Notes under the pieces: model-generated
Told to the model about the DNA's origin: nothing
What the model saw: only the letters and a program-made list of their open reading frames with translations
Databases searched by the model: none
Sequence record: OL960581
Length of the DNA: 64,000 nucleotides
Strand: one strand, 5' to 3'
Source: Escherichia phage vB_EcoM_SA20RB
Translations under genes and position numbers: made by a program
In this document: positions 1 to 64,000 of the stretch, piece after piece
Numbering within the stretch: the first letter of the stretch is position 1
How the letters are laid out: each line of letters opens with the position of its first letter

Positions 1-11
1 AATTTTCCTTA

Positions 12-2189
12 TTAGGCCGCAAGGGCCTTCATAGTTTTAGCGATTTGGGAAACTTCATCATCACTTAAAGAGTTGCGATAACCGATGAAGTCGGAAACAA
101 TACGGAATTTCTTGGTAAACTCAGCAACCATTTTATCACTGTTTTTTGAAGCATTACGTGATAATTCATCAAAAAGATTAGTTACTGTCCAGATGTCATG
201 ACCGATGGTATCTTTTCCACCGTTGAAATATATACCCTGCAATGAACTAACCATATTACCAAGGCGAGTATATTCTTCGGAAACTTCATCTACACTGAAG
301 TACTTCATCATAAAATCTAGTTCAGGATACTTAATAATTTTATCAATATATCGTTTAGCTGAACTTGAATAACCTACATACTTATCATAATCTACAGCAT
401 CAAAAGCATCTACATATAAATCACGCAGAGTTTCAAAAATACATTGGCACTGACCAAGTTCTTTTACCTTTTTCTGCAAAAGCGGACGAATAACATAAAA
501 TTCATTAATACCAATAAGATTAGCCATACGAGTCAAAATACTCGTAGATGGATGACAAAGCGATGTAGTACCATCCATAGAGAAAATATCAGAACGATGC
601 ATATATGCTACATAACCAGTAATTTCATCTGCTTCTGATGTGAGTGTAAATAGTTCCTCTTTTTCCCAGCGTCCGTCTTTAATTTCAAACTTAAATGCAG
701 TAGCAGCTTTAGGACGAGGAGCTTTACTTTTAACTGCCTTCGGAATATAACTTTTAACTAAAGCTTCAATTTCTGACAAATAATGAATGTTAACTTCATC
801 ACTTTCAAACATTGCCATAATATCAGGAAGCAAATCAATCTGCGATTCTACTTCTGGATTAATAAACAGAAGCCGCTCATTGTGATGAATATTTAAGGTG
901 TTATTAAATTCACTATCATCTAACGCGCGTGCTAATCCACGGACAATATTAACACGATTTTTAGTATTATCAATAACAATATTAATTTTTGTCGTATTAA
1001 TACCAAACAGACGATAGCTTGACGCAACGGCTGAAGTTTCATGGCTTTGCTTAATGCGTTTCAGTCGAGGGTCAAGATTTACTTCATACACAACCCCTGC
1101 ATTGCATAACTTACTGTCAGGTTCAAACATGCTCTGCATCTTTTTATATGACAGATTTTTAGTCGTGAATTTGACTGAATTGCTAATCATATAATCTCGA
1201 GCAGAATATCCCATCTTCATCAATTCACGGTATGTATGACGAGGAGATGTAGATTCTTTAAATCGTTTTACATCTTCATTAAATGCCTGCTCACTGAGCT
1301 CTTTAACACGCTCAATAATATTTTTACGAGTACGATCATCTAATGAAAGAGCTTCGCGTGATGGAGCAATATCAAGTGAACCCATTGGAAACTTAATGTA
1401 ATTCACTTCATTGCGGATGCTTAACCAGTTACGATCTCTAATAACACCTTCGATAGGATAAACAATGCCGCCATAGATAGCATACAATCCACCGCGATCT
1501 GGCCAGTATCTTTCTGGATTTACACCGTAATAGTCATCAAAATCCGGAAAATAATCAATTTCGCGGTCAAGACCATTAATGATAGCCAAATCTTTGAATG
1601 GTCGCATGATATAAGAAACTTCATAAGCAAAGTTTCTAAAGTCTTTTTCTTCAACTGGAACTACGATTTCAATACCAGTTTTATCATCTGGACCCATTTC
1701 TTTTACGAATGTAGGTTTAATCTGCGGACCATCACCATCCATGTAAGCTACATAACCACGAATTTCACCTTTATGATATGAAGTAATACTAAATGTATCA
1801 GTATAACTAAACGGAGATTTAGAACCTAAACCAAATCCACCAATGAAATCGTTAGATTCAGCCTTAGATGAACTAAAGTATGAATTATACAACCCAGGAG
1901 AATTATCATCACCCTGAATATCAAAATCGCTCATACCTGGACCAAAATCTCGGCAAACAAATCGCGGATCTAATCGTCCTGGAACTTGAATGATAAATTT
2001 TTCAGGATTTCCATTAAGAGCATGGGCATCAATCATGTTGGTAATCAATTCACGAACCACTGCGCGAATCTTGTTTGTATACAAATCAGATGACAGAATT
2101 TTAAATACTTTAGGATTTGCTGCGATGCTAAATGCCTTTGATTTAGAACCATTACCAAGAATTGTTTCTTTTTCAGTGGTGATAATCAT
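12..2189 (-). CDS. rIIA: rIIA protein (725 aa)
   Basis: 725-aa ORF, ATG start at 2187-2189; size and position at left genome end match T-even rIIA. Confidence 0.85.
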
Positions 2190-2199
2190 AATTTCCTCA

Positions 2200-2403
2200 T
2201 TAATTCATATTGCGTTTAATAACTTCAGCAACTTCTAGTAGTTCATCTTTAGTTGCAGTATCGGATTGAATTTTATCTCTAATATCCTTAAAGCGGTTTT
2301 TAAACTCTTCGGCTTCTCCCATATCGAAAAAGCGTTGAATGATTCTATATTCTCGATGAACTGCTTTATCAAAAAGTTCTAAATTTACTCTATATGATTT
2401 CAT
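2200..2403 (-). CDS. small hypothetical protein (67 aa), T4 rIIA.1 position
   Basis: ATG start; immediately downstream of rIIA-upstream early promoter. Confidence 0.55.
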
Positions 2404-2428
2404 TTCAATATCCTCATTTGCCCAATTA

Positions 2429-2458
2429 ATTATACCACATCCTTGTGGTAAAGTAAAC
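2429..2458 (-). promoter_or_regulatory. T4-type early promoter (GTTTAC -35, TGnTATAAT -10)
   Basis: minus strand reads GTTTAC-17/18nt-TGGTATAAT; plus-strand attata 2429-2434, gtaaac 2454-2459. Confidence 0.6.
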
Positions 2459-4275
2459 TATTGGCTCATCCATTCTTTACGAAGGTCAGCATTATCTCCC
2501 ATGAGCATTTCAAAAAGCTCCTTCCAATTCTCAGGAAGTTTAACAACATCATATACTGGATTTTGAATCATCTCACGATACTCAGATTTTTCCAAAGAGC
2601 CAAGTCCCTTAATATAACGGATGCTATGTTTAGGTAGAGCATCTTTAGCACTCTCATATTCAGCGACTGTATAAAACCATTCTTGTTTTTTACCGACCTG
2701 AGCGATGATTACAGGAGTTTTGACAAAGCGAATTCTTCCTTGTTCAAACAGTTCTGGCCAATTACTGAAAAATCCGAGCAGAGAAGGATAAATGCTTCCT
2801 AGACCATCATGGTCAGCATCGGTCATAATAGCAATATTATGATAATTCAAGTTTTCAGCTTTTTCACCAAGAACTAATCCAGTGATTGCGCAAATATCAA
2901 ACAGTTCTTTATTTTTAAGCATATCAGCATATGACATACCCCAACTGTTGAGAACTTTACCACGCAATGGATAACCGCCATGAAGTTCTTTATCACGAAC
3001 ATCAATAAGATATCCGATAGCAGAATCACCCTCAGTCAAGAAAAGAGTCGTGTCAGCATCTTTACCACAAAGATTCGCTTTAATATGTTTATGAACCTTA
3101 GCTTTAGAAGCCTTTTTAGCTGCTTTAGTTTCTGCTGCTTTTTCTGCCGCCAATTTACGAGCCAAGGCAGCTTCAATAATTGGCATCAAAATAGCTTCAT
3201 TATTTAGAATAGCGCGTGAAATCTTTTTAGCATCAAGTTGAATATGACTACGGATTTCACCAAATGGAGAAGTCAAACGCTCTTTAGTTTGAGAATCAAA
3301 TCGCATGTTTTTCATATCACGAACAAACATAACGATAGTCAAACATTCTTTAACACGTGCTTTAGTTACATCAATTTTGAACTTACGTTTGATTTGTGGA
3401 ATAAGGTCTTCACAAATATCATCCATAACACAGTCAATGTGATGGCCACCATTCTTAGTGTGAATGTTATTCACATAAGTTAATTGGCGAAATCCATCCG
3501 GTGAACGACCAACCGCAATAGAACAATTTTCTTGTTCTTGAACAATAGCATGTTCATCATACTGTCGTGCATATTTCTTAAAATTACCCTGAACCTTTTT
3601 ACCATTAAAGGTAAATTGAATATCAGGATAAACAACAGCAAGTGTCTGGAGACGATCTAGTGTAATGTCAAGATAAACTTGGGACAGCTCATTAGTTTCA
3701 AATGACATAAAATCTGGAATGAAAGTAACACGAGTTCCTTTCCATTTTCCAGGAATAGTTTCCCAGGATTTATTTTCCATGCCATTTGAACAACGAACTA
3801 CAATATTATTTTGACCATCACCAGTTTCACCAACAAACATCACAGAAAAAATGTTAGTTAAACTAGAACCAACACCATTCATACCACCGGTGACACGTTC
3901 TTTATCATCACCGAAGTTACCACCTGCTTTTGGAATAGTCCAAGCAGCAACTGGACCAGGAATTTCTTCACCGGTAGGTGTTTTAACCATCGCTTGTGGA
4001 ATACCGCGACCGTTATCTTCAACTGTTACCTGATTATTTTTAATGGTAACATTAATTTTATTCGCGAATTTAAACTTAGTACGAATACCTTCATCTACTG
4101 AGTTATCGATAATTTCATCAATAAGCTTAACAAGACCAGGTACATACTGAACACTTTCCCATTTACCAAACAGAAAGCGCTCATGCATTTCATTAGCAGA
4201 AGAACCAATGTACATGCCGCTACGCTTTTTGATATGTTCAATATCGCTCAGAATTTTAATTTCATTCTTAATCAT
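2458..4275 (-). CDS. 39: DNA topoisomerase II large (ATPase) subunit, uninterrupted gp39+gp60 equivalent (605 aa)
   Basis: GyrB-like N-terminus; C-terminus matches T4 gp60 tail (..KLPENWKELFEMLMGDNADLRKEWMSQ); ATG at 4273-4275 with GAGGA SD (track start is GTG one codon upstream). Confidence 0.85.
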   Translation of the reverse strand: MIKNEIKILSDIEHIKKRSGMYIGSSANEMHERFLFGKWESVQYVPGLVKLIDEIIDNSVDEGIRTKFKFANKINVTIKNNQVTVEDNGRGIPQAMVKTPTGEEIPGPVAAWTIPKAGGNFGDDKERVTGGMNGVGSSLTNIFSVMFVGETGDGQNNIVVRCSNGMENKSWETIPGKWKGTRVTFIPDFMSFETNELSQVYLDITLDRLQTLAVVYPDIQFTFNGKKVQGNFKKYARQYDEHAIVQEQENCSIAVGRSPDGFRQLTYVNNIHTKNGGHHIDCVMDDICEDLIPQIKRKFKIDVTKARVKECLTIVMFVRDMKNMRFDSQTKERLTSPFGEIRSHIQLDAKKISRAILNNEAILMPIIEAALARKLAAEKAAETKAAKKASKAKVHKHIKANLCGKDADTTLFLTEGDSAIGYLIDVRDKELHGGYPLRGKVLNSWGMSYADMLKNKELFDICAITGLVLGEKAENLNYHNIAIMTDADHDGLGSIYPSLLGFFSNWPELFEQGRIRFVKTPVIIAQVGKKQEWFYTVAEYESAKDALPKHSIRYIKGLGSLEKSEYREMIQNPVYDVVKLPENWKELFEMLMGDNADLRKEWMSQ

Positions 4276-4327
4276 CACTTATCCTCGTTTGGTTTCGGGA
4301 ATATTATACTCCAATAATCATAAAGCT

Positions 4328-4346
4328 AAAGGCCCGAAGGCCTTTT
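4328..4346 (-). other. UUCG-tetraloop stem-loop (RNA stability/terminator-like)
   Basis: aaaggcc-cgaa-ggccttt palindrome; minus RNA loop UUCG; between 39.1-like gene and gene 39. Confidence 0.45.
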
Positions 4347-4605
4347 ATTTAAAACGAATAGTCGAATCCTTGAAGAATAGACCAGAACATACTGTTCCTT
4401 CTACTTTCTGCCCAGTAGGTCCAATAGCACGAAATCCAGTATGTTGGAAATCATTTTCAGAGCAACCGAACCAATTATATCCAGTGATTTCAATATTAGT
4501 AAAACCACTTGAAGACAAAACTTTGGTTGCATTATCAGCATCAGTACATCCTATTAAAGACACTGCTAATACTAATGCTGCAATAGAACGATTAATATAT
4601 TTCAT
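4345..4605 (-). CDS. putative lipoprotein (86 aa)
   Basis: signal peptide with LIGC lipobox; in-frame ATG at 4603-4605 (track start GTG 4614). Confidence 0.5.
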   Translation of the reverse strand: MKYINRSIAALVLAVSLIGCTDADNATKVLSSSGFTNIEITGYNWFGCSENDFQHTGFRAIGPTGQKVEGTVCSGLFFKDSTIRFK

Positions 4606-4610
4606 AATTT

Positions 4611-4982
4611 TCACTTAAATTTAATGGCTTGAAGAAGACTAATAACTCTCAAGCGGCTTCTTTCATCTTTAACTGTAAAGGAAAGAGGGTCACCAGATTT
4701 CATAGTGATAGTGCATCCAAAATCAAAATTTTCGGGAACTTCTTCGAAGAAGTCAAATTCTTCAGCATAAATTAGAACATTACTCTGCGTACTGTGAAGA
4801 ATTTTTCCGTCATTTCCAGATGCTGTACTAATCATCGTAACATTATGACCTTTCATATCTTCAACGATAAATTCGCTTGTAGATATTACAGCATTAATAG
4901 AACCATTCCTATAAATAGCAGACATTAGATATTTCTTTTCTTCGCCTTCGCGAATACGATATTTCTTACCGATTTTAAACAT
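4611..4982 (-). CDS. hypothetical protein (about 123 aa)
   Basis: ORF; in-frame ATG at 4980-4982 (track start GTG 4988). Confidence 0.45.
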   Translation of the reverse strand: MFKIGKKYRIREGEEKKYLMSAIYRNGSINAVISTSEFIVEDMKGHNVTMISTASGNDGKILHSTQSNVLIYAEEFDFFEEVPENFDFGCTITMKSGDPLSFTVKDERSRLRVISLLQAIKFK

Positions 4983-4984
4983 AA

Positions 4985-5161
4985 TCACCCTTTAAGTAAG
5001 TCGTAAAATCCACCATTCACATGCTTAGGAGCGGAAACTAACCGAATAGCAATCCGATGACAATCAGGACATACATCAGTATCCCTTTCAGAAATTTTCT
5101 TGATTTTTTCGTATTCTTTTGCGCAGTCTTTGGATTGACATTTATAATCATAAAGAGGCAT
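4985..5161 (-). CDS. small zinc-ribbon protein (58 aa), not in ORF track
   Basis: hand-translated MPLYDYKCQSKDCAKEYEKIKKISERDTDVCPDCHRIAIRLVSAPKHVNGGFYDLLKG; CxxC..CxxC; AAGGAA SD; start 3 nt after upstream stop. Confidence 0.5.
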   Translation of the reverse strand: MPLYDYKCQSKDCAKEYEKIKKISERDTDVCPDCHRIAIRLVSAPKHVNGGFYDLLKG

Positions 5162-5163
5162 AA

Positions 5164-5583
5164 TTATTCCTTAAAGTGAGCTTTCAACATCTGATACAAT
5201 GACCATGCCTGTTCATTATTTTCAATAATAACTTTCATTACCGGGAATTCTGTGAAATCTTCTATTTGTTCTTGCTCTTCCTGCTCTTGCTCTTCGGCTG
5301 CCTGATATGGATTTTCCACTTCATCAAAGAACCCAGCTTCACTTTTTGAAAGCCAAATAAAGTCTTCATCCAAAACATCTTTACCAGAAGATAGTACTAA
5401 ATTTCCAGTAGATGACAAAATTTTAATAGGACGCCCAAGAGCATCCACATCTAAAATTTTAAAAGGATACATACCTAAACGTCGCGCATAGATTCCGTTA
5501 TCAGTATGGTCTTTAATAAAATTTTCTTGAGCTTGTTTATTTTTAAATTGATACCATTTATTAACTTCAAATTTAATAGCCAT
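5164..5583 (-). CDS. hypothetical protein (139 aa), T4 goF/comC-alpha position
   Basis: ATG start; acidic [10 protein letters not shown] stretch; assignment by position and size only. Confidence 0.45.
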
Positions 5584-5798
5584 TAATAAATTTCCTTCCA
5601 GTAAGTTGTGCCGTCTTCAGTAATTTCACGAAATACACCGTAAATTGGCTGTTTATCACCGACTTTCTCATACACATAAACAGAAGTCAAGTGAGTAAAC
5701 TTGCTAGTATGTTCCTTTTGAACTACTACCAAATTTGGATCAAATAATACATCTTCAAATTCATCATTAGTGCAGTTCTGAACAATTTTACGTTTCAT
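5583..5798 (-). CDS. cef: hypothetical protein (71 aa), T4 cef position and size
   Basis: 71-aa ORF, ATG start, TAATG overlap with downstream gene; assignment by position and size. Confidence 0.45.
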
Positions 5799-5969
5799 TA
5801 CAATTTCCTCATTAATTAAACATTGGAGCGATGCGTTTCAGAAGAGTATCAGCACCTTTAGCGAATTTCCATTTTATTCTCCAAGTTGTTTTCTGTATCA
5901 GTAGTTGATATTGATATAGTACCATAATCAACTACTGATGTATATAGTTTTATGAAAAAATTTTAAACT

Positions 5970-6458
5970 TTATGCATAGAGAGCATTGCTATAGTGTTTA
6001 ATCCAACTTTCAGGAATGACTTTGTATGTTCCTAAAAATACCACATTGTACAGCTTAACACCATCTTCTACCCATTGATCGGTAATGTATCCACACATAG
6101 CACGAGTATAAACAACCCTTCCATCGTCTTTGATAAAGTTAAATTCACAAGGAGCAACGAACTTGATAGCTTGACCGAGTTTCCACTTAAAGTCTACGCC
6201 TACATGCGAAGTATCAATCGTTTCAATTCCTTTAGCAGGAACAGCTTTCAAAAACGCAGACTCAAGAAATTTCGCACGAACATAGCCAAACTGAGGTTTA
6301 GACTTTCCATCTTTAGGAATGATACGCACTTTTACTTCAGAATCTTCATCTTTAACACCGTGTTTAAGCTGAATGCTTACAATTTCAACCAATTTTCCTG
6401 CTGCTTTAGAGCGGGATTTATCAGATACACGAGCTAATTCACCAATATTAATAATCAT
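5970..6458 (-). CDS. motB: MotB-like protein (162 aa)
   Basis: 162-aa ORF with ATG start, downstream of early promoter 6503-6532; size and position match T4 motB. Confidence 0.55.
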   Translation of the reverse strand: MIINIGELARVSDKSRSKAAGKLVEIVSIQLKHGVKDEDSEVKVRIIPKDGKSKPQFGYVRAKFLESAFLKAVPAKGIETIDTSHVGVDFKWKLGQAIKFVAPCEFNFIKDDGRVVYTRAMCGYITDQWVEDGVKLYNVVFLGTYKVIPESWIKHYSNALYA

Positions 6459-6502
6459 AGTTATCTCTCACTTGTTAAAAAGATTTTATACTCCACAGGA
6501 CC

Positions 6503-6532
6503 ATTATACTCTGGTCCCAAGAGTTTGTAAAC
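6503..6532 (-). promoter_or_regulatory. T4-type early promoter
   Basis: plus attata 6503-6508 and gtaaac 6527-6532 (minus GTTTAC..TATAAT). Confidence 0.55.
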
Positions 6533-6534
6533 TA

Positions 6535-7077
6535 TTAATTCAAAATAGCTACCACTGCACTACGAGGTACTACACTAAAATCACCTGCATGAACAACGTT
6601 CAGAAGTTCAACACCATCTTCAATCCACTGGTCTGTTACCCAACCACAGACCGAAATAAATGGGGTCTTGATAACTACAGCACGAGTTAGAAGGTCAGTA
6701 GGATCGCATTCTTGGAAGAGGATAAGCTCTGCTTCAAAGACTATAGTTTTAATTACTTCATCATTATCTAAGCGTTGTGCTCGAATCACGTAAGCTTTAT
6801 TCTTATCATGCCAATTACTTTTTGAAAAACTTTTAACCACAAACTCGCCTTCACCCAAAACACTGGTCAATGCTTTATAACCCAAACTTAGTTCAGTAGT
6901 TTTAATTTCAGTTTCAACCAGTTTGTAGGTTTTGTCAATTTCGATGGTCCGAGCAGTCATAAAAGTTTCCTTAATTTCTAATGGTTTAACAAGAGTGCCG
7001 TATATGCTTGCTATATCCATATCAAATATTTTATCTATAGGATTTGGGGTGTATTCAGGATTATAATTAAATTTCAT
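6535..7077 (-). CDS. MotB paralog (180 aa)
   Basis: C-terminal CGWVTDQWIEDGVELLNVVHAG parallels CGYITDQWVEDGVKLYNVVFLG in 5970..6458. Confidence 0.5.
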   Translation of the reverse strand: MKFNYNPEYTPNPIDKIFDMDIASIYGTLVKPLEIKETFMTARTIEIDKTYKLVETEIKTTELSLGYKALTSVLGEGEFVVKSFSKSNWHDKNKAYVIRAQRLDNDEVIKTIVFEAELILFQECDPTDLLTRAVVIKTPFISVCGWVTDQWIEDGVELLNVVHAGDFSVVPRSAVVAILN

Positions 7078-7079
7078 AA

Positions 7080-7583
7080 TTATCTCATTTCAATAAAATC
7101 TACAAGTTCAGCATGGGATTTGCGGAACATTACTTGATGTCCTCCAATGATAACTTGGTCATCTGGCACTTCGTATACAGCAAGATAAAATCCTTTAGAA
7201 GATAATTCTTCACGCTCTTCTCGGGTGAACCATCTCATCATATCATATTCACTAGCGAAAGCAAAATGATAAAGAGCTATAAACCATCCTGGAATATAGT
7301 GATCTACGCCTACATATTCCTCTTTCTCAAATTTAGTATTAATTGCTATATTAGCATTTTTAACTAATAATTTGTCTTCGCGCGGAAGAGGAATTCTTTT
7401 GTTATCATTACTATGATGCATAAAATTAGGTCTATCATAACCTACGTGTAATAACCACTCTTCGCTCCATGAATCTATTATACTCCTGTATGGCGTTATT
7501 TGAACACAAAGATTTCGACGTATTGTTATAGCATCTTCACAATTAAGAATACTAAAAGATGATTCAACACGATAAATTTTCAT
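7080..7583 (-). CDS. hypothetical protein (167 aa)
   Basis: in-frame ATG at 7581-7583 with GAGGA SD; track start is TTG inside promoter. Confidence 0.5.
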   Translation of the reverse strand: MKIYRVESSFSILNCEDAITIRRNLCVQITPYRSIIDSWSEEWLLHVGYDRPNFMHHSNDNKRIPLPREDKLLVKNANIAINTKFEKEEYVGVDHYIPGWFIALYHFAFASEYDMMRWFTREEREELSSKGFYLAVYEVPDDQVIIGGHQVMFRKSHAELVDFIEMR

Positions 7584-7610
7584 TTTATTATCCTCAGTAG
7601 CTATGATGTT

Positions 7611-7640
7611 ATAATACCACAACTAACCGAGGAAGTAAAC
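7611..7640 (-). promoter_or_regulatory. T4-type early promoter
   Basis: plus ataata 7611-7616, gtaaac 7635-7640. Confidence 0.55.
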
Positions 7641-7646
7641 AACTTT

Positions 7647-8330
7647 TTATCGTTTTGTTGGAAGAGACAGAGGATCGCACTCTTCCTCTGACGGAGCATC
7701 TTCAAGACCCATAGCATATCGCAAAGCATACTTCATCATCAGGATGTCTTTCGCACAGTCATGAATAGAATCATGTGCAACGAATCCATCTAAAGTTCCC
7801 TTTGGAAGGGGGCATGTGGTCATATCACGAACAAGCAGAAGTGCTTCAATTCTGGTACGAATATCACGCTGATTCCAAAATTTACAAGGTTCTAACTTAA
7901 ATGTATCAAGCTCATTCTCGGAAACACCATTAAGACGTTGAATATCGCGAATGAGATCAACTAAAATTGGAAAATCAAACGACATTCCACGGCACCAGCC
8001 TTGAGATTTCCAAGGATCGATGTTATGTGCATTGATGTAATCATTAAATTTTGCAATACCATCGATAGTGCTTACATCTTCATCTGATGGTGCAATATTT
8101 TTTCGAGCTTCGGGAGACTGATTTTTCCACCATTCAATAGTGCTTTTAGTAAAAAGACGATGTCCTTTTTGGCTTTTTAAATCAAACTTGATTTTAATGC
8201 CACGTGAAACTAATTCATCAAATGTTTCAACTACTTCCGGATTAGGGTCAAAGGCAATAACAGCCAAATCAATAACAGCTGCCTTTTCACCGCTTCCCAT
8301 TGTTTCAAAATCTATAATAAAATCAAACAT
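7647..8330 (-). CDS. dexA: exonuclease A (DEDDh 3'-5' exonuclease, 227 aa)
   Basis: 227 aa, DFETMG exonuclease motif, ATG start; size/position match T4 dexA. Confidence 0.8.
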   Translation of the reverse strand: MFDFIIDFETMGSGEKAAVIDLAVIAFDPNPEVVETFDELVSRGIKIKFDLKSQKGHRLFTKSTIEWWKNQSPEARKNIAPSDEDVSTIDGIAKFNDYINAHNIDPWKSQGWCRGMSFDFPILVDLIRDIQRLNGVSENELDTFKLEPCKFWNQRDIRTRIEALLLVRDMTTCPLPKGTLDGFVAHDSIHDCAKDILMMKYALRYAMGLEDAPSEEECDPLSLPTKR

Positions 8331-8572
8331 TAAATTTTCCTCGCTAAATCGCGAATTTGACCTACAGTATAATCTTGGATATAAACTTTATTAATGGGCT
8401 CATCAATAAATTTTGCCATAGATTCAATATCTTTTTGTATCTCTTCAAGACTGTATACTATCTTTAAAGCTTTTTCGCGAATAGTAACATTATCAGGTCC
8501 TGAATTTTCTTGGATGACAGCTTTAATGTTTGCCATAAGAGATTTAAACTGCTGCAAACTTAATTCAATCAT
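8330..8572 (-). CDS. hypothetical protein (80 aa)
   Basis: in-frame ATG at 8570-8572 just after upstream stop (track start GTG 8605). Confidence 0.4.
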   Translation of the reverse strand: MIELSLQQFKSLMANIKAVIQENSGPDNVTIREKALKIVYSLEEIQKDIESMAKFIDEPINKVYIQDYTVGQIRDLARKI

Positions 8573-8825
8573 TAATAACCGCCTTATAAAGATGGCTAAT
8601 TTCACCTAAAATGTAATCACTGATTGTAACAGTTTTTACTTCACCACAAAAGAATTCTAACGCAATCAAATCTCGTTCAATTTCTTCCAATTGAAGCATT
8701 AACTTGCCTGATTCAGTTTTCACATTTTTGCGATTTTTGCTATAAGCTATTTCATAAATTTCGCTTACTTTATCTTGAAGAAGATAAAACTGATCTTTAG
8801 TTATTTCCACGAATAGCTTCCTCAA
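8565..8825 (-). CDS. hypothetical protein (start uncertain)
   Basis: track ORF starts at TTG 8825; GAGGAAG SD precedes GTG at 8808-8810, so true start may be 8810. Confidence 0.4.
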   Translation of the reverse strand: MRKLFVEITKDQFYLLQDKVSEIYEIAYSKNRKNVKTESGKLMLQLEEIERDLIALEFFCGEVKTVTISDYILGEISHLYKAVIND

Positions 8826-8831
8826 ATTTAA

Positions 8832-10151
8832 TCATACATAAAATACATCATAACGACCACGGGTAACACCAACATAAAGAAGCTGCTGAGCTAGTTCAGC
8901 ATCTGCATAATGAATACAAGGCGTATAGATAAAAGCACGGTCTACAGACATGCCCTGAGCTTTATGGAATGTTGATGCAGGAAGTGCTTTCACTTTACTG
9001 AACTGTGATTTAGCATCCCAAAAATCACTCCACGGAGCTTTTCCACCTTTATTCCAATTTTTATAAGTTTCTGCCGTTTTACCTAAAAATAGGTTAAACT
9101 TATATAGCTCTTCATCAGATGAAATTATTTTAATCTTTTCACGATAATATTCATCATCGCCGTAAGTTTCTACTGTTAAATCCCAATGACGAATTAGATA
9201 TTCTCCAGGAACACCACGAGCTTTAACAAATGTTGATGTATATTCTGCTTCTATAATACGAACTAATTGTCCGTTATTAAAAATAATTTCTGACACAGGC
9301 TTTCCATCAATTTTATATGTTTTAATTAATGGTTCCTGCATTACAATAATTTCACCAACGATAAAATCTTTATCAGTTTCAAAAATCTTTTTACGAATAA
9401 TGCTATTTAACTTGTCAACAGATTTATTCGTAAATGCCATTACGCGATTTTCAAACAAATCATCTAGTGATTTTACGATTGAAAAATAATTTACCATAAA
9501 ATCGCGTAAAGCGGTATCACCAGTAAATCCACGTACTCCATGCCCGTCAACAATTTTATCATAAATCCACTTACCATTACGAACATCAGTAGCTACATCA
9601 ATAATAGGAGCATTACTGCGTTTAACTTCAGTGAGTTCACACTGATAAAAATCTTTGTGTGTAAAGAATGGACTGATATAAGCAGTATTTTCTCCTGGAT
9701 CAACAGGTCTAATTTGCTTATTATCACCTATTCCAATTATAGTACACCAAGGTGGAATAGTTGAAAGCAGAATTTTAAATAGCTTTCTATCATACATTGA
9801 CACTTCGTCGCAGATTAATACCCTGCATTTAGCTAAATCTGGTACTTCCTTCTGTTCAAAAAGAACGTTTTCTTCATACGTAACTGGGTTAATTTTAAGA
9901 ATACTGTGAATAGTACTCGCTTCTTTCCCCGACAGTTTTGAAAGAATCTTTTTAGCTGCATGTGTAGGAGCTGCCAAAATGATACCAGTTTCGCCTGTTG
10001 ATATTAAAGCTTCAATGATGAACTTAGTAAGAGTAGTCTTACCGGTACCGGCAGGTCCATTAATAGTTACATGATGTTTCTTTTCTTTAATAGCCTTCAT
10101 AACAATGTTAAAGGCATTTTTCTGGCCTTCGGTCAAATCATCAAATGTCAT
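8832..10151 (-). CDS. dda: Dda SF1 DNA helicase (439 aa)
   Basis: Walker A GPAGTGKTT; 439 aa as T4 Dda; ATG start. Confidence 0.85.
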   Translation of the reverse strand: MTFDDLTEGQKNAFNIVMKAIKEKKHHVTINGPAGTGKTTLTKFIIEALISTGETGIILAAPTHAAKKILSKLSGKEASTIHSILKINPVTYEENVLFEQKEVPDLAKCRVLICDEVSMYDRKLFKILLSTIPPWCTIIGIGDNKQIRPVDPGENTAYISPFFTHKDFYQCELTEVKRSNAPIIDVATDVRNGKWIYDKIVDGHGVRGFTGDTALRDFMVNYFSIVKSLDDLFENRVMAFTNKSVDKLNSIIRKKIFETDKDFIVGEIIVMQEPLIKTYKIDGKPVSEIIFNNGQLVRIIEAEYTSTFVKARGVPGEYLIRHWDLTVETYGDDEYYREKIKIISSDEELYKFNLFLGKTAETYKNWNKGGKAPWSDFWDAKSQFSKVKALPASTFHKAQGMSVDRAFIYTPCIHYADAELAQQLLYVGVTRGRYDVFYV

Positions 10152-10459
10152 CGTAAATTCCCTGCAATTGGTATACTAACAATACGCCCAGTATCTAAAA
10201 TTCGCTGATATAATCTTTGTGTGTCTACGTCAGGCTTAACATGTTTAACTTCTATTTTATTAAACCAAAATTTACGTGGAGTCTCAACTAATCTTGGAAT
10301 TCCCTTACCTAAAGCTAGTCGATACTGCTCTTTAAGAGTGGTAAATACTTTATCAGCAATCTTCCATTCAAAAAATACAGCAGGACGATGTTCATCAAGT
10401 GGAACTGGCGCCGTAAATCCGTCTTTGTCTCGGTAAACTATCGCATATACATAAACCAT
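10148..10459 (-). CDS. hypothetical protein (103 aa)
   Basis: ATG start; ATGA-type overlap with dda start. Confidence 0.5.
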   Translation of the reverse strand: MVYVYAIVYRDKDGFTAPVPLDEHRPAVFFEWKIADKVFTTLKEQYRLALGKGIPRLVETPRKFWFNKIEVKHVKPDVDTQRLYQRILDTGRIVSIPIAGNLR

Positions 10460-10460
10460 A

Positions 10461-11216
10461 TTATCCTCGGATAAGTTTAAAAATTGAACAATTTAGCGGG
10501 TATCCTCTTTTCAGTTTAAGTTTATCAATAAAAGACAAGTTTTGATACCGCTCTACACCTTGAATAATTTTATCACACATATCATATTGCATTTCTGCTT
10601 CTGACAACTTTTTCACGGTTTTCCAATCCGAGCCTTTAAGAAGAACGTTCAATTTAACAACTTCAGCGCCTTCTGCTATACGAGAACCATCAATACGAGC
10701 TTTGAGTGCTATAATCGTTAGCTTAACGTCAGAAGTTTGTTTTGATTTAGAAAGCTGAGAAATGTGCTCAATTCGGTTTTCACGTTTTTTCTGTATAGCT
10801 TTAATTTGATTATAAGTCTTTTTGATTTTAGCCCATTTCTTTTCATCTAAATTTAGTTTATGAACTTTTTTCGCAGATGAACGACCAATTCGCAAAGCAA
10901 ATAAATCACGCTTTTCAATCAGCTCTTCTAAAGTATAATCAGAACGAAATGTATTATACTTTTTCTTTACTGCAATAACATTCCCTTTAATGTATCCAAC
11001 GTTATTATCAAAACGTTCTAATGATAATTTCTCTCCTTCAATACGATTATCAAAAGGTTCTCCCGAGTAAGCGCAAACTTTCTGATCTAAAATGTTCTTA
11101 ATGTAATTGAAGTCTAAGTTAAAATCTTTAGAACGTCTTTTTGCAGATGCCTGAGTATGCTCTAAACGACGTGTAATTTTACGAATTTGATTTTTGGACA
11201 TATTATGCAGTTTCAT
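10461..11216 (-). CDS. srd: hypothetical basic protein (251 aa), T4 srd position
   Basis: 251-aa ORF, ATG start, downstream of early promoter 11253-11282; assignment by position and size. Confidence 0.5.
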   Translation of the reverse strand: MKLHNMSKNQIRKITRRLEHTQASAKRRSKDFNLDFNYIKNILDQKVCAYSGEPFDNRIEGEKLSLERFDNNVGYIKGNVIAVKKKYNTFRSDYTLEELIEKRDLFALRIGRSSAKKVHKLNLDEKKWAKIKKTYNQIKAIQKKRENRIEHISQLSKSKQTSDVKLTIIALKARIDGSRIAEGAEVVKLNVLLKGSDWKTVKKLSEAEMQYDMCDKIIQGVERYQNLSFIDKLKLKRGYPLNCSIFKLIRG

Positions 11217-11252
11217 ATTTTTCTCACATCTTACGGACGGTTGACTAACTAT

Positions 11253-11282
11253 ACTATAACATTTTTACCTTGGCTTGTAAAC
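11253..11282 (-). promoter_or_regulatory. T4-type early promoter
   Basis: plus actata 11253-11258, gtaaac 11277-11282. Confidence 0.55.
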
Positions 11283-11339
11283 AACTTTATGTAAAAATGC
11301 TTTAAAAATTTCATGGTATAATGAATCTAAGTCCTTCCA

Positions 11340-11942
11340 TTATAGATTAAATTCTTCAAAATCGAGAGTATAGATAGTGTATGTTGAATACTTTTTATAC
11401 TCATATCTATCTGCAATTCTAAATACACTTCCAGCCGGTATCATTACTTCTTGTTCATCCGAAACTAATTCCATATTACGATAGCGATGGCTATCTGGAA
11501 ATTTAAAGCTTGGATTATATTCTTTACAGCGTAGAGCTTTTATAGCATACTCCTGGAAATTGAATACCATAGGAGCTTTGAATTCAAAAATAACCTGTGT
11601 GTTATATTCTAAACCAGAAGCAAAATGTAGAGCTATATTTTTATCATATGAAGCTGATACGACTTTATCAAATGTAATAATATCAATTCCTTGATTTAAT
11701 ACTTGCTTAGTCTCAGCTGGAACACCTCTCCAAAGAGGTTTATCGTTTGGTTCCAAACGAGATTTGATTATTTCATTTAACCAAGAGTGGTCGTCTGGCT
11801 TATTAGTAATACAATGAATTAAAAGTTCAATTTCGGATAAATTAAATCCTTCAGAAAGTAATTCTTCACGAATAGAAGCACGCACCGATGCATCCATTGA
11901 TTTGATTTTAAAATCTTTTAATTGCATTGCTGAATATTTCAT
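11340..11942 (-). CDS. modA: ADP-ribosyltransferase ModA (200 aa)
   Basis: 200 aa; tandem with paralogous modB; position after srd as in T4. Confidence 0.65.
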   Translation of the reverse strand: MKYSAMQLKDFKIKSMDASVRASIREELLSEGFNLSEIELLIHCITNKPDDHSWLNEIIKSRLEPNDKPLWRGVPAETKQVLNQGIDIITFDKVVSASYDKNIALHFASGLEYNTQVIFEFKAPMVFNFQEYAIKALRCKEYNPSFKFPDSHRYRNMELVSDEQEVMIPAGSVFRIADRYEYKKYSTYTIYTLDFEEFNL

Positions 11943-12562
11943 TCAACTACCTCAATATCATACACTTTAAATGTTCCAAATGAATCGTGTAATTTTTCTT
12001 TTGAAATAGAAGTTATTTTATACTTTCCAATTGGAATCATCCATTCTTGTTCACGCACAATCATCATTAAGTTATCAGTACGTTCTGAATCTAATCCATC
12101 AGTATCTTCATATGTATACTTAAACTCAGTATTAGGAGAAGAAAGTATAATATCGCTGATATGGTCAGAATAATTAAAAGCTTTATCAGTTTTTAAGCGA
12201 AATATTATTTCAGTGAAATATTCAGCATAAGAAAAACCGCACGCTGTGTGCAAACTAGTAGTAAATGAATCTACTCTGTTCGTTGAAAACACTTCTCCAA
12301 CTTGTAAATCTTTAATGAGTTCTTTTGTCGATTTTGATATACCACGATATAACTGATAAGGCGATTTAGTTAAATGCTTTTTAATGATTTTATTTAACTG
12401 TCTGTGAAGAGCTTCATTCTTTTTGGCTTCCATACATTGCCAAAGAATTGACTGTTCAAAGTCAGTAAATTTTTCACAGACCTTTTTATACATATCATAT
12501 TGAAAATCAACGCTTTCAGCTTTTATAGATAACTGTTCAACATCTGCAAGATTAATAATCAT
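11939..12562 (-). CDS. modB: ADP-ribosyltransferase ModB (207 aa)
   Basis: start moved to ATG 12560-12562 preceded by GGAGG SD (track ATG 12574 has no SD); 207 aa. Confidence 0.65.
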   Translation of the reverse strand: MIINLADVEQLSIKAESVDFQYDMYKKVCEKFTDFEQSILWQCMEAKKNEALHRQLNKIIKKHLTKSPYQLYRGISKSTKELIKDLQVGEVFSTNRVDSFTTSLHTACGFSYAEYFTEIIFRLKTDKAFNYSDHISDIILSSPNTEFKYTYEDTDGLDSERTDNLMMIVREQEWMIPIGKYKITSISKEKLHDSFGTFKVYDIEVVE

Positions 12563-12588
12563 GATAGCCTCCATATACTTCAGAAGCT

Positions 12589-12618
12589 ATCATATCATCG
12601 TTAGAAAGGAAAGTAAAC
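12589..12618 (-). promoter_or_regulatory. T4-type early promoter
   Basis: plus atcata 12589-12594, gtaaac 12613-12618. Confidence 0.5.
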
Positions 12619-12629
12619 AACTTTTTGAA

Positions 12630-12812
12630 TTATTTTGCCCAGGGAGCCCAGGGCGGAGGGTCAAGATGGTATGAAGCTAGTTCTTCTAGAAGAGCATCTG
12701 GGGCTTCAATTCCATAATTCTGTAATACTATACGGTACTCTTTCTTATAATCACTAGAATCATTCTGGATATTCGTAGAATGATTATTTTCTAACATCTC
12801 AAATAAATCCAT
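12630..12812 (-). CDS. hypothetical protein (60 aa)
   Basis: ATG start. Confidence 0.4.
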   Translation of the reverse strand: MDLFEMLENNHSTNIQNDSSDYKKEYRIVLQNYGIEAPDALLEELASYHLDPPPWAPWAK

Positions 12813-12820
12813 ATTAATTC

Positions 12821-13291
12821 CTAGCGATAAAAACCAAAACGACGATTAGTTTCAATAATCTTTCTTTCTTCTTCGGACATTCTCCAGCGTAGTCCAACAT
12901 CAAAATGAGCCCAGACCATCTTAACAAATGCATTTATATCTTTAATATCTTCAATAATAAATGTTTTACTTTTAGAAGGTTGACTAGCTAATTTAACTTT
13001 ATCGTCTTCAAACAAGTCAAAAAGACCATATTCATGAGCCCTTTTATAGCCTTTAATAGTTAAAGCTTCAGAAGAAGAAAACGGTGAATCAGTATTCTGC
13101 AAAATATCTTCAGTATGCTTTATAATTAGAATAACATTTTCTGGATATTTTCTTTCTTTTATATCTTTAATTAAAAGATCCGGATTTTCTGCTAAAGGAA
13201 TAATTAATGAGCACTTTTTATCAAGTGTATTTACTGATTTACCTTCTTTAGACATAAATTCTATTGAATAATGTTTTGCTACTTCAATCAT
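12821..13291 (-). CDS. hypothetical protein (156 aa)
   Basis: ATG start at 13289-13291. Confidence 0.5.
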
Positions 13292-13448
13292 GTGATTTCC
13301 TTTTGCCTACTAATGGACCGTCAGGAATTTTGTTTTCCTGAATATATTTCTCATTTTCTTCCATCATTTTACTGCCAATTTTAAGAAGCAAATCCATTGC
13401 TTCATTTGCTTTATCCTTAGCCTCTTCTAACGTCATATCTCTGTTCAT
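13284..13448 (-). CDS. small hypothetical protein (54 aa), not in ORF track
   Basis: ATGA overlap with upstream stop at 13445-13448 and 8-nt overlap with downstream start; hand-translated [54 protein letters not shown]. Confidence 0.35.
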
Positions 13449-13648
13449 GATTTATCCCCATAGATGTCTCTCATCAATTTAAGCGCTGAGCGTTCTAATT
13501 TCTTTTCTTTCTCAGCACTAATCATTGATTTCATCCATTCTTCTGATTCGTTCTGCATTTCTTTATTTGCTTGTTCAACCCAACCATCGTCAATATACAT
13601 TGAGTTTGGTCTATTGAACCATTCGAGCATTTTCTTCAGAACTTTCAT
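13445..13648 (-). CDS. hypothetical protein (67 aa)
   Basis: ATG start; overlaps upstream gene end by 38 nt, start may be later. Confidence 0.4.
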
Positions 13649-14108
13649 CTGTTTTACCTAAAACAACCGTAGGAGCATCATCAAATTCATGAATTTTTAG
13701 CAAATTTGGATGTAAACTATTCCATACAGAAGAAATAAAGTATGATAAAGCATCTTCGTCCACAATTATAAATTTATTTCCTTTATCTATTTTCCAACTA
13801 TATACTGAATCGTACGAATAAAAAGATAAAGGTTCATCATTATATTTTTCTGTGTTAACATTAATGTATTCTGATTTAGTAAATGCTTCAATTGCTCTAA
13901 ACGGAATATTTGGTACAGTTTCAATAATTCCGATCTTTTTAAGTTTTATTTCAGCATCTTCTGGAACTGGCATTGAAACGAAATTTTCTACAAGATACAT
14001 TGGGTCACAATAACCCTTATCAATCATTACTGCTACAGTAATTGGAACATCTTTAGCAAATGACATGCTATTACTGCTAATATACATTTCAAACAAAATC
14101 GCTTCCAT
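13611..14108 (-). CDS. hypothetical protein (165 aa)
   Basis: in-frame ATG 14106-14108 with GAGGAAA SD (track start TTG 14120). Confidence 0.5.
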
Positions 14109-14116
14109 AATTTTCC

Positions 14117-14458
14117 TCAATCACAAGATGTAGATGAACAACTAGAATCACAAGAACTTCCACATGAATCGCCAGTCCATACATGAACAGGAACATTAGT
14201 ATCATATGAATCAGAACTAGACTGTGTATTCTGCGTATTAGATGATGCAGTAGGTGTTGACCAACGCCAAGGATTTTTATAATATTCCTGGGCTTCTTCA
14301 TAAGTCATAGTAACTGCTTCTACTGTTCCATCTCCCATATAAACATATTCAACTACAGTTAAAGGAAGGTAGTCATTTGAAATAGGAACTACACCTTCTC
14401 CGGGAGTTGTAGAGAAAAAATCTGTAAAGAAATTTTTAAACCAATTAAAGATAAACAT
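14117..14458 (-). CDS. hypothetical protein with Ser/Cys-rich C-terminal tail (113 aa)
   Basis: ATG start; tail [15 protein letters not shown]. Confidence 0.45.
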
Positions 14459-14664
14459 TACAAAAAGCCTCTTTTGAATTCGACTTGCTTATCACCATAA
14501 TCATACCGAATCTCTGCATTAAATTCAACAGAACCATCTGCGTACATCATAAATGAATGCACAACAACTTCTGTAGACCATGGTTGCAATTCATATTTCT
14601 TCATTACATGCCGTGAAATGATAATATCTAAATCTTCATTTGGTTTAATCCAACGATTTAACAT
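14458..14664 (-). CDS. hypothetical protein (68 aa)
   Basis: ATG start 14662-14664 downstream of early promoter 14691-14720. Confidence 0.5.
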   Translation of the reverse strand: MLNRWIKPNEDLDIIISRHVMKKYELQPWSTEVVVHSFMMYADGSVEFNAEIRYDYGDKQVEFKRGFL

Positions 14665-14690
14665 AGTGCTCTCCTCTATAAGATAGTTCT

Positions 14691-14720
14691 ATTATACCAT
14701 ACTCATTTTGATATGTAAAC
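14691..14720 (-). promoter_or_regulatory. T4-type early promoter
   Basis: plus attata 14691-14696, gtaaac 14715-14720. Confidence 0.55.
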
Positions 14721-14730
14721 CATTTAAATG

Positions 14731-14754
14731 AAAAAAGGACTCCCGAGGGAGTCC
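14731..14754 (-). terminator. rho-independent terminator after soc
   Basis: ggactcc-cgag-ggagtcc hairpin followed by U6 on minus strand (plus aaaaaa 14731-14736). Confidence 0.65.
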
Positions 14755-14762
14755 TTGAATTA

Positions 14763-14999
14763 TTAACCACCTATATTTGTAGGTGTAAACATTGCAGCAT
14801 TCTTAGTTTTCCAATCAGCTGCATCAGAAACTACAGTAGAGTATGCTGCCTTTTCAGAAGGAAAGGTCTGATAATGAGAATCTGCGATACGATGCTCGTT
14901 AGAATAAATTTCAAACGGAACAGAAACTTCCATACCTTTAACTTCTTTGCCTTCACCTGCTGGATGAGTAAAGGTCTTGATGTTAACGAAACCACCCAT
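14763..14999 (-). CDS. soc: small outer capsid protein Soc-like (78 aa)
   Basis: motifs GYVNIKTF.. and HYQTFPSEKAAYSTV shared with T4 Soc (recalled); late promoter upstream; terminator downstream. Confidence 0.65.
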   Translation of the reverse strand: MGGFVNIKTFTHPAGEGKEVKGMEVSVPFEIYSNEHRIADSHYQTFPSEKAAYSTVVSDAADWKTKNAAMFTPTNIGG

Positions 15000-15030
15000 A
15001 ATAAACTCCTTTATTGTTTAATTACAAGTG

Positions 15031-15038
15031 TATTTATA
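15031..15038 (-). promoter_or_regulatory. T4 late promoter box (TATAAATA)
   Basis: plus tatttata 15031-15038, 32 nt upstream of soc ATG. Confidence 0.55.
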
Positions 15039-15212
15039 TCAATCTTCAATGAAAACTTGTGCCAGGAATTCATGTTCATCTTTAATTTGTTTATATAAAG
15101 CCATTACAGCATTTATATTAGAGCTATCTACTTTAAGTTGATAAGCATACCACTCGTGTAAATTAATTAAAGCTTTTTGACGTCTAATAAATTCTTCTTT
15201 GGATATTTTCAT
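15039..15212 (-). CDS. small hypothetical protein (57 aa), not in ORF track
   Basis: ATGA overlap with upstream gene stop at 15209-15212; hand-translated MKISKEEFIRRQKALINLHEWYAYQLKVDSSNINAVMALYKQIKDEHEFLAQVFIED. Confidence 0.4.
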   Translation of the reverse strand: MKISKEEFIRRQKALINLHEWYAYQLKVDSSNINAVMALYKQIKDEHEFLAQVFIED

Positions 15213-15403
15213 TTTGAATGCTCTATAATTAATTTTAAAGCTTCTTCACTGACAAAAATTTCGTCATGACCTTCTGTAACTTCAACCATATGAAGCTGAT
15301 TAGTTAAGAGCTCACATACGAGCTCCTTGTTATAATCTTTAAATAGCTGGTCAATACGCTTCTTGCGGGCTTTCTTAAGCTGGCGCTTATTTAAACGAGC
15401 CAT
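15209..15403 (-). CDS. hypothetical protein (64 aa)
   Basis: ATG start; abuts gp56 stop. Confidence 0.45.
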   Translation of the reverse strand: MARLNKRQLKKARKKRIDQLFKDYNKELVCELLTNQLHMVEVTEGHDEIFVSEEALKLIIEHSK

Positions 15404-15921
15404 TAATAACCTCGGTCTTGACGTGCGAAATTTTCTGCATTTTTCAAATAATAAAGTTTAAAGATTTCTTCAGCAGTAAGACCAAGACCTTGGAACATAT
15501 TCAGAACGAAATGAAGAATATCAATCATTTCAAATTTAATTTCCAACTGGTCTTGCGGTGACAAATCAGTAATCAGAGTTTCACGGCGTTCACCATGTTG
15601 CGACTTCCAAGGTTTCCATACAGCAGATGCGTCTTTTTCACCATTACTCATACCACCAAGAGAAGTCAGAAGTTCACGGAATTCATCATCAATATAGTCT
15701 TTCTGATTACGTAGCCAATCAACAACTTCACCGGCAGTAGCCAAATCATCAGGATGACGGTTATATTCAGGTTTATCTTTAGCTAAACGAACCTGCAGAG
15801 ATTTCTGCATATCAAGCATAACCTGCAGCGGGTCTTTTTCATCACCGAGAATATCCCAGTATTCATTTTGAGCTTTATCAGCGCCTTCGATCAGTTGTGA
15901 ACATTCGTTAAAGTATGCCAT
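15403..15921 (-). CDS. 56: dCTPase/dUTPase gp56 (MazG-like, about 172 aa)
   Basis: start moved to ATG 15919-15921 (MAYFNECSQL..) with AAGGA SD; matches T4 gp56 length about 171; track ORF extends 31 codons upstream. Confidence 0.8.
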   Translation of the reverse strand: MAYFNECSQLIEGADKAQNEYWDILGDEKDPLQVMLDMQKSLQVRLAKDKPEYNRHPDDLATAGEVVDWLRNQKDYIDDEFRELLTSLGGMSNGEKDASAVWKPWKSQHGERRETLITDLSPQDQLEIKFEMIDILHFVLNMFQGLGLTAEEIFKLYYLKNAENFARQDRGY

Positions 15922-15992
15922 TATTTTTCCTTTCAATTCATGGGTTAGTAGATTAATTATACAATAAATATATAAAGCAATAAGGAGGACAT

Positions 15993-16193
15993 ATGGTACA
16001 AAAATTAATGGCACTTGTTAATGCCATCAAAGGTAATAAAAAACGTATAGCTTTTACTATTTCTGCTATGGTAGGAATTTTACTCTGGAACTTTATTTTA
16101 TCACCAATTGCAATTGCGCATGGTGTTAATATTCCAGTAGTTACTCTTGATACATTCGTAGATTTAGCATTTGCTCTAGTTGGGCTAATTTAA
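15993..16193 (+). CDS. small hydrophobic (membrane) protein, plus strand (66 aa)
   Basis: ATG 15993 preceded by strong SD taAGGAGGacat; two hydrophobic segments; convergent with gene 61 (4-nt 3' overlap). Confidence 0.5.
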   Translation: MVQKLMALVNAIKGNKKRIAFTISAMVGILLWNFILSPIAIAHGVNIPVVTLDTFVDLAFALVGLI

Positions 16194-17218
16194 ATCTTGG
16201 CATATTTAGATAGCCGCATTTTAGCCATTAACCCCTGGGCAATATTATTTTTCATATATTCCATAATTTGTTCAGGGGTTGCACCTTCCTTTCTAATCAT
16301 ATCATTGACATCTTTTGATTTCCAGGGAGATTTATCCCAAAACATAACCCTTTCTCCTGCATCAACTAATTTAGTCATTCGTTTGATAGTGTCAGGGTGA
16401 CGAGGTTCATTATCTAAAACCCACACTCGTCTATCTTTAAATGGAACAACTTCTAGGTCTAATTGACCGCCAGTAATGGCTATACCATTTTCAATAAAAA
16501 GTGAATCTATAGGTCCTTCTAGAACATATACATCACCATCTTTGACTCGTTCAACTCCATAGATTTTTGTTGCCTCAGGATAAGCTTTGATGGTGATATA
16601 TTTTTGAGGAGCATCTTTCTTTAATGCACGTCCTTGAAAAGACTCAGCTTTTCCATTAGCATTATAAATTGGAATAACAAGACGAGGCTCAGGTATTTCC
16701 TTTTTATATGTTCCTGGCGCTATACTGTTAACTAATTTAGGCCATTCAGTTGTAAACCAAAGATATTTCCATTTATCCTTTGGAATACAACGAGCTTTTA
16801 CATATTTTATAATTGGATGGTCTTCCGCCAGTTTATCTAATCTAATACATGACGGAAGAGATTTAATTATTTTCTTCTCAGGTTGTTTAGGAAGTTCTTT
16901 AGGTTTTTCTACTGGACGACTTTTACCTTTTTCTTTTCTTATTTCAAAGATATACTCACGATATAAATCAGGTTCAAACTCCTTTAAATATATTCCGATT
17001 GGTGCATGATAGTTGCAGTTATAACAATGAATATTTCCTTCATTATTATCGCCATAATACCATCCACGGGCTTTATTTTGATCGGTTTTTGAATCTCCAC
17101 AAACAGGGCATCTAAACCGTAATTTAAAAGTTGAACTATTATTTACTTGTGCGAATTTAGGCAAATGAGCTAATGCACGGTATGCAAACTCATTATCAAT
17201 CCAAGGTATTGATGACAT
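16190..17218 (-). CDS. 61: DNA primase gp61 (342 aa)
   Basis: zinc-ribbon CPVCGDSK..CYNCNYH, 342 aa as T4 gp61, ATG start. Confidence 0.85.
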   Translation of the reverse strand: MSSIPWIDNEFAYRALAHLPKFAQVNNSSTFKLRFRCPVCGDSKTDQNKARGWYYGDNNEGNIHCYNCNYHAPIGIYLKEFEPDLYREYIFEIRKEKGKSRPVEKPKELPKQPEKKIIKSLPSCIRLDKLAEDHPIIKYVKARCIPKDKWKYLWFTTEWPKLVNSIAPGTYKKEIPEPRLVIPIYNANGKAESFQGRALKKDAPQKYITIKAYPEATKIYGVERVKDGDVYVLEGPIDSLFIENGIAITGGQLDLEVVPFKDRRVWVLDNEPRHPDTIKRMTKLVDAGERVMFWDKSPWKSKDVNDMIRKEGATPEQIMEYMKNNIAQGLMAKMRLSKYAKI

Positions 17219-17220
17219 TT

Positions 17221-17385
17221 TTACTCTTCTTTTTCTTTAGATTCCTCTTTTTTCTTTTTAGGAATCTGTTCAGGACCTTTATTTACTACAGCACCTGACG
17301 TTGTTCCAGTAGAGATATTTTCAGGATTACCACCTGAATCTCCAGCTACCATATCTTCTTTAATAAATTCTTTAAACGTTTTCAT
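17221..17385 (-). CDS. small lysine-rich protein (54 aa), not in ORF track
   Basis: hand-translated MKTFKEFIKEDMVAGDSGGNPENISTGTTSGAVVNKGPEQIPKKKKEESKEKEE; stop 2 nt before gene 61 ATG. Confidence 0.4.
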   Translation of the reverse strand: MKTFKEFIKEDMVAGDSGGNPENISTGTTSGAVVNKGPEQIPKKKKEESKEKEE

Positions 17386-17397
17386 ATTAGCCTCTAA

Positions 17398-17691
17398 TTA
17401 TTCACCTACCACTTCAGCGATGATATTTTTATTATTAAAGTTTTTATCGCAATACAGAACATAATTATACTGCATTACACCACCAGACTTAAGCTGTTTT
17501 TGCACTTCGGCTTTCATTTCAGGACGATCACGCTCAACGATATTCATAATATCCGCTTCAATTTGAGTTTCAACCTCAGTCTGATCTGCAGTCATAGACC
17601 ATTCACACAAATCTTTGTCATAACCCGCCATAGCAGGCTGAGCAGTACAAGAAGCCAAAGCAAAAATTGCAGCAAAAACAAATTTTTTCAT
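17398..17691 (-). CDS. sp: periplasmic protein, Spackle (Sp)-like (97 aa)
   Basis: cleavable signal peptide (..PAMA); 97 aa; located between primase and helicase genes as T4 sp. Confidence 0.5.
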   Translation of the reverse strand: MKKFVFAAIFALASCTAQPAMAGYDKDLCEWSMTADQTEVETQIEADIMNIVERDRPEMKAEVQKQLKSGGVMQYNYVLYCDKNFNNKNIIAEVVGE

Positions 17692-17794
17692 GATAATCTC
17701 CTCAGTAGTTTATGTTTACAGTATCTCAATTTTCAACAAAAGTAAACACTAGTAGAAGTAAACAGACAAATTGCAATAATTGGTGATTTCAGTT

Positions 17795-17977
17795 TCATTC
17801 TTCTCCTCCTTCGTGTTGATGAACATATTCTTTTTCAAGTCTAGAGCACAAGTTTTCATATTCAACTAATAAAAATGAATCAAGTGCGTTATTTCTATGC
17901 TGACACCGTTCTTGTAAAGAATCCATCTCTGAACGTTGTTCTTGTGTTAATAATTGATAACCTGATACTTTAGACAT
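17795..17977 (-). CDS. hypothetical acidic protein (60 aa)
   Basis: ATG with GGAGAA SD; downstream of early promoter 18007-18036. Confidence 0.45.
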   Translation of the reverse strand: MSKVSGYQLLTQEQRSEMDSLQERCQHRNNALDSFLLVEYENLCSRLEKEYVHQHEGGEE

Positions 17978-18006
17978 TTTGTTCTCCGCGATTAGCTGAT
18001 AGAATT

Positions 18007-18036
18007 ACTATAACACAACTCTATCAGCTTGTAAAC
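18007..18036 (-). promoter_or_regulatory. T4-type early promoter
   Basis: plus actata 18007-18012, gtaaac 18031-18036. Confidence 0.55.
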
Positions 18037-18038
18037 TA

Positions 18039-18281
18039 CTATTTTACTAGCATCAATAACTGTTTCTCTAACTTGACGATTTTACGAAAGTATCTTTTGC
18101 ATTGGCGAATCTGCCTCTTCGTAGGACGTACAACAAACTTAATAAATTCCACTCGACCAAATGGAGGACTTTCTTCTGCTGGAATATCTAACACCAATTC
18201 CCACGTATCTGCAATAAGTGCTTTGAATTGCGTATTTTTCCTGACTTTATACGGAGTAGGTTTAAATAAAACAATATGCAT
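18039..18281 (-). CDS. hypothetical basic protein (80 aa)
   Basis: start moved to ATG 18279-18281 (GAGGA SD, directly after dmd stop); track start TTG 18323 would overlap dmd by 38 nt. Confidence 0.45.
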   Translation of the reverse strand: MHIVLFKPTPYKVRKNTQFKALIADTWELVLDIPAEESPPFGRVEFIKFVVRPTKRQIRQCKRYFRKIVKLEKQLLMLVK

Positions 18282-18282
18282 A

Positions 18283-18465
18283 TTATCCTCGGCAATCCAC
18301 TTCGCACACTTTCTTGTCATCAATGAAAGCTTTAACTAATGCTTTATTAACTTCAGCATATTGACTAGTAGCCCATTGAACGTCATCTTTCATCATTGTG
18401 ATTTCTTTAGTAAACATGCTTTCATTCTTAAACCACCCCATAAAAACTACCTTTACCAATTCCAT
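18283..18465 (-). CDS. dmd: Dmd antitoxin-like protein (60 aa)
   Basis: 60 aa MELVKVVFMGWFKNESMFTKEITMMKDDVQWATSQYAEVNKALVKAFIDDKKVCEVDCRG matches recalled T4 Dmd; GAGGAG SD; adjacent to gene 41. Confidence 0.6.
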   Translation of the reverse strand: MELVKVVFMGWFKNESMFTKEITMMKDDVQWATSQYAEVNKALVKAFIDDKKVCEVDCRG

Positions 18466-18494
18466 AACAATCTCCTCATTTAACCAACAAGACT

Positions 18495-18524
18495 ACTATA
18501 CCATAGTCTTGTCAGCTTGTAAAC
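18495..18524 (-). promoter_or_regulatory. T4-type early promoter
   Basis: plus actata 18495-18500, gtaaac 18519-18524; near-duplicate of promoter at 18007-18036. Confidence 0.55.
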
Positions 18525-19951
18525 TAAAATTTTAATTCATTTGCCAAAGCATCTAACTGAGCTCGAGTGGATTCATTTCTTTGATAACGATTCTGCTCAG
18601 CCTGAATCTGCTGTGAACCTGCTACTTCGTTCACTTCAGTTGGAGTAGAATCTTGTTCAATTTCTACCCATTTCTGATTTCCCTTTTGAACACCCATCAA
18701 AAACTTATTCCATTTGTTCTTATCACCATATCGTGATTTGATTTGCTTAATAAGTTGTTGTTCAGCAGCTGCTAGCTCCTCGGTTTCAATGACCGCAAGC
18801 ATAAAATCGGCTGTTGCTGGAAGACCAGCAGATTCTGCAATATCGCTCATGTTAACATCAGAAGAATCCCAAGCTTGTTTACCAACCTGTGCTGCAGTCC
18901 AAAGAACAGTTTCGGTTTCAACAGCCAGAGCACGCAATTCCTCTGCAATAGCTTTAACAGTTGTGTAACTATTTTCTGAATAAACTCTAATGCGGCAAGA
19001 TTTACAAATACCTAGATAGTCGACAATAATGATTGTTGGAACAAAATTCTTTTTGAGCTTCAATTCATTCAAGAGAGACCTGAATGTGTTAGCATCTGCT
19101 CCGCCAGTAGGATACTGTTTAACGATTAAACGGCCGAGAGTAGATTTCTCACGCCATTTTTCCATTTTTCCTTTATACTCAGCGTAAGAAATATGTCCAT
19201 CATCAATGTCATCAAGAGAAACATCAAGCATATTAGCATCAATACGCTTAGCACAGACTTCTTCTGCCATTTCCATGGAAATATAAAGAACATTATGTCC
19301 GAGCTGTAAATAATCTGCCGCTAATGAACACAATCCTAATGATTTACCGACGTTAACGCCAGCCATTAAAACGTTCAGTGTTCCAGTTTCAGCTCCGCCT
19401 TTCGTAATTTTGTTTAGAATTCTGAGTTTAAATGGAACCTTACGAGCTTTATTCATATAAGATAGCCAACGTGCTTCGTAGTCATCCATCCAATCATGAC
19501 CAACGTAACTATCAAATGAAATTGATAATGCTTGGCGCATGATGTCAGGAATAGCACCAACATCCGGCATTTTCTTATTTCGTTTTTCCGGAGGAAGCTC
19601 AGCATTAGTTTGAATTTCGATTATTTTAGACGTAGCATTAAACATCGCCCTTTGCTGAACATATTTTTCTGTTTCTTTTATTAACCAACTGTGGTCTTCT
19701 GGAGAATCAGCTAGTTTTGAAATAAGTGTTTTTACACCAGAATATTCTGTTTCAGTAAATGAACTATTTTCTAATGCAACATTTAACGCATTAATAGATG
19801 GAACGCTATGGTATTCATTAACATGAGATTTAATTAATTTGAATGTATTTTTAGCTGGACCACTTTCAAAATATTCTGAATCCATATATGGCCAAACTTT
19901 TGAAAAATAAGCTTGATCAAATATGAGATGAGAAAGAATAATTTCTACCAC
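18524..19951 (-). CDS. 41: replicative DNA helicase gp41 (DnaB-like, 475 aa)
   Basis: Walker A GVNVGKS; 475 aa; GTG start with AAGGAG SD. Confidence 0.85.
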   Translation of the reverse strand: MVEIILSHLIFDQAYFSKVWPYMDSEYFESGPAKNTFKLIKSHVNEYHSVPSINALNVALENSSFTETEYSGVKTLISKLADSPEDHSWLIKETEKYVQQRAMFNATSKIIEIQTNAELPPEKRNKKMPDVGAIPDIMRQALSISFDSYVGHDWMDDYEARWLSYMNKARKVPFKLRILNKITKGGAETGTLNVLMAGVNVGKSLGLCSLAADYLQLGHNVLYISMEMAEEVCAKRIDANMLDVSLDDIDDGHISYAEYKGKMEKWREKSTLGRLIVKQYPTGGADANTFRSLLNELKLKKNFVPTIIIVDYLGICKSCRIRVYSENSYTTVKAIAEELRALAVETETVLWTAAQVGKQAWDSSDVNMSDIAESAGLPATADFMLAVIETEELAAAEQQLIKQIKSRYGDKNKWNKFLMGVQKGNQKWVEIEQDSTPTEVNEVAGSQQIQAEQNRYQRNESTRAQLDALANELKF

Positions 19952-19960
19952 ACTTACTCC

Positions 19961-20323
19961 TTAAAAGAATTTAAATTTTTTCTTTGACCTTTTATTAAAC
20001 GCATCTTGTAGTTGCATTGTAATACATTTTTCTACATGAGGAGCTAACTCAGCTTTTCTTTCTTGGTCAAGAACAGCAAAGTCCATTACGACTTTTCCAT
20101 CAACCCAATCTAATTTTGTCACATACACAATGTGTGTAGAACCATCTTCTAGTTTAATGACAATCTCCTGGATAACATTTTCCATGGCAGATTTAATTAT
20201 CTTAAGAGATTCATTAAAAAGACGTTCTTTTCTTTCTTCTTCCCCCTCCGAAGAGGGGGATTCATCGATAATTTCTAGATCTAAATCTAAATCATCTTTA
20301 TTCATTAAATTCTTCCATATCAC
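19961..20323 (-). CDS. 40: hypothetical protein, T4 gene 40 position (120 aa; start uncertain)
   Basis: track start is GTG 20323 overlapping uvsX end; alternative in-frame ATG at 20305. Confidence 0.45.
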   Translation of the reverse strand: MIWKNLMNKDDLDLDLEIIDESPSSEGEEERKERLFNESLKIIKSAMENVIQEIVIKLEDGSTHIVYVTKLDWVDGKVVMDFAVLDQERKAELAPHVEKCITMQLQDAFNKRSKKKFKFF

Positions 20324-21479
20324 TTAACTGATCTAGGTCAGTTTCTAAATCAGCTGCTGATTTACTTTTACTTTCTGGAGATTTAAATTTTTCAACCTTT
20401 GAGTTAATCAATTCATCAACTTCAGCTTCAACAATTTCATTACTATCAATAGCACCTAACTGATAAGCATGTTTAATAGCATCTCGGAATGGTTGATGCT
20501 TAAATAAAGGACCCCAGAATGTAGTGCAGTTGGTATCTTTTGCACGCCAAGATTTTTCTTCGCGAATCATCTCGCCGGTTTCTTCGTCAAGAAATTCACG
20601 AGCATACCAGCCATTTTTAGGTTTTACCACAAATCCTAATTCAAGAGCCATATCTAACAATCCAGAATAAGGATCGATACCACCGTCAAATTTAACATCA
20701 ATAAAGAATTTACTTTTTTCTTTAACGGTACGAGATTTTTCTACATTTAGAACAAATTGATACCCCTGAAGATCAGAACCATCTTTAATCTGGCGCTTAC
20801 CGATAATGAATACAGTATCAGCCGAATACATTACGCCTGTACCACCTGTCATCACGGTTTTACTAAACATTTCAATTGTTTCAATTGTATGGTTAACCGC
20901 AACGCACGGAATGTTTTTAATACTAAAATAAGGAGTAACAATACGGAATAATGACTTCAGTGATTTAGCACGAGTCATATCTGCCACAGATTTTTCATTC
21001 AAGGCATCTTCCGTTTCTTTCTTAGAAGCCATATTACCGATTGAGTCGATGAATACAATAACCTTTTCACCACGCTCAATAGCTTCAAGCTGGTTCACCA
21101 TATCAATTTTCAGTTGTTCAACTGACTGAATTGGTGTATGAATTACTCGTTCCGGGTCAACTCCCATGGATCGCAAATAAGCAGGAGTAATACCAAATTC
21201 GCTATCATAGAATAGACAAACCGCGTCAGGATATTTGTTCAAATACGCCGCAACCATAGTCAAAGACATATTTGATTTAAAGTGTTTAGAAGGACCTGCA
21301 AAAATGGTTAAACCAGACTGCATACCACCATCAATCGCACCAGAAATAGCAATATTAAGCATTGGGATTTTTGTACGGATTACATCCTTTTCATTAAAGA
21401 ATTTAGATGTAGTCAGTTCAGCAGTCATTTTAGAAGTGGAAGCTTTAATCAAACGGGATTTTAAATCTGCAATAGACAT
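20298..21479 (-). CDS. uvsX: UvsX RecA-like recombinase (393 aa)
   Basis: ATG start; N-terminus SIADLKSRLIKASTSK..; RecA fold motifs; size near T4 UvsX (391). Confidence 0.85.
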   Translation of the reverse strand: MSIADLKSRLIKASTSKMTAELTTSKFFNEKDVIRTKIPMLNIAISGAIDGGMQSGLTIFAGPSKHFKSNMSLTMVAAYLNKYPDAVCLFYDSEFGITPAYLRSMGVDPERVIHTPIQSVEQLKIDMVNQLEAIERGEKVIVFIDSIGNMASKKETEDALNEKSVADMTRAKSLKSLFRIVTPYFSIKNIPCVAVNHTIETIEMFSKTVMTGGTGVMYSADTVFIIGKRQIKDGSDLQGYQFVLNVEKSRTVKEKSKFFIDVKFDGGIDPYSGLLDMALELGFVVKPKNGWYAREFLDEETGEMIREEKSWRAKDTNCTTFWGPLFKHQPFRDAIKHAYQLGAIDSNEIVEAEVDELINSKVEKFKSPESKSKSAADLETDLDQLSDMEEFNE

Positions 21480-21532
21480 TCATTTTTTCCATAGGCATCA
21501 TTATATTTTCCTCACTGGTTAAAGATAGAGTA

Positions 21533-21556
21533 ATTATAACACAATAAATTTAGGCA
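21533..21556 (-). promoter_or_regulatory. possible middle promoter (MotA-box-like TGCCTA + TATAAT) upstream of uvsX
   Basis: minus strand aaTGCCTAaa-12nt-TATAAT; MotA box is one mismatch from TGCTTA. Confidence 0.3.
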
Positions 21557-22399
21557 TTAATCAACTGCTATCGGATGAATAGCATTAAACTTATGAAACG
21601 CTTCTGATTTTTCTTTGCGCGAAACACACATGCGAAGAACCTTTAATGGCTCGTCTTCTTCACCCAACGATTTTCTCTTTTCAATATTCGATGTTTTCCA
21701 ACGAGCTTGCTCTGGAAACTCTCTATTGATTTGCTCAAGAGCTCTATTATGTTTTGAATTACTACGAATTGAACTACATCCGCCAGGAGCTTGCGCTTTT
21801 CCGGATACAACCAGATATTTGAACAAGGCCAAATGCGGATAACCTTGATTAATTAAATTGAGAAATGCATACATATCTTCGCATAAATCAATTTTTCCAT
21901 ACCCAATTTGTTCTGTTGTAAGTTTCCCGAGGTCATACCAAGTATTCGTGAATCCATATGAATTTTCACGATAATTACCCCAAGATGAAGTAATTTTAAA
22001 AATAGGCAGACGAGCATGACCATGATAATACCCGCAATCCATGGCATCTTCAACGTATTGAATCAATTCATAGAACTGTTCACGAGTTAATTGATTAATT
22101 TTATCTACGCAGCGACGATCATCTTTCTTTCGCATTGAACTCATACGAATAGTAGTATCATCATCAATCATCCAAATTCGTTGACCTGCATACATATCAG
22201 TAATTGCTTTACGAGTACCAGCAATTCCATTAACATCATCAGGAATAGTTATAATTTTAGCTCTAGACCCGTAAGCGTCATAATAAGCTTTTTCTTCGTG
22301 TTCACGTACTACAATATGAGGTTCATAATCAGTCGGAAACATATCAAGGGCAGAAACTGCCCCGACACGCTGATAACTTGGAATTACGAATTGAATCAT
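21557..22399 (-). CDS. putative glycosyltransferase at the T4 beta-gt locus (280 aa), possibly T2/T6-type beta-glucosyl-HMC alpha-glucosyltransferase
   Basis: start at ATG 22397-22399 (ATGA overlap with gene 42 stop); DxD-like MIDDDT motif; 280 aa rather than T4 b-gt 351 aa. Confidence 0.5.
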   Translation of the reverse strand: MIQFVIPSYQRVGAVSALDMFPTDYEPHIVVREHEEKAYYDAYGSRAKIITIPDDVNGIAGTRKAITDMYAGQRIWMIDDDTTIRMSSMRKKDDRRCVDKINQLTREQFYELIQYVEDAMDCGYYHGHARLPIFKITSSWGNYRENSYGFTNTWYDLGKLTTEQIGYGKIDLCEDMYAFLNLINQGYPHLALFKYLVVSGKAQAPGGCSSIRSNSKHNRALEQINREFPEQARWKTSNIEKRKSLGEEDEPLKVLRMCVSRKEKSEAFHKFNAIHPIAVD

Positions 22400-23136
22400 T
22401 TCCACTCACCTTTATAATCTTTTTTCACAATATGAGTTTCGCCAGTATTCCACCAATGATCAACCAAGTAAAAATGACGAAAATATACATGAAGACTTCC
22501 AACATTCCATATAATAGAACCTGCTTTATACTGACGAGTTGAATCGCCTGCATTCAAGTCAGATACTAATTTATCTAGTACGTATTTTTGCCATGCATAA
22601 TCATTACGGAATCCGAAGACCACGTCATTTGAACGCATGCTTACTACTGCATTGACTTTCTTATCACGAATCAGGTACTGCACTGTATTAGTACACATGA
22701 AATCTGACATACCATCTTTATTGTAGTCAAACTGCATGGATGGACGAGTATAAATCATGATACCACGCCGAGAATCAGGATTTTGACCAAGTTCAGCTAA
22801 ACACATATCATACTGGGCATAGTTATCTTCTGACCAGATGGCCCAACCATAATTCGAGTTAATTTCGCCTTTAGAAGATGCTACCTGCTGCCAAATCTTT
22901 GGTGTTTCACCCGGAATATCTTTAACAAACAAACTTTTAGATTTATACCATTCAAGTTCACGTTGAATGTATTCATCATTAAGAGCGCCAAAAATAAACG
23001 GTTCATCTGCTACAAATGATGCACCAATAATTTCAATAGTTTTAACACCAGTTTTATCAACTACGAAATCTTTTTCTTTTAATGCAAGCCCCAAATGAAG
23101 ACGGATTTCTTCAACTGTCATAGAGTCACTAATCAT
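22396..23136 (-). CDS. 42: dCMP hydroxymethylase gp42 (246 aa)
   Basis: 246 aa, thymidylate-synthase-like; ATG start. Confidence 0.85.
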   Translation of the reverse strand: MISDSMTVEEIRLHLGLALKEKDFVVDKTGVKTIEIIGASFVADEPFIFGALNDEYIQRELEWYKSKSLFVKDIPGETPKIWQQVASSKGEINSNYGWAIWSEDNYAQYDMCLAELGQNPDSRRGIMIYTRPSMQFDYNKDGMSDFMCTNTVQYLIRDKKVNAVVSMRSNDVVFGFRNDYAWQKYVLDKLVSDLNAGDSTRQYKAGSIIWNVGSLHVYFRHFYLVDHWWNTGETHIVKKDYKGEWK

Positions 23137-23289
23137 TTAAACCTCAATTGATACATTCATATTTAACTTGTAACAGTAATAAACCCCAACCTATAATAAG
23201 TGTCGGAATCATACAAGGAACCGTTACGCTATAGTATATACTTATTATAATCATCAAGATTAAAAGCAATACTGTTAAAATTTTGCTTT

Positions 23290-23541
23290 TCATTCCTTCT
23301 CTCTGATGATAATTACTTGATTCGGTTGTGCAGATTTTTTAGTTTCACCCGCAATTGACCAAATAAATGTAATAAACCAACCAATAATTGACCAATTAAA
23401 CAGTAAAGATGTGAAAAAGATTCCTACTGTCGATTTTGACCCACGCATCAAGGCGATGAACCACGGAAGCATGTATATAATAATAGCCAACACGCCTGAA
23501 ACTAAAACCATAAAAATTGAACCTGCTACTAAAGTTTCCAT
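23290..23541 (-). CDS. imm: immunity (superinfection exclusion) membrane protein Imm (83 aa)
   Basis: 83 aa, two hydrophobic helices; position after gene 42. Confidence 0.7.
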   Translation of the reverse strand: METLVAGSIFMVLVSGVLAIIIYMLPWFIALMRGSKSTVGIFFTSLLFNWSIIGWFITFIWSIAGETKKSAQPNQVIIIREKE

Positions 23542-23548
23542 GTTTTCC

Positions 23549-23929
23549 TCACTTAGTCAAATTTTTTACACATGAATTATAAGAATTCACTACATACTCC
23601 ATCGGAGCATTTTTACCTGTACGCCATTGGTAATTATTAGCCCAATTAGCCCAAATTTCGGCGCAGTAGTTTTCAATTTTTTCTTCGCGTGTAATTACAT
23701 CCGAATTACGATATGCTTGAGCAGATTCGTCTGGACGAATAGCTTCGTCAAAATTCGCCTGCATTTGTTCTACTGTCTGTTTTGGAGCCTCTTTATAACA
23801 CTTGACGTTAGGATTATAAAATTTGCTTGAACAGTTTACAATTTTTCCTGCATCAGACTGATTTACTACCGGTCCTTGAGCTACACAGCCAGTAAGACCC
23901 AATGTAATAACCAAAATAGCAATTTTCAT
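23549..23929 (-). CDS. putative lipoprotein (126 aa)
   Basis: signal peptide with LTGC lipobox; ATG start. Confidence 0.5.
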   Translation of the reverse strand: MKIAILVITLGLTGCVAQGPVVNQSDAGKIVNCSSKFYNPNVKCYKEAPKQTVEQMQANFDEAIRPDESAQAYRNSDVITREEKIENYCAEIWANWANNYQWRTGKNAPMEYVVNSYNSCVKNLTK

Positions 23930-23939
23930 AATAATTTCC

Positions 23940-24197
23940 TCAAATACAAGTAGTAATTACTCCAGTAGTGCTTACACAGGTATTACCTAATTGAACACCA
24001 AGCGTTCCATTAGTATTCATATGAAGATTATCATCAATTTTTGTTGATACTTTACCATTCATGTGAATAACAGTATTAGATTCAATCACATTCTGAGTGT
24101 CATTTTCAATATCAATAAATGGAACAGCTGCTAATGCAACTAGAACAACTGCTAATGCAACTAAACACGCTGCTAAACAACCATAAACAATTTTCAT
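23940..24197 (-). CDS. small membrane-anchored protein (85 aa)
   Basis: start moved to ATG 24195-24197 (GGAG SD) inside conserved promoter cassette; track ORF runs upstream through promoter and terminator. Confidence 0.45.
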   Translation of the reverse strand: MKIVYGCLAACLVALAVVLVALAAVPFIDIENDTQNVIESNTVIHMNGKVSTKIDDNLHMNTNGTLGVQLGNTCVSTTGVITTCI

Positions 24198-24240
24198 TTT
24201 ATTCTCCAAATCCGTATCAGTTGATAGTTGTATAGTACCA
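24191..24240 (-). repeat. 50-bp leader block (-10 region to ATG) of repeated early-promoter cassette, copy 1
   Basis: identical to 52652-52701. Confidence 0.7.
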
Positions 24241-24261
24241 TGGAAGAACAGAGATGTAAAC
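24232..24261 (-). promoter_or_regulatory. T4-type early promoter (cassette copy)
   Basis: plus atagta 24232-24237 (TACTAT -10), gtaaac 24256-24261. Confidence 0.5.
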
Positions 24262-24344
24262 CGTTTTGTGAAAAAATTTTTAATGAATTTACAGGACCTA
24301 GAATCATCTATTTTTCCTAAGTATAGATTTATATTACTTGTATG

Positions 24345-24365
24345 AAAAAGGGACCCGGAGGTCCC
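24345..24365 (-). terminator. rho-independent terminator after gene 43
   Basis: gggacc-cgga-ggtccc hairpin followed by U5 on minus strand. Confidence 0.6.
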
Positions 24366-24378
24366 TAGATTTATTCTA

Positions 24379-27075
24379 TCAGCCAAACAGGAAGTCTAAC
24401 GAAGCTTTTTCCTCATAGTCCATACCTGCCGATTCACACATACCCGCAAGTGGTTTAACAAACGATTTTTGGAACAAAGTTGAGTAGTCAATCCAAGACA
24501 GTACGTCAGAACGAATTTCTTTTGGAAGTTCTGTGCCTGATGGCCAAGCAATGCACTTGTCACCAAATGGATTTCCTTCACGTAATGGAAGAACCATTAC
24601 CTTATTTCCATCCAAAATTGGAGCTACACCTAAACCACTAACAGCTCGACGATAAGTTAGTACGCCACGAATATGGAACGGGCATTTAAATCCTGGCCAA
24701 CCTTTATCATCATATTTCGCTATATCGTTCGCAGTTTTTACTTCAGCAATAACTTTATAGTCAAGTTGACGATATTCTTTCTCAAAGTTCTTGTAGTATT
24801 CTTGGACAGACTCTTCACCTTCCTGAAGAATACGACGAATACTTTCTTCGAGAGCTTCTTGTACTGCTTTTGGTGTTGAACTCTGTTGAGTTTCCATACC
24901 CATAATTTTTAGATGCGGTTCGGCAAATCGCTTATCTTCCATATCATAAACGTTCAGAGCATAACGTTTTTTCGCTTTCCAAAATCCACCAACACCCTTT
25001 GAACCAAGCGGAGGGCAAGAAATAGCTTCACGGTCCATATGCATCAGATGCTCGCGGTTATTCATATAGTCACATAACTCACGATATGCAACATCAATCA
25101 TAGGTTCCATCTTTTTCTTACCAAACTGATTCATGAATTCAACTAAATCATTTTGTTCTTTAAAGCGATCAAGACCTACTTTTTCAATAACTTTATCTAC
25201 ACAAACATATACCGAATCAGTATCACCTGCTGCGATGAAATCTTCACCATTAGTTCCACATACTTTATTCAGATATTCATTAATTTTGCGAGCAATCCAC
25301 TGAATACCGACTTGACCGAAAATTGTGATAGCAGTAGCATTTCGCAAATCATAGTAACGGAAATGAATATTACCAAGAGCACCATAAAGACTGTTAATAA
25401 GAATTTTACGGTTCAGCTGATTTGTGTTAGCAAGTGTAGCTGCTTTTTCACATTCTTCGATCAGACTATTAAGAACAGATTCGGTGTAATTCGATAATTC
25501 GTTTAAGAAATCATCACTGAACTTAACATATCGTTCAACTTCTGGTTTAGTTGAACAAGACCCTGCACCTTTCATAATAATCTTTTTAATAGCTTCGGCA
25601 TTCATTTCTTCAGCGAACATTTTCTTTTTCCAATCTTTACGCTGGAAAAATACTTTAGCGATTTCCTTTGGAATGATACCTTCTTGGTGCTTATCATACA
25701 TCCATCCATTCGGAGAGCAAGAATATTCATCACTTGGCTTAGGAGCTGTTCCTGCGATATATTCATGAATTGGATGAACTTTAAACTGCCCACGAATAGT
25801 CTCAGGACTAATGTTAACCTGACGAATAATGCTAGGATACAGAGACGTCAAGTCAAAACTCATAATGTATCGACGAGCAATCGGTTTAGGTTCAAACACA
25901 AATGCACCTGGAAAACTCTGTTTAACGTGTGAACCTTGTTGAGGAATAACCTTATGTTCACCTTTCAGTGAGTTAAAAATAATAGCATCCCAAGTTTTAA
26001 TAGGACTCATTACACCAGAAAAAGGCATTTTAGCGTAATAAGACATACTTAAAACTAGATCGATAAACCCACGAATTTTATCAATTGCTTGAACTGATTC
26101 TACGTCAATGATGTTATAACTAATGTATCGTTGATGATTAGTCTCACGAAGTTTATTAATAGGACCATCGTACGGTAATTTACCTTTTTTGGTTTCATGT
26201 TGAGCAACTGATTCCAAAGAGAACGATGGCAAATTAGTAAATGCGAATTTCTTGTACAAATCTAAATAATCAAGAATAGATACGCCATCAATAGAATAAA
26301 TTTCTTTGCTACCGTACATATTTTGAATTAGTTTAGATTTTACCCGACCGATTGGAGAGAAGCGTTTCATACTGCGTTCACCGAGAACCATTTTAACACG
26401 GTTCATGATATACGGAACGTCAAATCCCTCAATATTCCAACCGGTAAAAATAGCAGGTCGTTTCTGTTCCCAGAGATTAATATATTCCATGAGCATATCA
26501 CGCTCATTATCAAATGGCATATAAATTACTCGGTCAAGAATTTCTTGAGGAACTTCATCACCACCTTCACAGTCAAGCTTAGCAGCTAACTTTGCATCCC
26601 ATTTTGATACTGAACCGTACATTGAATTCAACAAATCAAAGACGTAAAAACGATCGTCAATTGAATCATAATGAGTGATAGCATCAATTTCATATTCTGC
26701 TTTCATTGGGTCAGGAAATTTATCACCAGTAACCTCAATGTCACAGTTAGCTACACGAACAAATTTTCGGTCATAAACAATTTCTGAACCATATGTATCA
26801 CTGATATAAGCGAGTTTAAAATCGTTCATACCGAGAGCTTCGAGACCGATGTCTTCCATTCGCTTCATCCAGTCTCGTGCATCTTTCATTGATGGAAATT
26901 TTTGAGGAGCACAATTTTTACCATAAATGTCTTTGTATTTTGACTCTTCCTTACAATGCCTAAACATAGTCGGAAGATATTCTACTTCACGAGTACGTTC
27001 CTTTCCGTTTTCATCAATATAACGCTCAACAATATTATTTCCGACTGTTTCGATAGAGATATAAAATTCTTTCAT
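24379..27075 (-). CDS. 43: DNA polymerase gp43 (family B, 898 aa)
   Basis: 898 aa; exonuclease and polymerase motifs (YGDTDS); ATG start. Confidence 0.9.
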   Translation of the reverse strand: MKEFYISIETVGNNIVERYIDENGKERTREVEYLPTMFRHCKEESKYKDIYGKNCAPQKFPSMKDARDWMKRMEDIGLEALGMNDFKLAYISDTYGSEIVYDRKFVRVANCDIEVTGDKFPDPMKAEYEIDAITHYDSIDDRFYVFDLLNSMYGSVSKWDAKLAAKLDCEGGDEVPQEILDRVIYMPFDNERDMLMEYINLWEQKRPAIFTGWNIEGFDVPYIMNRVKMVLGERSMKRFSPIGRVKSKLIQNMYGSKEIYSIDGVSILDYLDLYKKFAFTNLPSFSLESVAQHETKKGKLPYDGPINKLRETNHQRYISYNIIDVESVQAIDKIRGFIDLVLSMSYYAKMPFSGVMSPIKTWDAIIFNSLKGEHKVIPQQGSHVKQSFPGAFVFEPKPIARRYIMSFDLTSLYPSIIRQVNISPETIRGQFKVHPIHEYIAGTAPKPSDEYSCSPNGWMYDKHQEGIIPKEIAKVFFQRKDWKKKMFAEEMNAEAIKKIIMKGAGSCSTKPEVERYVKFSDDFLNELSNYTESVLNSLIEECEKAATLANTNQLNRKILINSLYGALGNIHFRYYDLRNATAITIFGQVGIQWIARKINEYLNKVCGTNGEDFIAAGDTDSVYVCVDKVIEKVGLDRFKEQNDLVEFMNQFGKKKMEPMIDVAYRELCDYMNNREHLMHMDREAISCPPLGSKGVGGFWKAKKRYALNVYDMEDKRFAEPHLKIMGMETQQSSTPKAVQEALEESIRRILQEGEESVQEYYKNFEKEYRQLDYKVIAEVKTANDIAKYDDKGWPGFKCPFHIRGVLTYRRAVSGLGVAPILDGNKVMVLPLREGNPFGDKCIAWPSGTELPKEIRSDVLSWIDYSTLFQKSFVKPLAGMCESAGMDYEEKASLDFLFG

Positions 27076-27130
27076 AGATATTCCTTAGTTTATAGCCCGA
27101 GTTATTAGGCTCTTGATATATTATACTCCA

Positions 27131-27149
27131 AATAAGGGGCCGAAGCCCC
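27131..27149 (-). other. UUCG-tetraloop stem-loop downstream of regA
   Basis: ggggc-cgaa-gcccc. Confidence 0.5.
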
Positions 27150-27153
27150 TTGC

Positions 27154-27522
27154 TTAATTACCAATCGTATATTTAGGAACGAGTTTCCATTCATGTTTTT
27201 GTTTAAAAGAAATAACTCGGAAGTTATTGGTTAAATCTTTCATAAAAGTTCTTTGACCAGGAACGATTTCAATCAGTCCCCAATCTTCTAACAGCCACGC
27301 AATCGAATCACGACGAACTTCATCTTCTTCTGTCATTTCAACCTGACGGCCATCCATACGAAGCATTTCTTTAAAATGAACGATATAGTATAGTCCTTTT
27401 TTCTGAAGAATATGACAGGACTGATACAGAACTTTATCTTTATTATTAGCAATTCCCATACGAGTCAAGGTTTCTTTTACTTTCAGAAAATCTTCAGGTT
27501 TTTTAAGAGTAATTTCAATCAT
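27154..27522 (-). CDS. regA: translational repressor RegA (122 aa)
   Basis: 122 aa, ATG start, position between 62 and 43. Confidence 0.8.
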   Translation of the reverse strand: MIEITLKKPEDFLKVKETLTRMGIANNKDKVLYQSCHILQKKGLYYIVHFKEMLRMDGRQVEMTEEDEVRRDSIAWLLEDWGLIEIVPGQRTFMKDLTNNFRVISFKQKHEWKLVPKYTIGN

Positions 27523-27523
27523 T

Positions 27524-28087
27524 TTACCATTCCAATGCTAGTTTTTTGAGTTGTTTCTGTTCTTTTACATTCTTAGTCACTTCTTTCAAAAAATCATCCG
27601 TGACTAAACCTTTTAGTTCTTTTAATACTAAAGGAAGTTTTCCATTTTTAGTAAGAATTGATTTATAGTTAATTGCATCATTTGTATTAACTTGATACCG
27701 CTTAGCAAGTAACTTAATAATCAATACTTCAGTAGAATCTTCGACCAGTTTTGCCCATTTACCATATCTTTTACCCCGAGGAACAGCAGCCATCAGATAA
27801 TTAAAATGGGCTTCATCGCTTAAACCTGATCCAATTAAATTCATAGCATATACAGCTGGCATGCATTCAGGAAATTGTGATAATGCATTCTCAACCATGT
27901 ATTTTGAATAATCTTTTTGAGCAATAGAGCATTTAGTTTTATTATTAATAGCTCCAATTATTTCAAAAAATTCATTTTCAGCTTTTTCCTTAAAAGAATC
28001 AGCAGCAGATTGGACAGCTGTCCAATCTTTTGAATACCAAGCAACTTGATGCTCGTTTAATTGAATATCATCTTCAAATAAGCTCAT
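27524..28087 (-). CDS. 62: clamp loader small subunit gp62 (187 aa)
   Basis: 187 aa, ATG start, upstream of regA. Confidence 0.8.
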
Positions 28088-28088
28088 A

Positions 28089-29048
28089 TCACTTCCACTG
28101 CATTTCGCATGCTAATTGAATGAAAAGATATGCTAAATGTAATTCCGTATTAGCCGCAATTCCATGATACTGGTTATTTTCACCAACAATTTCATACATA
28201 CGAATAATACTTTGCGGAGTTACGCGTGTATAGATTTCTTCGGCAAGTTTACCTACGAACCACGAATAATCAGCTGCATATTTTGGTGCTAAAGCTCTGA
28301 GCTGTTTAACATCTTTATTTTTGAGAGATTCAAGAACATCATCAATAGCACCACGATCGTTAGTAACCAGTGATAAAATACCAGCATCCAAAACACCTTT
28401 AGATGAATAACTATCGAGCTCACCAATAGTTTTACGAAAATCCGGAAAATTCTTTTTAACCAAAGCTGCTACAACTTTCATATCAGCTATAGCAATTCCT
28501 TCATGCTTGCAGATTTCAGTCAATCGACGAATCATCTGCTTCATCATTTCAATTTTATCTTCATCAGTCGGTTGACCGAATGTAATAACTCGGCAACGTG
28601 ACTGAAGCGGTTTAATAATACCATCAATATTGTTAGCAGTAATAATAATACTACAGTTTGAACTATAAGCTTCCATAAAGGAACGAAGATGTCGCTGAGA
28701 CTCTGCTAACCCTGAGCGGTCAAATTCATCAATAACGATTACTTTTTGACGACCATCAAATGAAGCTGCACTAGCAAAATTAGTCAAAGGACCACGAACG
28801 AAATCAATTTTACAGTCTGATCCATTCACAAACATCATATCAGCATTTACATCATGACACAATGCTTTTGCTACAGTTGTTTTACCTGTTCCTGGAGAAG
28901 GAGAATGAAGAATAATATGTGGAATTTTACCTTTACTTGTAATAGATTTAAAGGTTTCTTTATCAAAGGCGGGAAGAATACATTCATCGATAGTAGATGG
29001 ACGATATTTCTGTTCAAGAATGTGTTCTTTTTCATTTACAGTAATCAT
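28089..29048 (-). CDS. 44: clamp loader ATPase gp44 (319 aa)
   Basis: start moved to ATG 29046-29048 (MITVNEK.., GAGGAAA SD); Walker A GTGKTT; track start TTG 29063. Confidence 0.85.
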
Positions 29049-29080
29049 AATTTCCTCATTCAAGTTTTAGTGTAAATTAT

Positions 29081-29098
29081 AAAGGGCCGAAGCCCTTT
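29081..29098 (-). other. UUCG-tetraloop stem-loop between genes 45 and 44
   Basis: aaagggc-cgaa-gcccttt. Confidence 0.5.
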
Positions 29099-29099
29099 A

Positions 29100-29786
29100 T
29101 TAAAAGTCGTGGGTAGAATCAGCTTCAAGAGCTACTACATAATTCGCATGTTCACCTTCAAATTTAGCAGCGCCTTGTTTACCTTTTGCCCAGAGCAGAA
29201 GTTTATAATTTCCTGGTTGCATTTTCATATTTGCCATATTGATAATGAAATTAAATGTATTTTCACCATCATAATCACCAAGAGTCAAAGAATATTTAAC
29301 ACGGGTCAAAGCAGAATCTTCTACTTTATTAAAACCGTTAATTACGATTTTACCTTCTTTTACTGTGATAGCAATTGTATCAATCTGCAGACCGCGAGAT
29401 ACACGCAACAGCTGTTGAAGGTCTTCAGCTTTAATTTCGGTAACAACAGATGCTACCGGGAATGGAATTGGTTTATTAGGAGCAACTACTGTACTCGGAT
29501 CGGCTGCTGGCCAAAAAATTGTTGAACGGGCATCAGCAATTTTAATATTTCCATCTTCTGACTGGGAAATTTCTGCATCATCATTAACTAGAGACAGAAT
29601 ACCGAGAAAACCGTTCAAATCGTAAATCGCTACATCAAAATCAATAGTGTCAGAAATATTTGCTTCCGCATAAGTTGTACCATTAACTGCGCGAGTCATA
29701 ATAAATTGACCAGATTTAAGCATAATACCAGAGTTAATAGTAGCGAAATTTTTGAGCAGAGCAGTAGTATCTTTAGACAGTTTCAT
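29100..29786 (-). CDS. 45: sliding clamp gp45 (228 aa)
   Basis: 228 aa, ATG start. Confidence 0.85.
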   Translation of the reverse strand: MKLSKDTTALLKNFATINSGIMLKSGQFIMTRAVNGTTYAEANISDTIDFDVAIYDLNGFLGILSLVNDDAEISQSEDGNIKIADARSTIFWPAADPSTVVAPNKPIPFPVASVVTEIKAEDLQQLLRVSRGLQIDTIAITVKEGKIVINGFNKVEDSALTRVKYSLTLGDYDGENTFNFIINMANMKMQPGNYKLLLWAKGKQGAAKFEGEHANYVVALEADSTHDF

Positions 29787-29841
29787 GTAATTTCCTTCAA
29801 TTCAAATGAGATTTAATTTTATAACTAATTTAATAAAGCAA

Positions 29842-30231
29842 TTAACGATTAAAATCGGCAGCAATTGTTTCCGCAACAATTTGAGCAGCAACAATTAGAC
29901 GTTCATCTGCATTACCACAATAATCATCTTCAAGGCGTTCACCACATGAAGTCATAATAAATTTAGCACCAGCATTTAAAGATTCTGTCGTATGTTTGCG
30001 CATTAGTTCAATCCATTTATTACTTACTTCACGATCGATAGCTTCATAATACGCATGACGAGCAGGTGCAGATTTAATTTTGCTCTGAATAACTTCCATC
30101 GCGTTATCAGAAAGAGACAAAACCCATGCTCGACGAATTTTATTTTGGTTTTGTGGATTTGATTCAGAACGCACGTGTTTTGGCTGAATATCTTTTACAT
30201 CAACAGTATAATTCACAGTAATTTTAGTCAT
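29842..30231 (-). CDS. rpbA: RNA polymerase binding protein RpbA-like (129 aa)
   Basis: 129 aa; position after gene 45 as in T4. Confidence 0.55.
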
Positions 30232-30240
30232 AATACACCT

Positions 30241-30429
30241 TTAGTCATAATAATCAGTAACAGTCCAAGCTTCATTTCTGTTGGACATTATTTTCGTATA
30301 TTCTGCTTTAAATGCATTCTTAAGCATAGATTCAGTAACTATATGCTCTTCATTAGAAAAATTATTTCTCAGAATATATCGTTTTATTTCAGGAATAGTT
30401 AATAGATGCTGTCCAGTTGAATATTCCAT
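30241..30429 (-). CDS. hypothetical protein (62 aa)
   Basis: ATG start. Confidence 0.45.
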   Translation of the reverse strand: MEYSTGQHLLTIPEIKRYILRNNFSNEEHIVTESMLKNAFKAEYTKIMSNRNEAWTVTDYYD

Positions 30430-30484
30430 GTTTTTCCTCCATAGAGATTATACTCTAATAAATTAAAGCATAATCTCTTATAAA

Positions 30485-32167
30485 TTAAACCATTACAGTA
30501 AATCGACCAACTTTCTTCATTTGAAGATGCTGACCATATTCTTGCGGGTCATGGTCTTTATGCGAAATTATAAAAACATTAGTATTTTTCATTGAATTTA
30601 TAATATTAGCTACGCCTTTAATACCTTCGGCATCAAATGACCCATCAAACACTTCATCAAGAATTAATGTACTAATACTAACACCAGATACGATAGAAGC
30701 AATATCACGCCAAGTAAATAAAAGAGCAATATCGATTCGTGCTTTTTCACCTTCACTAAATGAAGCATAACTAAAATCTTCGCGACCACGAGATTTAATT
30801 GTCTCATTAAATTCTTCATCTAATGTAAACACATAATCCGCTTCCATTATTTTAAGATAATGGTTAATCTGCTTATTAAATAATGGAATGTACTTTTTAA
30901 TAATAGCACCTTTAATACCAGAATCTTTGAGCATATCAGTCAAAATTCCTCTGTGGTATTTTTCCATTACTAAATTAGTTTTTGTCTTAACAATTTTATC
31001 AAGTTCTTCTTGAAGCAGTGCTATTTCATCAGCATGGTCAATAAACTCGGATGATGCTTTTTCTATAGCTGCTTTAACTTTTTTAGCTTTATCTACCGTC
31101 GTGATTAGAGATTGCTTTTTATTGCGAATATCATTCGCCAGCGTCTGTTGGGTTTTAATATTATCTCGGTATTCATCAACGAGAACTTTTAAATTATCAC
31201 GATGTGTTGAAAGCTGTTCAAACGAATGCGTGCATTCAGAAACTTTATCTTTAATTTTAGAAACAACTTTATCACCGGAACTTAATTGTGACAAACAGGT
31301 TGGACATAATCCACCTTCGTGATACATATTAATGACTTTATTATACGAGTCAATTTTTGATTTAATTAAAAATGCTTCTTGACCGATTTTATTAAATGCA
31401 TCAGTCGGGTCTTCATCCAAAACAATATTAACTAATCTTTCATTAGCTTCTTCTATTTCCGATTTTAACGTTCTAGCTTCTTTTGCCAAATCATCATACA
31501 TATTCTGTAGACGAGTAAGGTTATCACCAGTTAATTTTTTCTGGCGTTCAACGTTATCATTATATATTTTAATTTGTTGGATAATACTATCTTTTTTAAC
31601 ATCAAGCACTTGGTTTTGTGAATTTAATTCACGTATTAGTGCTTTATTAAGCTTATCCATTTCAGCTAATGTTCCTACCTCGAGCAGGTCTTCCACAAGC
31701 TTTCTTCGTGCAGGGGTCGACAAACCCATGAAAGGGGTATACCCTGCTGTACCAAGGACAACAATCTGCTTGAAACTGGCATATGACATTCCGATAAGCT
31801 GTTCAAATTCTGCTTGGAAATCTTTACTGCTGGCAGATTCATTAAGACGTGTACCGTTAACGGTGATTTCGAAAACGTTTGGTTTTTGTCCTCTTTTGAT
31901 ATAGTACTTTTTCTCATCATATTCCATCCACAGTTCAACTAAAAGTTCTTTCTTATTTGTGCTGTTTATTAATTGACCTTTCTTTACATCACGGAATGGC
32001 TTGCCAAAAAGCCCAAATGTGATGGCTTCTAACATAGTAGACTTACCACCGCCATTTCGTCCAGTAATAAGAGTTTTTTGAACCTTATCTAGTTGAATGT
32101 CAATAGGATTTCCACCTACTGACATTATATTTTGATACCTAACTCGGTTTAGTTTAAAATTCTTCAC
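30485..32167 (-). CDS. 46: recombination nuclease ATPase subunit gp46 (Rad50/SbcC-like, 560 aa)
   Basis: Walker A GRNGGGKST; central coiled coil with CPTC hook; GTG start with AAAGGAA SD. Confidence 0.85.
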   Translation of the reverse strand: MKNFKLNRVRYQNIMSVGGNPIDIQLDKVQKTLITGRNGGGKSTMLEAITFGLFGKPFRDVKKGQLINSTNKKELLVELWMEYDEKKYYIKRGQKPNVFEITVNGTRLNESASSKDFQAEFEQLIGMSYASFKQIVVLGTAGYTPFMGLSTPARRKLVEDLLEVGTLAEMDKLNKALIRELNSQNQVLDVKKDSIIQQIKIYNDNVERQKKLTGDNLTRLQNMYDDLAKEARTLKSEIEEANERLVNIVLDEDPTDAFNKIGQEAFLIKSKIDSYNKVINMYHEGGLCPTCLSQLSSGDKVVSKIKDKVSECTHSFEQLSTHRDNLKVLVDEYRDNIKTQQTLANDIRNKKQSLITTVDKAKKVKAAIEKASSEFIDHADEIALLQEELDKIVKTKTNLVMEKYHRGILTDMLKDSGIKGAIIKKYIPLFNKQINHYLKIMEADYVFTLDEEFNETIKSRGREDFSYASFSEGEKARIDIALLFTWRDIASIVSGVSISTLILDEVFDGSFDAEGIKGVANIINSMKNTNVFIISHKDHDPQEYGQHLQMKKVGRFTVMV

Positions 32168-32427
32168 AAAAGATTCCTTTTAATGTATCTTTTAGACCAT
32201 TCTATCATATCATCATAATCTAAAAAGTATTCATCAAATTCAGCCATGCAAACAACACCTTGTGCTGCTTTTGATGTGATATAAATTATTCCAACATATC
32301 TAGAATCTTCTTCGGTGTAATCAATATTTGCTATGAATTCATCATTAATGTCAAATGTCGAAAACTTCACAGTATGCATCCTTAATACAAGATACAGCCA
32401 TATCTTGTAATGATTTAGGTGTATCAT
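32164..32427 (-). CDS. hypothetical protein (87 aa; start uncertain)
   Basis: ATG; overlaps next ORF by 77 nt in another frame. Confidence 0.4.
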   Translation of the reverse strand: MIHLNHYKIWLYLVLRMHTVKFSTFDINDEFIANIDYTEEDSRYVGIIYITSKAAQGVVCMAEFDEYFLDYDDMIEWSKRYIKRNLL

Positions 32428-32614
32428 TATCTAAAATGTTGAAGTTAAAAGATACAGCCCAGTCAGTGCAGACCGTAACCTTTTTAATACAATTATCTTC
32501 AACCTCTAGCGGTTCAAACCAATATTCAATAATTTCTTTATGCCCAATATCATCTTTTACTTCGCATTCAAAATGCTGACTCATCATAACATTTTTAAAT
32601 TCATCAAAAGTCAT
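32351..32614 (-). CDS. hypothetical protein (87 aa)
   Basis: ATG start abutting gene 47 stop. Confidence 0.45.
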   Translation of the reverse strand: MTFDEFKNVMMSQHFECEVKDDIGHKEIIEYWFEPLEVEDNCIKKVTVCTDWAVSFNFNILDNDTPKSLQDMAVSCIKDAYCEVFDI

Positions 32615-33630
32615 TGTGTTGCCTCTACATATAACTGATTTGCATATTGAATAAGTGCTTCGCGATCAGAATCAGTGATGTCTGGAATTGCATTAATGTA
32701 TTCTTCCATCAACGTCTGAAGAGATTGAACTTCAACTTCTTCACTATCATCTGACTCGACAGAGTTATCAATCTTTGACACAACTCGTAATGAATGCACA
32801 ACTTTTTCTAGTTCAGATTCGAACTTCGTCAGATTTTTGTCTACTTCAGTTACTATAACACGCACTGACAGATTTGTAAAATCTTTATAGTCAATTTTTC
32901 CCTTAAATGGATATTGAATTCGACGATGCCAAGTAGTGTTGTTTGGAATAAATTCCATTCGTTCTGTTTCTGTATCAAACATCCAGAACCCACGAGGGTC
33001 ATTCTCGTCACCCGCAGTTAGTGTCCATGGTGTCCCAATATATCTGACGTTAGCAGCCTCAGAGATAGTATGGAAGTGACCAGACCACACTTCTTTGTAA
33101 GTCTTAAGGAAATCAGGTTCAAGACCGTGAGATTTCATTCCTTTATAAAAATAAAATCCATTCAGTTCCCAGTGACCAACACAAAAAGAAGCAGATGAAG
33201 TTTTGATGTGTTCAAGAATTTCACCAGTGTTTTCTTCACACATCCAAGGAATTAAATCAATCAAACATCCGTCAAAATCTACTGTAGTAGGCTTATCATA
33301 TACTTTAACATTAGGATATTTAGCCAAAAGCTCAGTAGAAGCATTTGGATGCATTACATTTTTATAGTGGAGATCGTGATTTCCTACAATAGTATGTAAT
33401 GTGATTCCAGCGGCATCAAGCATTTGAACTATTTCACGGGCAAACTCCATAGTTTTATGCGTGATCGCTTTTCGTACATCAAAAATATCACCGTATTGAA
33501 TCCATACAGTAATTCCATTTTTCTTAGAATATTCTATCGCTTGCTTAATTCCATCAATTTGAATACCGCGAATCCATTCATCATCAGCTTTAACGCCTAA
33601 ATGCCAATCACCCAAGTTTAGTATTTTCAT
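32611..33630 (-). CDS. 47: recombination nuclease gp47 (Mre11/SbcD-like phosphoesterase, 339 aa)
   Basis: phosphoesterase motifs LGDWHLG and GNHD; 339 aa. Confidence 0.85.
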   Translation of the reverse strand: MKILNLGDWHLGVKADDEWIRGIQIDGIKQAIEYSKKNGITVWIQYGDIFDVRKAITHKTMEFAREIVQMLDAAGITLHTIVGNHDLHYKNVMHPNASTELLAKYPNVKVYDKPTTVDFDGCLIDLIPWMCEENTGEILEHIKTSSASFCVGHWELNGFYFYKGMKSHGLEPDFLKTYKEVWSGHFHTISEAANVRYIGTPWTLTAGDENDPRGFWMFDTETERMEFIPNNTTWHRRIQYPFKGKIDYKDFTNLSVRVIVTEVDKNLTKFESELEKVVHSLRVVSKIDNSVESDDSEEVEVQSLQTLMEEYINAIPDITDSDREALIQYANQLYVEATQ

Positions 33631-34231
33631 GGTGTCTTTTCCATCCTAATTTAGCTGCTTTTGAAACTAGTTCTTTAATTTTTCCTTTTGTCCATTCAGG
33701 ACCAGGAGGTTCATGACATAACATTTGCTTAACTCCGTTATTATACCATTTTTTACCTTTATTATGTGATGAAGCTTTAAATTTATTTGACCTTCCTTTT
33801 ACATAACCTTCTGGAATATACGGTAAAAAGGCAGATTTTCCTGTTAATGGGTCATGTGAATGTATGTTTCCTTTACAATTATGAGAACCATATAATGGAT
33901 GATTTTGTCCTTTAATATCTCTTCCAAATGAACCTTTTGGAGCAGCATATGACATATTAAAGAATAATGGATTTTTAACCGCATCATGCAAACGTTGATA
34001 ATATAGCTCGCATTTAATAGCTTCTTCGCGTGTATCAAATTCATCTAAAATGCATGAATCAAATAAATGTGGGTTATTTGAAAGTTCTTCATTATAAATT
34101 TTCTTATACTTTTTAGATAAAACTGATCCATGATATCCGGCTAAATGCCTGTCTAAAGATGTAGATCCAATATAAAAAGGAGGAAGTTTATCTCCACTAT
34201 ATATTGTTAAATAAGTTATATATTTTTTCAT
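33608..34231 (-). CDS. GIY-YIG homing endonuclease-like protein (seg-like, 207 aa)
   Basis: YITYLTIYSGDKLPPFYIGSTS (GIY-YIG), conserved Arg/Glu downstream, NUMOD3-like GKKWYNNG; overlaps gene 47 start by 23 nt. Confidence 0.6.
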   Translation of the reverse strand: MKKYITYLTIYSGDKLPPFYIGSTSLDRHLAGYHGSVLSKKYKKIYNEELSNNPHLFDSCILDEFDTREEAIKCELYYQRLHDAVKNPLFFNMSYAAPKGSFGRDIKGQNHPLYGSHNCKGNIHSHDPLTGKSAFLPYIPEGYVKGRSNKFKASSHNKGKKWYNNGVKQMLCHEPPGPEWTKGKIKELVSKAAKLGWKRHHENTKLG

Positions 34232-34392
34232 ATATCAAGAACCGTCATTGAAATGCAAAATAAAATTATTGAAATAAATCCATCTGGAGTGCTAAAGAAC
34301 CCAATCCAACACGCTCTAGTGAATAGATAAAATGCGAGAAAAAGTATCACATATCCAAGAAATATCATTATATCAAACTCCGTATAAAGCTA

Positions 34393-34410
34393 AAGGGCCG
34401 AAGCCCTTTA
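34393..34410 (-). other. UUCG-tetraloop stem-loop at a-gt 3' end
   Basis: aaagggc-cgaa-gcccttt, near-identical to 29081-29098. Confidence 0.5.
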
Positions 34411-35610
34411 TTTTGTAATAATGTCAAACTGTTCTTTAAAGCAGAAGCTTGAATCTTGATGCTGATACAAAAATTCATAAGCTTTTTCGCGTTCACGGTC
34501 ATAAAGAGCTCGGTCAGATGACAGTTCTTTAATACGTTCAAATGTTGATTCCATGTCATTTTCATCAAACCAAACGATACCGCTATCATGAGAAATTAAC
34601 GGAGTATTATCAACACGGAATTTTAAATTTTCGCCAGTAGATTTCCAAAATACTGGAATTGTTCCACATGCACCAAGCTCGAGATGAGTATATTCTAAAG
34701 AACGTTGTAGATATTTTTTGTCCAACTTACTCAGCTGATAACCAAATCCGGATTTACTCATGCGCTCAAGCATTTCGCTATTTACATAACGGTCAAGAAT
34801 TTGCGTTGGCAAATTAGGAGCAATTTTAATTTGGTCTACTTGATGAAGACGATAATACTCGTATGGAATTCCTTTTTCTTTAATAGGAATGAACGCAGGA
34901 GAACGTTCCAGACCTTCCATAATAGTACTTAGCCCAGCAGGTTTAAGATGTTTTTCGTGAAAATCAAACATCTGATAAAAACCTTTCCATGTAGTCGTAC
35001 GACCAATCCAACGGTTGACATTCATGTTAATTTCAGAAACATCTTTCCAGTAGGTTGATCGAACCTTCGCAATATCCATAGGAGGCTGAAAGTTGTATAC
35101 AGTCGGTGCTTCTTCAATATCATCAAACAGAGAAACTGTTTCTGGATACCATTCTTTCATCAAAACTTTATTAAAATCACCATTATCAGAATGACTAAAA
35201 ATAACATCAGCTCGACGAACAGTTTCTTCTAATCCCAAATTTCGGCGCAAAGAAAGAGAAGAATGGTCATGTTGATAAACTACAACACGAACTGAAGGTT
35301 TAATGTTATCAATAATTTTTTTATAGTTATTAATAGTGTCTTCTTCGACTGAAGTAGCAGGAACTGAATTGATAATTAGAATATCACAATCATTTACCAG
35401 CTTAAGTGTTTTATCGTATTCTTTTGCCAATAAAACCGGAATTGAAAATGATTTATAATCATGCGCGCAATTACGAGTAAATGATTTATCTTTAGCATAA
35501 ACCAAAGTTACTTCATGACCATTTTTAATAAACCAATCACGCTGCTCGAGAGAAAATTTAGTTACGCCGCAACCTTCAAGACCTCGAGCCATAAAAATAC
35601 ATACTTTCAT
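34408..35610 (-). CDS. a-gt: alpha-glucosyltransferase (400 aa)
   Basis: 400 aa as T4 a-gt; position between 47 and 55. Confidence 0.75.
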   Translation of the reverse strand: MKVCIFMARGLEGCGVTKFSLEQRDWFIKNGHEVTLVYAKDKSFTRNCAHDYKSFSIPVLLAKEYDKTLKLVNDCDILIINSVPATSVEEDTINNYKKIIDNIKPSVRVVVYQHDHSSLSLRRNLGLEETVRRADVIFSHSDNGDFNKVLMKEWYPETVSLFDDIEEAPTVYNFQPPMDIAKVRSTYWKDVSEINMNVNRWIGRTTTWKGFYQMFDFHEKHLKPAGLSTIMEGLERSPAFIPIKEKGIPYEYYRLHQVDQIKIAPNLPTQILDRYVNSEMLERMSKSGFGYQLSKLDKKYLQRSLEYTHLELGACGTIPVFWKSTGENLKFRVDNTPLISHDSGIVWFDENDMESTFERIKELSSDRALYDREREKAYEFLYQHQDSSFCFKEQFDIITK

Positions 35611-35660
35611 TTAATATCCTCATTGTTTTGGTTTATTTTACCAAAAATTTATAAAGCAAT

Positions 35661-35680
35661 ATAGGAGCCGAAGCTCCTAT
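35661..35680 (-). other. UUCG-tetraloop stem-loop
   Basis: taggagc-cgaa-gctccta. Confidence 0.45.
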
Positions 35681-35850
35681 CCGCATAATACACCATACAG
35701 AGGCTCATTAGAGCTTCTAAATTTTATACGTTTATGTGTTATAGTTCCTTCTGCTTTAGCTTTATCATGAGACTCTTTAAAGCGCCTCATCATTTCTACT
35801 TTAGAGGAACGAATTTTATTATAATCTATTTCACAAGTCTGGGCGTTCAT
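35677..35850 (-). CDS. small basic protein (57 aa), not in ORF track
   Basis: hand-translated MNAQTCEIDYNKIRSSKVEMMRRFKESHDKAKAEGTITHKRIKFRSSNEPLYGVLCG; weak SD. Confidence 0.3.
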   Translation of the reverse strand: MNAQTCEIDYNKIRSSKVEMMRRFKESHDKAKAEGTITHKRIKFRSSNEPLYGVLCG

Positions 35851-35853
35851 CTT

Positions 35854-36057
35854 TCACAGTTGCCACCATTTTTTGACTTGATAGGAATCAACCCACACTT
35901 TCATATTAGGGTCTGCTCTTACAATAGGAGGATTAACTTCTTTAATTGAACTATCATGGTATTCTTTTTCAGAAATTTTCACGCAAAGATGACCATTCAA
36001 AGATTCAGTAAATCCTGCATTAATTTTAAGACGCTTGAATTTTACGCGTGTAAGCAT
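35854..36057 (-). CDS. hypothetical protein (67 aa)
   Basis: ATG 36055-36057 (track start TTG 36060). Confidence 0.4.
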   Translation of the reverse strand: MLTRVKFKRLKINAGFTESLNGHLCVKISEKEYHDSSIKEVNPPIVRADPNMKVWVDSYQVKKWWQL

Positions 36058-36343
36058 CAATCATATCCTCAATCTGCGATCTAGTAGTCTTCCAAAGAAT
36101 ACTAATGAGTTCATCGTTATATGGCTGTTTTAGAATATCCCGACTTTTCTTGATAGCATATTCGTATTGAGCAAAATTATTGTTTTCAGCTGCAATCTGA
36201 GCGTGTTTATAAAGACGGTTCAGTTCGCGTTTGTTTTTAGACAATAACTTATTTGCTTTTCTTTCTGCTTCAAGACGGTTCTTTTCTTCAATAGAAGAAA
36301 TAAGCTTTTCCACTTCATCATTAATTTCGGGTTTATCAGTCAT
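36026..36343 (-). CDS. hypothetical protein (105 aa)
   Basis: ATG start. Confidence 0.45.
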   Translation of the reverse strand: MTDKPEINDEVEKLISSIEEKNRLEAERKANKLLSKNKRELNRLYKHAQIAAENNNFAQYEYAIKKSRDILKQPYNDELISILWKTTRSQIEDMIDAYTRKIQAS

Positions 36344-36344
36344 A

Positions 36345-36563
36345 TTATTTCTCTAATATAAAATAAAAATCATCATCTGTTAAATGATACCGATAGTTTA
36401 ATTCTACACCATTAGATTTAAAAGCGGTATCATACGGATTTTCTGGATCAATATCAATGTCAAGAGCTAAAACTTCCCTGAGATACATTTTAAGTAAATA
36501 GGGAATAGCTTCAACTTCAGGTATTTCTTCCAAGAATCCGGAGAGGTTAATCGTTAGCCTCAT
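36345..36563 (-). CDS. hypothetical protein (72 aa)
   Basis: ATG start. Confidence 0.45.
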
Positions 36564-37104
36564 ATAAAAAATCCAAACTAGGAGAATCGTCTACAACACT
36601 TTTCTTTTCAGCCCCCGGTGTTCTATAGGTTGATTCTTCGTAATGCGTCATTTTATCGTAGATGTCTTGAATAAAAGTTTCATCTACTAACGCAACCATA
36701 TCGTCGTCACGACTGTCATAGACATTGTGAACGAAGTAACTATATTTCTTTGCAACTTCCTTACGTTCTTTTTTAATACGTTGGACGAATGCATTAAAAC
36801 AAGCTTGAGTTATATATGCATGTGGGTTTTTATATTTCGTTTCATCAAAATTATGAAGCCCCTTAATAGAAGCTTCTATACCATCTGCAATCATTTCTTG
36901 TTTCCAAGATTGGGTGTATCCTGAAAAGTTGAAACGTTTAGATAAGCCTTCTGCAATAAGCATAATGGCTAATCCGATAGTATCATTCTGACGAACTACT
37001 TTATTTGGGTCTTTATTATTTGCTAATTCTGTTTTCCAATCAATAATAGCTTGTAAAAGCTCTTTATTGTTTACGTAATTATATTTAGGCTTAGTTTCTG
37101 ACAT
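36547..37104 (-). CDS. 55: late-transcription sigma factor gp55 (185 aa)
   Basis: start moved to ATG 37102-37104 ([10 protein letters not shown].., AAGAGGTGA SD); 185 aa as T4 gp55. Confidence 0.8.
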
Positions 37105-37182
37105 TTTCACCTCTTAGCTCAATTCATAGATCTATTATATCATAATATTTGAAGATCTATCTTAAAGCATAGAGGATATCAG

Positions 37183-37452
37183 TTATCTAAGTAAACAGTA
37201 TGCTTGGAACACTTTCTCCATCATCTTTTTAAATTCATGAATATCTATGTAATGACTAGTTAAATCAGCATGATATAAAAAGTCTAAAAACTTTTCATGT
37301 GTGCTAGCATATTCACTTTCATTTAATTCAGAAACATGGCTTTCCCAATATCCAACACCAGTCTTATTTGGGAAAAATGAAATTTTCATGTATTGGTCAA
37401 CATAGAAAATGCCATAATTTTCAATAGTAATAGAAATATTAATAAATTTCAT
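37183..37452 (-). CDS. hypothetical protein (89 aa)
   Basis: ATG start. Confidence 0.45.
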   Translation of the reverse strand: MKFINISITIENYGIFYVDQYMKISFFPNKTGVGYWESHVSELNESEYASTHEKFLDFLYHADLTSHYIDIHEFKKMMEKVFQAYCLLR

Positions 37453-37670
37453 ACATTCATCAACTTAGCCGCTTCGAGAGCTGCATCTAGTGAATCAAAT
37501 TGGTCAACGTATTCAATCAATTCGCCATAATTAGCGTATAACCACCATTGGCTAAATTCATACTCAAGGATGAATCCATTTCCTTCAATTTGAGTTAAAC
37601 CAATGCCATTTGTATTTACTTCATATCCGGCAAGACGTAAATCGTTAATAAGAGCTTCGTTCATATTCAT
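37449..37670 (-). CDS. hypothetical protein (73 aa)
   Basis: ATG start. Confidence 0.45.
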   Translation of the reverse strand: MNMNEALINDLRLAGYEVNTNGIGLTQIEGNGFILEYEFSQWWLYANYGELIEYVDQFDSLDAALEAAKLMNV

Positions 37671-37993
37671 ACCTTAGCAATTTTCAGGTCAGCAAATTTT
37701 TTCTTGCGTTGATTTTTCATACGACGAATAGTTTTATCGGAAATTTCATGCTTTTGATAAGCTTTAGATTCTACACCAAAAGCTTTAACATCAAATTCTG
37801 ACAAGATATATTGAACCAACAATTCACGGACAGTATTGCGTCCAATTTTCTGATCATTCTGTTTCATCGTCTGATGAAGTTCTTTTTCCCATTTATCCAA
37901 AATTTGAGGAGTTACAATATCGCCTTTTTCTAGCAGAGAAACTACTTTATCATATGCATAAGAATTGATGGCGTTTTTAATTTGAATAGTCAT
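37667..37993 (-). CDS. hypothetical protein (108 aa)
   Basis: ATG start. Confidence 0.45.
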   Translation of the reverse strand: MTIQIKNAINSYAYDKVVSLLEKGDIVTPQILDKWEKELHQTMKQNDQKIGRNTVRELLVQYILSEFDVKAFGVESKAYQKHEISDKTIRRMKNQRKKKFADLKIAKV

Positions 37994-38028
37994 ACATTAT
38001 CCTCAATTGCGTTAAAATTTTATTATCC

Positions 38029-38047
38029 AAAAAGGGCCGAAGCCCTT
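38029..38047 (-). terminator. rho-independent terminator (UUCG hairpin + U-run)
   Basis: aagggc-cgaa-gccctt with plus aaaaa 38029-38033 (U5 downstream on minus). Confidence 0.6.
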
Positions 38048-38246
38048 AGCTAAACTGTTTGGCACCCTTCCAGCCTTCGTACATCATTGCAGCTGATATT
38101 AATATTGCTCCTGCGCATTTTGAATATTTGTGATTCCAAAACCAGTTCAGAAAAACTTCGTCATCAATACCTTGGGCTATCATATTTTCAAAGAACTGAC
38201 GACGAGCTTCGGCAATTCGTTGTGATAATTTAGATTCAGGATTCAT
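38046..38246 (-). CDS. hypothetical protein (66 aa)
   Basis: ATG start. Confidence 0.45.
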   Translation of the reverse strand: MNPESKLSQRIAEARRQFFENMIAQGIDDEVFLNWFWNHKYSKCAGAILISAAMMYEGWKGAKQFS

Positions 38247-38378
38247 TTAAATTTTCCAGTTACCGTTTTCATCAATGAATTTAATCCAGTCATTTACTGA
38301 CCACTTAGTCGTATCGCCTTTTGGAGCGACATTTAAAGTGTATAATCCTTGTTTAAAAAGCATGCGTTTGATATTCAT
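38247..38378 (-). CDS. small hypothetical protein (43 aa)
   Basis: ATG 38376-38378 with GAGGAAA SD just after upstream stop; track ORF (to 38462) would overlap neighbour by 71 nt. Confidence 0.35.
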   Translation of the reverse strand: MNIKRMLFKQGLYTLNVAPKGDTTKWSVNDWIKFIDENGNWKI

Positions 38379-38385
38379 ATTTTCC

Positions 38386-38679
38386 TCAGCTGTAACGATA
38401 GCACTCGTTTGATTTACGCTTAGCAACTCGTTGAGAAGTATTGTAATCAAAATCATCGTCAATGTAAACTGATTTTTTCAACTTTCTTACTTCACCACGC
38501 AATTGACGATTTAACTCATCTTTAACTTCTGAATCAATGCCTTTCATTCTACGCCATTTATCTGAGCGAAAAATGTTTTCAACCATATCTTTATGACTTA
38601 CACCATCAGGAGCTTTACGCTTTCCGAAATAGTCATAATCACGAACTTTCAAGTCTTTACGACGATACGTTTTACCCAT
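38386..38679 (-). CDS. hypothetical basic protein (97 aa)
   Basis: ATG 38677-38679 with AAGGAAA SD (track start 38724 lies in upstream gene). Confidence 0.4.
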   Translation of the reverse strand: MGKTYRRKDLKVRDYDYFGKRKAPDGVSHKDMVENIFRSDKWRRMKGIDSEVKDELNRQLRGEVRKLKKSVYIDDDFDYNTSQRVAKRKSNECYRYS

Positions 38680-38854
38680 GGAGTTTAATTTCCTTAGCAA
38701 CTGAACTAAATACAGCACGATCACAAATCATCTGTTTATGTAACTTGAGTATAAGATAATAAACTTCAAAACCGTTTACATAAGTAACACGAACAACATT
38801 ACCATTAATAAAATAATATTGTCCCTTTTTAATTTCTTTATCAACCACAACCAT
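38672..38854 (-). CDS. hypothetical protein (60 aa)
   Basis: ATG start downstream of early promoter 38885-38914. Confidence 0.45.
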   Translation of the reverse strand: MVVVDKEIKKGQYYFINGNVVRVTYVNGFEVYYLILKLHKQMICDRAVFSSVAKEIKLHG

Positions 38855-38884
38855 ATCAAATCCTCAAAGGCAATTCATATGTTA

Positions 38885-38914
38885 ATAATACCATAGTTTG
38901 AACTTCTTGTAAAC
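38885..38914 (-). promoter_or_regulatory. T4-type early promoter
   Basis: plus ataata 38885-38890, gtaaac 38909-38914. Confidence 0.5.
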
Positions 38915-38989
38915 AACTTTGTGAAATTATTTTAGGGAACGATAAGAAGGGAACGATAGCTTAGAATGGTAATATACAGAATGCGAGAA

Positions 38990-39007
38990 AGAAAGGCCCA
39001 GAGGGCC
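38990..39007 (-). terminator. stem-loop/terminator after nrdH
   Basis: ggccc-aga-gggcc followed by U-rich tract on minus strand. Confidence 0.5.
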
Positions 39008-39011
39008 CGTC

Positions 39012-39320
39012 TTAGTCTTCTATGATATCTCTATCATATCCAAGTGAAATGAGAGTTTCTTTGAAGTGTTTAATGTTCTTTTGTCTAGAATCATTGATGA
39101 AAATGACTGGATAACGAATGTTAAGAGATGTGAATCCAGCGCGTTTAGCAAGAGATACAATCAGTGGACGATCATACTCAATCTTACCATTATTTGTAAG
39201 AACTTTATAGAAAGTAAAAGGAGCATTGAGCTCCTTTAGAAGTTTTGTAACTGATTGACATCCAGGACAACGACCTACTTCATCTGGAATTCCATAGACT
39301 TCAATCTTATTTTGTTTCAC
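39012..39320 (-). CDS. nrdH: glutaredoxin-like protein NrdH (102 aa)
   Basis: CPGC redox motif; GTG start with AAGGAA SD. Confidence 0.7.
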   Translation of the reverse strand: MKQNKIEVYGIPDEVGRCPGCQSVTKLLKELNAPFTFYKVLTNNGKIEYDRPLIVSLAKRAGFTSLNIRYPVIFINDSRQKNIKHFKETLISLGYDRDIIED

Positions 39321-39322
39321 AA

Positions 39323-39535
39323 CTATTCCTTACTAAGAGCAGCATTCAGCTTATTAGTAATTTTATCCAGACGCTCATTGAACTCGCTAGAAGACAGTCC
39401 TTTTTCTGGAGAAATCAAACTAATCACGAAAAATATAACAATAAAAGGAATAAGGAAAATAGCTCCAACTGCCATAAACAAAAAGAATGTTACGGTTGTA
39501 AGAAAATCAGCTAAACCTTTACGAAATTTATACAT
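39323..39535 (-). CDS. small membrane protein (70 aa)
   Basis: ATG start; long hydrophobic segment. Confidence 0.45.
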   Translation of the reverse strand: MYKFRKGLADFLTTVTFFLFMAVGAIFLIPFIVIFFVISLISPEKGLSSSEFNERLDKITNKLNAALSKE

Positions 39536-39650
39536 ATTTTACCCTTAATTGATTAACCAAGCATTGATAAGCACTAAACTATATTGCGAATAAAATTCTG
39601 GACCAAAATGAAAAATCATATCATTTATAGTGTCCATAATATAATTCAAT

Positions 39651-40121
39651 TTAATCATGTTTCCACACCCCATCGGTATTTGACCAAAGTCGCTGATTAT
39701 CTGATCCTCGCCACAGCTTTTTGGTAGGAAGATTTTTCTCATACTTCCCATCAATAATAACATCAACATATTTAAGCATTTCTAGTTGTTTAATATCTTC
39801 AAATTTATATCCTGTCCACAACCAAATGCTTTTATTGGAATAAAGATTTTTTACTGTTTGAACCACAGAGTGAATAACATCTCGGTTATCAGGATAGAGA
39901 GGGTCTCCTCCAGTTATAGTTAATCCTTCTATATAATCATTATTCAAACATTCAATTAATTGTTCTAGTGTTTCACCAGTGAATGGAACACCATTTCTAG
40001 CATTCCATGTTGATTTATTATAACACCCTTCGCATTTATGCAAACAACCTGTAACGAAAAGAACTGTCCTGCATCCAGGACCATTAACAAAGCAGCATGG
40101 GTATATTCTGTCATAATTCAT
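39651..40121 (-). CDS. nrdG: anaerobic ribonucleotide reductase activating protein NrdG (radical SAM, 156 aa)
   Basis: Cys cluster CLHKCEGC; 156 aa; ATG start. Confidence 0.8.
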   Translation of the reverse strand: MNYDRIYPCCFVNGPGCRTVLFVTGCLHKCEGCYNKSTWNARNGVPFTGETLEQLIECLNNDYIEGLTITGGDPLYPDNRDVIHSVVQTVKNLYSNKSIWLWTGYKFEDIKQLEMLKYVDVIIDGKYEKNLPTKKLWRGSDNQRLWSNTDGVWKHD

Positions 40122-40950
40122 TTATATATTTCCAATTATAGCCTTCAACACTTTTACGTTCGCCATTTAAACATTTTAAAATATTTCCTTTGCTAGAAAT
40201 ATTAAAATATTTTGCTGCGTCTGGTATATAATTAAATGTTTTTAAAAGAACACCATCTTTATATGCGCCAAATAAATTAAGAGTATATTTTTCTCGAAGA
40301 CGCTGATGTTTCCTTTTCATAACCTCAGGATTTGCATACGCCAACCTCAATGAATTTCTATGTTTTTCTTTTACTTCAGGTTTTTGCATTGCTAACTTAG
40401 TTAGCCTGGAAATTTTATTTCTAACTTCGTCAGTTTTCATTGCATTTGACAAATTTAATAAAGTTTTATTTCTAACTTCAGGTTTTTGCATTGCTAACTT
40501 AGTTAGTTCTCTATGTCTTTTTCTAAAATCGTCATCCTTCCATATATTTTTCGATAATTTTGACATAGAGCGGTGAAATAATTCCTTTTCACTGGAATAC
40601 AATTTAAAAATTTCATCCAATTCATCCGCATTAAATCTATCGGTATTCGAGTTTATCATTCTATGAAAGGCATAACACATTTTACTATTGCTTGTTTTAG
40701 CTAAATAGTAATGAGCTAACGCATGGTCATAATATGACAAATTAACAATATTCCATTTATCTGTTTTATATTCAGGAAATATAGATTTGGGAAGCACGTG
40801 ATGTGCTTCCGTTTTTCCTTTTATTTTAGGATTATTATAATTTTTTGTTATCAAATCAACATATGACAATAGTAAATCATTATTTTCTTCAAATATTAAA
40901 GCTAATTTATCATTCACAAAATCGCAAGGATAAAATCTATCGTAATTCAT
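40111..40950 (-). CDS. HNH homing endonuclease-like protein (mob-type, 279 aa)
   Basis: HNH motif AHHVLPKS..YYDHALAHYY; repeated KLAMQKPEV modules; ATGA overlap with nrdD stop. Confidence 0.6.
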   Translation of the reverse strand: MNYDRFYPCDFVNDKLALIFEENNDLLLSYVDLITKNYNNPKIKGKTEAHHVLPKSIFPEYKTDKWNIVNLSYYDHALAHYYLAKTSNSKMCYAFHRMINSNTDRFNADELDEIFKLYSSEKELFHRSMSKLSKNIWKDDDFRKRHRELTKLAMQKPEVRNKTLLNLSNAMKTDEVRNKISRLTKLAMQKPEVKEKHRNSLRLAYANPEVMKRKHQRLREKYTLNLFGAYKDGVLLKTFNYIPDAAKYFNISSKGNILKCLNGERKSVEGYNWKYINEL

Positions 40951-42238
40951 TGGTGTTTAACCCTATGCATGATTTCTTTATTTTTTCCGAGATTAAATCC
41001 GCGTTCATTCGGATTTCCCAAATAACCACAAGTTCTTCTTATTGTGTTCATCTTTTTAGGATCAGTTTCTCCACAAATAGAACAAACAAATCCGTTTTCA
41101 GTAGGAGTCATTTCATGTGTACTTCCACATGTAAAACATTTATCTACTGGCATGTTAACACCAAAATAATCTAAATGTTGTGCAGCATAATCCCATACAG
41201 CCTCAAGACCTTTTAAGTTATTTTTCATATCAGGAAGTTCAACATAAGAAATGTGACCACCTGTCGCAATGAAATGATATGGGGCTTCGCGAGAAATCTT
41301 TTCAAATGGAGTGATATTTTCTTCTACTGAAACATGGAAACTATTAGTGTACCAGCCTTTATCAGTAACATCTTTTACACTTCCATATTTTTCAGTATCA
41401 AGTTTACAGAAGCGATAACAAAGGTTTTCAGCAGGTGTAGAATACAAGCTAAAAGCAAAACCAGTTCTTTCAGTCCACTGCTTAAGACGAGCATTCATTT
41501 TAGTTAAAATTTCCTGTCCAATATCACGACCGACAAGAATATTCAATTCGTGAATACCAATGTATCCTAGGGACACTGAACTTCTACCGTTTTTAAATAA
41601 CTCAATTATGTCGTCATCAGGTTTAAGACGAACCCCGAATGCACCTTCTTGGTAAAGAATAGGAGCAACAGTAGCTTTAACTCCTTTTAAGGAACTAATT
41701 CTACACATCAATGCTTCAAAACATAAATCCATTCTCTCATTGAACAATTCGGCAAATTTCTGTTCATTGAACTGTGTTCCAATATAAGAATCTAATGCGA
41801 TACGAGGAAGATTCAGTGTTACAACACCAAGATTATTACGTCCATCAAGAATTTCATTACCAGTCGAATCTTTCCATACGCTCAAGAAACTACGGCAACC
41901 CATTGGAGAAACAGGAACAGATGAACCAGTGATAGCTCTATTGTTCTTAGCTGAAATAATATCAGGATACATCCTTTTGCTTGCACACTCTAGAGCAAGC
42001 TGCTTAATATCATAGTTCGGATCGTCTTTGTAAAGATTAACACCTTCTTCAACGAACATGACAAGTTTAGGGAAAATAGGAGTTATCCCATCACGACCAA
42101 GACCTTTGATACGATTTTTCAGAATTGCTTTCTGAATCATTCGTTCAGTCCAGTCAGTTCCCGTACCAAATGTAATTGTTACAAAAGGCGTTTGACCATT
42201 AGAGCTGAAAAGTGTATTTACTTCATCATTATATTCAG
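40947..42238 (-). CDS. nrdD: anaerobic ribonucleoside-triphosphate reductase NrdD, exon 2
   Basis: C-terminal glycyl-radical motif RTCGYLG; in-frame with exon 1 after removing 1033-nt intron. Confidence 0.7.
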
Positions 42239-43271
42239 CATGAGTCGCAAATTCATGCCCGTTTATATGAAACAACAAAATTTGGATAGTCCATAGATAT
42301 GCAACGTTCTTTTATAGTGCTAGGATGAAAATTTAGCGCTTTAGCTGCTTCTATATAAGACGTATACTTAATACCGTCAACAACCACATATTCAGGAACT
42401 TTATGAATAGTAGTCTTAATACTCAAAACAAGAGGATGAGTTTCGACTTCACTTTCAGTGCAATTTAAATATTCCGCTGCTTTTTTAAAACTTCTAAAAG
42501 TTTTATTTTTAAGCTTTATCGATACTTGTTTTTTACTTTTTCGACTATTGATATTATTTTGCACATGTTCCTTAGATCTTCCGTTTTTAGCATAATATTC
42601 AGCTACAGAAGATTTTATATTGTTTTTATGAGATTCGGATAACACTTTACCCTTATGAGCATCTCTTAATTTTTGAATATGTTCTTCAGTATCCGGATGC
42701 TTATAAAACTTTTTACCGCCTATGGATTTATTTAAACATTTTTTGCTATAAAAATATTTACGTATGACCTCTTCTTCATGTTTTAATGCATCTTTATAAC
42801 TATCAAATGTTTTTAAAATTATCCATTTAGTAGGTGTATCAGTTTTTAAGCGTTCATTTATATACTTAGATGACGTTGTGTAAGTTTTCCAGTTTGTGGG
42901 CTTGTTTTTAATTGTTCTAAATTTTTTATAACCGATATAAATGTCGCCATTAGAAAACTTAACTAAGTATGTAAATGCGTCTTTATCTTTTATTTTAGTA
43001 CAACGTCTTTTTATCCATTTCATTGTTTCACCTCGTATTCATAAGATAATCTTATTTATACAAGATGACTGCTGCATGTCGCCATGCAGATTAGACTATA
43101 TCTTCATCTTTCGATGCCGGCCGTTTCGAATAGCATTAGCTTCTATTCTACACCGTTACATTCATCACGGTTAGTCGTTAGGCATTTAGTTCAAAAGAAC
43201 ATTTAGCACGGGATTGTCTACTAGAGAGGTTCCCCGTTTAGACCGGTTTTACATGAGCCTGAATTAAATTA
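42239..43271 (-). mobile_element. group I self-splicing intron in nrdD (1033 nt) carrying a GIY-YIG endonuclease ORF
   Basis: conserved core ..CTAAACGGGGAACCTCTCTAGTAGACAATCCCGTGCTAAAT.. on minus strand; junction GAGU|..G|CUGAA restores frame; length equals recalled T4 nrdD intron (1033). Confidence 0.6.
42253..43023 (-). CDS. intron-encoded GIY-YIG homing endonuclease (I-TevII-like, 256 aa)
   Basis: FTYLVKFSNGDIYIGYKKF GIY-YIG motif; lies wholly within nrdD intron. Confidence 0.7.
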   Translation of the reverse strand: MKWIKRRCTKIKDKDAFTYLVKFSNGDIYIGYKKFRTIKNKPTNWKTYTTSSKYINERLKTDTPTKWIILKTFDSYKDALKHEEEVIRKYFYSKKCLNKSIGGKKFYKHPDTEEHIQKLRDAHKGKVLSESHKNNIKSSVAEYYAKNGRSKEHVQNNINSRKSKKQVSIKLKNKTFRSFKKAAEYLNCTESEVETHPLVLSIKTTIHKVPEYVVVDGIKYTSYIEAAKALNFHPSTIKERCISMDYPNFVVSYKRA

Positions 43272-43809
43272 ACTCATACGCCTGGAATGCATCGTATACG
43301 TCTTTTTCTGTTTTAGACTGGGCATAATTCAACGCATCAGCGATTTGCCATTTTTCTGCATCCTCAATATGTTTTGCATAGGTGCGTTTAACATAAGGAG
43401 AAAGTACTTTATCTACATTAGCAAAAGTCGTTCCGCCGTACTGATGTGAAGCAACCTGTGCAGTAATTTGTGCCATAATTGCAGTAGCAACGCCAATTGA
43501 TTTAGGAGTTTCAATCTGTGCATTGCCGAGCTTAAATCCGTTCTCAAGCATTCCTTTTAAATCTACTAAACAGCAATTAGTAAATGGAAGAGCAGGGGAA
43601 TAATCAATATCGTGGAAATGGATAATTCCGCTTTCATGCGCTTTCATAATAAAAGACGGGACCATATTTTTGGCAATGTGTTTAGACACAATACCAGCCA
43701 TAAGGTCCCGTTGAGTTGGAAAAACACGAGAATCTTTATTAGCATTCTCGTTCAAAAGGTCTTTATTAGTTTTATGAATCAATCCTTCAATTTCTTTTTC
43801 AATTGTCAT
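43272..43809 (-). CDS. nrdD: anaerobic ribonucleoside-triphosphate reductase NrdD, exon 1
   Basis: ATG 43807-43809 (ATGA overlap with gene 49 stop); reading frame hits TAA immediately inside intron. Confidence 0.7.
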
Positions 43810-44279
43810 TTTAAACTCTTTCTAAGCTGCTTCTTAAATGAAGCTATTAATTGTGTTTTAGTGTCAGATTCATTATATTCAAATCCTCTTTGAAGCATCT
43901 CAGCCATCATTTCCTCTTTTCCTAAACGAGAAAATTCCTTTGATTTATCTCCAACGAAGTTAGGGTGAATATTATTTTGGGTGTAATCGGATTTTAAATA
44001 AGTAAGTAAATTTTCTAACCATTCAAGATAATCAACGCCTTGTCCCTTTAAGCCAGAACGATTAAATTTGTGCTTCATTTGACCTTCCGCTGCATTGCAA
44101 AGATTACAGAGCAATCCACGTACCTTTCCTGCTTTTGGTCCATTTAATTCATGGTCATGGTCAAGGTGATTAGCTTGAACATCAGGATTTAGTTCTCGTT
44201 GGCAAATTAAGCATTTACCGTTTTGTGCATTATAAAATTTCTGTTTTTCTTCTTTATATAATTTGCCAGTCAATAACAT
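43806..44279 (-). CDS. 49: endonuclease VII (Holliday junction resolvase, 157 aa)
   Basis: 157 aa; zinc-binding CLICQ..HLDHDH..CNLCN; ATG start. Confidence 0.8.
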   Translation of the reverse strand: MLLTGKLYKEEKQKFYNAQNGKCLICQRELNPDVQANHLDHDHELNGPKAGKVRGLLCNLCNAAEGQMKHKFNRSGLKGQGVDYLEWLENLLTYLKSDYTQNNIHPNFVGDKSKEFSRLGKEEMMAEMLQRGFEYNESDTKTQLIASFKKQLRKSLK

Positions 44280-44282
44280 AAT

Positions 44283-44320
44283 AAAACCCTTACCTTAAAT
44301 AGATAAGGGTATTTATTATT
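44283..44320 (-). terminator. stem-loop with flanking U-runs (possible bidirectional terminator)
   Basis: ccctta-12nt-taaggg hairpin; T-rich tracts on both sides. Confidence 0.45.
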
Positions 44321-44497
44321 TCAAGTATTGTAAAACATTCGATGCAATCGTTTATATTGCCGAATCATCTTTTTAGTAGGACGAGAATAAGTTCCTACAC
44401 AAGTGGTCATATTAGGGTCTGTAGAATTTCCTTTAATAAAAAGTTTCCAAACCTTACCACCATTTAACTTTTCAGTATAAATCAATTCAGTTTTCAT
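44321..44497 (-). CDS. small hypothetical protein (58 aa), not in ORF track
   Basis: TAATG overlap with upstream stop; hand-translated MKTELIYTEKLNGGKVWKLFIKGNSTDPNMTTCVGTYSRPTKKMIRQYKRLHRMFYNT; followed by hairpin. Confidence 0.45.
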   Translation of the reverse strand: MKTELIYTEKLNGGKVWKLFIKGNSTDPNMTTCVGTYSRPTKKMIRQYKRLHRMFYNT

Positions 44498-44943
44498 TAA
44501 AACGCTCGGTCAGAAAAAGAAATTTGAGTTTCAAGCCATTCAATATATTCTGCTGCAGCTTGCATCAAATTTCCTTCATAACCATCATTATTTTCTTGTG
44601 CAGCTAATTTAGCTAATGCATATGAAATACGTTCACCTTGAAAAGCGGCTTTAGGTTTATGAATAGCTTGATCAACTCGTTCTACAACTTCTTCAATTTC
44701 GCCATTTTCCGCTGATTCAGTATTCCACAAGCACCAATACGTAATTGGCTTATCGTAAATGTTAATAATCTTTCCATCAGAAAGTTCAATTTCAATAATT
44801 CCAGTATCAGGTTCTATGTCGTCTTCGCATTCTTTTGCAAGTTCACGAACTTTAAAGACAGTACCTGCACTAAGTTCTGGCCAGTAATTACACAGCCCTT
44901 TATCAGCACGATTAATTCTAAACCACTTATCTACTATAATCAT
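44497..44943 (-). CDS. hypothetical protein (148 aa), T4 pin/49.x region
   Basis: ATG 44941-44943 with GGAG SD (track start TTG 44961). Confidence 0.45.
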   Translation of the reverse strand: MIIVDKWFRINRADKGLCNYWPELSAGTVFKVRELAKECEDDIEPDTGIIEIELSDGKIINIYDKPITYWCLWNTESAENGEIEEVVERVDQAIHKPKAAFQGERISYALAKLAAQENNDGYEGNLMQAAAEYIEWLETQISFSDRAF

Positions 44944-44984
44944 GTCCCATCTCCATATCAATTAAGTCATTTATCGTAGGTTCA

Positions 44985-45013
44985 TTATATACTGTTTCTT
45001 CATCAGTGTAAAC
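44985..45013 (-). promoter_or_regulatory. T4-type early promoter
   Basis: plus attata 44985-44990, gtaaac 45008-45013. Confidence 0.5.
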
Positions 45014-45065
45014 CGGTTCTTCCGGCTCTGGCTCTACAGTTTCCCATCTAGCCGCCCACCAAGGT

Positions 45066-45275
45066 TTAACCCCGAAGCTTATTAAGTTCTTCATAATCAA
45101 TCCAGGATTCTAATCCTGATGGCAAATCAGATTCAATTTCCCAAAGAAGTTCTTCAATTTTATGAAGACGATCTAGTTCTTCAGCAGGAATAGTAACCAT
45201 TGACGGAGCTCTTGCTACACTAATATCGTAAATCATATTTACCCCAGTTTGACCATGCAATCGCCGTATTTCCAT
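45066..45275 (-). CDS. hypothetical protein (69 aa)
   Basis: ATG start. Confidence 0.4.
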   Translation of the reverse strand: MEIRRLHGQTGVNMIYDISVARAPSMVTIPAEELDRLHKIEELLWEIESDLPSGLESWIDYEELNKLRG

Positions 45276-45454
45276 TTAGAAATAGACTTTTCACCGTTAG
45301 AATAATAAACTTCGAGTTTAGCACGATTATTTTTAATTTGAATAACCTTTGCTGTCATCAAAGTTCCATACCCGTAATAAACTGCAACCTCATCACCTAC
45401 ATATACCGCGCTTCCGCGGTAGTCATGGATATAATCAGTTCCTTCGAGCATCAT
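45239..45454 (-). CDS. hypothetical protein (71 aa)
   Basis: ATG start overlapping nrdC stop. Confidence 0.4.
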   Translation of the reverse strand: MMLEGTDYIHDYRGSAVYVGDEVAVYYGYGTLMTAKVIQIKNNRAKLEVYYSNGEKSISKWKYGDCMVKLG

Positions 45455-45714
45455 TTAAAGTATTCCCGCAATTGGTCAAATCCACCAATATGACTTCCAT
45501 CAGGAGCAAATACTTGCGGCATTGTCAAACCAATTTGAGTATCACGACCTAGTTTCGTCAGAAGCTCAGCGATTTTCTCATCATCAAAAACACCTTTTTC
45601 CGGCATAATGTTGATAAATTCAAACGGCTGTTTCTTCACAGTCAAAAGACGTTTTGCATTATCGCAATACACACATTTGTGGATGTTGCTATCATAACCA
45701 TATACTTTAAACAT
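45451..45714 (-). CDS. nrdC: thioredoxin NrdC (87 aa)
   Basis: CVYC active site; 87 aa. Confidence 0.75.
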   Translation of the reverse strand: MFKVYGYDSNIHKCVYCDNAKRLLTVKKQPFEFINIMPEKGVFDDEKIAELLTKLGRDTQIGLTMPQVFAPDGSHIGGFDQLREYFK

Positions 45715-45715
45715 A

Positions 45716-45958
45716 TTATTCCTTAATTCCTAGTACTTGTTTAAAAGTCTCGTCGTAATCAAGACTTTGACCCGTTTGTTCTTTATGTTTGTATATAATA
45801 TCACTTACTTCTGATAGCATATTTTTATATGAACGAGTTAAAGCAGATTTAAGCACGCTGTATCTATCAGGAAATTTACCGTGTTCATTATAATACGCTA
45901 TTGCTAATTCACGGACTGCCTTTTCAGCAATCTCCATATATTCTTTACGCTTGGTCAT
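45716..45958 (-). CDS. hypothetical protein (80 aa)
   Basis: ATG start. Confidence 0.45.
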
Positions 45959-46262
45959 TTTCTTCTCGGTTAAATCGGTGTTTACAATGACGACATTTAT
46001 AACGAAGATTACTAGTCTGCCAATGAATTAATTGAACCTGTTCAGTACCACATTTTGGACAGTTCGGAACATTCTTAGAAACCCTTTCGCGGCGTTCAAC
46101 CATAACCATAATGGCATCCCAGGCTGGAGGTTTAAAATCTAAATCATCACAACCATGAATCTTTCCACGCATTTCCAGATCGTCTTCTTCACCAGCCATA
46201 ATAATTTTAATTAGACTGGAATTACTTGAAGCTGCAATATCTTCTAATAGACGCTTTTTCAT
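45945..46262 (-). CDS. zinc-ribbon protein (105 aa)
   Basis: CPKC..CRHC motifs. Confidence 0.5.
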
Positions 46263-47188
46263 TTCAATACCTCAATAGCATTACGTAAACCATTTGCTTT
46301 TGCATTAAGAGCTTTTAACAATTTAGTGTGTTCGGCAATTTGGGCTTCAACTTCAATCAAACGAGCATTGAGATATTCGCGTTCTTCGCTCAAGCTATCA
46401 ACCTTTTCTACTTTAGGTTCTTTTACAACTGGCTTATATGTATTAGGGTTCTTCAGTTTAATTAGAATACGTGAACTGTATAACATTGAACCATTATTTT
46501 CGATTTCGTCATACATTTCTACTACGTCCATGATTTTTAACATCATGCGGAGTTTATAAGATAACGAACGAATAGTTTTGTTGTGCTTATTAATTTCTCT
46601 AGCTGTCATGGTGCCGAGATTACGTGAGTAATAATAAGGAACCTGGATATTAATTAACACTGATGAACCACCTGGCTTGTGTGTTACTTCATCAGCAATA
46701 ACCCAGTCCTTAACATGAACTGTATTTGTACGGTCATCACCAGCGGTAAATAGTTTGCGAGCATGCTTAAAAAGCATATTCACTTGGTCATTGAACTGAC
46801 AAGCAAATTTATCAGCAAATTTAGTTTCAGGAATGGTAGATAACCAATCAGCCAAATGAGTCTTTTTAACATCGTTAACAATAGTAAATTCAACCAAATC
46901 GGTTATAGATGTCGCAGATTTAATGAAGCTTGGCTTCATAAAGTTTTTAATGTTATCGCGAGCTACAGTAGAAGATAACATACGAGAACGTTTAAACCAT
47001 TCAAGCAAATTGCCTAACGAATGAGAATAAGCGTTTTGAGTATCTTTACAGATATGATTTTCCTGACCAACATATTGAAGGAAATCACGAAGAATATTAT
47101 TGATTACTGCTCTGTGTCCAATCTGATAACTACGGTGTTTAGTAATAAGACTGTCAAAATAATCAATATAATGTTTACGAGTTTTCAT
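46259..47188 (-). CDS. hypothetical protein with C-terminal coiled coil (309 aa), paralog family member 1
   Basis: ATG start; A-[SR]-[RK]-L-x-G-like motif; heptad-like tail. Confidence 0.55.
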   Translation of the reverse strand: MKTRKHYIDYFDSLITKHRSYQIGHRAVINNILRDFLQYVGQENHICKDTQNAYSHSLGNLLEWFKRSRMLSSTVARDNIKNFMKPSFIKSATSITDLVEFTIVNDVKKTHLADWLSTIPETKFADKFACQFNDQVNMLFKHARKLFTAGDDRTNTVHVKDWVIADEVTHKPGGSSVLINIQVPYYYSRNLGTMTAREINKHNKTIRSLSYKLRMMLKIMDVVEMYDEIENNGSMLYSSRILIKLKNPNTYKPVVKEPKVEKVDSLSEEREYLNARLIEVEAQIAEHTKLLKALNAKANGLRNAIEVLK

Positions 47189-47240
47189 GTTCTTCTCACT
47201 TGGTTAATGATTTATACTCCGAGCCATCCTTGGCTTTAAA

Positions 47241-48242
47241 TTACTTAATTAACTGTAAAGCTTGTTCAAGACGATCCAGGCGATTAACAGATTCTTCCCA
47301 AATCCTTTTAGCCTGCTCATATTCTTTCTGCGCTTTATTAGAAATTTCTAGAGCTTCTTTATAAGCTTTTTCTAGTGCAATAACTTCTGGACGAATTTCT
47401 ACAGGTTCAGGCGAATCATCAAGATTATCCATTAGTTCCTCAAGTGTAATTTCTTCTTTAGGAGTATTCACAATTTCATCACATTTTTGTTGGTAAATTT
47501 CTTTATCAGTCGGTGAGTACGCACATTTCACTTCACGAAGACTAACTACAATTTTATATCCTTCCCAACCACACATATTTTTGAAAGGATATGTATGAAT
47601 ATTTTCTACTGTTTCCATACAAAGTAATGCGGTTTCTAATTGACGAGTTATAGTGCTAGCAATTGAGAAAAATTTATTAATGTTCTTTTGGTTAGTTTCT
47701 GGTGTAAAAAATCCATAATTCACAAAAATAGATACTTTATTTTTATCAAGTTCATATTCTTTTATGATAATCATATCAGAAGCCAAAGGATGAATTTGAC
47801 GATAATCGCCATAACATAATTTAGAAGCTGATTTTAGAAGTTGCTTCTTGAAAAGTCTGAAATTACTAATCCAACGACGAGTAAAAATATTCTCAGGGTC
47901 TTCTTTATTATTAAGATGATAAGAATTAACATCACCGAACCAATTATATCCTACTACATCTTTGGTTCGTTTAATTTCTTTCCCAAAATTACCAAGAATA
48001 TCCCGATTAACCAAATATGAAAGAAGACGAGACTCTTTAAAGGTTTTCTTGATAACATCTTTATCTACACGGCTAGAAATTTTACGAATTTCATGAATAA
48101 ATTTAACAGAAGAAACAATACTTGCGTCAACACTATTGAGCCATTGATTGATAATAGAAATAACGCTATTTTGACCAAACATCGGTATAGCTTTATCATC
48201 AATAACACTATTGAATGATTTGATATATTCGTTACGAGTCAT
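47241..48242 (-). CDS. hypothetical protein with C-terminal coiled coil (333 aa), paralog family member 2
   Basis: ATG 48240-48242 with GAGGAG SD (track start TTG 48293 lies in promoter). Confidence 0.55.
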   Translation of the reverse strand: MTRNEYIKSFNSVIDDKAIPMFGQNSVISIINQWLNSVDASIVSSVKFIHEIRKISSRVDKDVIKKTFKESRLLSYLVNRDILGNFGKEIKRTKDVVGYNWFGDVNSYHLNNKEDPENIFTRRWISNFRLFKKQLLKSASKLCYGDYRQIHPLASDMIIIKEYELDKNKVSIFVNYGFFTPETNQKNINKFFSIASTITRQLETALLCMETVENIHTYPFKNMCGWEGYKIVVSLREVKCAYSPTDKEIYQQKCDEIVNTPKEEITLEELMDNLDDSPEPVEIRPEVIALEKAYKEALEISNKAQKEYEQAKRIWEESVNRLDRLEQALQLIK

Positions 48243-48270
48243 ATTAATCTCCTCAGTAGAAAGTAAGAAC

Positions 48271-48300
48271 ATTATACCACATCCTTGTGGCAAAGTAAAC
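48271..48300 (-). promoter_or_regulatory. T4-type early promoter
   Basis: plus attata 48271-48276, gtaaac 48295-48300; near-identical to promoter at 2429-2458. Confidence 0.55.
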
Positions 48301-49328
48301 TAGTTCAGTGCATTTAGTGCATTGTTCAGTTTAGAACGTTGCTTCGTGAGATTTTTGACTTTTTCTTGAGCTTTTTCTAGCATCTTTTCAGCTTCTAACA
48401 CTTCATTAGTTGCTTTAACGAGTTCATCATCTACTGCCTTGATAGACTTCTCAATCGCATCCGCGTGCCATTTTTCAACAGGTTTAAGACTCGGATTTTC
48501 AACAGGAAGAAAATTCGCTTTATTGAATTTCCATGCATCCTTATTACCTGAACTATACATCCAAAATTTAGGATCGTTTGATGAGTAATTGGATAAATTT
48601 AAATTTAAGTTATCTTGCACTTCTTGCTTTTTCTCTTGCGTGACTTCGTCCTTTCTCAAAAAATCGTATTTAAATGAAATGATCATATCAAGTTCATATG
48701 TTGTTGTGTCTAATTTAAATCGTTCGAAATGCTGTGAAATCTTAGACTGAACAGCAGCAACAACGTCCATATACTTAAATGCTTCTGTCAACTGTGATTT
48801 AAGGCATTCGCAAATTGAAAGAGAATTTTTTGTATTAGGTTTAAAGCTAATTCGTGCAGTTCTGTTATTTTCTTTTAATGGTCTTACTTCCATCTGAAGA
48901 GTATAACCATCAAATTTCAGATTCTTTAAGTTAATATCAGAACCTTTTAATCGACTCGCAGTTGATAAAATTTGCTTTAATTGTCTACGGAACAGAGCAA
49001 TAAATCTCCATTCAATACGATAATGATTTGGATTGAAAAATCCAGATGATAAATCGACCTTACTTTGACCAACGCCTTGAACAAATAGAGGATTTTTATA
49101 ATCGATAGTTTTACAGAAATCGGTGAGCTGCTCACGAGCCGTCATTTGTGTAATATAACCCGCTTTACTAAAATTACGCACCCATTCACTGCTATTCGTA
49201 TACTTAAAGTGATGAATAACACGATTAACTTTATCAGGGTCTAAATTATTTTCACACAAAAATGTCATAACATCACGAGTATAACTGGCATTACGAACCA
49301 TATCTTCAATTTGAGAACGAGTTTTCAT
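48300..49328 (-). CDS. hypothetical protein with C-terminal coiled coil (342 aa), paralog family member 3
   Basis: ATG start; motif ..STASRLKG.. Confidence 0.55.
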   Translation of the reverse strand: MKTRSQIEDMVRNASYTRDVMTFLCENNLDPDKVNRVIHHFKYTNSSEWVRNFSKAGYITQMTAREQLTDFCKTIDYKNPLFVQGVGQSKVDLSSGFFNPNHYRIEWRFIALFRRQLKQILSTASRLKGSDINLKNLKFDGYTLQMEVRPLKENNRTARISFKPNTKNSLSICECLKSQLTEAFKYMDVVAAVQSKISQHFERFKLDTTTYELDMIISFKYDFLRKDEVTQEKKQEVQDNLNLNLSNYSSNDPKFWMYSSGNKDAWKFNKANFLPVENPSLKPVEKWHADAIEKSIKAVDDELVKATNEVLEAEKMLEKAQEKVKNLTKQRSKLNNALNALN

Positions 49329-49336
49329 GGTATTCC

Positions 49337-50227
49337 TTAAGATTTAAGTAAATCAACAATTTTAATTAACTTTTCACGCTCAGATTTAGCTTTACTACTC
49401 AATCCAGATAGTCTGAAAATTTCATCGTCATATTGTTGAATAGAAATATTCAGCTCTTCAATCTGCTTATTAAAATAATCAATTTGTTCAGAATGTTTTT
49501 CGTTACTACGAACTGGTACAGGTTTTGTAGGCAATTTAGTTGAACTGGATTCATCCGGACGATAAATTAAAATACAACTTGAACCAATAGGGCATTTTGC
49601 ACCAGATGAATATTCTAATGTTCCAGCTTCTTTTAAAACTTCAAAAGCTAAACAGAGATGATGCCCCATATTAACATAATCTGTAGAGTGAGCTCTGATA
49701 TAATAATCATCTCCACGAATACTAAATTTAAAGCATTTAAGGTCTTCTGTATTATTGGTCTTAAAAATCATTTGTTTATCTAGACCTTTAGCTAATCGAG
49801 CGCCTAATGCTAATAATCGTCGTTGATTTTCCCACAAATCTGCAATCATTTGGTCAAATGATAACTTCGGCATTAGTCGACCATAAAGGTCATATCCTTT
49901 ATTGTAATTACGAAGGATTTCACTCGCATTAATACGAGACAACGCTCCAATTTTATTAAGGGCTTTCATAATGCGATTAGATAAACTCATTCCAGACCCG
50001 TTTGTTCGCTGTAAATGTTTTTCTAATCCAAATCCAATATCAACTTTAAACTTATCTAAAATTTCAGCATGAACATCTCTGTCGATAACATTCAAATCCA
50101 AAGTTGGGTTAAATCTATGAAAAAATTTATCTGGCTCTCCACGGCGAAGTACAGTCCATTCATTCATCATTTTTTTATTAACTAAAGATTTAATTACTGC
50201 ATTGACATTATTAATTACTACTGACAT
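49337..50227 (-). CDS. hypothetical protein with C-terminal coiled coil (296 aa), paralog family member 4
   Basis: ATG 50225-50227 with GAGGAAA SD (track start GTG 50263). Confidence 0.5.
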   Translation of the reverse strand: MSVVINNVNAVIKSLVNKKMMNEWTVLRRGEPDKFFHRFNPTLDLNVIDRDVHAEILDKFKVDIGFGLEKHLQRTNGSGMSLSNRIMKALNKIGALSRINASEILRNYNKGYDLYGRLMPKLSFDQMIADLWENQRRLLALGARLAKGLDKQMIFKTNNTEDLKCFKFSIRGDDYYIRAHSTDYVNMGHHLCLAFEVLKEAGTLEYSSGAKCPIGSSCILIYRPDESSSTKLPTKPVPVRSNEKHSEQIDYFNKQIEELNISIQQYDDEIFRLSGLSSKAKSEREKLIKIVDLLKS

Positions 50228-50234
50228 ATTTTCC

Positions 50235-50642
50235 TCACTCAATTTCAATTTTACTAAATACACAGAATATGATTGAACAGACTACATAAGCACCACACAC
50301 AGATTGAACTAATACCATCCCAAAGAACCAAACAATATTATCAAACAGTGTCTGTTTTACGTCGAAAGGACGTAAACTTACAGTAATATTATCACCTTTT
50401 TCTATTGAAGAATACATCTCTGGGGAAATATATTCACTAAATCTATAACCGTCTTTGAGTTCATATACGGCAATAAACGATAAACTAGACCCTTTTCCTT
50501 GTGTTCCTGTAATGGTATTAACTACAGTAACATCATAATCTTTATAATGCATATAATCATTAATTGCGTAATAACCATATGCAACTACTACACATAAACA
50601 ACATATCAATAAATTCAATCTTTTAATTATCAACTGTTTCAT
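50235..50642 (-). CDS. membrane protein (135 aa)
   Basis: N- and C-terminal hydrophobic helices. Confidence 0.5.
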   Translation of the reverse strand: MKQLIIKRLNLLICCLCVVVAYGYYAINDYMHYKDYDVTVVNTITGTQGKGSSLSFIAVYELKDGYRFSEYISPEMYSSIEKGDNITVSLRPFDVKQTLFDNIVWFFGMVLVQSVCGAYVVCSIIFCVFSKIEIE

Positions 50643-50697
50643 AATAATCTCAATTAAAAGGGCTTAGAACCATTATACCATCCTTGGTATAAAGCGG

Positions 50698-51225
50698 TTA
50701 TGCGAGTACCGTCTTTAACCGTTCTTCAAACTTCCGAAGAGTATTTTGGCGTTCAGCTCTTTGCTTTTTGTAAGTTTCAATACGCTCTGAAATGAGAGTG
50801 TATCGTTCATTTACTGATTCTTTCATAAAATCAGGAATTTCACGAGAAGCTTTAATCTCGTCAAATTTATCAATAACAGCTTGCTCTTCAGCAATTAAGT
50901 TATCATACATTAAAATATCTTTCTTGATGAACTCAATATCTTCTTGAGTTACACGAGATAATTTAGATGCTTTATCCTTTTTGTACTGTTCGTTAGTATC
51001 ACGAGACCAGTGCAATGTACGATTTTTATTCGTATTTTTGTAAATTTCTACAATACCGATCTCATCAATAATAACGATCCAATTCCAACGGGATTTGTAA
51101 ATTTGTCCTCCATCAACAGTGATTTCACCTCCGATTGAGATGTCGTTAAAGAACTTGCTTTGTGCTTCAGATTTAAATTTACCATCGTTGTAATTTACCA
51201 AGTTGAAAATATCTTTAGCGTTCAT
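50698..51225 (-). CDS. hypothetical protein (175 aa)
   Basis: ATG start downstream of promoter 51255-51283. Confidence 0.5.
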   Translation of the reverse strand: MNAKDIFNLVNYNDGKFKSEAQSKFFNDISIGGEITVDGGQIYKSRWNWIVIIDEIGIVEIYKNTNKNRTLHWSRDTNEQYKKDKASKLSRVTQEDIEFIKKDILMYDNLIAEEQAVIDKFDEIKASREIPDFMKESVNERYTLISERIETYKKQRAERQNTLRKFEERLKTVLA

Positions 51226-51254
51226 TTTGTGTTCCTCCGTAGTTGATAGTTGTA

Positions 51255-51283
51255 TAGTACCACAGAGGAACAGTCTTGTAAAC
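51255..51283 (-). promoter_or_regulatory. T4-type early promoter (cassette family)
   Basis: plus atagta 51255-51260, gtaaac 51278-51283. Confidence 0.5.
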
Positions 51284-51285
51284 CA

Positions 51286-51600
51286 CTAAAAGAAACTTCT
51301 TTCACAATTTTTTCCACTGAACCAGGCGCTCACTGCTTTCTTAGTCTCAGGAGCAGTGTTATCCATAAACCATTCAAAGGCAGCCTTTTTATGATTCTGG
51401 AGGGCTTCTCGGGCTTTAATCTGCTCACGGTCTATTAACACTAACATATGAGCCTTTCTTGTCACCATGGGCTTCTTATGATTTTTTGAATACTCCCAGT
51501 CATTTGTCCATCGCATTGTCGTTGCGAACTGAAATACTGCTTCTTTAATTTTAGTTTCGTAAATTTCACGAGCCTTTGAGTATAACATCATTACCTCCAT
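51286..51600 (-). CDS. hypothetical protein (104 aa)
   Basis: ATG start. Confidence 0.45.
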   Translation of the reverse strand: MEVMMLYSKAREIYETKIKEAVFQFATTMRWTNDWEYSKNHKKPMVTRKAHMLVLIDREQIKAREALQNHKKAAFEWFMDNTAPETKKAVSAWFSGKNCERSFF

Positions 51601-51689
51601 TCACCAGTTTAATTCTAGTCATCTTTTTAATGGCAGTCCATATAATCTATTTCTGAACTGCCTTTTTGTCATAGAAGTCCTCTTATGAA

Positions 51690-52658
51690 TTATTTCAGAA
51701 GAGTAACCTCAGCAATTTCTTCCCAACCGTTTTTGTCGGTCATAATAAAGTCAGCAAGATAAAGAGCAGTACGCAGTGAAACATTGCGTAAACGGTTAAC
51801 ATTAACTTTCATCCATGATAATGCTTTATAAGTTTCTTCATCAGAAAGACCGCGCTTTTGCATCATGTCAGTTGAAAGAATAACATCTTCAACCCTGACC
51901 ATAATTTCTTCATTAGTATGAACACCCAAATCCAAATAAACCGAGCGGGACACTAATGCTTGTAAATGTGGAGCAAGTTTAGTACCACGGTCTAATTCGC
52001 GGTCAATGTCAACGTTTGTGATAAAAACAATCGTTCCTTTAAATTCAAACTCACGCTCAATGCCTTTTTCTTCTAAGTAAGAAGACGCAGTGCTCCAGCA
52101 GACTTTACGGGTCTCTCCGGTGTCCAGAGCGGCTTTTAGAAGATTAAGAATGTCCATATCAGAGAAAACATCCACATCATCAATCAAAAGGACAGAATTC
52201 TCTTCACGATTATTCCAAAGCTGCTCATAAAGACCAATACCAGAGATTTTACCATTAATGCTTTTATATTCAATGTATCCAATATCATTTGCTTTATTTA
52301 AAGCTTTATCTAAAGAATACGTTTTACCAATACCTGCTGCACCAGAGATAATCAATGAACGAATATTTCCATTAATAATACCATTCGTCATCATTCCCAT
52401 AACATTAAATCTTTTATTAATGCGGGTTTTCATATCTTCATACGATTCTTTAACTTCTTCAACCTTTACACCATCATATGAAATATCTGATTTGTAAACC
52501 CAAACACCGCGACGTTTACCGTCAATTTCAACAAAAACTTTACCATCTCCTTGTGCATCTACCGGAGCATTATCTGGGAACCATTCGCCTAAGAGCTCAA
52601 AAGTTCCAGAGATTTCTTTACCGAAGTAGATACCCTTATTGATAGTTACAGTTTTCAT
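51690..52658 (-). CDS. P-loop ATPase (AAA+-like, 322 aa)
   Basis: Walker A SGAAGIGKT, Walker B VLLIDDVD; ATG 52656-52658 inside conserved promoter-leader cassette. Confidence 0.6.
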   Translation of the reverse strand: MKTVTINKGIYFGKEISGTFELLGEWFPDNAPVDAQGDGKVFVEIDGKRRGVWVYKSDISYDGVKVEEVKESYEDMKTRINKRFNVMGMMTNGIINGNIRSLIISGAAGIGKTYSLDKALNKANDIGYIEYKSINGKISGIGLYEQLWNNREENSVLLIDDVDVFSDMDILNLLKAALDTGETRKVCWSTASSYLEEKGIEREFEFKGTIVFITNVDIDRELDRGTKLAPHLQALVSRSVYLDLGVHTNEEIMVRVEDVILSTDMMQKRGLSDEETYKALSWMKVNVNRLRNVSLRTALYLADFIMTDKNGWEEIAEVTLLK

Positions 52659-52701
52659 TTTATTCTCCAAATCCGTATCAGTTGATAGTTGTATAGTACC
52701 A
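52652..52701 (-). repeat. 50-bp leader block of repeated early-promoter cassette, copy 2
   Basis: identical to 24191-24240. Confidence 0.7.
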
Positions 52702-52722
52702 TAAAGCTTTATGCTTGTAAAC
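52694..52722 (-). promoter_or_regulatory. T4-type early promoter (cassette copy)
   Basis: plus atagta 52694-52699, gtaaac 52717-52722. Confidence 0.5.
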
Positions 52723-52745
52723 CGTTTTGTGAAAAAATTTTGAAA

Positions 52746-52770
52746 TAAAAAAGGGAGCCCGAAGGCTCCC
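52746..52770 (-). terminator. rho-independent terminator (UUCG hairpin + U6)
   Basis: gggagcc-cgaa-ggctccc with plus aaaaaa 52746-52751. Confidence 0.65.
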
Positions 52771-52772
52771 TA

Positions 52773-53783
52773 TCATTTATAATAACTTCGGTGGTTTTCA
52801 AGATAAACCCTCTCAAGGAAGTCATCCCAGAAACCCATGTCTACTTTTTGTTGCATACCGTTCTTAGAAGCTTCAATAGATGCTGCTTCTACTTGATCGA
52901 CCACATCTTCCAAAAACTCTTGAACAGTTTTAAATGGATGTTTACCAAGCTTCACGTCGAGAATAAATGGAGCGTCTTGGAGTGGATAGACTAAGTCACC
53001 AGTTTTGTAAATTTCCAATAGTTGGAGTCCACCACGACAAGCATGACTCAGAGCTTTCCAGTCAATACCCTCATTCGCTTCAGCCTTACGAGCACGTTCA
53101 CCATATTCAGCATCAAGTTTATTCAAAGACTGCTTAAGCTCAATAAGAGAAAGAGTTGTCTGATATTTACGACCCAACACAGTGTAGAACGTTTGTGGGC
53201 CTGTTTTCTCATGATTATGGAATACCCATTCACAGAATTCGTTCTCTGGAAGACGATGCTTAATATCTTCAACTTTAGTTCGACGCTGCTTAATGGAACC
53301 GTCTTCTTGGTAATCAACCCATTGCTCAGGGATTTGATTAACTACTTTCAATACATCACGCAATGCGGCCAAACGAGAACCCTTGACACCATATTTAGAA
53401 GCTTGCTTGCGGACATATCCTAAATAAGATTTCATGTTAGTTGTATAAAAACGAGAACGATTGTCTTGAATAAACTTCCACACATCAGGTAAATCAGATT
53501 TAACCACTAGTTCAGGTGGAGTGTGAAGCATATCTAATGCTACGGTTTCACCATCTGCTGCTAATTTAAAGAAATATTTAAGACTGTATAGTTCATGGTC
53601 AATATCATCTTTAGTGTTTTTAGATGATGTGTTGTTGGTATTTTTACTCATATGCTCTTTAACATTTCCGATAAGAATATCACGAGCAGGAGGAACAAAG
53701 ATTTCTTTAAAATCTACATCAGATTCTGGGGTAGAAGTTCCATAAAGATGACTACCAAAATAACTTTTCATTACTGTTTTCAT
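52773..53783 (-). CDS. putative nucleotidyltransferase (Pol-beta superfamily fold, 336 aa)
   Basis: N-terminal GSHLYGTSTPESDVDF matches minimal NTase motif GS-x(9-13)-D-h-D/E-h. Confidence 0.5.
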   Translation of the reverse strand: MKTVMKSYFGSHLYGTSTPESDVDFKEIFVPPARDILIGNVKEHMSKNTNNTSSKNTKDDIDHELYSLKYFFKLAADGETVALDMLHTPPELVVKSDLPDVWKFIQDNRSRFYTTNMKSYLGYVRKQASKYGVKGSRLAALRDVLKVVNQIPEQWVDYQEDGSIKQRRTKVEDIKHRLPENEFCEWVFHNHEKTGPQTFYTVLGRKYQTTLSLIELKQSLNKLDAEYGERARKAEANEGIDWKALSHACRGGLQLLEIYKTGDLVYPLQDAPFILDVKLGKHPFKTVQEFLEDVVDQVEAASIEASKNGMQQKVDMGFWDDFLERVYLENHRSYYK

Positions 53784-54226
53784 TTAACATCCTTAAATTC
53801 TATCATAGGGCAGATTTTAGATTTACTAGCTTTAAGGTATTCAACGATTACACTATTAGGATGTTCAATACCGTTTTCTTCGTCTTGTTGACGCTTCCAC
53901 GCTCTATCATACCTGACTCCTTCCCATAAACCTGAAATCTTAGCTACAATATATGCTATACCTACTGCAATAACGACAATCGTAGCAAATATCAGTACAC
54001 CAAATACGGTTCCGCCTGCGTGTAGAAGCCAGAATCCTGTAACACCAAATTGACTTAAAATAGCTTGTCCTACCACCCAACTACCTAATAGCCCCGATGT
54101 GCAAATAACACCGATAACTAAGAACGTCCACGCCATTTTCCAGAAATATTTACACAAAGAATTCGGACGCTGCCAGTAAAAGAAATCATGCATACGAACG
54201 TGCCAAGAGTTTTCATTAATAATCAT
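53780..54226 (-). CDS. integral membrane protein (148 aa)
   Basis: three or more hydrophobic helices. Confidence 0.5.
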   Translation of the reverse strand: MIINENSWHVRMHDFFYWQRPNSLCKYFWKMAWTFLVIGVICTSGLLGSWVVGQAILSQFGVTGFWLLHAGGTVFGVLIFATIVVIAVGIAYIVAKISGLWEGVRYDRAWKRQQDEENGIEHPNSVIVEYLKASKSKICPMIEFKDVK

Positions 54227-54228
54227 AA

Positions 54229-54750
54229 TTATCCTTTCATTGAAGGTGTAACAGTTGTTAAATACTTAATCATAGCTTCAGCTTCTGATTTTGATAATGA
54301 AATTTCTCCATTGTTTTGACGAATAGAAATAAAATCCGGATGACGGTCACCACCAGCTTTTAAAATACACATATAAGTATCAGTTTCATCTTCAATATCT
54401 GAAATGATTGAAGCAGTTCCGCATGAATGCGGTTTTTGATAAATCAATGCAGCTTTTCTTCCACCGTTTGACTGTTCATAAACTTTTAACACATCAAACA
54501 AATCACTTCTTTTATCAATAGCTAAGATGTTGTTTTCATCTTCAATGTTAAATCCTTCGGATACTTCATAAAGTGTCACCCATAAATCACCTATATCGAT
54601 AGTAGCATTTCCTTTTCCACGACTTTCAAGAGTATGACAAATTTTCTTGATTTCGTCATAACTCATTTTAATAATATCATCTCCTTGAATAAGGAAGATG
54701 TCATTTTTAAATTCAACACGAATTAAACCGCTTTCACTTGAAATAAACAT
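54229..54750 (-). CDS. hypothetical protein (173 aa), paralog of 54757..55314
   Basis: C-terminus SKSEAEAMIKYLTTVTPSMKG parallels TKDEAIALKTYLDSVIPTMISK. Confidence 0.5.
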   Translation of the reverse strand: MFISSESGLIRVEFKNDIFLIQGDDIIKMSYDEIKKICHTLESRGKGNATIDIGDLWVTLYEVSEGFNIEDENNILAIDKRSDLFDVLKVYEQSNGGRKAALIYQKPHSCGTASIISDIEDETDTYMCILKAGGDRHPDFISIRQNNGEISLSKSEAEAMIKYLTTVTPSMKG

Positions 54751-54756
54751 ATTTCC

Positions 54757-55314
54757 TCACTTTGAAATCATAGTTGGAATGACAGAATCAAGATAAGTCT
54801 TTAGCGCAATGGCTTCGTCTTTGGTAAATGTGACAATATGTGATCGAAAATCATCAATTTGACGAATAGTTAAGACATCTCCCTCTTCATAACATTTTGA
54901 TACATTTAAAAGAGTTTCATCATTCTGATTGCAATCGTTAGTAATAATAGCATTGCAATTTTTGAGCCATTTTAAACTATGTTTTCTTTCATTAGAATAA
55001 TAAAAATATTTAATCTTAGCTATAAAACTATCCCAATGAATAACTGATAAACACATTGACTCACTTTTAATATTAAATCCTGGGCATGAAGAATAAAAAT
55101 GAATTTTGTGCTCATCATTGATGCTTACTATTTTATCAGTATAAGGATATTCAATTTGGGTTAAATGAATGATTTCACTAGGCGTAAAATACAGCATATC
55201 GTCTTCTTGCGTCAAACGATACATGTTATTTACTTTTTCTATAGCCAATTCACCAAAAAGCGGACTAACTTCTAATACTAATCGTTTCATATTGATTCTC
55301 TTCGACTCATTCAC
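54757..55314 (-). CDS. hypothetical protein (185 aa; GTG start or ATG at 55290)
   Basis: GTG 55314 preceded by AGGAG SD. Confidence 0.45.
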   Translation of the reverse strand: MNESKRINMKRLVLEVSPLFGELAIEKVNNMYRLTQEDDMLYFTPSEIIHLTQIEYPYTDKIVSINDEHKIHFYSSCPGFNIKSESMCLSVIHWDSFIAKIKYFYYSNERKHSLKWLKNCNAIITNDCNQNDETLLNVSKCYEEGDVLTIRQIDDFRSHIVTFTKDEAIALKTYLDSVIPTMISK

Positions 55315-55316
55315 AA

Positions 55317-55421
55317 TTACATACTCCTTTGAATAATATCAATAATGTTGTTCACCAGATTATAAGTAAACATCGGGTGATAATATTGAATCATCACATA
55401 CACAACAAACAAAACTTTCAT
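55317..55421 (-). CDS. possible hydrophobic micropeptide (34 aa)
   Basis: ATG 55419-55421 preceded by AAGGAG SD; hand-translated MKVLFVVYVMIQYYHPMFTYNLVNNIIDIIQRSM. Confidence 0.3.
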   Translation of the reverse strand: MKVLFVVYVMIQYYHPMFTYNLVNNIIDIIQRSM

Positions 55422-55449
55422 TCTCTTCTCCTTGGCAGTTGACAAGATT

Positions 55450-55479
55450 ACTATACCATAACCTTGCCAACTTGTAAAC
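55450..55479 (-). promoter_or_regulatory. T4-type early promoter
   Basis: plus actata 55450-55455, gtaaac 55474-55479. Confidence 0.5.
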
Positions 55480-55481
55480 CA

Positions 55482-55637
55482 TTAAATGACGTTTTCAATA
55501 AAATTCTGAAGCTTTGTGTGAGCATCAACCATGATTTTCATTTCTTCCTTTGCGAAAGCTGTACCTCTTTCACGAGAAGAATACTCATAGTCAGAAACTG
55601 CATTAGCATATTCTTCAATTAGCTTCATTAAAAACAT
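55482..55637 (-). CDS. possible small protein (51 aa), not in ORF track
   Basis: hand-translated MFLMKLIEEYANAVSDYEYSSRERGTAFAKEEMKIMVDAHTKLQNFIENVI; no clear SD. Confidence 0.3.
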   Translation of the reverse strand: MFLMKLIEEYANAVSDYEYSSRERGTAFAKEEMKIMVDAHTKLQNFIENVI

Positions 55638-55644
55638 CTGCTTT

Positions 55645-55839
55645 TCAGTTTTCATTATTCCACCTAATCATTTCAAGATATTGAACTAACTTAGCTTTAG
55701 ATTTATCCAAATCCTTTTTAGCTGCTTCTATACCATCGTATGAATATCCTTCACAATGCTCAACTGCCAATTGGTATGAATCTATTTCAATATCACGTGC
55801 TAATTTAATGATTTTTTCAAACTGTTCACGTGTTAGCAT
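55645..55839 (-). CDS. hypothetical protein (64 aa)
   Basis: ATG start. Confidence 0.4.
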   Translation of the reverse strand: MLTREQFEKIIKLARDIEIDSYQLAVEHCEGYSYDGIEAAKKDLDKSKAKLVQYLEMIRWNNEN

Positions 55840-55841
55840 AC

Positions 55842-56045
55842 TTAAACTCTCGTATTATGATCGATAATTTCATCAAGAAACATATCTAAAGCTTCTACAG
55901 CATTATCAACTTTAGCTTCAAGTTCTTCAGCGCCTTTATTTGCAATGCCTGACGAAAACCAAGCAAAGTCACTAAGTTCCTCATCTGCTTTGCGAATTAA
56001 AGCTACCAATTCTTTAATTTTATCTGCTTGTTCGATACTAATCAT
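55842..56045 (-). CDS. hypothetical protein (67 aa)
   Basis: ATG 56043-56045, TAATG overlap with upstream stop (track start GTG 56081). Confidence 0.45.
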   Translation of the reverse strand: MISIEQADKIKELVALIRKADEELSDFAWFSSGIANKGAEELEAKVDNAVEALDMFLDEIIDHNTRV

Positions 56046-56233
56046 TATTCCACCACATATGAAAGAGAGAATATTGCACACGCCATATGAGTTGCAGCTT
56101 CATCACACATATCATAACGTTTCTTAAGAAGTTTTTCAAGTTCTTCACTGGTAACTTCATCCATGTTGACGAAAAAATCACCATTAATGATGACGTAGAT
56201 ATTTCCTTCTTGATTAAGTGCTTCAATTTTCAT
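56045..56233 (-). CDS. hypothetical protein (62 aa)
   Basis: ATG 56231-56233 with AGAGGAG SD inside promoter-leader cassette (track start TTG 56278). Confidence 0.45.
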
Positions 56234-56261
56234 GATGTTCTCCTCTTTATCTGATGGTTGT

Positions 56262-56291
56262 ATAGTATCACAGCTCAAATGGAAAGTAAAC
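56262..56291 (-). promoter_or_regulatory. T4-type early promoter (cassette family)
   Basis: plus atagta 56262-56267, gtaaac 56286-56291. Confidence 0.5.
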
Positions 56292-56301
56292 CGGTAAAAT
56301 G

Positions 56302-56324
56302 AAAAAAGTCTCCCGAAGGAGACT
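56302..56324 (-). terminator. rho-independent terminator (UUCG hairpin + U-run)
   Basis: agtctcc-cgaa-ggagact with plus aaaaa 56302-56306. Confidence 0.6.
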
Positions 56325-56328
56325 AATG

Positions 56329-56715
56329 TTATTCGAGGGAAAGAAGATATTTACTTTGATAAAACATTCCAGTAATATCATCTATCGTGCTTTGAATGGC
56401 TGGAGGCATTTCTTTATAAATGCTGTTAGATTGGTCTAGTATGCGATCAATCATTTTAATTGTGTCGGTAGGAAGTTTACTAGCATCTGGAATTGAAGGT
56501 GTGTATTTTCTACCAGAATACCCCAAATATTGCTCACCAAATTTATCAATCAAATCTGGTAACTCAGAGAAAATAAAATCGTATGCTTTATGTCTAGCAT
56601 AACTTTTAGTTTCAAAATGCGCAGAATGAAAATAAGCTTGTGCAGCCATTAATAAACCTAAGTATTCATCTGCCTTTGAAGGTTTTCCACTTTGTGAAAA
56701 GTCGCTGAATTTCAT
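56329..56715 (-). CDS. hypothetical protein (128 aa)
   Basis: ATG start overlapping rI stop. Confidence 0.5.
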
Positions 56716-57005
56716 TCAGTCTCCAATTTAATGTTCATAATTCTAGCGTATGATTGTGCCATCTCCGCGCCTCGCTCTATACATTCAAAATCGGAAGAGC
56801 ACGGGTCATTTTTATAGGTCGTTCGCATAAAACTATAGAACTGTTCAGATGATTCTACGCTTTTATTTTCAAAAAGCATATAAACATGTCTAATGCCAGA
56901 TTCCATAAATTTATCAAAATGAGGATCGACATTTGCTTCAATCGGTGGAGATAAAGCAAACGCTAATCCTAGCATGGCAAATAGTGCCGTTGCTTTTAAG
57001 GCCAT
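56712..57005 (-). CDS. rI: lysis-inhibition regulator RI (antiholin, 97 aa)
   Basis: 97 aa, N-terminal signal-anchor; AGGAGG SD; position upstream of tk region. Confidence 0.6.
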   Translation of the reverse strand: MALKATALFAMLGLAFALSPPIEANVDPHFDKFMESGIRHVYMLFENKSVESSEQFYSFMRTTYKNDPCSSDFECIERGAEMAQSYARIMNIKLETE

Positions 57006-57017
57006 AAAGGCCTCCTA

Positions 57018-57230
57018 TCATTTTTGTCCTGTATTTACTTTATGCCGATGCACGGCCTTAACTTTATCAAGGTATTTTTCAAAATTTCGCAATCTAGTAT
57101 AGTCTGCCGGAGATTGGTTGAGTGATACTTCTCGACGCAAAGCTGAAATGATATTTCCAACTTCCCTACGAATTTCATCTAATTGAAGAACAGTAAGATT
57201 GCGAAGTTGCTTTTCAGTTAATTGTAGCAT
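57018..57230 (-). CDS. hypothetical protein (70 aa)
   Basis: ATG start; late promoter box upstream. Confidence 0.45.
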
Positions 57231-57255
57231 ATATACCCCTTTAGTTAGATAAACC

Positions 57256-57263
57256 TATTTATA
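57256..57263 (-). promoter_or_regulatory. T4 late promoter box (TATAAATA)
   Basis: plus tatttata 57256-57263, about 26 nt upstream of ATG 57230. Confidence 0.45.
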
Positions 57264-57272
57264 ACTTTTGCA

Positions 57273-57854
57273 CTAACCGAGCTTTTTAGTTAATTCATTC
57301 CAATGTTTTCTGCACAAAGAAACATAAATTTCATCACCAATACAGATTTGATTACCTTCTTTAACTGGTGTTCCATCTTCCATTAATCGAGCTGTCATAA
57401 TAGCTTTTTTACCACAATGACAAACTGCTTTTAGTTCAATAAGTTTATCTGCAATCGCCAAAAGTTCTTTAGAACCTTCAAATAATTTTCCAGCGAAATC
57501 AGTCCTTAGTCCATAAGCCATAACAGGAACATTATATGTATCAACAATTCGGCTTAATTGATGCACCTGTTCAGTTTTTAAAAACTGAGCTTCATCTACA
57601 AATACGCAATGAATATCTTTTTGTGCTTCAGCCCATTTATAGAACTCAAAAATATCCATATCATCCGTAATAATATTCGCTTCCTGTTTAATTCCAATGC
57701 GAGAAACGACTTCACAAACAGAATCGCGAGTATCAATAGCAGGTTTAAGAACTAATACACCCATTCCGCGTTCTTTATAATTATGCGCAGCAGTTAAAAG
57801 AGAAGCAGATTTTCCAGCATTCATTGCTGCATAAGTAAAAATTAAACTCGCCAT
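57273..57854 (-). CDS. tk: thymidine kinase (193 aa)
   Basis: P-loop AAMNAGKSASLL; 193 aa as T4 Tk. Confidence 0.85.
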   Translation of the reverse strand: MASLIFTYAAMNAGKSASLLTAAHNYKERGMGVLVLKPAIDTRDSVCEVVSRIGIKQEANIITDDMDIFEFYKWAEAQKDIHCVFVDEAQFLKTEQVHQLSRIVDTYNVPVMAYGLRTDFAGKLFEGSKELLAIADKLIELKAVCHCGKKAIMTARLMEDGTPVKEGNQICIGDEIYVSLCRKHWNELTKKLG

Positions 57855-57863
57855 ATCACCTTC

Positions 57864-58049
57864 TTAAAGCGTATTCACATAAGCTATTAATTCGTTTTCT
57901 TTCTTATCAAACCGGTCAGCAAATTCTTCTTGCTGTTCGGGAGATAGCGGGCCGTATTCATCATAAAAGGTGTTTGCTTCTGTATGCTCATCTAGAAGTT
58001 CATGGATAAGCTCAAACAATTTATCTTTTTGTTCTTTACTCAGACTCAT
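57864..58049 (-). CDS. hypothetical acidic protein (61 aa)
   Basis: ATG start. Confidence 0.45.
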   Translation of the reverse strand: MSLSKEQKDKLFELIHELLDEHTEANTFYDEYGPLSPEQQEEFADRFDKKENELIAYVNTL

Positions 58050-58219
58050 ATATTAATTTCCAGGAGTTTTAAAATAATTCGCTTTTGCTTAAATATTTCC
58101 ATAGTTAAATGGTCAGTATCTTTTTGACCGATTCCAATAGCAAAACCTTTATTAACAGCGAGTTCAATTAAATTATCAAGCTCACGTAACACTTCATATT
58201 GTAACTCAAAACTATTCAT
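58046..58219 (-). CDS. small hypothetical protein (57 aa), not in ORF track
   Basis: ATGA overlaps at both ends; hand-translated MNSFELQYEVLRELDNLIELAVNKGFAIGIGQKDTDHLTMEIFKQKRIILKLLEINI. Confidence 0.45.
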   Translation of the reverse strand: MNSFELQYEVLRELDNLIELAVNKGFAIGIGQKDTDHLTMEIFKQKRIILKLLEINI

Positions 58220-58422
58220 TTTGGTTTACCTTCTTTAACGAAATCGGGATAAGGATAAAATCCTGAATAAAATCCTTCACCTTTATGATTGATGCATCCT
58301 TTATTAGAACAATAGCACCAATAGTCGAAATCACAAGCCATTTCATCATTACATAAAGCAAAAACAACCGGCCATTTACACTTTTCACAATGGGCATTTT
58401 TAAGAATACTAGTTTGGCTCAT
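58216..58422 (-). CDS. cysteine-rich small protein (68 aa)
   Basis: ATG 58420-58422 in ATGA overlap with upstream stop (track start TTG 58443); CEKCK..C..C..CYC..C. Confidence 0.45.
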   Translation of the reverse strand: MSQTSILKNAHCEKCKWPVVFALCNDEMACDFDYWCYCSNKGCINHKGEGFYSGFYPYPDFVKEGKPK

Positions 58423-58631
58423 AACCATGTAACCTTTAAGCAATATTCTTCTACATGTTGTTTACGACCTTTCCTATCAATAAAGGTATATTCAACAAAT
58501 GTTCCAATATAGTCTTTATCTACATCATGAGGACTATTAATTGGGCATTTAGTACGGCAAATGCGTTCCCATTGACGAATAATTTCTGCTTTGTTTTTAG
58601 GATCAAACGGATGCGGGTAATGTACTTTCAT
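58419..58631 (-). CDS. hypothetical protein (70 aa)
   Basis: ATG start. Confidence 0.45.
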   Translation of the reverse strand: MKVHYPHPFDPKNKAEIIRQWERICRTKCPINSPHDVDKDYIGTFVEYTFIDRKGRKQHVEEYCLKVTWL

Positions 58632-59082
58632 AATCCACCACTATTAAATCAATATCAGGAGTAAACATGTCGATTAATTTAGAAACCTTATCCCAATCAC
58701 CGCCAGCAATACCACAACCTATGCGTGGAATGTAAATTACTGGTTTAAACAAAAGGGTCTCTGCCTGTAGATTTAATTCTATCATGCAGTTTACTAAAGC
58801 ACCATAATCAAGATTAGGACCCGGTTCGTATTGCGTATACAGGTTATAGCATATACCAAATCCCGTAGGACTATGTTTAAAAACAATAGACATATCGCCT
58901 AATTTATCGCGAGAACCGTACTCGGTAGTAGTTTTATCTATTTCTAAAATTTTAGGATAGGCCCTCGCTAATTGACCCGCTACACCTGAACCCATAGTAT
59001 GAAAGCAGTTGCACCCGTGCGCAATAATATTACCTTGAAGAAATAGGGCGACAATATCGCCCTTGATATATTTTACAATCAT
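58603..59082 (-). CDS. macrodomain protein, TARG1/OARD1/DarG-like (putative ADP-ribose hydrolase, 159 aa)
   Basis: motifs GDIV..AHGCNCFHTMGSGVAGQ and PRIGCGIAGGDW resemble TARG1 HCISEDCRMGAGIA and PRIGCGLD; GAGGA SD. Confidence 0.55.
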   Translation of the reverse strand: MIVKYIKGDIVALFLQGNIIAHGCNCFHTMGSGVAGQLARAYPKILEIDKTTTEYGSRDKLGDMSIVFKHSPTGFGICYNLYTQYEPGPNLDYGALVNCMIELNLQAETLLFKPVIYIPRIGCGIAGGDWDKVSKLIDMFTPDIDLIVVDYESTLPASV

Positions 59083-59426
59083 CTAGTACTCAATCCTCGA
59101 TTATAAGAATCTACCAAACGGTCAACCATTGAATGACAAGCGGCTTTATCTTTCTCCTCCGCAACTGAACATTCTAAGGTATTCCACTTTTTAGCATATC
59201 GTTTTAACAATGTATCATTTTTATATCTACTTGATTTATCTCTTTCTCCGTCTTTATATGCATATATTAATTTCTGCGCAAATTCAGCTTGGCATGCTTT
59301 ATTTTTCCCACAATAATCTGCCGCAGTGCGATTTACATATTCTCTAATTTCAGTATATGATGTATCTGCTGACGCAGAAGCAGAAAATGAAATTAATCCT
59401 ATACATAAAACCAAAATTTTAGTCAT
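59079..59426 (-). CDS. secreted/periplasmic protein (115 aa)
   Basis: signal peptide MTKILVLCIGLISFSASASA; four Cys. Confidence 0.5.
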   Translation of the reverse strand: MTKILVLCIGLISFSASASADTSYTEIREYVNRTAADYCGKNKACQAEFAQKLIYAYKDGERDKSSRYKNDTLLKRYAKKWNTLECSVAEEKDKAACHSMVDRLVDSYNRGLSTR

Positions 59427-59964
59427 TTACTATTTCCAAAAGTTTATTATTTTTAAGGTAATTAGCCTTTTCTAGGACTTCAGAAGCATATTTAGAACCT
59501 GCTTTAACATTCCATCCCGAATTATAAGAGGATATTGCTTTTCTTATATCACCCTTATGTATATTTAACCAATAAGAAAGTTCAATGTACGCCCAGGAAG
59601 CTGAATTGGATCGTTTATTCAACATTCTTTTTATTTCGGCATCGGTCATATTATAACCAAGTTCCTTAACTCTTGCTCGCATAGTAGGCAAATAATTTTG
59701 GAACATTCCGTAGGCGTGATGCTTTGGTTTAGATTTTAAATTAACTCCGGCAGAGCTTTCTTGCCATAAAATAGCAGCCATTATATGACCCAATCCGCTC
59801 TTGTGGATGTTTTTGTGTGTTTTATATTTTCCATCCTTAGAAAATTGTTCCCCGAATTGATATGCGTAGCGCATGTTATCGAGTTGGACATTACTGAAAG
59901 TATGCTCGGAGCTATGTGCCATCATTGAAATGGCCAATAGACCAGCGAGTAGTGCTTTTCTCAT
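59419..59964 (-). CDS. periplasmic lytic transglycosylase-like protein (SLT domain, 181 aa)
   Basis: signal peptide; SLT-like motifs LWQESS, GMFQ, SSYNSGWN. Confidence 0.5.
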   Translation of the reverse strand: MRKALLAGLLAISMMAHSSEHTFSNVQLDNMRYAYQFGEQFSKDGKYKTHKNIHKSGLGHIMAAILWQESSAGVNLKSKPKHHAYGMFQNYLPTMRARVKELGYNMTDAEIKRMLNKRSNSASWAYIELSYWLNIHKGDIRKAISSYNSGWNVKAGSKYASEVLEKANYLKNNKLLEIVND

Positions 59965-59971
59965 GCTTACC

Positions 59972-60433
59972 TCATTGAGTTTTAATTACGGCTTTAGAAG
60001 CCTTTCCTGGTAAACGACGACTGTTGATAATTGCCATCCTACATTGAAGTGACGGGTCTTTGAACTTCGCGTTAGGTTTACAAACTGTAAATCCAAGCCA
60101 AAGATTTCCATCTGTGATTTCTAAACGTCCAGGACGATATTCAACCCCATCAATAAAATCCTCGTCAATGTCAGGACGCGGAGGCATACTCAGGAATTCA
60201 TTAACTTCTAAAACATGGTCTTTTATTTTGTGGAATAATTCAAAAACATATGTCTCATCAATCTCCCGTTGAATTGCACGATCAAGAAGATGTTGAGAAT
60301 ATTTTAGATGAAACGATGAGACCCCTGCTGCTTTTGATGCCTCACGAATCTCATTGTTAATTTGACGAAACTCCGACTCAAAGTGACGACGAAGTTTATT
60401 TCGACGGATAAAAACTTCTGTATTGATAGTCAT
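59972..60433 (-). CDS. regB: endoribonuclease RegB (153 aa)
   Basis: 153 aa; N-terminus MTINTEVFIRRNK; early promoter upstream. Confidence 0.75.
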   Translation of the reverse strand: MTINTEVFIRRNKLRRHFESEFRQINNEIREASKAAGVSSFHLKYSQHLLDRAIQREIDETYVFELFHKIKDHVLEVNEFLSMPPRPDIDEDFIDGVEYRPGRLEITDGNLWLGFTVCKPNAKFKDPSLQCRMAIINSRRLPGKASKAVIKTQ

Positions 60434-60460
60434 GTTATTCTCCTCTTAACTGATAGAAAA

Positions 60461-60490
60461 ATTATACCACAGTCAAGAGGAAAAGTAAAC
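60461..60490 (-). promoter_or_regulatory. T4-type early promoter
   Basis: plus attata 60461-60466, gtaaac 60485-60490. Confidence 0.55.
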
Positions 60491-60492
60491 AA

Positions 60493-60771
60493 TTATTCTT
60501 TAAATCTAATCAATTTATTCATAGACTTTGTAACTTCTGCACGAACCTCATGTAGGTTTTTAAGCTGTTCAAGACGCTGCTCATAGTAAGCAATTTCATC
60601 TTCTTCGAGACAGTCCTGTGAATCTTCTTTAAGATAACGTGCATAGTCCTGGAAAGCTTTACGGACTACTTCCTGGAAGTCATCAAGACTTTGAATTTTC
60701 TTAGGAGCAACAGATACACGACGAGGGGCAGTATAATACTCATAACCAAACCCTGCGCTTAATTGGGCCAT
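60493..60771 (-). CDS. hypothetical protein (92 aa)
   Basis: ATG 60769-60771 in TAATG overlap with upstream stop (track start GTG 60813). Confidence 0.4.
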
Positions 60772-61037
60772 TAATATTTTTCCTCTGGTTGGAACACAGC
60801 ACGACAAGCCCACATACTGGCTTCTTTGAGTTTCGTTTTAGCAATAGTTAACTGATCGAGACTTTCAGCATAATTCTTCGCGAATTCACAGTCTTCACAA
60901 TTATTTAGTGCTTCCCAGAATTCATCATACAAAGCATCAAAGATAAGTCCTAAACGAACTTCAGCGTCTTTGATAGCATTCACTTTACCGATTTTCTCTT
61001 CAGTATGTGGTTTATAACCTTTAATGTCTTCAATCAT
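60771..61037 (-). CDS. hypothetical protein (88 aa)
   Basis: ATG start. Confidence 0.45.
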
Positions 61038-61251
61038 ATTTTACTTCCTCACCAGTACCTAAATCATATTCAACTAAACGAATAGGCTCATGAATGCCAT
61101 AACCCTGAACAGAAATTTCTGTCGTAGGATAAATTCCATCAATATCACCCATATTCCATGCTTCATTAAATTGCTGTTCGCCTGAATTACTAAACCACTC
61201 GGCGAAAGCATTTAGCACATCTTTAGAACCTTCAATAATTATCTTTGCCAT
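61030..61251 (-). CDS. hypothetical protein (73 aa)
   Basis: ATG start abutting upstream stop. Confidence 0.45.
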   Translation of the reverse strand: MAKIIIEGSKDVLNAFAEWFSNSGEQQFNEAWNMGDIDGIYPTTEISVQGYGIHEPIRLVEYDLGTGEEVKYD

Positions 61252-61613
61252 TACAAACTCTCAGTAAAGGTACGAGCGATAACGTCGCGCTGCTGTTCCG
61301 GAGTTAGAGAGTTAAAGCGAACTGCATAACCGGATACACGGATGGTCAGCTGCGGATATTTTTCCGGATGCTTAACTGCATCTTCCAGAGTTTCACGACG
61401 CAGAACGTTAACGTTCAGGTGTTGACCACCTTCAATTTTAACTGTAGGCTGTTGCTCAATTTCAATTTCACGGGCATGCAAACCATAGAAAATTTCTGGG
61501 TCTACAAAAGAGTCCTCTTTAAAGGTTTTAGAGACAATAATTCGTGCTTGAATACCATCTTCAAAATAAATAGTACCTTTATGTGTGCCTTCAAGAATTT
61601 GATATGCTTTCAT
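61251..61613 (-). CDS. autonomous glycyl-radical cofactor (GrcA/YfiD-like, 120 aa)
   Basis: C-terminal about 60 aa ..[60 protein letters not shown] with RVSGY glycyl-radical motif, as recalled for E. coli GrcA and T4 Y06I. Confidence 0.75.
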
Positions 61614-61620
61614 ATAAACC

Positions 61621-61848
61621 TCAATTAGAAAATAAATTTATCCAAGATTGTTCTTTAATTAAAAATGGCTCAGAATCATATGCCATTAAACTCTGTGTGA
61701 TTAGTCCTTTAAAAGGCCCATCAATAAATTCCATGGTAAAATATGGAATTTTATTCATTAGCCGTGCATTAGGAGCCGTGCACAAAACTCTGCATCCTTT
61801 GAATACGCCTTTTTGTAATTTGTATTGCTTAGGATAAAATTCGCTCAA
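61621..61848 (-). CDS. doubtful ORF (75 aa from TTG; 45 aa from first ATG)
   Basis: no ATG start or SD at the 5' end. Confidence 0.25.
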
Positions 61849-61948
61849 AATGTTATTTTTTTTGCCAAAATTTCAAAATGATTCACCAATTTATTTTTAA
61901 TAGTTTTTGGTGAAAAATAAAGATATTCGAAAAGCTGAGTGTCTGTCA

Positions 61949-62491
61949 TCATTGCATTCCGATTACGAAAAACTGCGGACGAGTAATACCACCAATGCAG
62001 CATTTACTATTGCAGCAGTGTTGCACAGTTTCAATATGAATATCGTAAATTTTATCCATATCAGGAGATTTAACAGGCTCATCGATTATATACAAAATTC
62101 GAGAAAGCGATAAACCTCTGAACTTGCTACCTCTATTACCAACAAAACTACGGACAGAATCAGTAAATAAACGGAATCGAATATCATCGCTAGAATAACG
62201 AGAAAATTCTTTTTTAATGCGGCCCGCAGAAATTTTAGCGTAAGCTGAAGTATTAGAAAGAACAATAACTGTTCCACCATCATACAACCAATTAGCGGCA
62301 AAATTAGTTACTGCAGTTGATTTACCAGATTGTCTGCCACCATCTAAACGAAGTGTACAATATTCTTTAAATAAATGCGACGAATCAGGTACATAAAATC
62401 CACTATTACAAATTTCTTCTACTCTAGCATCAGAATGGTGTGTAAAAGCATTCATCAGGGATAGATAAGGACCAGTTAAAAATGTTCTCAT
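61949..62491 (-). CDS. small P-loop NTPase (180 aa)
   Basis: Walker A GGRQSGKST, Walker B ILYIIDEP; ATG start. Confidence 0.5.
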   Translation of the reverse strand: MRTFLTGPYLSLMNAFTHHSDARVEEICNSGFYVPDSSHLFKEYCTLRLDGGRQSGKSTAVTNFAANWLYDGGTVIVLSNTSAYAKISAGRIKKEFSRYSSDDIRFRLFTDSVRSFVGNRGSKFRGLSLSRILYIIDEPVKSPDMDKIYDIHIETVQHCCNSKCCIGGITRPQFFVIGMQ

Positions 62492-62631
62492 TTCTTCTCT
62501 CTAAGTTTGGGCCATTCCATGGCGCATGAATTGTCCATTTCTGTATTTACCCATTACCGCACTTGGGCTCGACCTTATTACAGGTTGGCGGGAATCCCTC
62601 ACAGAATCATGAGGTCCAGGTTGTTCCCATA

Positions 62632-63105
62632 TTATTTGAACGATTTAACGTACTGAATAGAACCTTTACTATTCACGAAAGCGATTTTACCATTTTTATT
62701 ATACATGGTAGCAGTACGCTGATAGCCATAAGTTTGCTTACCAGATTGATAACCAACTAATGCAAAATTATCTTCACCCATTTTATTCTGTTTAGCACGA
62801 ATGCGTTCATGACCATGTGCCATAAGAACCTTAGCATCACCAGTTGCAATGGATCTACGAGTTTTTTCATCTTCAACTGTATTAACAAAGTCGTCAAATG
62901 AATCAAATTTAGCATGAGATTTATTATACAGTTTTCCATCTACTGCATAATTATATCCCTGTACATCCATCTCAACTTCTGTACCATCATCCAATACAGC
63001 AGTGATTTTCTGTCCTTTTTTAAATTTCAAAAGATCAGTAAAAGATTCAGCAATAATTTGAGAATTAATAGCTGCTTCAGTAATAAATTCTTGATATGTT
63101 TTCAT
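62632..63105 (-). CDS. capsid internal protein with N-terminal capsid-targeting sequence (157 aa)
   Basis: N-terminus MKTYQEFITEA matches T-even IP capsid-targeting sequence (MKTYQEFIAE); AAAGGAAA SD. Confidence 0.6.
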   Translation of the reverse strand: MKTYQEFITEAAINSQIIAESFTDLLKFKKGQKITAVLDDGTEVEMDVQGYNYAVDGKLYNKSHAKFDSFDDFVNTVEDEKTRRSIATGDAKVLMAHGHERIRAKQNKMGEDNFALVGYQSGKQTYGYQRTATMYNKNGKIAFVNSKGSIQYVKSFK

Positions 63106-63159
63106 GTGTTTCCTTTAAATATTTTAATTAGTAATCTATTTATTTAAGTAACTGTGAAT

Positions 63160-63189
63160 ATACTATCACAGTTTTAGGAGAAAGTAAAC
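63160..63189 (-). promoter_or_regulatory. T4-type early promoter
   Basis: plus atacta 63160-63165, gtaaac 63184-63189. Confidence 0.5.
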
Positions 63190-63193
63190 AACT

Positions 63194-64000
<807 letters not shown>

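Follow-up and report, generated by a model that had tools for sequence, protein, structure and literature searches.

A T2/T6-type unsplit gene 39, lacking the MobA insertion and translational bypass of T4, in a Tequatrovirus genome

The undivided gene 39 of phages T2 and T6 was already known in the 1980s-90s, and hundreds of genomes annotate it as 'gp60plus39' or 'DNA topoisomerase II large subunit'. Topoisomerase II of T2 and T6 consists of gp39 and gp52 as its two subunits; those of T6 form an active relaxing enzyme, and the T6 protein has been purified and its structure solved (PMC11461880). In T4, the same enzyme is encoded, in the same genomic context as the gene 39 described here, by genes 39, mobA/60.1 and 60. 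The roughly 70 residues inserted in T4 protrude outside the Toprim domain and have little effect on activity (PMC11461880). The MobA element measures 1097-1106 nt and inserts after residues 466-473 and just downstream of D490/G491; in the HY01 example it replaces a 64-nt segment, and the identity of the cassette-borne homologous region to the parental sequence is only 67-81% (bioRxiv 10.1101/2022.08.31.505936). Phages of the T4 clade carry 9 more cassette nucleotides past the gap, and each cassette-bearing clade is reported to have close relatives that lack the cassette (bioRxiv 10.1101/2022.08.31.505936).

The whole stretch of DNA that was analysed, of 64,000 nucleotides (hereafter the window), is from a Tequatrovirus. 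It starts at the conventional T4 coordinate origin, where the minus strand carries rIIA (12..2189) and rIIA.1 (2200..2403), with coordinates as in T4 (AF158101). Against the phage collection, the best matches reached approximately 95-96% identity across the first 25 kb and 97.7% over 2200..4700, and none was near-identical overall. The window is mosaic relative to T4. A beta-glucosyl-HMC-alpha-glucosyltransferase gene, which is a T2/T6-type trait, is found in place of T4 segA and beta-gt; segF, segA, mobB and mobD are absent from the window, a GIY-YIG homing-endonuclease gene lies between gene 47 and alpha-gt, and a divergent HNH gene occupies the mobC locus. The nrdD gene is interrupted by an ORF 56% identical to I-TevII; Rfam searches gave no match in the whole window at the gathering threshold, nor in the nrdD region at E<=0.01, and the presumed nrdD intron is thus without covariance-model support as a group I intron.

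Gene 39 was delimited from the ORF listing and the raw sequence, and its features are collected in Table 1. The gene is a single ORF of 605 codons plus a TAG stop (2460..2458), with its ATG at 4275..4273, the same start as that annotated in T4, T2, T6 and RB14. The ORF listing also gives 2458..4278, which encodes 606 aa if a GTG start is used and 605 aa if the ATG is used. The GTG at 4278 was rejected as a start codon, since only 3 nt separate it from the Shine-Dalgarno sequence, too short a distance, and since all the relatives and the PDB chain begin at the ATG. At a G+C content of 34%, stops should occur every ~13 codons, and the chance of 605 sense codons in a row is approximately 3e-22, which excludes that such an ORF arose by chance. 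In a scan for promoter and terminator consensus sequences around gene 39, counts were not above shuffled expectation. An intact ORF of 605 codons at 2458..4275 had been claimed in the original prediction. These coordinates run exactly from ATG to stop, with only the strand (minus) left unnamed, and the ORF proved to be collinear with the 1818-nt genes of T2, T6 and RB14, no indel being present, residues 1-605 of the PDB chain 8ylu_C being matched in one stretch. Both peptides quoted at that time are present in the ORF, whose product reads MTDADHDGLGSIYPSL at residues 484-499 and terminates in ..KLPENWKELFEMLMGDNADLRKEWMSQ (..DLRKEWMSQ).

Table 1. Position of gene 39, of its domains and motifs, and of the segments aligned with T4, in window coordinates
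Feature	Position	Strand	Basis and remarks
Full-length gene 39 (DNA topoisomerase II large subunit, GyrB/ParE-like)	2458..4275	-	ORF; collinearity with T2, T6 and RB14; PDB 8ylu_C
Shine-Dalgarno sequence GAGGA	4282..4286	-	6 nt upstream of the ATG at 4275; read off the sequence
GHKL ATPase domain, residues 47-149	3829..4137	-	Pfam HATPase_c, 1.9e-09, 38.4 bits (cutoff 26.4)
Transducer domain, residues 250-384	3124..3528	-	Pfam DNA_gyraseB, 1.5e-13, 51.1 bits (cutoff 27)
Toprim catalytic glutamate motif EGDSA, residues 415-419	3019..3033	-	Motif search; located in gp39 in T4
Toprim metal-binding motif DADHDG, residues 486-491	2803..2820	-	Located in gp60 in T4, where the last Gly is the take-off codon
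Toprim-associated C-terminal domain, residues 519-604	2464..2721	-	Pfam TOPRIM_C, 4.1e-07, 30.7 bits (cutoff 29)
Gene 39 up to codon 473	4340..2858		T4 5393..3911, 95.6% identity; blastn against T4 2401..5400
Empty site, 64 native nt, most of codons 474-494	2794..2857	-	blastn breakpoints 2858 = T4 3911 and 2793 = T4 2793
Segment matching the cassette copy of the replaced segment	2849..2804		T4 2899..2854, 76% identity; blastn
Position of the T4 50-nt gap, between codons 491 (GGT) and 492 (CTA)	2802..2803	-	Continuous here; codon-by-codon comparison
Gene 60 after the gap	2793..2401		T4 2793..2401, 97.5% identity; blastn

The product displays the elements of a complete type IIA large subunit on one chain. 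The ATPase domain contains the Bergerat-fold motifs, N-box and G-box included (EIIDNSVDE at residues 54-62, DNGRGIP at 87-93 and GGMNGVGSS at 130-138), and the QTK loop of the transducer domain corresponds to residues 329-331. The EGDSA and DADHDG motifs are borne by the same polypeptide and followed by the C-terminal tail domain, which makes the Toprim complete. No match to the Pfam Toprim model was obtained in the gene 39 product at E<=0.001, but the alignments to the T6, ParE and TOP2 chains span this region. The region recognized by TOPRIM_C corresponds to the body of gp60 in T4, and is 100% identical to T4 gp60 residues 38-160. In the PDB search, the T6 gp39 chain (8ylu_C) aligned over its residues 1-605 with residues 1-605 of the query (E=0), and the artificial fusion of T4 gp39 and gp60 (8yo3_C) aligned in two stretches. 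The same search gave collinear matches to ParE (4juo_C) over query residues 6-603 and to human TOP2A and TOP2B over residues 10-603; cellular enzymes thus also have an uninterrupted polypeptide at the T4 split site. The GHKL, transducer and Toprim architecture is shared with bacterial ParE/GyrB and eukaryotic topoisomerase II, but the sequence relationship is distant; phage gp39 differs from the cellular type IIA enzymes in forming a separate lineage, in having gp52 as partner and in the absence of the GyrB insertions.

Comparison with unsplit relatives was performed by ungapped alignment, using the 1818-nt genes of T2 (AP018813), T6 (AP018814) and RB14 (FJ839692, annotated 'gp60plus39'). Identity to T2 was 95.7% at the nucleotide and 99.67% at the amino acid level (74 synonymous and 2 nonsynonymous codon differences), that to T6 was 96.5% and 99.83% (63 and 1), and that to RB14 was 96.6% and 99.83% (58 and 1). 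No indel separates the four genes, and the window thus carries the unsplit '60plus39' allele of the T2/T6 type. The T6 protein (PDB 8ylu and related entries) has the same length of 605 residues and the same domain order, with a single replacement (Q526H), and its gene has the same place in the genome, following rIIA and rIIA.1, in a different isolate. The T2 and RB14 proteins differ by 2 and 1 amino acids, respectively, and the small ORFs neighbouring their genes are partly different. The predicted resemblance to T2 and T6 is borne out by the records of both phages and by the description of their enzymes (PMC11461880).

An excess of 58-74 synonymous over 1-2 nonsynonymous codon differences indicates strong purifying selection on a working gene 39. 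This pattern effectively refutes the reading in which the ORF is only apparently intact, as a pseudogene or decaying copy, the functional topoisomerase being encoded elsewhere, a reading in favour of which no evidence emerged; the catalytic motifs are all present, the gene has a canonical Shine-Dalgarno sequence and start, and its product is 99.8% identical to the purified, active and structurally solved T6 protein, so that the probability of a decayed gene is practically negligible. From the same identity to the characterised T6 protein, the gene 39 product is expected to be enzymatically active. By homology with T6, it would pair with gp52, encoded outside the window, to form an A2B2 type IIA topoisomerase, to which it would contribute the ATPase gate together with the Mg2+-binding half of the cleavage site, formed by Toprim. 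Such an enzyme would relax DNA during phage replication by conventional type IIA, ATP-dependent strand passage, and its large subunit would be translated conventionally, from one start to one stop and without recoding.

Alignment with T4 leaves an empty site of 64 nt, whose counterpart in T4 (AF158101) amounts to 1117 nt. Within these 1117 nt lie the extension of gp39 at its C-terminus, the mobA pseudogene, the extension of gp60 at its N-terminus, a divergent copy of the replaced segment and the gap of 50 nt; with 64 nt against 1117 nt, there is no room for the HNH endonuclease gene mobA between the two halves of the gene. Residues 1-473 of the product correspond to residues 1-473 of T4 gp39, and residues 477-605 to residues 32-160 of T4 gp60. 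T4-specific stretches are the 43-residue tail of gp39 (FEEKEDGEW...RKNL) and, in gp60, residues 1-31 (MKFVKIDSS...SSSM). These breakpoint figures agree with the structure published for the MobA element (bioRxiv 10.1101/2022.08.31.505936).

At the position of the gap, the window reads in frame GAT GGT CTA GGA AGC (D490 G491 L492 G493 S494), whereas T4 reads GAT GGA TAG CCT TCG GGC ... TTG GA/T TAG GTT, that is, a take-off GGA, a stop and a 50-nt gap ending (slash) in the landing GGA. Following the gap position, T4 has TTA GGT TCT, the native sequence shared by the window, T2 and T6 is CTA GGA AGC, and RB14 has TTA GGA AGC. The 50-nt bypass region annotated in T4 (T4 2803..2852) has no counterpart in the window alignment, and a pattern search allowing up to 3 mismatches retrieved no copy of the gap sequence from the 64-kb window. 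In tblastn searches, intact T4T MobA had no match at the gene 39 locus and no ortholog elsewhere in the 64 kb, the best match being a 29%-identical HNH gene at another locus (40111..40950). The peptides of the gp39 C-terminal and gp60 N-terminal extensions likewise gave none at the locus, with a best E of 0.4 over the whole window. The original prediction, that neither a mobA insertion nor a 50-nt bypass is present, is thus upheld on each count: by the size of the empty site, by the empty tblastn results for MobA and the extensions at the locus, by the uninterrupted reading GAT GGT CTA GGA, and by the absence of the gap sequence from the window. Its placement of the take-off codon was also correct, gp60 Gly46 being the equivalent of G491, directly after the Toprim DxDxDG motif. 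The check it had named, an alignment with T4 genes 39, mobA and 60, revealed no 50-nt insertion, in-frame stop or mobA remnant in 2458..4275.

The ORF at 2458..4275 (minus strand) is thus almost certainly the gene 39 of a Tequatrovirus of the T2/T6 type, ordinary, functional and unsplit, conventionally translated and bearing the empty site for the MobA homing cassette; no feature of the sequence speaks against this. The unsplit state could nevertheless be derived in this lineage, if an ancestor that had acquired the cassette with its bypass lost it afterwards ('hit and run'). Loss with re-fusion is documented in a clade of Aeromonas phages (bioRxiv 10.1101/2022.08.31.505936), but the documented re-fusions retain sequences homologous to both extensions, and in the present ORF, of exactly 605 residues, neither extension could be traced; re-fusion of the Aeromonas type, keeping both extensions, is excluded by this exact collinearity over 605 residues and by tblastn. 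Secondary loss could also result from recombination, as T-even phages recombine freely, the window is itself mosaic relative to T4, and an unsplit allele swapped in for a split one would leave no scar. Against such a reversion, the 64-nt segment is native in type, 1 nt from T2, whereas its identity to the cassette copy of T4 is only 76% over the 46 nt that match best, and the 9 nt past the gap position are CTA GGA AGC and not TTA GGT TCT as in T4. A secondary reversion is accordingly considered very improbable, and a T2/T6-type gene 39 with its native empty site is retained as the explanation.

According to a secondary account, MobA from MobA-positive relatives nicks T2 within the empty-site segment and the cassette is then copied in (bioRxiv 10.1101/2022.08.31.505936). 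In the same source, cassette carriers are described as protected by the bypass insert, located approximately 20 nt downstream of the nick, and polymorphisms of the cassette copy alone as giving no protection from MobA (bioRxiv 10.1101/2022.08.31.505936). In codons 468-497, a range that takes in the entire 64-nt empty site, the window is one synonymous base apart from T2 (ACC for ACT, at codon 485); this codon is ACT in T6 as well, and ACA in both RB14 and T4. Because its target differs by this single synonymous base, the phage should be a cleavable recipient for MobA, and the near-identity of this target to that of T2 suggests that the phage would be susceptible to nicking and to cassette acquisition in a mixed infection. 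The codon 485 difference sits close to the reported nick position, whose coordinate is approximate. That the allele is not a naive MobA target, either because it was regained after recombinational loss of the cassette or because ACC at codon 485 lowers cleavage, appears very unlikely; if the codon 485 variant did lower cleavage by MobA, it would represent protection without the bypass sequence.

The frequency of the unsplit state was estimated among phage records with a 191-nt query spanning both breakpoints (window 2740..2930), at a coverage of at least 80%. The unsplit junction was found by this query in 451 records, and the T4 cassette (T4 2794..3915) is present in 43, of which 41 near full length; cassette carriers include T4 strains, RB55, RB59, HY01, HY03, vB_EcoM_112 and others. 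On these figures (451 against 41-43 records), the unsplit gene is the state of about nine tenths of the sequenced close relatives. The collinearity of cellular homologues, the foreign-looking cassette copy (76% identity), the existence of cassette-free relatives and the majority state together support the view that the unsplit gene is ancestral at the level of the gene family. The term 'ancestral' applied to this phage in the original prediction therefore holds for the family, on the grounds of ParE/TOP2 collinearity and majority state, but not necessarily for this lineage, where a gain followed by recombinational loss would leave no trace.

This unsplit arrangement has been described before and does not set the phage apart, being the usual state of Tequatrovirus genomes. 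For annotation, its value is that the genome encodes the large subunit of a two-subunit topoisomerase II (gp39 and gp52), with no recoding exception needed in gene calling. The phage is moreover a predicted recipient of the MobA/bypass homing cassette, and its gene 39 adds one more data point to the view that the T4 arrangement is a minority and recently acquired state.

Gene 39 of the T4 reference record (AF158101) was found to differ from all of its compared counterparts at two places. Codons 326-328 and 355 of this record give ..NMRLIRQTK.. and ..SRDIL.., whereas the window, T2, T6, RB14 and T4T (a resequenced T4) all have ..NMRFDSQTK.. and ..SRAIL.. at the same codons. Codons 326-328 of T4 correspond to 3300..3292 in the window, where the blastn alignment contains two compensating gaps, and the discrepant codons adjoin the catalytic QTK loop. 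The reference probably carries old sequencing errors here.

Upstream of gene 39, the small early ORFs (4345..4988 and 6535..7077, both on the minus strand) are unlike those of T4, which lacks the 123-residue ORF and carries motB.1 at the place of the 180-residue protein (Table). Stable UUCG hairpins are common in T4 intergenic regions, and a similar one precedes gene 39. It was not picked up by a consensus terminator scan around this gene.

Table. Positions in the window of features that are compared with T4
Feature	Position	Strand	Details
Hairpin	4322..4345	-	GGCC-UUCG-GGCC tetraloop, then T-rich run; between 86-residue ORF and gene 39
86-residue protein	4345..4605	-	Lipoprotein-like signal (..LIGC)
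123-residue ORF	4611..4982	-	phrog_622, RB32ORF005c-like
180-residue protein	6535..7077	-	MotB-like C-terminus
Sites of missing segF, segA, mobB, mobD	15039..15402, 21468..22413, 35602..35625, 53785..54731		
Beta-glucosyl-HMC-alpha-glucosyltransferase, 280 residues	21557..22399	-	phrog_842, 5.6e-89; Pfam TAGT
Free-standing homing-endonuclease-like gene, 207 residues	33608..34231	-	Between gene 47 and alpha-gt
Mob-type HNH homing endonuclease, 279 residues	40111..40950	-	Between nrdG and nrdD
nrdD, interrupted	40947..43809	-	As in T4
GIY-YIG ORF, 256 residues	42253..43023	-	Between the two nrdD ORFs
Internal virion protein, 157 residues	62632..63105	-	Pfam DUF7412, 5.7e-96; phrog_3155

The T4 homing endonuclease genes segF, segA, mobB and mobD are all absent from the window (tblastn, E>1). 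The segF and mobD positions are occupied by small unrelated ORFs; one of these is y05I-like (Pfam T4_y05I_N/C), and another, at 53780..54750, encodes a membrane protein. Other endonuclease genes are present. The free-standing gene corresponds to a 594-nt insertion relative to T4, where the tiny 47.1 alone separates gene 47 from alpha-gt; the product of the free-standing gene matches phrog_10820 (2.3e-93) and, weakly and below cutoff, Pfam GIY-YIG, and has the N-terminal motif YITYLTIY...FYIGST. The HNH gene lies at the position of T4 mobC, but its product shares only 27-38% identity with T4 MobA, MobB, MobC and MobD, so this intergenic slot holds a different endonuclease. In nrdD, the ORF for the N-terminal part extends to about 43264 and that for the C-terminal part begins within 42278..40947; the GIY-YIG ORF that lies between the two is only 56% identical to I-TevII. 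Rfam group I intron models gave no match in this region, even at E<=0.01, and the putative intron is thus placed solely by collinearity with T4.

Two further loci differ in gene content. The internal-protein region, a known hypervariable locus, holds denV, ipII and ipIII in T4 (1441 nt) and the 157-residue internal virion protein in the window (441 nt). Where T4 has segA and beta-gt, the window carries the beta-glucosyl-HMC-alpha-glucosyltransferase gene, which suggests that the hydroxymethylcytosine DNA of this phage receives gentiobiosyl modification of the T2/T6 type rather than modification of the T4 type.

Follow-up and report, generated by a model that had tools for sequence, protein, structure and literature searches.

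The sequence analyzed here, referred to as the window, is a 64,000-nucleotide stretch of Escherichia phage vB_EcoM_SA20RB (sequence record OL960581), a Tequatrovirus with 97.5% identity to T4 at the motB-cef locus. All window features described below lie on its minus strand. At this locus motB (5970-6458, identified from the T4 annotation and the ORF list) is separated by a gap of 171 nt from cef (5583-5798, 71 aa), which is recognized by Pfam family PF24050 T4_Cef (E 4.6e-35), by phrog_1354, and by the T4 annotation, and which spans 5583-5810 once its Shine-Dalgarno (SD) sequence GAGG (5807-5810) is included. The next gene is goF (5164-5583, T4 annotation). The 1 kb around the gap is matched by 524 phage records, with Escherichia phages G50 and G8 and Yersinia phage fPS-90 (98.6%) as the best matches, and the locus, which is polymorphic among relatives, falls within the dispensable 39-69 region of T4. 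No Rfam match at E values up to 1 was obtained in 5500-6300. A replication origin at the locus was considered and rejected, the T4 oriA lying near soc instead.

The motB-cef gap holds a cassette that, read on the minus strand, runs from the motB stop codon through AAAATTTTTTCATAAAAC, TATACA, a 17-nt spacer, TGG-TACTAT, ATCAATATCAACTACTGATACAGAAAACAACTT, GGAG, and AATAAA to ATG-GAA-ATT-CGC-TAA. This order recalls the PeSL (promoter-early stem-loop) elements described by Arbiol et al. in 2010, which consist of an A/T-rich stretch, a strong sigma-70-like early promoter, a stem-loop, an SD sequence, and a start codon (PMC2839356), and which Comeau et al. extended in 2014 to T4 and PST with the promoter consensus TTTACW-N17-TAYWAT (PMC4122927). 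The A/T-rich upstream block, which resembles an UP element, is made up of AAAATTTTTTCATAAAAC and its flank (5945-5968) and sits right behind the motB stop codon, where the sequence reads GCA TAA AGTTTAAAATTTTTTCATAAAAC. The -35 hexamer TATACA (5939-5944) is placed 17 nt upstream of an extended -10 (TGG at 5922-5924, TACTAT at 5916-5921) that fits both the TAYWAT of the PST/T4 PeSLs and the TGn of T4 early promoters, and the spacing from this -10 predicts a transcription start at about 5909. Between the -10 and GGAG lies the leader ATCAATATCAACTACTGATACAGAAAACAACTT. The GGAG itself (5879-5882), within TTGGAGAATAAAATG, is followed by the ATG (5870-5872) of a mini-ORF of only four codons (5858-5872, MEIR*), which is in turn followed by sequence leading to cef, the first intact gene downstream of the cassette and the presumed beneficiary of its promoter.

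An earlier sequence-only reading had described 5870-5935 as a third copy of a promoter and leader block also present near 24.2 kb and 52.7 kb, and alignment confirms that assignment, since the three copies share three collinear blocks on the same strand. The sequence was given correctly in that reading, except that the mini-ORF extends 12 nt past its left coordinate. Exact sites for AAAATTTTTTCAYAAAAC, ATGGTACTATA, and TTGGAGAATAAAATG number three each in the window, and when one mismatch is allowed ATGGTACTATA has six matches against 1.37 expected, a count reached in 0 of 100 shuffles. The upstream A/T block is an exact or 17/18 match to the other two copies, and the GGAG-containing block is exact in both. 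Taken singly the blocks are marginal (blastn-short E 3e-4 to 0.08); taken jointly, in one order and on one strand, they are not chance. Several substitutions and a 9-nt insertion set the leader of the 5.9-kb copy apart from those at 24.2 kb and 52.7 kb. The homology of the 24.2-kb and 5.9-kb copies is bridged by Escherichia phage EC.W5-4 (PP476962; locus L010, 700-812), because its chimeric cassette matches both of them (E 6e-29 and 4e-25, respectively), with a promoter half close to the 24.2-kb copy and a leader half identical to the 5.9-kb copy. This arrangement is consistent with recombination inside cassettes at the common motif ATCAACT. The EC.W5-4 cassette is followed by an unrelated gene of 87 aa, which the window lacks. 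An exact-pattern scan for the cassette in viral contigs returned only two loci.

Two looser relatives of the cassette are found in the window at 51.3 kb (51223-51282, GGTTTACA-N17-TACTATACAACTATCAACTACGGAGG followed by an ATG) and at 56.3 kb (56230-56290, TTTACT-N17-TACTATACAACCATCAG), the latter preceded by a terminator-like stem of the CTCCCGAAGGA type; since these add to the three copies, the promoter and leader family has at least five members in the window. The 52.7-kb copy (52699-52790) carries a perfect 14-nt palindrome, CATAAAGCTTTATG, in its -35/-10 spacer and a canonical terminator hairpin, GGGAGCCTTCGGGCTCCC with a T-run, immediately upstream of its A/T block, features that assign it to a PeSL subclass other than that of the 5.9-kb copy. 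T2 has a second leader of the 5.9-kb type, CTGATACAGAAAACAACTTGGAGAATAAAATGGAA, by the e.8 gene (97% identity over 37 nt; about 2206-2243 in AJ880101 (T2L) and about 38862-38899 in PV958097 (T2)), and so this leader has been reused elsewhere in T-even genomes.

The sequence-only reading had offered two explanations for the mini-ORF, that it was the remnant of a gene the cassette once drove or that it was a leader-peptide element, and a search of relatives recovers the gene required by the first. In phage Pu-Krd-SF5 a 270-nt ORF (89 aa) opens at the same ATG and reaches its stop codon 13 nt before cef, and the intact ORF is likewise present in T2 (T2_009), Ge15, and others. About half of the matching records (261 of a total of about 506) cover at least 80% of the intact-gene query, and the rest are mostly deleted. 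At the protein level, tblastn recovered the same 261 records with at least 95% identity and a further 140, mostly from Klebsiella phages, that align over 98% of the length with about 41% identity; Klebsiella phages contribute 133 of all matches. The 89-aa product matches phrog_3720 (E 2.6e-46), with no Pfam family and no PDB sequence match found for it. In Klebsiella phage phiA85, a Jiaodavirus, the homologue has its own promoter (GTTTACA-N17-TACTAT) and an identical GGAGAATAAAATG. The space between promoter and cef in Tequatrovirus thus belongs to a small early gene, phrog_3720, with a GGAG leader.

What the window retains of this gene is its first 7 nt and its last 50 nt or so. The same is true of T4 and ten other sampled phages, all of which keep ATGGAAA(A) and the end of the ORF and lack the 208 bp between, so that the distance from the -10 to cef is 334 nt with the gene intact, 126 nt in the T4-type deletion, and 125 nt in the window type. 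The endpoints of the deletion are the 11-nt direct repeats ATGGAAAAYTT and ATGTAAAATTY, which agree at 10 of 11 positions (with 7 exact nt in a Ge15-type parent) and of which one copy is kept. The junction, ATGGAAA(A)TTCGC, falls in an A/T run at about 5862-5869, and one additional A of this run is missing in the window, fPS-90, G8, and ELT1, for a total loss of 209 bases. Downstream of the junction, 5812-5861 is the untranslated 3′ tail of the lost gene (once ..KFAKGA.TLLKRIAP.FN-stop), which aligns to the final 50 nt or so of the ORF in Pu-Krd-SF5, T2, and Ge15 and is out of frame with the ATG. The locus thus shows what is expected of a pseudogene: SD, ATG, and 3′ tail are homologous to an intact gene at the same position, 208 + 1 bp are missing, and the frame is broken. 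At least 125 records, T4 and T6 among them, carry the deleted-type junction. Both alleles adjoin the same motB 3′-end variants (Ge15, intact, and pSe_SNUABM_01, deleted, share an unusual end, for example), and therefore the deletion either recurred or spread by recombination.

The reverse order of events, in which an ancestral short allele received the 89-aa gene by later insertion in other phages, gains some credence from other genera, where motB, promoter, and cef follow one another with nothing between and a gene-free state must once have existed. However, the window keeps about 50 nt of the 3′ end of the ORF together with SD and ATG, none of which has a counterpart in the gene-free genera, and the junction is bounded precisely by two direct repeats of the intact gene. 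The remaining sequence is also out of frame and has indels, and Klebsiella phages have full-length homologues with 41% identity. We therefore regard a later insertion as exceedingly improbable.

The four-codon frame itself reads as a scar of this deletion and not as a regulatory peptide. If the mini-ORF were a working leader peptide or upstream ORF and controlled cef through attenuation or translational coupling, this would account for the strong SD and the ATG, both kept in 11 of 12 deletion alleles, and for the position of the ORF in the 5′ leader of cef. The length and sequence of the frame, however, are not conserved. The deletion shifts the frame so that the T4 mini-ORF has 11 codons (MENSLKVLILF*); the extra loss of an A gives MEIR*, or MEIRQRC* in ELT1; in HP3 and JK23, a substitution together with a 2-nt insertion in the relic leads to MDNSLKVR*; and other deletion alleles encode MENSPKVLLLF* or MENLPKVL(L/P/T)LF*. 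In all, frames of 4, 7, 8, or 11 codons and at least six different peptides occur among 12 deletion-carrying sequences, so no leader peptide is conserved. JK23 moreover has GAAG in place of GGAG, and the relic varies among deletion carriers (18 of 68 columns, with 3 gap columns). Nor was the second hallmark of such an element, an alternative RNA structure, found: the ORF has no alternative pairing with the cef SD, and the region from the SD to the ATG of the mini-ORF has an unpaired probability of 0.56 in read-through RNA versus 0.53 in RNA from the cassette's own promoter. As the ORF is wholly accounted for by a frameshifting deletion of a real gene, the leader-peptide half of the sequence-only reading fails, and we consider a regulatory role for the peptide very unlikely.

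The same reading held that the cassette had decayed and that its -35 region no longer matched GTTTAC. The latter is true only in part, since TATACA is a single mismatch from the TTTACA of the other copies. A nonfunctional promoter left to decay after the gene was lost would explain this substitution, the divergence of the leader from the 24.2-kb and 52.7-kb copies noted above, and the absence of the promoter from the list of a simple sigma-70 scan, in which TATACA with TACTAT scores 8/12 and falls below threshold. Against this, promoter and leader, TATACA included, are identical in phages with the gene intact and phages with the gene deleted. In the 68-nt core from the T-run to +24, variation is confined to 3 columns at the 3′ edge. 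The mean pairwise difference is 0.9% in this core versus 5.8% in cef and 7.5% in the relic (which has indels as well), and so the promoter varies about 6-fold less than cef and about 8-fold less than a true relic. The TGn and the A/T-rich upstream block are still present. In addition, an orthologous promoter precedes cef in at least eight other genera in which motB is directly followed by cef (Dhakavirus, Mosigvirus, Kanagawavirus, Marfavirus, Karamvirus, Tegunavirus, Gelderlandvirus, and Jiaodavirus), and in two of these genera the -35 also departs from TTTACA: Dhakavirus IME08 shares both TATACA and GCATAAAGTTTAAAA 3′ of the motB stop, and the Mosigvirus cef promoter has TGTACA. The window promoter is thus the ortholog of the ancestral cef promoter, the Tequatrovirus version of the promoter found between motB and cef throughout the Tevenvirinae, and the decayed-promoter explanation is quite unlikely.

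The sequence records M89919 and AF158101 list no promoter features, and the annotators of fPS-90 predicted an early promoter for motB and none at the cassette. The cassette does have an annotated coding sequence in two phages, a 39-aa ORF initiated by TTG (5812-5931 in the window) that covers the -10, the leader, and the relic tail and is called g009c in fPS-90 and ELT1_26 in ELT1. This CDS is probably spurious and arose in annotating the one-A-shorter allele, because its start lies upstream of the predicted +1 and it has no start codon further downstream. The T-run in the upstream A/T block (5953-5964) ranges from the 5 T of T4, through 6-7 T in most relatives, to 13 T in two phages, sb1 of Shigella and Jbel of Salmonella; its length may tune UP-element strength or may reflect mere slippage. 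The motB promoter (6503-6531) has the form TTTACA-N17-TATAAT and is nearly invariant among relatives, spacer included. It too has an inverted repeat around its -10 (GGGACC..GGTCCT here, GGTCCC in T4), which at 6 bp has a background probability of about 0.09 and is insignificant alone.

The cassette promoter also carries a hairpin (5897-5939), absent from the sequence-only reading, with perfect 13-bp arms, ATCAGTAGTTGAT (5927-5939) and ATCAACTACTGAT (5897-5909), that encloses the -10. Its upstream arm lies in the -35/-10 spacer, and its downstream arm begins at the predicted +1. Because the promoter is inside the hairpin and the downstream arm starts at the predicted +1, the structure would form only in RNA that reads through from motB. 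The predicted RNA fold has a free energy of -20.2 kcal/mol (z -5.5), and 0 of 200 shuffles were as stable; inverted repeats of at least 11 bp around an arbitrary hexamer were met at 0.05% of 20,000 random window positions. Although the hairpin is unvaried in 17 Tequatrovirus sequences, this invariance proves little, because the spacer of the motB promoter is likewise almost invariant. The downstream arm in Tequatrovirus also forms the beginning of the leader that accompanied the phrog_3720 gene. Inverted repeats around the -10 as a general rule for T4-type early promoters were also considered and rejected: the 15 window promoters average 4.1 bp versus a background of 4.0 bp, and among them only the one upstream of cef (13 bp) and PmotB (6 bp) stand out. 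The stem is A/T-rich, with 4 G-C pairs in 13, and is followed by ACAGAAAAC without a U-run, and so it has neither the G+C-rich stem nor the U-run of an intrinsic (Rho-independent) terminator. A terminator scan of 5000-8500 found no terminator-like site.

In the orthologous cef promoters of at least eight other Tevenvirinae genera (loci L020-L027, L033-L062), the -10 is again inside a hairpin, and the stems are different: the arms are AGGGCTAT/ATAGCCCT in PG7 versus AGGGTTAT/ATAACCCT in STP4-a, with GGTAGGAG/CTCCTACC, GGTGTAGG/CCTACACC, and GGTAGAAGAC/GTCTTCTACC as further pairs. Covariation was counted over 14 pairs in 28 distinct non-Tequatrovirus sequences; the window hairpin was left out of this count because the geometry and register of the Tequatrovirus hairpin differ. 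Paired cells made up 75.8%, versus 34-50% with the partner slid, and 10 of the 14 pairs change on both sides. Double-change cells numbered 63 versus 20.5 ± 4.4 in shuffles. These counts demonstrate covariation in the equivalent -10-overlapping hairpin of other genera. The tally of G-U versus A-C cells (14 vs 16) is uninformative as to whether the structure acts as RNA or DNA. In these genera, as in the window, no U-run follows the stem, and the hairpins are therefore not canonical intrinsic terminators. In two distant T4-like viral contigs (L066 and L070), a stem-loop about 60 nt upstream of cef, AAAGAGGT-ttacaag-ACCTCTTT, has a T-run that doubles as the promoter spacer and is a true terminator overlapping a promoter. 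As this stem encloses the -35, TTTACA, the position of the stem-loop shifts along the promoter between lineages.

One function that could be proposed for the hairpin is borrowed from the T4 e, soc, 49, and I-TevI genes, with read-through RNA hiding a ribosome-binding site that RNA from the internal promoter exposes. Predicted unpaired probabilities from the SD to the AUG of cef follow this pattern in four phages, rising from 0.41 in read-through RNA to 0.69 in promoter-initiated RNA in PG7, from 0.18 to 0.71 in STP4-a, from 0.43 to 0.83 in KPN6, and from 0.49 to 0.88 in APCEc01. For read-through RNA of PG7 and STP4-a, pairing is predicted between TTTCCTT of the promoter spacer and GAGGAAA at the cef SD. 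The pairing spacer in these two phages, a Karamvirus (L024, PG7, 372-436) and a Gelderlandvirus (L026, STP4-a, 375-439), is TTTCCTTG and lies just 5′ of the hairpin, an arrangement that resembles the logic of the T4 e and soc hairpins but with an early promoter. The two RNAs do not differ, however, in the window (the 0.56 and 0.53 given above), T2, IME08, Kosakonia 305, phiR1-RT, or PhiKpNIH-6, and the window hairpin stops 14 nt before GGAG. Sequestration of the ribosome-binding site as a general mechanism is rejected, since it was predicted in only 4 of 10 sequences tested, the window not among them, and we judge this scheme unlikely.

The explanation that we consider highly probable is that the gap holds an intact T4 early promoter of the PeSL type and the stump of a phrog_3720 gene truncated by a short-repeat deletion. 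A 208-bp deletion between ATGGAAAAYTT and ATGTAAAATTY removed the body of the gene and shifted its frame in the window, in T4, and in about half of their relatives, and the window then lost one A in the junction run, leaving ATG GAA ATT CGC TAA. The promoter would still fire at about 5909, now serving cef-goF, and the mini-ORF may be translated without having a role. Retention of the promoter through the loss of its gene would be explained because it also serves cef, the next gene, and is still needed for cef-goF. The hairpin would form only in motB read-through RNA, where it may serve for attenuation or insulation, a function reported for one PeSL stem-loop of RB49/phi1. A more ambitious alternative holds that the hairpin is a selected element, an insulator or switch between motB read-through RNA and promoter-started RNA, and, as a separate matter, that loss of the 89-aa gene has been selected repeatedly, for example because a host defence senses its product. 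On this view the hairpin would be maintained by the compensatory changes counted across at least eight Tevenvirinae genera, and the even division of intact and deleted alleles over common motB haplotypes could stem from such recurrent loss; we hold this alternative to be unlikely.

What this analysis adds is small: an explicit anatomy of the deletion, T4 included, some likely spurious CDS calls, and a covariation test. In T4 itself the gene is truncated, and T2 and about half of the T4 relatives have it intact. The locus offers a clean and datable case in which a PeSL cassette lost its gene through a short-repeat deletion and kept its promoter. For annotation, the correction is that the 39-aa TTG-initiated CDS of fPS-90 and ELT1 starts inside a promoter. 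Both PeSL papers give the -10-overlapping subclass without covariation statistics (PMC2839356, PMC4122927), and the cross-genus covariation supplies quantitative support for it. The understanding of T4 early transcription is unchanged.

PeSLs are among the closest known systems, and at the level of sequence the element fits every part of their description, as an ordinary member of a described class. Arbiol et al. distinguished five positional subclasses of stem-loop, overlap with the -10 included, with positions between the -35 and -10 or overlapping the -10 box as the commonest; they proposed that the stem-loop attenuates upstream transcription and reported that one stem-loop from RB49/phi1 lowered lacZ expression to roughly the same extent as the rrnB T1 terminator (PMC2839356). 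The window element has the A/T-rich stretch, right at the motB stop, a sigma-70-like promoter (TATACA-N17-TACTAT with TGG) whose -10 and 17-nt spacing fit the consensus, a 13-bp stem around the -10, and an SD and start codon at its 3′ end (GGAGAATAAAATG). Like other PeSLs it occurs in several copies per genome (24.2 kb and 52.7 kb, and more loosely 51.3 kb and 56.3 kb) and lies in a dispensable, variable, hyperplastic region beside an indel that separates close relatives, and the EC.W5-4 chimera suggests exchange within cassettes. It differs from the PST/T4 consensus in its -35, TATACA, which has one mismatch to TTTACW, and from the G-tract/C-tract stems of RB49/phi1 in having an A/T-rich stem and a 17-nt loop region. 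Some indels near PeSLs have been attributed to recombination between short random repeats (PMC4122927). Unlike indels that run from PeSL to PeSL, the deletion here joins two 11-nt repeats inside coding sequence, and in its 10/11 endpoint repeats, with one copy kept, it resembles the slipped-mispairing deletions between short direct repeats of phages and bacteria and shows nothing unusual. The promoter shares with T4 early promoters (Hinton 2010, PMC2988021) the A/T block, TGn, -10, 17-nt spacer, GGAG-type SD, and minus-strand orientation, with one extra mismatch in its -35.

The hairpins of T4 e, soc, 49, and I-TevI hold late promoters and sequester a ribosome-binding site. The window hairpin is like them in that a promoter lies inside a structure that could form only in read-through RNA, and unlike them in that this promoter is early and the SD lies outside the hairpin.

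Follow-up and report, generated by a model that had tools for sequence, protein, structure and literature searches.

Results

Organization of the gene 56-61 interval

The window analyzed here, i.e. the whole 64-kb stretch of the Escherichia phage vB_EcoM_SA20RB genome, carries a small open reading frame (ORF) on the plus strand between gene 56 and the primase gene 61. The interval between these two genes measures 268 bp and is filled by the ORF. All other genes of the neighbourhood lie on the minus strand in the nearest annotated relatives. The features of the locus are:

15403..15921, minus strand: gene 56 (dCTPase/dUTPase), left neighbour of the ORF; matches PHROG 173 NTP pyrophosphohydrolase (E 1.5e-46), same annotation in relatives
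15956..15982, minus strand: MotA-type middle promoter of gene 56, with MotA box TATTGCTTTA (15982..15973), 11-nt spacer and -10 element TATAAT (15961..15956)
15963..15970, plus strand: T4 late-promoter-like motif AATAAATA, a variant of TATAAATA with A at -13; predicted RNA start at about 15976
15982..15988, plus strand: Shine-Dalgarno (SD) sequence AAGGAGG, read from the sequence; spacer ACAT (4 nt) to the ATG
15993..16193 including stop, plus strand: 66-aa ORF of the PHROG 2024 / RB32ORF030w / RB69ORF029w family (ORF listing, PHROG match)
16000..16030, minus strand: terminator-like hairpin (16030..16005) with a five-T run, inside ORF codons 5-13 (terminator scan)
16047..16118, plus strand: predicted single transmembrane helix, codons 19-42 (hydrophobicity sum, AlphaFold2, TMHMM of the RB69 homologue)
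16086..16151, plus strand: conserved core W-N-[FY]..P.A..HG..P...[DE], codons 32-53 (family alignment)
16190..16193: TTAA, overlapping stop codons of the small ORF (plus) and gene 61 (minus)
16190..17218, minus strand: gene 61 (DNA primase), convergent right neighbour; matches PHROG 47 primase (E 7.8e-107), same annotation in relatives

This layout agrees with the first-pass annotation, which had described an interval of about 270 bp in surroundings transcribed leftward, a near-consensus SD with a 4-nt spacer and a 66-aa plus-strand ORF ending 4 nt inside the gene 61 stop. The ORF starts with an ATG at 15993 and ends with TAA at 16191-16193, while gene 61 ends with TAA at 16192-16190, so that the palindrome TTAA common to both makes up the 4-nt overlap. 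According to annotated coordinates the same overlap is found in T4, RB69, CkP1 and KLB31, and it is missing from lineages L019 and L023 and from PKO111 and DK-13. The SD heptamer occurs three times in both strands of the window (128 kb). ORFs of this kind are numerous (34 plus-strand ORFs of at least 60 aa starting with ATG in the window), therefore length alone is not significant; what lifts this one above chance is its strong ribosome-binding site together with its substitution pattern and its retention across genera.

The orientation of the ORF towards the 3' end of gene 61 is seen in the window, teqdroes, RB51, T4, G53, RB69, CkP1, PKO111 and KLB31, and convergence with the primase gene holds in all ORF-bearing phages examined. 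The left neighbour varies among phages (gene 56, dam, a mazG-like gene or hypothetical genes) and the ORF is still kept, as it is in DK-13, where a homing endonuclease lies between it and gene 61. In L023 a GC-rich hairpin is present between the convergent genes. T4 has its dam gene (16846..17625) between genes 56 and 61, whereas a tblastn search with T4 Dam against the whole 64-kb window gave no match, in keeping with the first-pass annotation, which had seen no methyltransferase ORF in the interval. In T4 and T2 the ORF sits between dam and gene 61; since these phages have both, the ORF is not a substitute for dam. Among other nearby genes, spackle is found at 17398..17691, dmd and 61.2/AdfA are present in relatives, and in T4 oriA, primed by the gene 56 transcript, is annotated next door. 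Further hidden genes were considered at the plus-strand late-motif sites 4910 and 61565, and at plus-strand ORFs with SD-like sequences at 14874 (antisense to the soc ORF) and 21304 (antisense to a long minus-strand gene); none of them was credible.

On the minus strand, the terminator-like hairpin is situated about 160 nt past the gene 61 stop. Its fold energy is -12.4 kcal/mol (z = -3.6), and none of 200 shuffled sequences folds as well; the TTAA overlap itself leaves no room for a terminator. The hairpin is weaker in T4 and absent in Mosigvirus, and as a cause of the conservation of the interval it was rejected, being restricted to the Tequatrovirus type. Transcription of gene 61 in the early and middle periods that reads through to this hairpin would run antisense across the ORF and might help to keep it silent before the late period, presumably as a by-product. 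The MotA-type promoter of gene 56 overlaps the late motif of the plus strand, the two facing away from each other. Five matches to TGCTT-N13-16-TATAAT are present in the window against 0.82 expected, a number reached by none of 100 shuffles. The consensus of MotA promoters has a spacing of 12 +/- 1 (PMC2988021), and T4 gene 56 has a homologous middle promoter upstream.

Coding evidence

In ten Tequatrovirus copies of the ORF we counted 17 synonymous and 7 nonsynonymous changes (omega about 0.13, P = 1.8e-6), and the plus frame had the lowest omega among the six frames. Pairwise dN/dS ranges from 0.07 to 0.11 within Tequatrovirus. In comparisons between genera, where pN is 0.17-0.37, synonymous changes have reached saturation (pS 0.64-0.87), and the frame is open in all ten lineages tested, which belong to six genera. 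Two variants of the ORF are distinguished by exact 3-codon deletions, tandem paralogues were detected in L023 and phage ESCO47, and the strong SD and the ATG are kept in all lineages examined. These comparisons establish, at the level of sequence, that the plus-strand frame is protein-coding and subject to purifying selection.

The minus-strand frame that continues gene 61 is also open over the full 66-codon span in the window, and it is open in five of the ten lineages. This openness follows from the amino-acid composition of the plus frame, which has no Tyr, one His and one Gln. A C-terminal read-through extension of gp61, or a separate minus-strand gene, was rejected because of stops in five of the ten lineages and a higher omega. 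The same observations bear on the view that the interval is no gene at all: a conserved non-coding region, composed of the gene 61 3' UTR or terminator and the promoters of gene 56 or dam, in which one frame is open by chance. The interval does carry a minus-strand hairpin and a MotA-type promoter, a second frame is open in half of the lineages, and ORFs this long are common by chance. However, the hairpin is lineage-specific and the promoters are situated outside the ORF; the second open frame is an effect of composition and is interrupted by stops in the other five lineages; and the plus frame not only has the lowest omega of the six but stays open where synonymous sites are saturated, with the strong ribosome-binding site and the ATG retained everywhere. 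We therefore regard this view as extremely improbable. On the comparative evidence the solitary plus-strand ORF is a genuine gene that has been conserved. The first-pass annotation had proposed such a gene, for a small hydrophobic protein, and had named a lack of conservation in other genomes as one ground for refuting it; the comparison clearly favours the gene, with purifying selection, the open frame and the conserved SD all in its support.

Distribution of the family and its annotation status

The product matches the PHROG 2024 profile over its full length (E 1.5e-31; residues 2-66 aligned with profile positions 1-65 of 65). The family, also listed as pVOG VOG1982, comprises hypothetical proteins of T-even phages such as RB32ORF030w, RB69ORF029w, RB51ORF032, ar1_033 and RB68_032, and has a length of 60-69 aa. 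The same sequence, residue for residue, is found under RB68_032 and in 17 Tequatrovirus UniRef entries. Copies of the ORF occur in 692 phage records, and in 502 of these the identity is at least 90%. A primase at least 80% identical is present in 502 records as well (501 at 95% or more), and from these equal counts the ORF is apparently present in every Tequatrovirus. Beyond this genus the family roughly covers Mosig-, Gapriver-, Jiaoda- and Karamvirus and is confined to phages of enterobacteria. It is absent next to the primase gene in Krischvirus, Slopekvirus and other T4-like phages with T4-type genes. Between Tequatrovirus and Mosigvirus the small protein is 55% identical and the primase about 74%.

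The ORF is thus already catalogued, as a "hypothetical protein" in hundreds of records, and is not new. It is unannotated in the T4 references AF158101.6 and NC_000866.4 and in the listed T2 records LC348380.1 and NC_054931.1. Searches of the literature on T4 ribosome profiling, transcription start site mapping, re-annotation and CRISPRi-ART yielded neither a mention of it nor transcript data. Work on lysis control, superinfection exclusion and late transcription takes T4 as its reference phage, and the two T4 records are the usual starting gene lists for genome-wide T4 studies. An ORF kept in apparently all of about 500 Tequatrovirus genomes and missing from these lists would escape any study based on them. 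Otherwise it is an ordinary small gene, publicly annotated and overlooked by the T4 reference annotation.

Features of the predicted product

Hydrophobicity sums, calculated in a simple way, reach their top 19-residue value of about 0.4 at residues 19-37. The predicted helix is flanked by five K/R residues on its N side and by none on its C side. The AlphaFold2 model has a helix over residues 2-42 (mean pLDDT 78), and a TMHMM segment at 21-41 was reported for RB69ORF029w (Nolan 2006 supplement). K and R are lacking from the last 29 residues, which include two D, and the end ...AFALVGLI is hydrophobic. We infer from these predictions that the protein would have one membrane-spanning helix with a basic, cytoplasmic N-terminus and an acidic, partly amphipathic tail of about 24 residues on the periplasmic face. 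Both hydrophobic segments noted in the first-pass annotation are present, but the hydrophobicity sum of a membrane span is reached by the first alone (about residues 19-42). The second is better taken for a tail in the periplasm or at the membrane interface than for another span, with the orientation of this C-terminal segment tentative.

Conservation is concentrated in the core motif. In an alignment of 14 sequences with identities as low as 18%, W32 and P38 never vary and N33, G44 and P48 are conserved in at least 90%; the shorter core W-N-[FY]..P...G...P is present in the window protein. The cytoplasmic N-terminus is not conserved between genera. No match was obtained in Pfam, NCBIfam or PADLOC at E values up to 10. 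A profile search of PDB gave just a chance match to a transmembrane helix of the nicotinic receptor (E 0.14), and Foldseek against BFVD and PDB returned family members or noise only. An exhaustive profile search of 1.84 billion proteins yielded eight cluster representatives, all of them family members, and word-indexed searches did not extend the family. The profile and structure searches thus found no homologue of known function. A likeness of the C-terminal segment (VNIPVVTLD...) to the transmembrane motif of TolR/ExbD was rejected, since the Pro-Asp spacing differs, the membrane orientation would be reversed and the Pfam search gave no ExbD match.

Late promoter and timing of expression

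The motif AATAAATA ends 22 nt 5' of the ATG. In eight of the ten lineages NATAAATA is present 13-22 nt upstream of the ATG within flanks that are otherwise unalignable; it is missing in two, L019/L020 and CkP1. ATAAATA occurs ten times in both strands of the window (128 kb), and the probability that one falls at the fitting distance by chance is about 0.1-2% for each lineage. In the present layout without dam, the late motif falls within the spacer that belongs to the middle promoter of gene 56, in a sequence differing from that of T4. The canonical T at -13 occurs in none of the ten lineages. An A at this position is the commonest accepted variant, found in 9 of 50 listed T4 late promoters (PMC2988020), and conservation of the T is poor among T4-like phages (PMC1524935). 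Nolan et al. list no late promoter before RB69ORF029w in their promoter scan. A scan for plus-strand terminators 3' of the ORF in the window found none for more than 3 kb.

The ORF lies on the strand opposite to genes 56 and 61, an orientation that fits late-only transcription: early and middle T4 transcripts all have one polarity and only late transcripts come from the strand of the ORF (PMC2988020). Because early and middle transcription uses the other strand and a late-promoter variant precedes the ATG, the small ORF is probably a late gene. RNA polymerase with gp55 would start at about 15976 and produce a leader of about 17 nt carrying the SD.

Discussion

Possible functions

The best explanation as a whole, which we put forward tentatively as quite possible, is that the gene encodes a late accessory factor of the inner membrane that may act on the cell envelope, in lysis timing or in exclusion. 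Any functional role given to the protein is a conjecture from its architecture, timing and analogy. The conserved motif, placed in the outer leaflet or next to the membrane, might bind another envelope protein, and such binding could tune what happens at the envelope late in infection, with lysis timing or lysis inhibition as the likeliest target and envelope integrity as another. If the product is a late membrane protein, the T4 map gains one gene and unexplained late envelope phenotypes gain a defined candidate. A stronger version, that the protein is an unrecognised part of the T-even late envelope programme, either a regulator of holin-dependent lysis and lysis inhibition or a late exclusion factor, seems to us unlikely. 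It would explain why decades of T4 genetics missed the ORF by its absence from the reference list and by trypsin leaving the last 48 residues as one hydrophobic peptide. T, RI, RIII and the spanins already explain lysis control in T4, so no missing component is required.

The evidence on gene, timing and topology that speaks for a late accessory factor would serve equally for a protective protein of the inner membrane, one that blocks DNA entry or killing by a secondary phage late in infection or neutralises a membrane-associated host effector of abortive infection or defence. Exclusion and counter-defence genes are abundant nearby (spackle, and in relatives dmd and 61.2/AdfA), the small protein evolves more rapidly than the replication proteins encoded beside it (55% identity against about 74% for the primase), which is typical of proteins at the host interface, and the family is limited to enterobacterial phages. 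Yet the known exclusion and counter-defence genes near this site in T4 are early and on the minus strand, whereas the small ORF is on the late strand; PADLOC (E up to 10) and the other family searches gave no match, and retention in nearly every Tequatrovirus is unusual for counter-defence against a sporadic host system. A protective role is possible, if somewhat on the unlikely side. Late timing and membrane location would also suit a membrane-anchored helper of morphogenesis, e.g. in prohead or tail-fibre assembly at the inner membrane. Most late genes of T4 serve virion assembly, and T4 prohead assembly begins on the inner membrane. Here it is the conserved part of the protein that argues against, since it would face the periplasm or the outer leaflet, while the cytoplasmic N-terminus, on the side of assembly, is unconserved between genera. 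The family is moreover absent beside the primase gene in Krischvirus, Slopekvirus and other T4-like phages that share T4-type genes, and we consider such a helper decidedly improbable.

The arrangement of the promoters raises another explanation, in which the DNA and RNA matter and the peptide is secondary: late transcription from NATAAATA would run antisense to gene 61 and, in the layout without dam, also occupy the middle promoter of the gene 56/oriA type, and in this way shut off early replication functions. The position of the late motif within the spacer of the gene 56 promoter speaks for it, as do the stretch of more than 3 kb without a plus-strand terminator after the ORF, the convergent overlap with gene 61 that recurs in several genera, and the T4 oriA primed next door by the gene 56 transcript. 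But constraint acts on the protein, in which specific residues are kept at 18-30% identity, and in T4 the late motif and the gene 56 promoter lie apart, with dam between them. With dam in T4, the homing endonuclease in DK-13 and the hairpin in L023, neither promoter occlusion nor gene 61 antisense is conserved. We judge this explanation improbable, and such a role can be compatible with a function of the protein.

Comparison with known systems

The antiholin RI of T4 resembles the small protein as predicted here: both are short T-even proteins, held by a single hydrophobic anchor at the N-terminal end, with a part that works in the periplasm. The phyletic range of RI is similar too (502 Tequatrovirus records as well as Mosig-, Gapriver-, Jiaoda- and Karamvirus), a match that would fit many genes of the same clade and is therefore too unspecific as functional evidence. 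The two differ in that the exhaustive profile search gave no sequence similarity between them, that rI lies on the minus strand of the window (57005..56712) and the small ORF on the plus, and in the size of the part outside: in RI a globular domain of about 70 residues lies in the periplasm, against a tail of about 24 in the small protein. Type I toxins (hok/sok, tisB/istR) are likewise short hydrophobic proteins with a single span, and the small ORF would be wholly covered by the predicted convergent read-through from gene 61 to the hairpin at 16030..16005. However, a dedicated antisense RNA gene as in type I modules is not evident for the small ORF, there is no sequence similarity, and in some lineages the convergent genes do not overlap.

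With holins the small protein shares its size, a membrane location with at least one predicted transmembrane domain and probably late expression. Holins have a hydrophilic, highly charged C-terminal tail, whereas here the N-terminus is charged and the C-terminus hydrophobic. Pfam and NCBIfam gave no match to a holin family, and PHROGs gave only the family of unknown function 2024. The small ORF has no endolysin or spanin gene nearby, its neighbours being genes 56 and 61. T4, furthermore, already has the holin T. In UniProt a single record of the family, A0A482MZV5 from phage OE5505, is labelled "Holin".

A lone plus-strand gene between genes 56 and 61

In this otherwise leftward region, the first-pass annotation had described a single plus-strand ORF of 66 aa, preceded by a near-consensus Shine-Dalgarno sequence with a 4-nt spacer, ending inside the stop codon of gene 61 and lying in an interval of about 270 bp. 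The finding is real and was correctly described, and the gene is already catalogued as a hypothetical protein. Both flanking genes are on the minus strand, the gap between them measures 268 bp, and the TTAA palindrome at 16190-16193 is common to the TAA of the small ORF (+) and the TAA of gene 61 (-).

Features of the locus
15403..15921, minus strand: gene 56, left neighbour (PHROG 173, E 1.5e-46)
15982-15988, plus strand: Shine-Dalgarno AAGGAGG, four bases 5' of the ATG
15993..16193, plus strand: small ORF, 66 codons, ATG start, TAA stop
16190..17218, minus strand: primase gene 61, right neighbour (PHROG 47, E 7.8e-107)

The length of the small ORF alone is unremarkable, because the window holds 34 plus-strand ATG ORFs of at least 60 aa; counting both strands, the 64-kb window has just three AAGGAGG heptamers. 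The window is Tequatrovirus DNA; its stretch at 15.3-16.8 kb is 97% identical to phage teqdroes and 96-97% identical to RB51, RB68, AR1 and wV7.

Coding evidence

At 23 variable sites, ten Tequatrovirus copies of the small ORF show 24 changes; 17 are synonymous, and the 7 nonsynonymous ones are conservative (V/I, A/T, N/S, V/A). Omega is about 0.13 (binomial P = 1.8e-6), which is the best of the six frames. Pairwise dN/dS within the genus is 0.07-0.11, while between genera pS of 0.64-0.87 is saturated, against a pN of 0.17-0.37. None of the ten lineages tested interrupts the frame, and two variants differ by exact three-codon deletions. On this comparative evidence the small ORF is very probably a real gene, and it is very unlikely that the interval is simply a non-coding region.

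The minus-strand frame that continues gene 61 was also considered as a real frame and was rejected as a shadow of the plus frame, with which it has wobble positions in common. It is open in five of the ten lineages and carries stops in the other five, its omega is higher, and its stops are possible only at Tyr, His and Gln codons, which the small-ORF protein almost lacks.

Distribution and neighborhood

A full-length match (E 1.5e-31) places the protein in PHROG 2024 ('unknown function'). In relatives it is annotated as RB32ORF030w and RB51ORF032 ('similar to RB69ORF029w'), as ar1_033 and in pVOG VOG1982; the identical protein is deposited as RB68_032 and is present on 154 contigs. Conservation across comparative genomes had been set as a test of the gene, and by tblastn it is kept in 692 phage records and several genera. 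Identity is at least 90% in 502 of these records. Primase at 80% identity or more is likewise found in 502 records (at least 95% in 501 of them), so the small ORF is apparently present in every Tequatrovirus. T4 and T2 carry it as well, at 97% and 95.5% identity, respectively. The T4 copy (17738..17935) lies in the 309-bp gap from the dam start (17625) to the gene 61 stop (17935), where neither AF158101.6 nor NC_000866.4 annotates a feature; no NCBI accession was found for the exact T4 protein, and a Pharokka-annotated T4 assembly does call it. The presence of the gene in T4 and T2, unannotated in the T4 reference records, is an addition to the known picture.

Homologues of 61-69 aa, on the plus strand and adjoining primase, were found in Tequatrovirus, in several metagenomic T4-like contigs and in five further genera:

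Mosigvirus: G53, RB69
Gaprivervirus: DK-13, TH40, TH57
Karamvirus: CkP1
Jiaodavirus: PKO111
Kanagawavirus: KLB31

Every classified genus carrying the gene belongs to the subfamily Tevenvirinae. Among T4-like phages of greater distance, Krischvirus, Slopekvirus, Serratia phage 4S and Acinetobacter Lazarusvirus have no small ORF at gene 61, which is directly followed by same-strand genes. When 1.84 billion proteins were searched exhaustively with a profile, only eight cluster representatives came up, all of the same family. As judged from these searches, the gene appears to be restricted to a single clade of T4-like enterobacterial phages.

The left neighbor varies by phage (gene 56, dam, a mazG-like gene or hypothetical genes). 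A homing endonuclease gene (2172-2921, minus strand) has been inserted between the small ORF and gene 61 in DK-13, so the stop-codon overlap is lost and the small ORF kept. One compared lineage, L023/L024, carries a tandem paralogue, as does phage vB_EcoM_ESCO47 by protein names (ESCO47_00130, 00131). The L023 paralogue (2805-3008, plus strand, 67 aa) lies directly upstream of the small ORF with an 8-nt overlap and retains W-N..P and LP.VE; the pair is preceded by a CATAAATA motif and separated from gene 61 by an 8-bp GC-rich hairpin with a GAAA loop.

Beyond gene 61, the Spackle gene (17398..17691; Pfam T4_Spackle, E 9.4e-45) directly follows gene 61.1 (window 17221-17691), so the window is without gene 61.2 and RB32ORF033c. 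RB51 and teqdroes have both between 61.1 and sp, and T4 has 61.2 there; a related contig's gene at the 61.2-region position gives a weak Pfam AdfA match.

Transcription signals and predicted timing

In T4 early and middle transcripts are of one polarity and late transcripts of either (Geiduschek and Kassavetis, PMC2988020). Since genes 56 and 61 mark the early/middle strand, the plus-strand small ORF should only be expressed late. The T4 late promoter is TATAAATA at -13 to -6, perfect in 32 of 50 T4 sites and with A at -13 in nine (PMC2988020); T at -13 is poorly conserved in other T4-like phages (PMC1524935) and occurs in none of the lineages compared here. A motif of the form NATAAATA is found 13-22 nt 5' of the ATG in eight of ten lineages.

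Late motif 5' of the small ORF
Window type: AATAAATA (15963-15970, plus strand, ending 22 nt before the ATG)
T4 (record 17709-17716): GATAAATA
Mosigvirus: AATAAATA
Gaprivervirus: CATAAATA
Lineage L021: AATAAATA
L023, ahead of the two-gene cassette: CATAAATA
PKO111: AATAAATA
KLB31: CATAAATA

Both strands of the window together hold just ten copies of the core ATAAATA, and one of them is the expected site 5' of the late gene soc. This perfect TATAAATA (15031-15038, minus strand), 31 nt upstream of a soc-like ORF (14763..14999, minus strand; assigned by position and by soc annotation in relatives, without a profile search), served as positive control for the motif count. For each lineage, a late motif would fall in this slot by chance with a probability of about 0.1-2%, and the sequences around it are mutually unalignable between lineages. 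In the window it lies within the gene 56 middle promoter, in a spacer that differs from T4's, and it is not homologous to T4's motif, which argues for selection to keep it. No late motif was found 5' of the small ORF in lineage L019 or in CkP1, and Nolan et al. list no late promoter before RB69ORF029w. Taken from sequence, the small ORF is likely to be expressed late, and a putative conserved late-promoter variant is a further addition to what was known of it.

Two signals were read on the opposite strand:

15982..15956, minus strand: MotA-type middle promoter of gene 56 by sequence reading (box TATTGCTTTA 15982..15973, 11-nt spacer, TATAAT 15961..15956)
16030..16005, minus strand: terminator-like hairpin and five T, about 160 nt past the gene 61 stop, within small-ORF codons 5-13

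The middle-promoter consensus is (a/t)(a/t)(a/t)TGCTTtA, 12 +/- 1 bp from the -10 element (Hinton, PMC2988021); a search of the window for the pattern gave five sites, four on the minus strand, where 0.82 were expected. As the late motif overlaps this promoter, the 71 bp that separate the ORF from gene 56 would hold two overlapping, divergent promoters of different temporal classes. Because of the overlapping stops, gene 61 transcripts would read antisense across the small ORF up to the hairpin, and the terminator scan of the window met no plus-strand terminator for more than 3 kb after it. A mainly transcriptional role of the element, by antisense or promoter occlusion, is a rival to a role of the protein. 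The hairpin (-12.4 kcal/mol, z = -3.6) has a weaker counterpart in T4 and none in Mosigvirus, and so does not account for the family-wide conservation. Nor is the read-through layout present in every lineage: L023 has its hairpin between the genes, and L019 and PKO111 have gaps.

Protein architecture and possible function

Two hydrophobic segments had been proposed. By a simple, approximate 19-residue hydrophobicity sum only the first, residues 19-37, is membrane-competent, family members ranging from -2.4 to +3.3 in this segment; sums of +5 to +14 for the final 24 residues mean that these form no span on their own. AlphaFold2 (14-sequence alignment, mean pLDDT 78) gives a helix at 2-42, a loop at 43-51 and a helix at 52-65, and TMHMM on RB69ORF029w gives one helix at 21-41 (Nolan 2006 supplement). 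Across the family the N-flank of the helix carries 4-6 K/R and the C-flank 0-1 K/R with 1-2 acidic residues. By the positive-inside rule this bias places the N-terminus in the cytoplasm and the tail in the periplasm, a predicted topology that we consider somewhat favored. W32 and P38 are invariant and N33, G44 and P48 at least 90% conserved, and most members have an acidic residue after these positions; family-wide, the N-terminus shows no conservation. The conserved core covers the helix's outer half together with the juxtamembrane tail. This predicted periplasmic face is also new to the known picture, and the conserved Asn and periplasmic motif may make contacts, helix-helix or protein-protein, on the outer side of the inner membrane.

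No database searched gives a function. One family member is labelled 'Holin' in UniProt; holins are defined by a charged C-terminal tail, and since the protein has neither this tail nor a match to a holin family nor linkage to lysis genes, we do not file it as a holin. The reading we prefer is a late-made single-span inner-membrane protein that would act through its periplasm-facing motif on another envelope protein and most likely tune lysis timing, lysis inhibition or envelope integrity. The range of the antiholin RI (921 records, 502 Tequatrovirus) matches that of the small ORF, which is weak evidence because other genes restricted to the same clade would match too. Our confidence in a lysis or envelope role specifically is low, and roles in late exclusion or counter-defence, or in morphogenesis, compete with it. 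What the analysis adds for this known hypothetical gene is its presence in T4 and T2, its apparent universality in Tequatrovirus and restriction to the one clade, the candidate late-promoter variant and the predicted periplasmic conserved face.

The dam difference

T4 dam, placed by the first-pass annotation in the 56-61 interval, is there in the T4 record, and the reported absence of a methyltransferase ORF from the interval here holds for the whole window, where tblastn with T4 Dam found nothing. T4 has both genes, therefore the small ORF is no substitute for dam. Window 15982-16700, with the small ORF and gene 61, is 96.8% identical to T4, against only 77.1% for 15403-15961 (gene 56), and the 20 bases at 15962-15981 are unalignable. 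This sharp mosaic break falls exactly at the dam junction, with the MotA box of the gene 56 promoter on one side and the small ORF's ribosome-binding site on the other. Dam is an insertion or deletion left of the small ORF.

The window also lacks the homing endonuclease gene segF, which in T4 adjoins gene 56. GATC is rarer than expected in this dam-less sequence, with 74 sites where base composition predicts about 199. In a Tequatrovirus-like IMG/VR contig (2974787500_000001, L012:1341-1901, minus strand) an extra gene of 186 aa lies between dam and the small ORF. Its Pfam matches to two restriction endonucleases, DpnII (E 0.0045) and BanI, are weak and sub-threshold; the gene may encode a GATC restriction partner for this phage's Dam.

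Follow-up and report, generated by a model that had tools for sequence, protein, structure and literature searches.

Positions 17,398-18,465 of the window, the 64,000-nt stretch of Escherichia phage vB_EcoM_SA20RB analysed here, very probably hold this phage's version of the early accessory locus published as the T4 'anti-TA island', a reading to which we give a probability of about 85%. The T4 locus was named a probable 'anti-TA island' by Srikant et al. 2022 (PMC9391042). The window comes from a T4-like phage (Tequatrovirus): many genomes of this genus match it at 96-97% nucleotide identity, and its gene order is that of annotated relatives and T4: on the minus strand, from helicase gene 41 to primase gene 61, lie dmd, 61.4, a 60-aa open reading frame (ORF60), sp and 61.1. 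The four ORFs described in the initial annotation were all present on the minus strand at this location and three matched curated families far beyond chance, supporting the description of the stretch as a counter-defence and exclusion cluster. The cluster is a real feature that is already known: Dmd, TifA and Spackle have been characterised and the island concept has been published. On the plus strand, the open frames at 17500-17745 and 18073-18339 were set aside as antisense shadows of the sp and tifA genes. A search of 17000-18800 against Rfam matched no family, no intrinsic terminator was predicted within 17100-18700, and no compositional anomaly was found.

The first gene after helicase gene 41 is dmd (61.5; 18283-18465, minus strand), which has an early promoter in front of it and shares an operon with 61.4. 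Its 60-aa product, likened to the Dmd antitoxin in the initial annotation, matched the Dmd phage antitoxin family over its full length (Pfam PF17587, E 7e-46, residues 1-60 of 60; PHROG 2102) as well as the crystallised T4 protein (PDB 5hy3_B, E 6e-37). Alignment with T4 Dmd, on which that identification had been made to depend, gave 59 of 60 identical residues, with T34S as the sole substitution. The gene carries the Shine-Dalgarno sequence GAGGAG. T4 Dmd directly inhibits the RNase toxins RnlA and LsoA, and an early promoter has been described as driving T4 dmd-61.4 (PMC9391042). Identity to the T4 orthologues was high across Dmd, TifA and Spackle (93-98%), suggesting that Dmd in this phage would bind and neutralise RnlA and LsoA once the labile antitoxins of these toxins decay.

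Directly 3' of dmd, and translationally coupled to it via TAATATG, lies tifA (61.4; 18039-18281, minus strand). Its 80-aa basic product (pI 10.3) had been listed as unknown, a label that did not hold: the protein matched Pfam DUF7279 (E 2e-20), was identical to T4 gp61.4 at 73 of residues 1-74 and is encoded at the corresponding position. T4 61.4 is TifA, an RNA-binding protein experimentally shown to inhibit the ToxN toxin (PMC9391042, PMC10853763), and the gene is therefore no unknown. The C-terminal tail diverges from codon 75, where LLMLVK stands here in place of FVTCDYAEILK in T4 (residues 75-85), so that the last 11 residues of the T4 protein are replaced by 6; this 80-aa variant is common to 63 phage records at 95-99% identity. 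The protein retains K55, R56 and R59, basic positions at which a triple alanine mutant served as the RNA-binding-defective control in TifA(RB69) (PMC10853763). Residue 41, in the interface loop, is F as in T4; the T4-type F41 is a weaker TifA allele, and TifA homologues vary in activity (PMC10853763). Identity to the T4 orthologue suggests that TifA in this phage, with its weaker F41 allele and altered tail, may bind ToxN and RNA, holding the toxin in an inactive ribonucleoprotein.

The secreted, Sp-like 97-aa protein proposed in the initial annotation was likewise confirmed, as Spackle. The gene, sp (61.3; 17398-17691, minus strand), encodes a signal peptide at residues 1-22, and its product matched Pfam T4_Spackle (PF25676, E 9e-45) and PDB 6x6o (E 2e-60), with the mature chain of 7cn6 aligning from residue 23. 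T4 Sp was identical at 93 of 97 residues, and three of the four substitutions fell within the signal peptide. Spackle is secreted to the periplasm, where it inhibits the tail lysozyme gp5 and confers superinfection exclusion (PMC7677548). By identity to the T4 orthologue, the exported protein would be expected to act there against superinfecting T-even phages by blocking their gp5 lysozyme.

When the region was aligned to T4 61.1-61.5, as the initial annotation had proposed, adfA (61.2) was found to be absent. In the DNA alignment, the ribosome-binding site of 61.1 comes immediately after the stop codon of sp, leaving a gap of 12 nt between the two genes (17386-17397, minus strand), and the deletion is bounded by two TAGAGG(T/C)TA(A/G)TATG repeats. 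Searches of the 64-kb window by tblastn with T4 AdfA and its 118-aa variant as queries returned no AdfA homologue. AdfA, the product of 61.2, is an anti-DarT protein (PMC11257639) and the third known member of the island; its gene has been cleanly lost here, probably through recombination between the two ribosome-binding-site repeats. The last gene, 61.1 (17221-17385, minus strand), encodes a 54-aa low-complexity protein that was identical to T4 gp61.1 at 53 of 54 residues and belongs to PHROG 1823, which has no assigned function; it lies two bases ahead of the start codon of the primase gene.

ORF60 (17795-17977, minus strand), which T4 does not possess, is the only truly uncharacterised gene of the cluster. 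It encodes a 60-aa acidic protein (pI 4.9, net charge -6) belonging to PHROG 37915, to which no function is assigned, and it has the Shine-Dalgarno sequence GGAG. A profile search of 5.8 billion proteins recovered a family of 38 clusters (E 1e-12 to 1e-30); a single-sequence k-mer search of the same set returned only its own cluster. We consider ORF60 a real gene, because its homologues (43-69% identical) share invariant residues, acidity is uniform across the family (median pI 4.7), the AF2 model is a confident two-helix hairpin (pLDDT 90.5) and the homologues always lie within small-gene arrays of phages, plasmids and conjugative elements. Conserved positions were Y7, Q14, L21, E23, H27 and E50.

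Comparison with characterised proteins was uninformative. ORF60 had no significant match in Pfam, NCBIfam or PADLOC and nothing below E 0.4 in a PDB sequence profile search, and no known defence or anti-defence family was matched among annotated PHROGs, PDB and BFVD. Foldseek searches of PDB and BFVD returned generic helical hairpins and one family member only. In seven genomic contexts of homologues there was no conserved neighbour and the neighbours carried no PHROG annotation; longer family members showed no recognisable extra or informative fused domain. A Zn-ribbon match (E 0.033) was rejected since neither cysteine is conserved across the family, and Gp5.9 and Acb2/Tad1 hairpin matches (E 0.07-0.7, one or two members) were rejected as chance.

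The initial annotation had put forward the small neighbours as candidates for additional inhibitors. This was borne out for the 80-aa gene through the T4 literature on TifA and ToxN, and no such link was found for ORF60. ORF60 is nonetheless a reasonable candidate for a further inhibitor of host defence. Our leading, still tentative, reading is that it acts as a stoichiometric binder inhibiting a host defence protein or toxin, a proposal we hold at somewhat less than even odds. A broader version, to which we give similar odds, is that ORF60 is the founding member of a new inhibitor family, made up of small acidic helical hairpins that are carried by phages, plasmids and conjugative elements, neutralising a toxin or defence beyond the reach of Dmd, TifA and AdfA and moving among T4-like phages into the anti-TA island as a ready-to-express promoter/hairpin cassette. 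Guilt by association within an island is a weak argument for such a role.

Many small T4 early proteins are host-takeover or regulatory factors, and ORF60 could be one of these, a small, acidic, helical protein that tunes early infection by binding a housekeeping target. Housekeeping targets considered were RNA polymerase, a nucleoid protein, a protease and a chaperone. The early promoter and strong Shine-Dalgarno sequence of ORF60 are consistent with such a function, as is the LLTxEQ N-terminal helix of the family, which in 4 of 33 members weakly recalls the LTXXQ motif of CpxP and Spy. However, this likeness is sub-threshold, and ORF60 itself has no match and no signal peptide, with neither CpxP nor Spy among its Foldseek results. 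The family is also sporadic and extremely rare: ORF60 was found in 20 of 50,697 phage records, always at the same site, with single matches among 72,556 plasmids, among 185,579 species genomes (GTDB) and in IMG/VR, and no copy in complete E. coli genomes. Such a distribution is more readily explained by a counter-measure specific to a niche than by a takeover function of general use, and we regard a takeover role as rather unlikely.

ORF60 lies on an inserted segment (17749-18057, minus strand), delimited by four-way DNA alignment; between tifA and sp, its 309 nt take the place of some 35 nt in T4. The segment contains the variant 3' end of tifA, a second promoter with a hairpin, ORF60 and a putative 21-codon micro-ORF (MKLKSPIIAICLFTSTSVYFC; 17733-17798, minus strand), the ATG of which overlaps the ORF60 stop codon and which may resemble a signal-peptide stub. 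Its end falls precisely on the GTTTAC that belongs to the T4-type promoter of sp. Among relatives the occupancy of this slot varies: it is empty in T4 and elsewhere contains an 84-aa gene, ORF60 or the two together, and the junctions coincide with ribosome-binding-site or promoter microhomologies. In the PeSL model, promoter/stem-loop cassettes shuffle small genes in T4-type phages (PMC2839356, PMC4122927), and the two hairpin-wrapped promoters described below fit that pattern. ORF60 probably arrived within a self-contained PeSL-type cassette bearing a promoter and a hairpin.

Spread by PeSL-type recombination could also mean that ORF60 is a neutral or selfish passenger of no benefit in its present hosts. 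Its patchy distribution, limited to one small group of almost identical copies in Tequatrovirus (identity 95% or higher throughout), the location of the cassette boundaries within promoter and ribosome-binding-site microhomology, and the truncated-looking micro-ORF downstream, suggestive of a donor fragment carried over, would all agree with this. On the other hand, in every copy seen the reading frame was intact, as were its start codon, its Shine-Dalgarno sequence and the residues invariant across the family, and under the headful limit of T4 useless DNA carries a penalty (PMC9391042). We therefore judge passenger status unlikely and retain inhibition of a defence protein or toxin as the preferred role for ORF60.

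Both promoter-like sites named in the initial annotation were found, on the minus strand at 18495-18523 (-35 TTTACA, 18523-18518; -10 TATAGT, 18500-18495) and at 18007-18035. They share the sigma-70-type architecture TTTACA-17-TATAGT with a TG-extended -10 and score 10 of 12 against the consensus. The first begins at the gene 41 stop codon, precedes dmd-tifA and is identical in sequence in T4, Ec_MI-02 and PP01; it lies within a hairpin at 18482-18517 (15-bp stem, dG -18.9 kcal/mol, z -4.6). The second directly follows the tifA stop codon, belongs to the inserted cassette and is missing from T4, and its hairpin spans 17994-18029 (14-bp stem, dG -18.0 kcal/mol, z -3.7). Both stems enclose or overlap the -10 hexamer. 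The initial annotation had placed each of the further small proteins behind one of these promoters, which is half right: ORF60 does lie directly behind the second site, but the 80-aa gene follows dmd as a second cistron. A T4-type sp-proximal promoter (TTTACT-17-TACTGT; 17718-17746, minus strand) was recognised by alignment and fell below the threshold of the promoter scan. It is probably weakened here, because its -10 is TACTGT in place of the TACTAT of T4 and close relatives.

Host RNA polymerase would start at the two strong early promoters, the first driving a bicistronic dmd-tifA message and the second driving ORF60 and reading on into sp, 61.1 and gene 61. The promoter cassettes form direct repeats spaced 488 bp apart that flank dmd-tifA, and they would therefore be recombination substrates for amplifying or excising these two genes. 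Amplifications of dmd-tifA via microhomology of 6-10 bp have been reported (PMC9391042), in keeping with the microhomology junctions and variable occupancy of the slot between tifA and sp.

Calling the two promoters near-duplicates, as had been done, was somewhat generous. The blocks were 67-70% identical over 64 nt; their similarity did rank third of 210 pairs when the window's 21 early-promoter-like sites were compared with one another (mean 45%, sd 9), and both contain the exact 15-mer TAGTTTACAAGCTGA, which occurs nowhere else in the 64 kb. Restriction of this 15-mer to the two sites, together with their shared -10 hexamer and hairpin register, might indicate a recent local duplication particular to this locus rather than a genome-wide promoter/stem-loop family. 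We find this improbable: overall identity is limited to the values above and the hairpin arm sequences differ, a third site at 55479 has the same architecture and 59-61% identity to both promoters, and 8 of the 21 sites have a hairpin around the -10. Furthermore, the upstream copy is present in T4 and the downstream copy arrived with the cassette. That ORF60 itself is a chance open frame, as its 60 codons and lack of annotated function might imply, is effectively refuted by the conserved columns of its 38-cluster family, its annotation as a CDS in relatives, its promoter and Shine-Dalgarno sequence and the confident fold model.

The cluster itself adds nothing new, and ORF60 is one modest new lead. 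The analysis relabels the 80-aa unknown as TifA and reveals a phage that lacks adfA. It also singles out ORF60 as the one gene worth testing: rare, conserved and borne on a cassette in the slot of the island that is most variable among relatives. Were ORF60 an inhibitor, the island would be extended, a handle on a further host defence would be gained, and promoter/stem-loop cassettes would be illustrated as vehicles delivering counter-defence genes. In this lineage, amplification under toxIN selection is predicted to occur at the exact 15-bp repeats on either side of dmd-tifA.

Among known protein families, the LTXXQ proteins (CpxP, Spy; PF07813) offer a partial likeness: the ORF60 family is likewise a predicted helical hairpin, with L-T-x-E-Q opening the first long helix. 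ORF60, however, is a quarter of their size and has no signal peptide and no Foldseek match to them. A PF07813 search of 33 family members gave four weak matches (best E 6e-4) and none for ORF60, for which LTXXQ PDB profile E-values were 3.9-8.8. Homology to CpxP/Spy was rejected, the resemblance being at the level of a motif with no significant match, shared fold or targeting.

The T4 locus has the same position, strand, flanking genes and first promoter, in the order 41, dmd (61.5), tifA (61.4), sp (61.3), adfA (61.2), 61.1 and 61. Relative to T4, adfA is deleted here and the 309-nt cassette occupies the space between tifA and sp. The same content and order (dmd, tifA, ORF60, sp, no 61.2, 61.1) was found in Hafnia phage vB_HpaM_IsaacDaniel (MW749000), which matched in a single piece at 96.1% identity. 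Escherichia phages Ec_MI-02, IME339, ime09 and PP01 carry ORF60 at the same site with 98-100% identity, and in the records of all five relatives it is annotated only as a hypothetical protein. Unlike the phage studied here, Ec_MI-02 and PP01 keep the 118-aa AdfA-related gene; in PP01, ime09 and IME339, ORF60 is in addition preceded by a goF-like cassette gene of 84 aa. Like the PeSL cassettes (Arbiol 2010; Comeau 2014), the unit comprises an upstream stop codon, an AT-rich stretch, a TTTACW-N17-TAYWAT sigma-70-like promoter, a stable stem-loop inside the cassette and an intergenic spacer ending in a Shine-Dalgarno sequence and ATG, and it adjoins places where close relatives differ by the insertion or deletion of small ORFs. 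It differs in that the stem encloses the -10 here, whereas the PST stem-loop lies just upstream of the promoter.

The region at 17100-18700 comes from a T4-like myovirus and matched over 500 Tequatrovirus records at nucleotide identities of 90-97%, with Escherichia phage Ec_MI-02 as the best match (97.3%). Every gene in the flagged stretch lies on the minus strand, and helicase gene 41 (18524-19951) and primase gene 61 (16190-17218) flank it. In transcription order, a first promoter (18495-18523, minus) is followed by dmd (18283-18465, minus), an 80-aa gene (18039-18281, minus), a second promoter (18007-18035, minus), the uncharacterised 60-aa gene ORF60 (17795-17977, minus), sp (17398-17691, minus) and 61.1 (17221-17385, minus), the last small gene before gene 61. 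Pfam and PDB matches and a promoter scan confirmed the gene cluster and both promoter-like sites described in the initial annotation, and its counter-defence reading was supported. As a system the locus is already known: all of its genes are found in deposited genomes, and published mechanisms cover three of the five. At the T4 position of dam, between genes 56 and 61, the window carries a 66-aa hydrophobic ORF (15993-16193, plus), as does Ec_MI-02; no Dam homologue was detectable in the whole 64-kb window.

The 60-aa protein described as Dmd-like aligned with T4 Dmd at 59 of 60 residues and matched Pfam Dmd (7e-46) and PDB 5hy3_B (6e-37). The 97-aa secreted protein described as Sp-like proved to be Spackle: it matched Pfam T4_Spackle (9e-45) and the crystallised protein 6x6o (2e-60), was identical to T4 Sp at 93 of 97 residues, and has a signal peptide confirmed by the mature chain of 7cn6, which starts at residue 23. 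From near identity to the T4 orthologues, Dmd would stand in for the decaying RnlB and LsoB antitoxins, and exported Spackle would block the gp5 lysozyme of superinfecting phages, its function in T4 (PMC7677548).

The 80-aa product, previously listed as unknown, matched DUF7279 (2e-20) and was identical to T4 gp61.4 at 73 of 74 positions across residues 1-74; by this alignment the gene is tifA, the name given to 61.4 by Srikant et al. (PMC9391042), who showed that its protein product inhibits the ToxN endoribonuclease. Guegler et al. (PMC10853763) showed TifA to bind ToxN as well as RNA and to trap the toxin in a ribonucleoprotein, and the window protein would likewise be expected to sequester ToxN on RNA. 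Basic residues K55, R56 and R59, which the methods of that paper list as mutated in the RNA-binding-defective TifA(RB69) control, were conserved. Residue 41 was F, the T4-type and weaker allele (PMC10853763). In place of the final 11 residues of T4 TifA the window protein has LLMLVK, a variant present in at least 63 phage records.

The region has been called a probable 'anti-TA island' (PMC9391042), because Dmd, TifA and gp61.2 each counter toxin-antitoxin systems. The last of these is AdfA, the anti-DarT factor (PMC11257639). The window lacks adfA: 12 nt lie between the sp stop codon and the 61.1 start codon, and tblastn found no AdfA-like sequence across 64 kb. The junction sits between two TAGAGG(T/C)TA(A/G)TATG ribosome-binding-site repeats, which in relatives stand before 61.2 and 61.1. 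Such loss is not unusual, as adfA is also missing from T2 (PMC11257639). Ec_MI-02 (1788-2144 of the sequence used) and PP01 encode a 118-aa '61.2', a short and divergent AdfA relative that aligned only with residues 109-208 of T4 AdfA, its C-terminal half (35% identity, E 1e-9).

Between tifA and sp, about 35 nt in T4 (tifA codon 75 to the sp promoter) correspond to 309 nt in the window (17749-18057), in which the variant 3' end of tifA is followed by the second promoter, ORF60 and a micro-ORF of 21 codons. This slot is empty in T4, holds an 84-aa goF-like gene in phages a48 and phiC600P9, ORF60 in Ec_MI-02 and Hafnia phage IsaacDaniel, and both genes in PP01; IsaacDaniel is identical to the window in gene content and order. 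Junctions fell within promoter or ribosome-binding-site microhomologies, such as GGAGAA for loss of the 84-aa gene. Homologues were found in 654 phage records for TifA, 487 for AdfA, 84 for the 84-aa gene and 20 for ORF60. The 84-aa gene (2804-3058 of the PP01 sequence) carries the annotation 'goF mRNA metabolism modulator'. The window lacks it but contains a weak paralogue match at 5443-5565 (minus; 41 aa aligned at 37% identity, E 5e-5), which from its position may be the resident goF gene. The micro-ORF (MKLKSPIIAICLFTSTSVYFC*, 17733-17798, minus) carries a strong Shine-Dalgarno sequence, GGAGGAG; its ATG and the stop codon of ORF60 overlap (ATGA), and it accompanies ORF60 in 20 of 20 phage records. 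Its sequence resembles a signal-peptide stub truncated at the sp promoter, and it could be a donor-gene remnant or a tiny membrane peptide.

The sole new lead at this locus is ORF60, which is rare, belongs to a cassette and occupies the slot that varies most within a known counter-defence island. It is a genuine but orphan gene, with a GGAG Shine-Dalgarno sequence and a promoter of its own. A k-mer search returned its own cluster only, nine relatives (47-69% identity) emerged when 1.8 billion representative proteins were searched exhaustively with phmmer, and a profile search of 5.8 billion proteins gave 38 clusters, none with a Pfam domain or informative name. Y7, Q14, L21, E23, H27 and E50 were invariant in the alignment, neither cysteine was conserved, and the family was acidic throughout (median pI 4.7, net charge -6). 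AlphaFold2 gave a confident two-helix hairpin (pLDDT 90.5; helices 12-27 and 31-56) with no significant match in the PDB and a family member as the sole match in BFVD. Reasoning from sequence alone, we tentatively propose, with a probability of roughly 35-40%, that ORF60 would inhibit a host toxin or defence protein stoichiometrically. The main rival readings are a host-takeover or regulatory role, which is less likely, and a neutral passenger, slightly less likely again. Homologues were embedded in same-strand arrays of small unannotated genes on mobile elements of various types (a Vibrio fluvialis plasmid, a Rheinheimera conjugative element, an integrase/replicase island and marine phage contigs), with no common neighbour and no informative fused domain found in the family. 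The family occurred in 1 of 72,556 plasmids, 1 of 185,579 species genomes, one IMG/VR contig and no complete E. coli genome. A 125-aa metagenomic family member, P0032, carries a C-terminal extension of about 65 residues (…GFYIGTTTDEGLPLSRESVEYWEDEDQALTALEKGAWTQRE…) without a Pfam match, possibly a further small mobile-element domain joined to the hairpin.

Both promoters read TTTACA-17-TATAGT with a TG extension (each 10/12 against consensus), and each begins at the stop codon of the gene before it. Their description as near-duplicates was a mild overstatement. The two blocks were 67-70% identical across 64 nt, ranking third among 210 pairs from the 21 early-promoter-like sites in the window (GTTTAC-N17-TAnnnT), and have in common an exact 15-mer with no other copy in 64 kb. 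The sites, all on the minus strand, include 6532, 7640, 18036, 18524, 55479, 60490 and 63189, and 55479 has the same ACAAG(C/T)TG...TATAGT design as the two at the locus. By near identity to T4, host polymerase would transcribe dmd-tifA from the first promoter early in infection. The second would drive ORF60, with read-through to sp, 61.1 and gene 61, as no terminator was predicted across the locus and the sp-proximal T4-type promoter (17718-17746, minus) has a -10 degraded to TACTGT, compared with TACTAT in T4, Ec_MI-02 and PP01. This -10 suggests that sp may be more dependent on read-through from the ORF60 promoter in this phage.

Around each promoter is a 14-15 bp hairpin with the -10 hexamer inside the loop (-18.0 and -18.9 kcal/mol; z-scores -3.7 and -4.6); the two hairpins have arms of different sequence but the same register. 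These hairpins may attenuate read-through. They are a genome-wide feature, as 8 of the 21 sites carry a strong hairpin of this kind (z < -2), six at -17 kcal/mol or lower. The units fit published PeSL elements, composite early promoter and stem-loop units that flank small variable ORFs of T4-type phages and through which modules are shuffled (PMC2839356, PMC4122927). The figure legend for phage PST places the stem-loop upstream of the promoter, whereas the stem in the window overlaps the -10. Lying 488 bp apart around dmd-tifA, the two repeats should favour amplification or excision of this unit. T4 escapes toxIN by amplifying dmd-tifA through microhomologies of 6-10 bp (Srikant et al., PMC9391042), compared with 15 bp of exact homology in the window.
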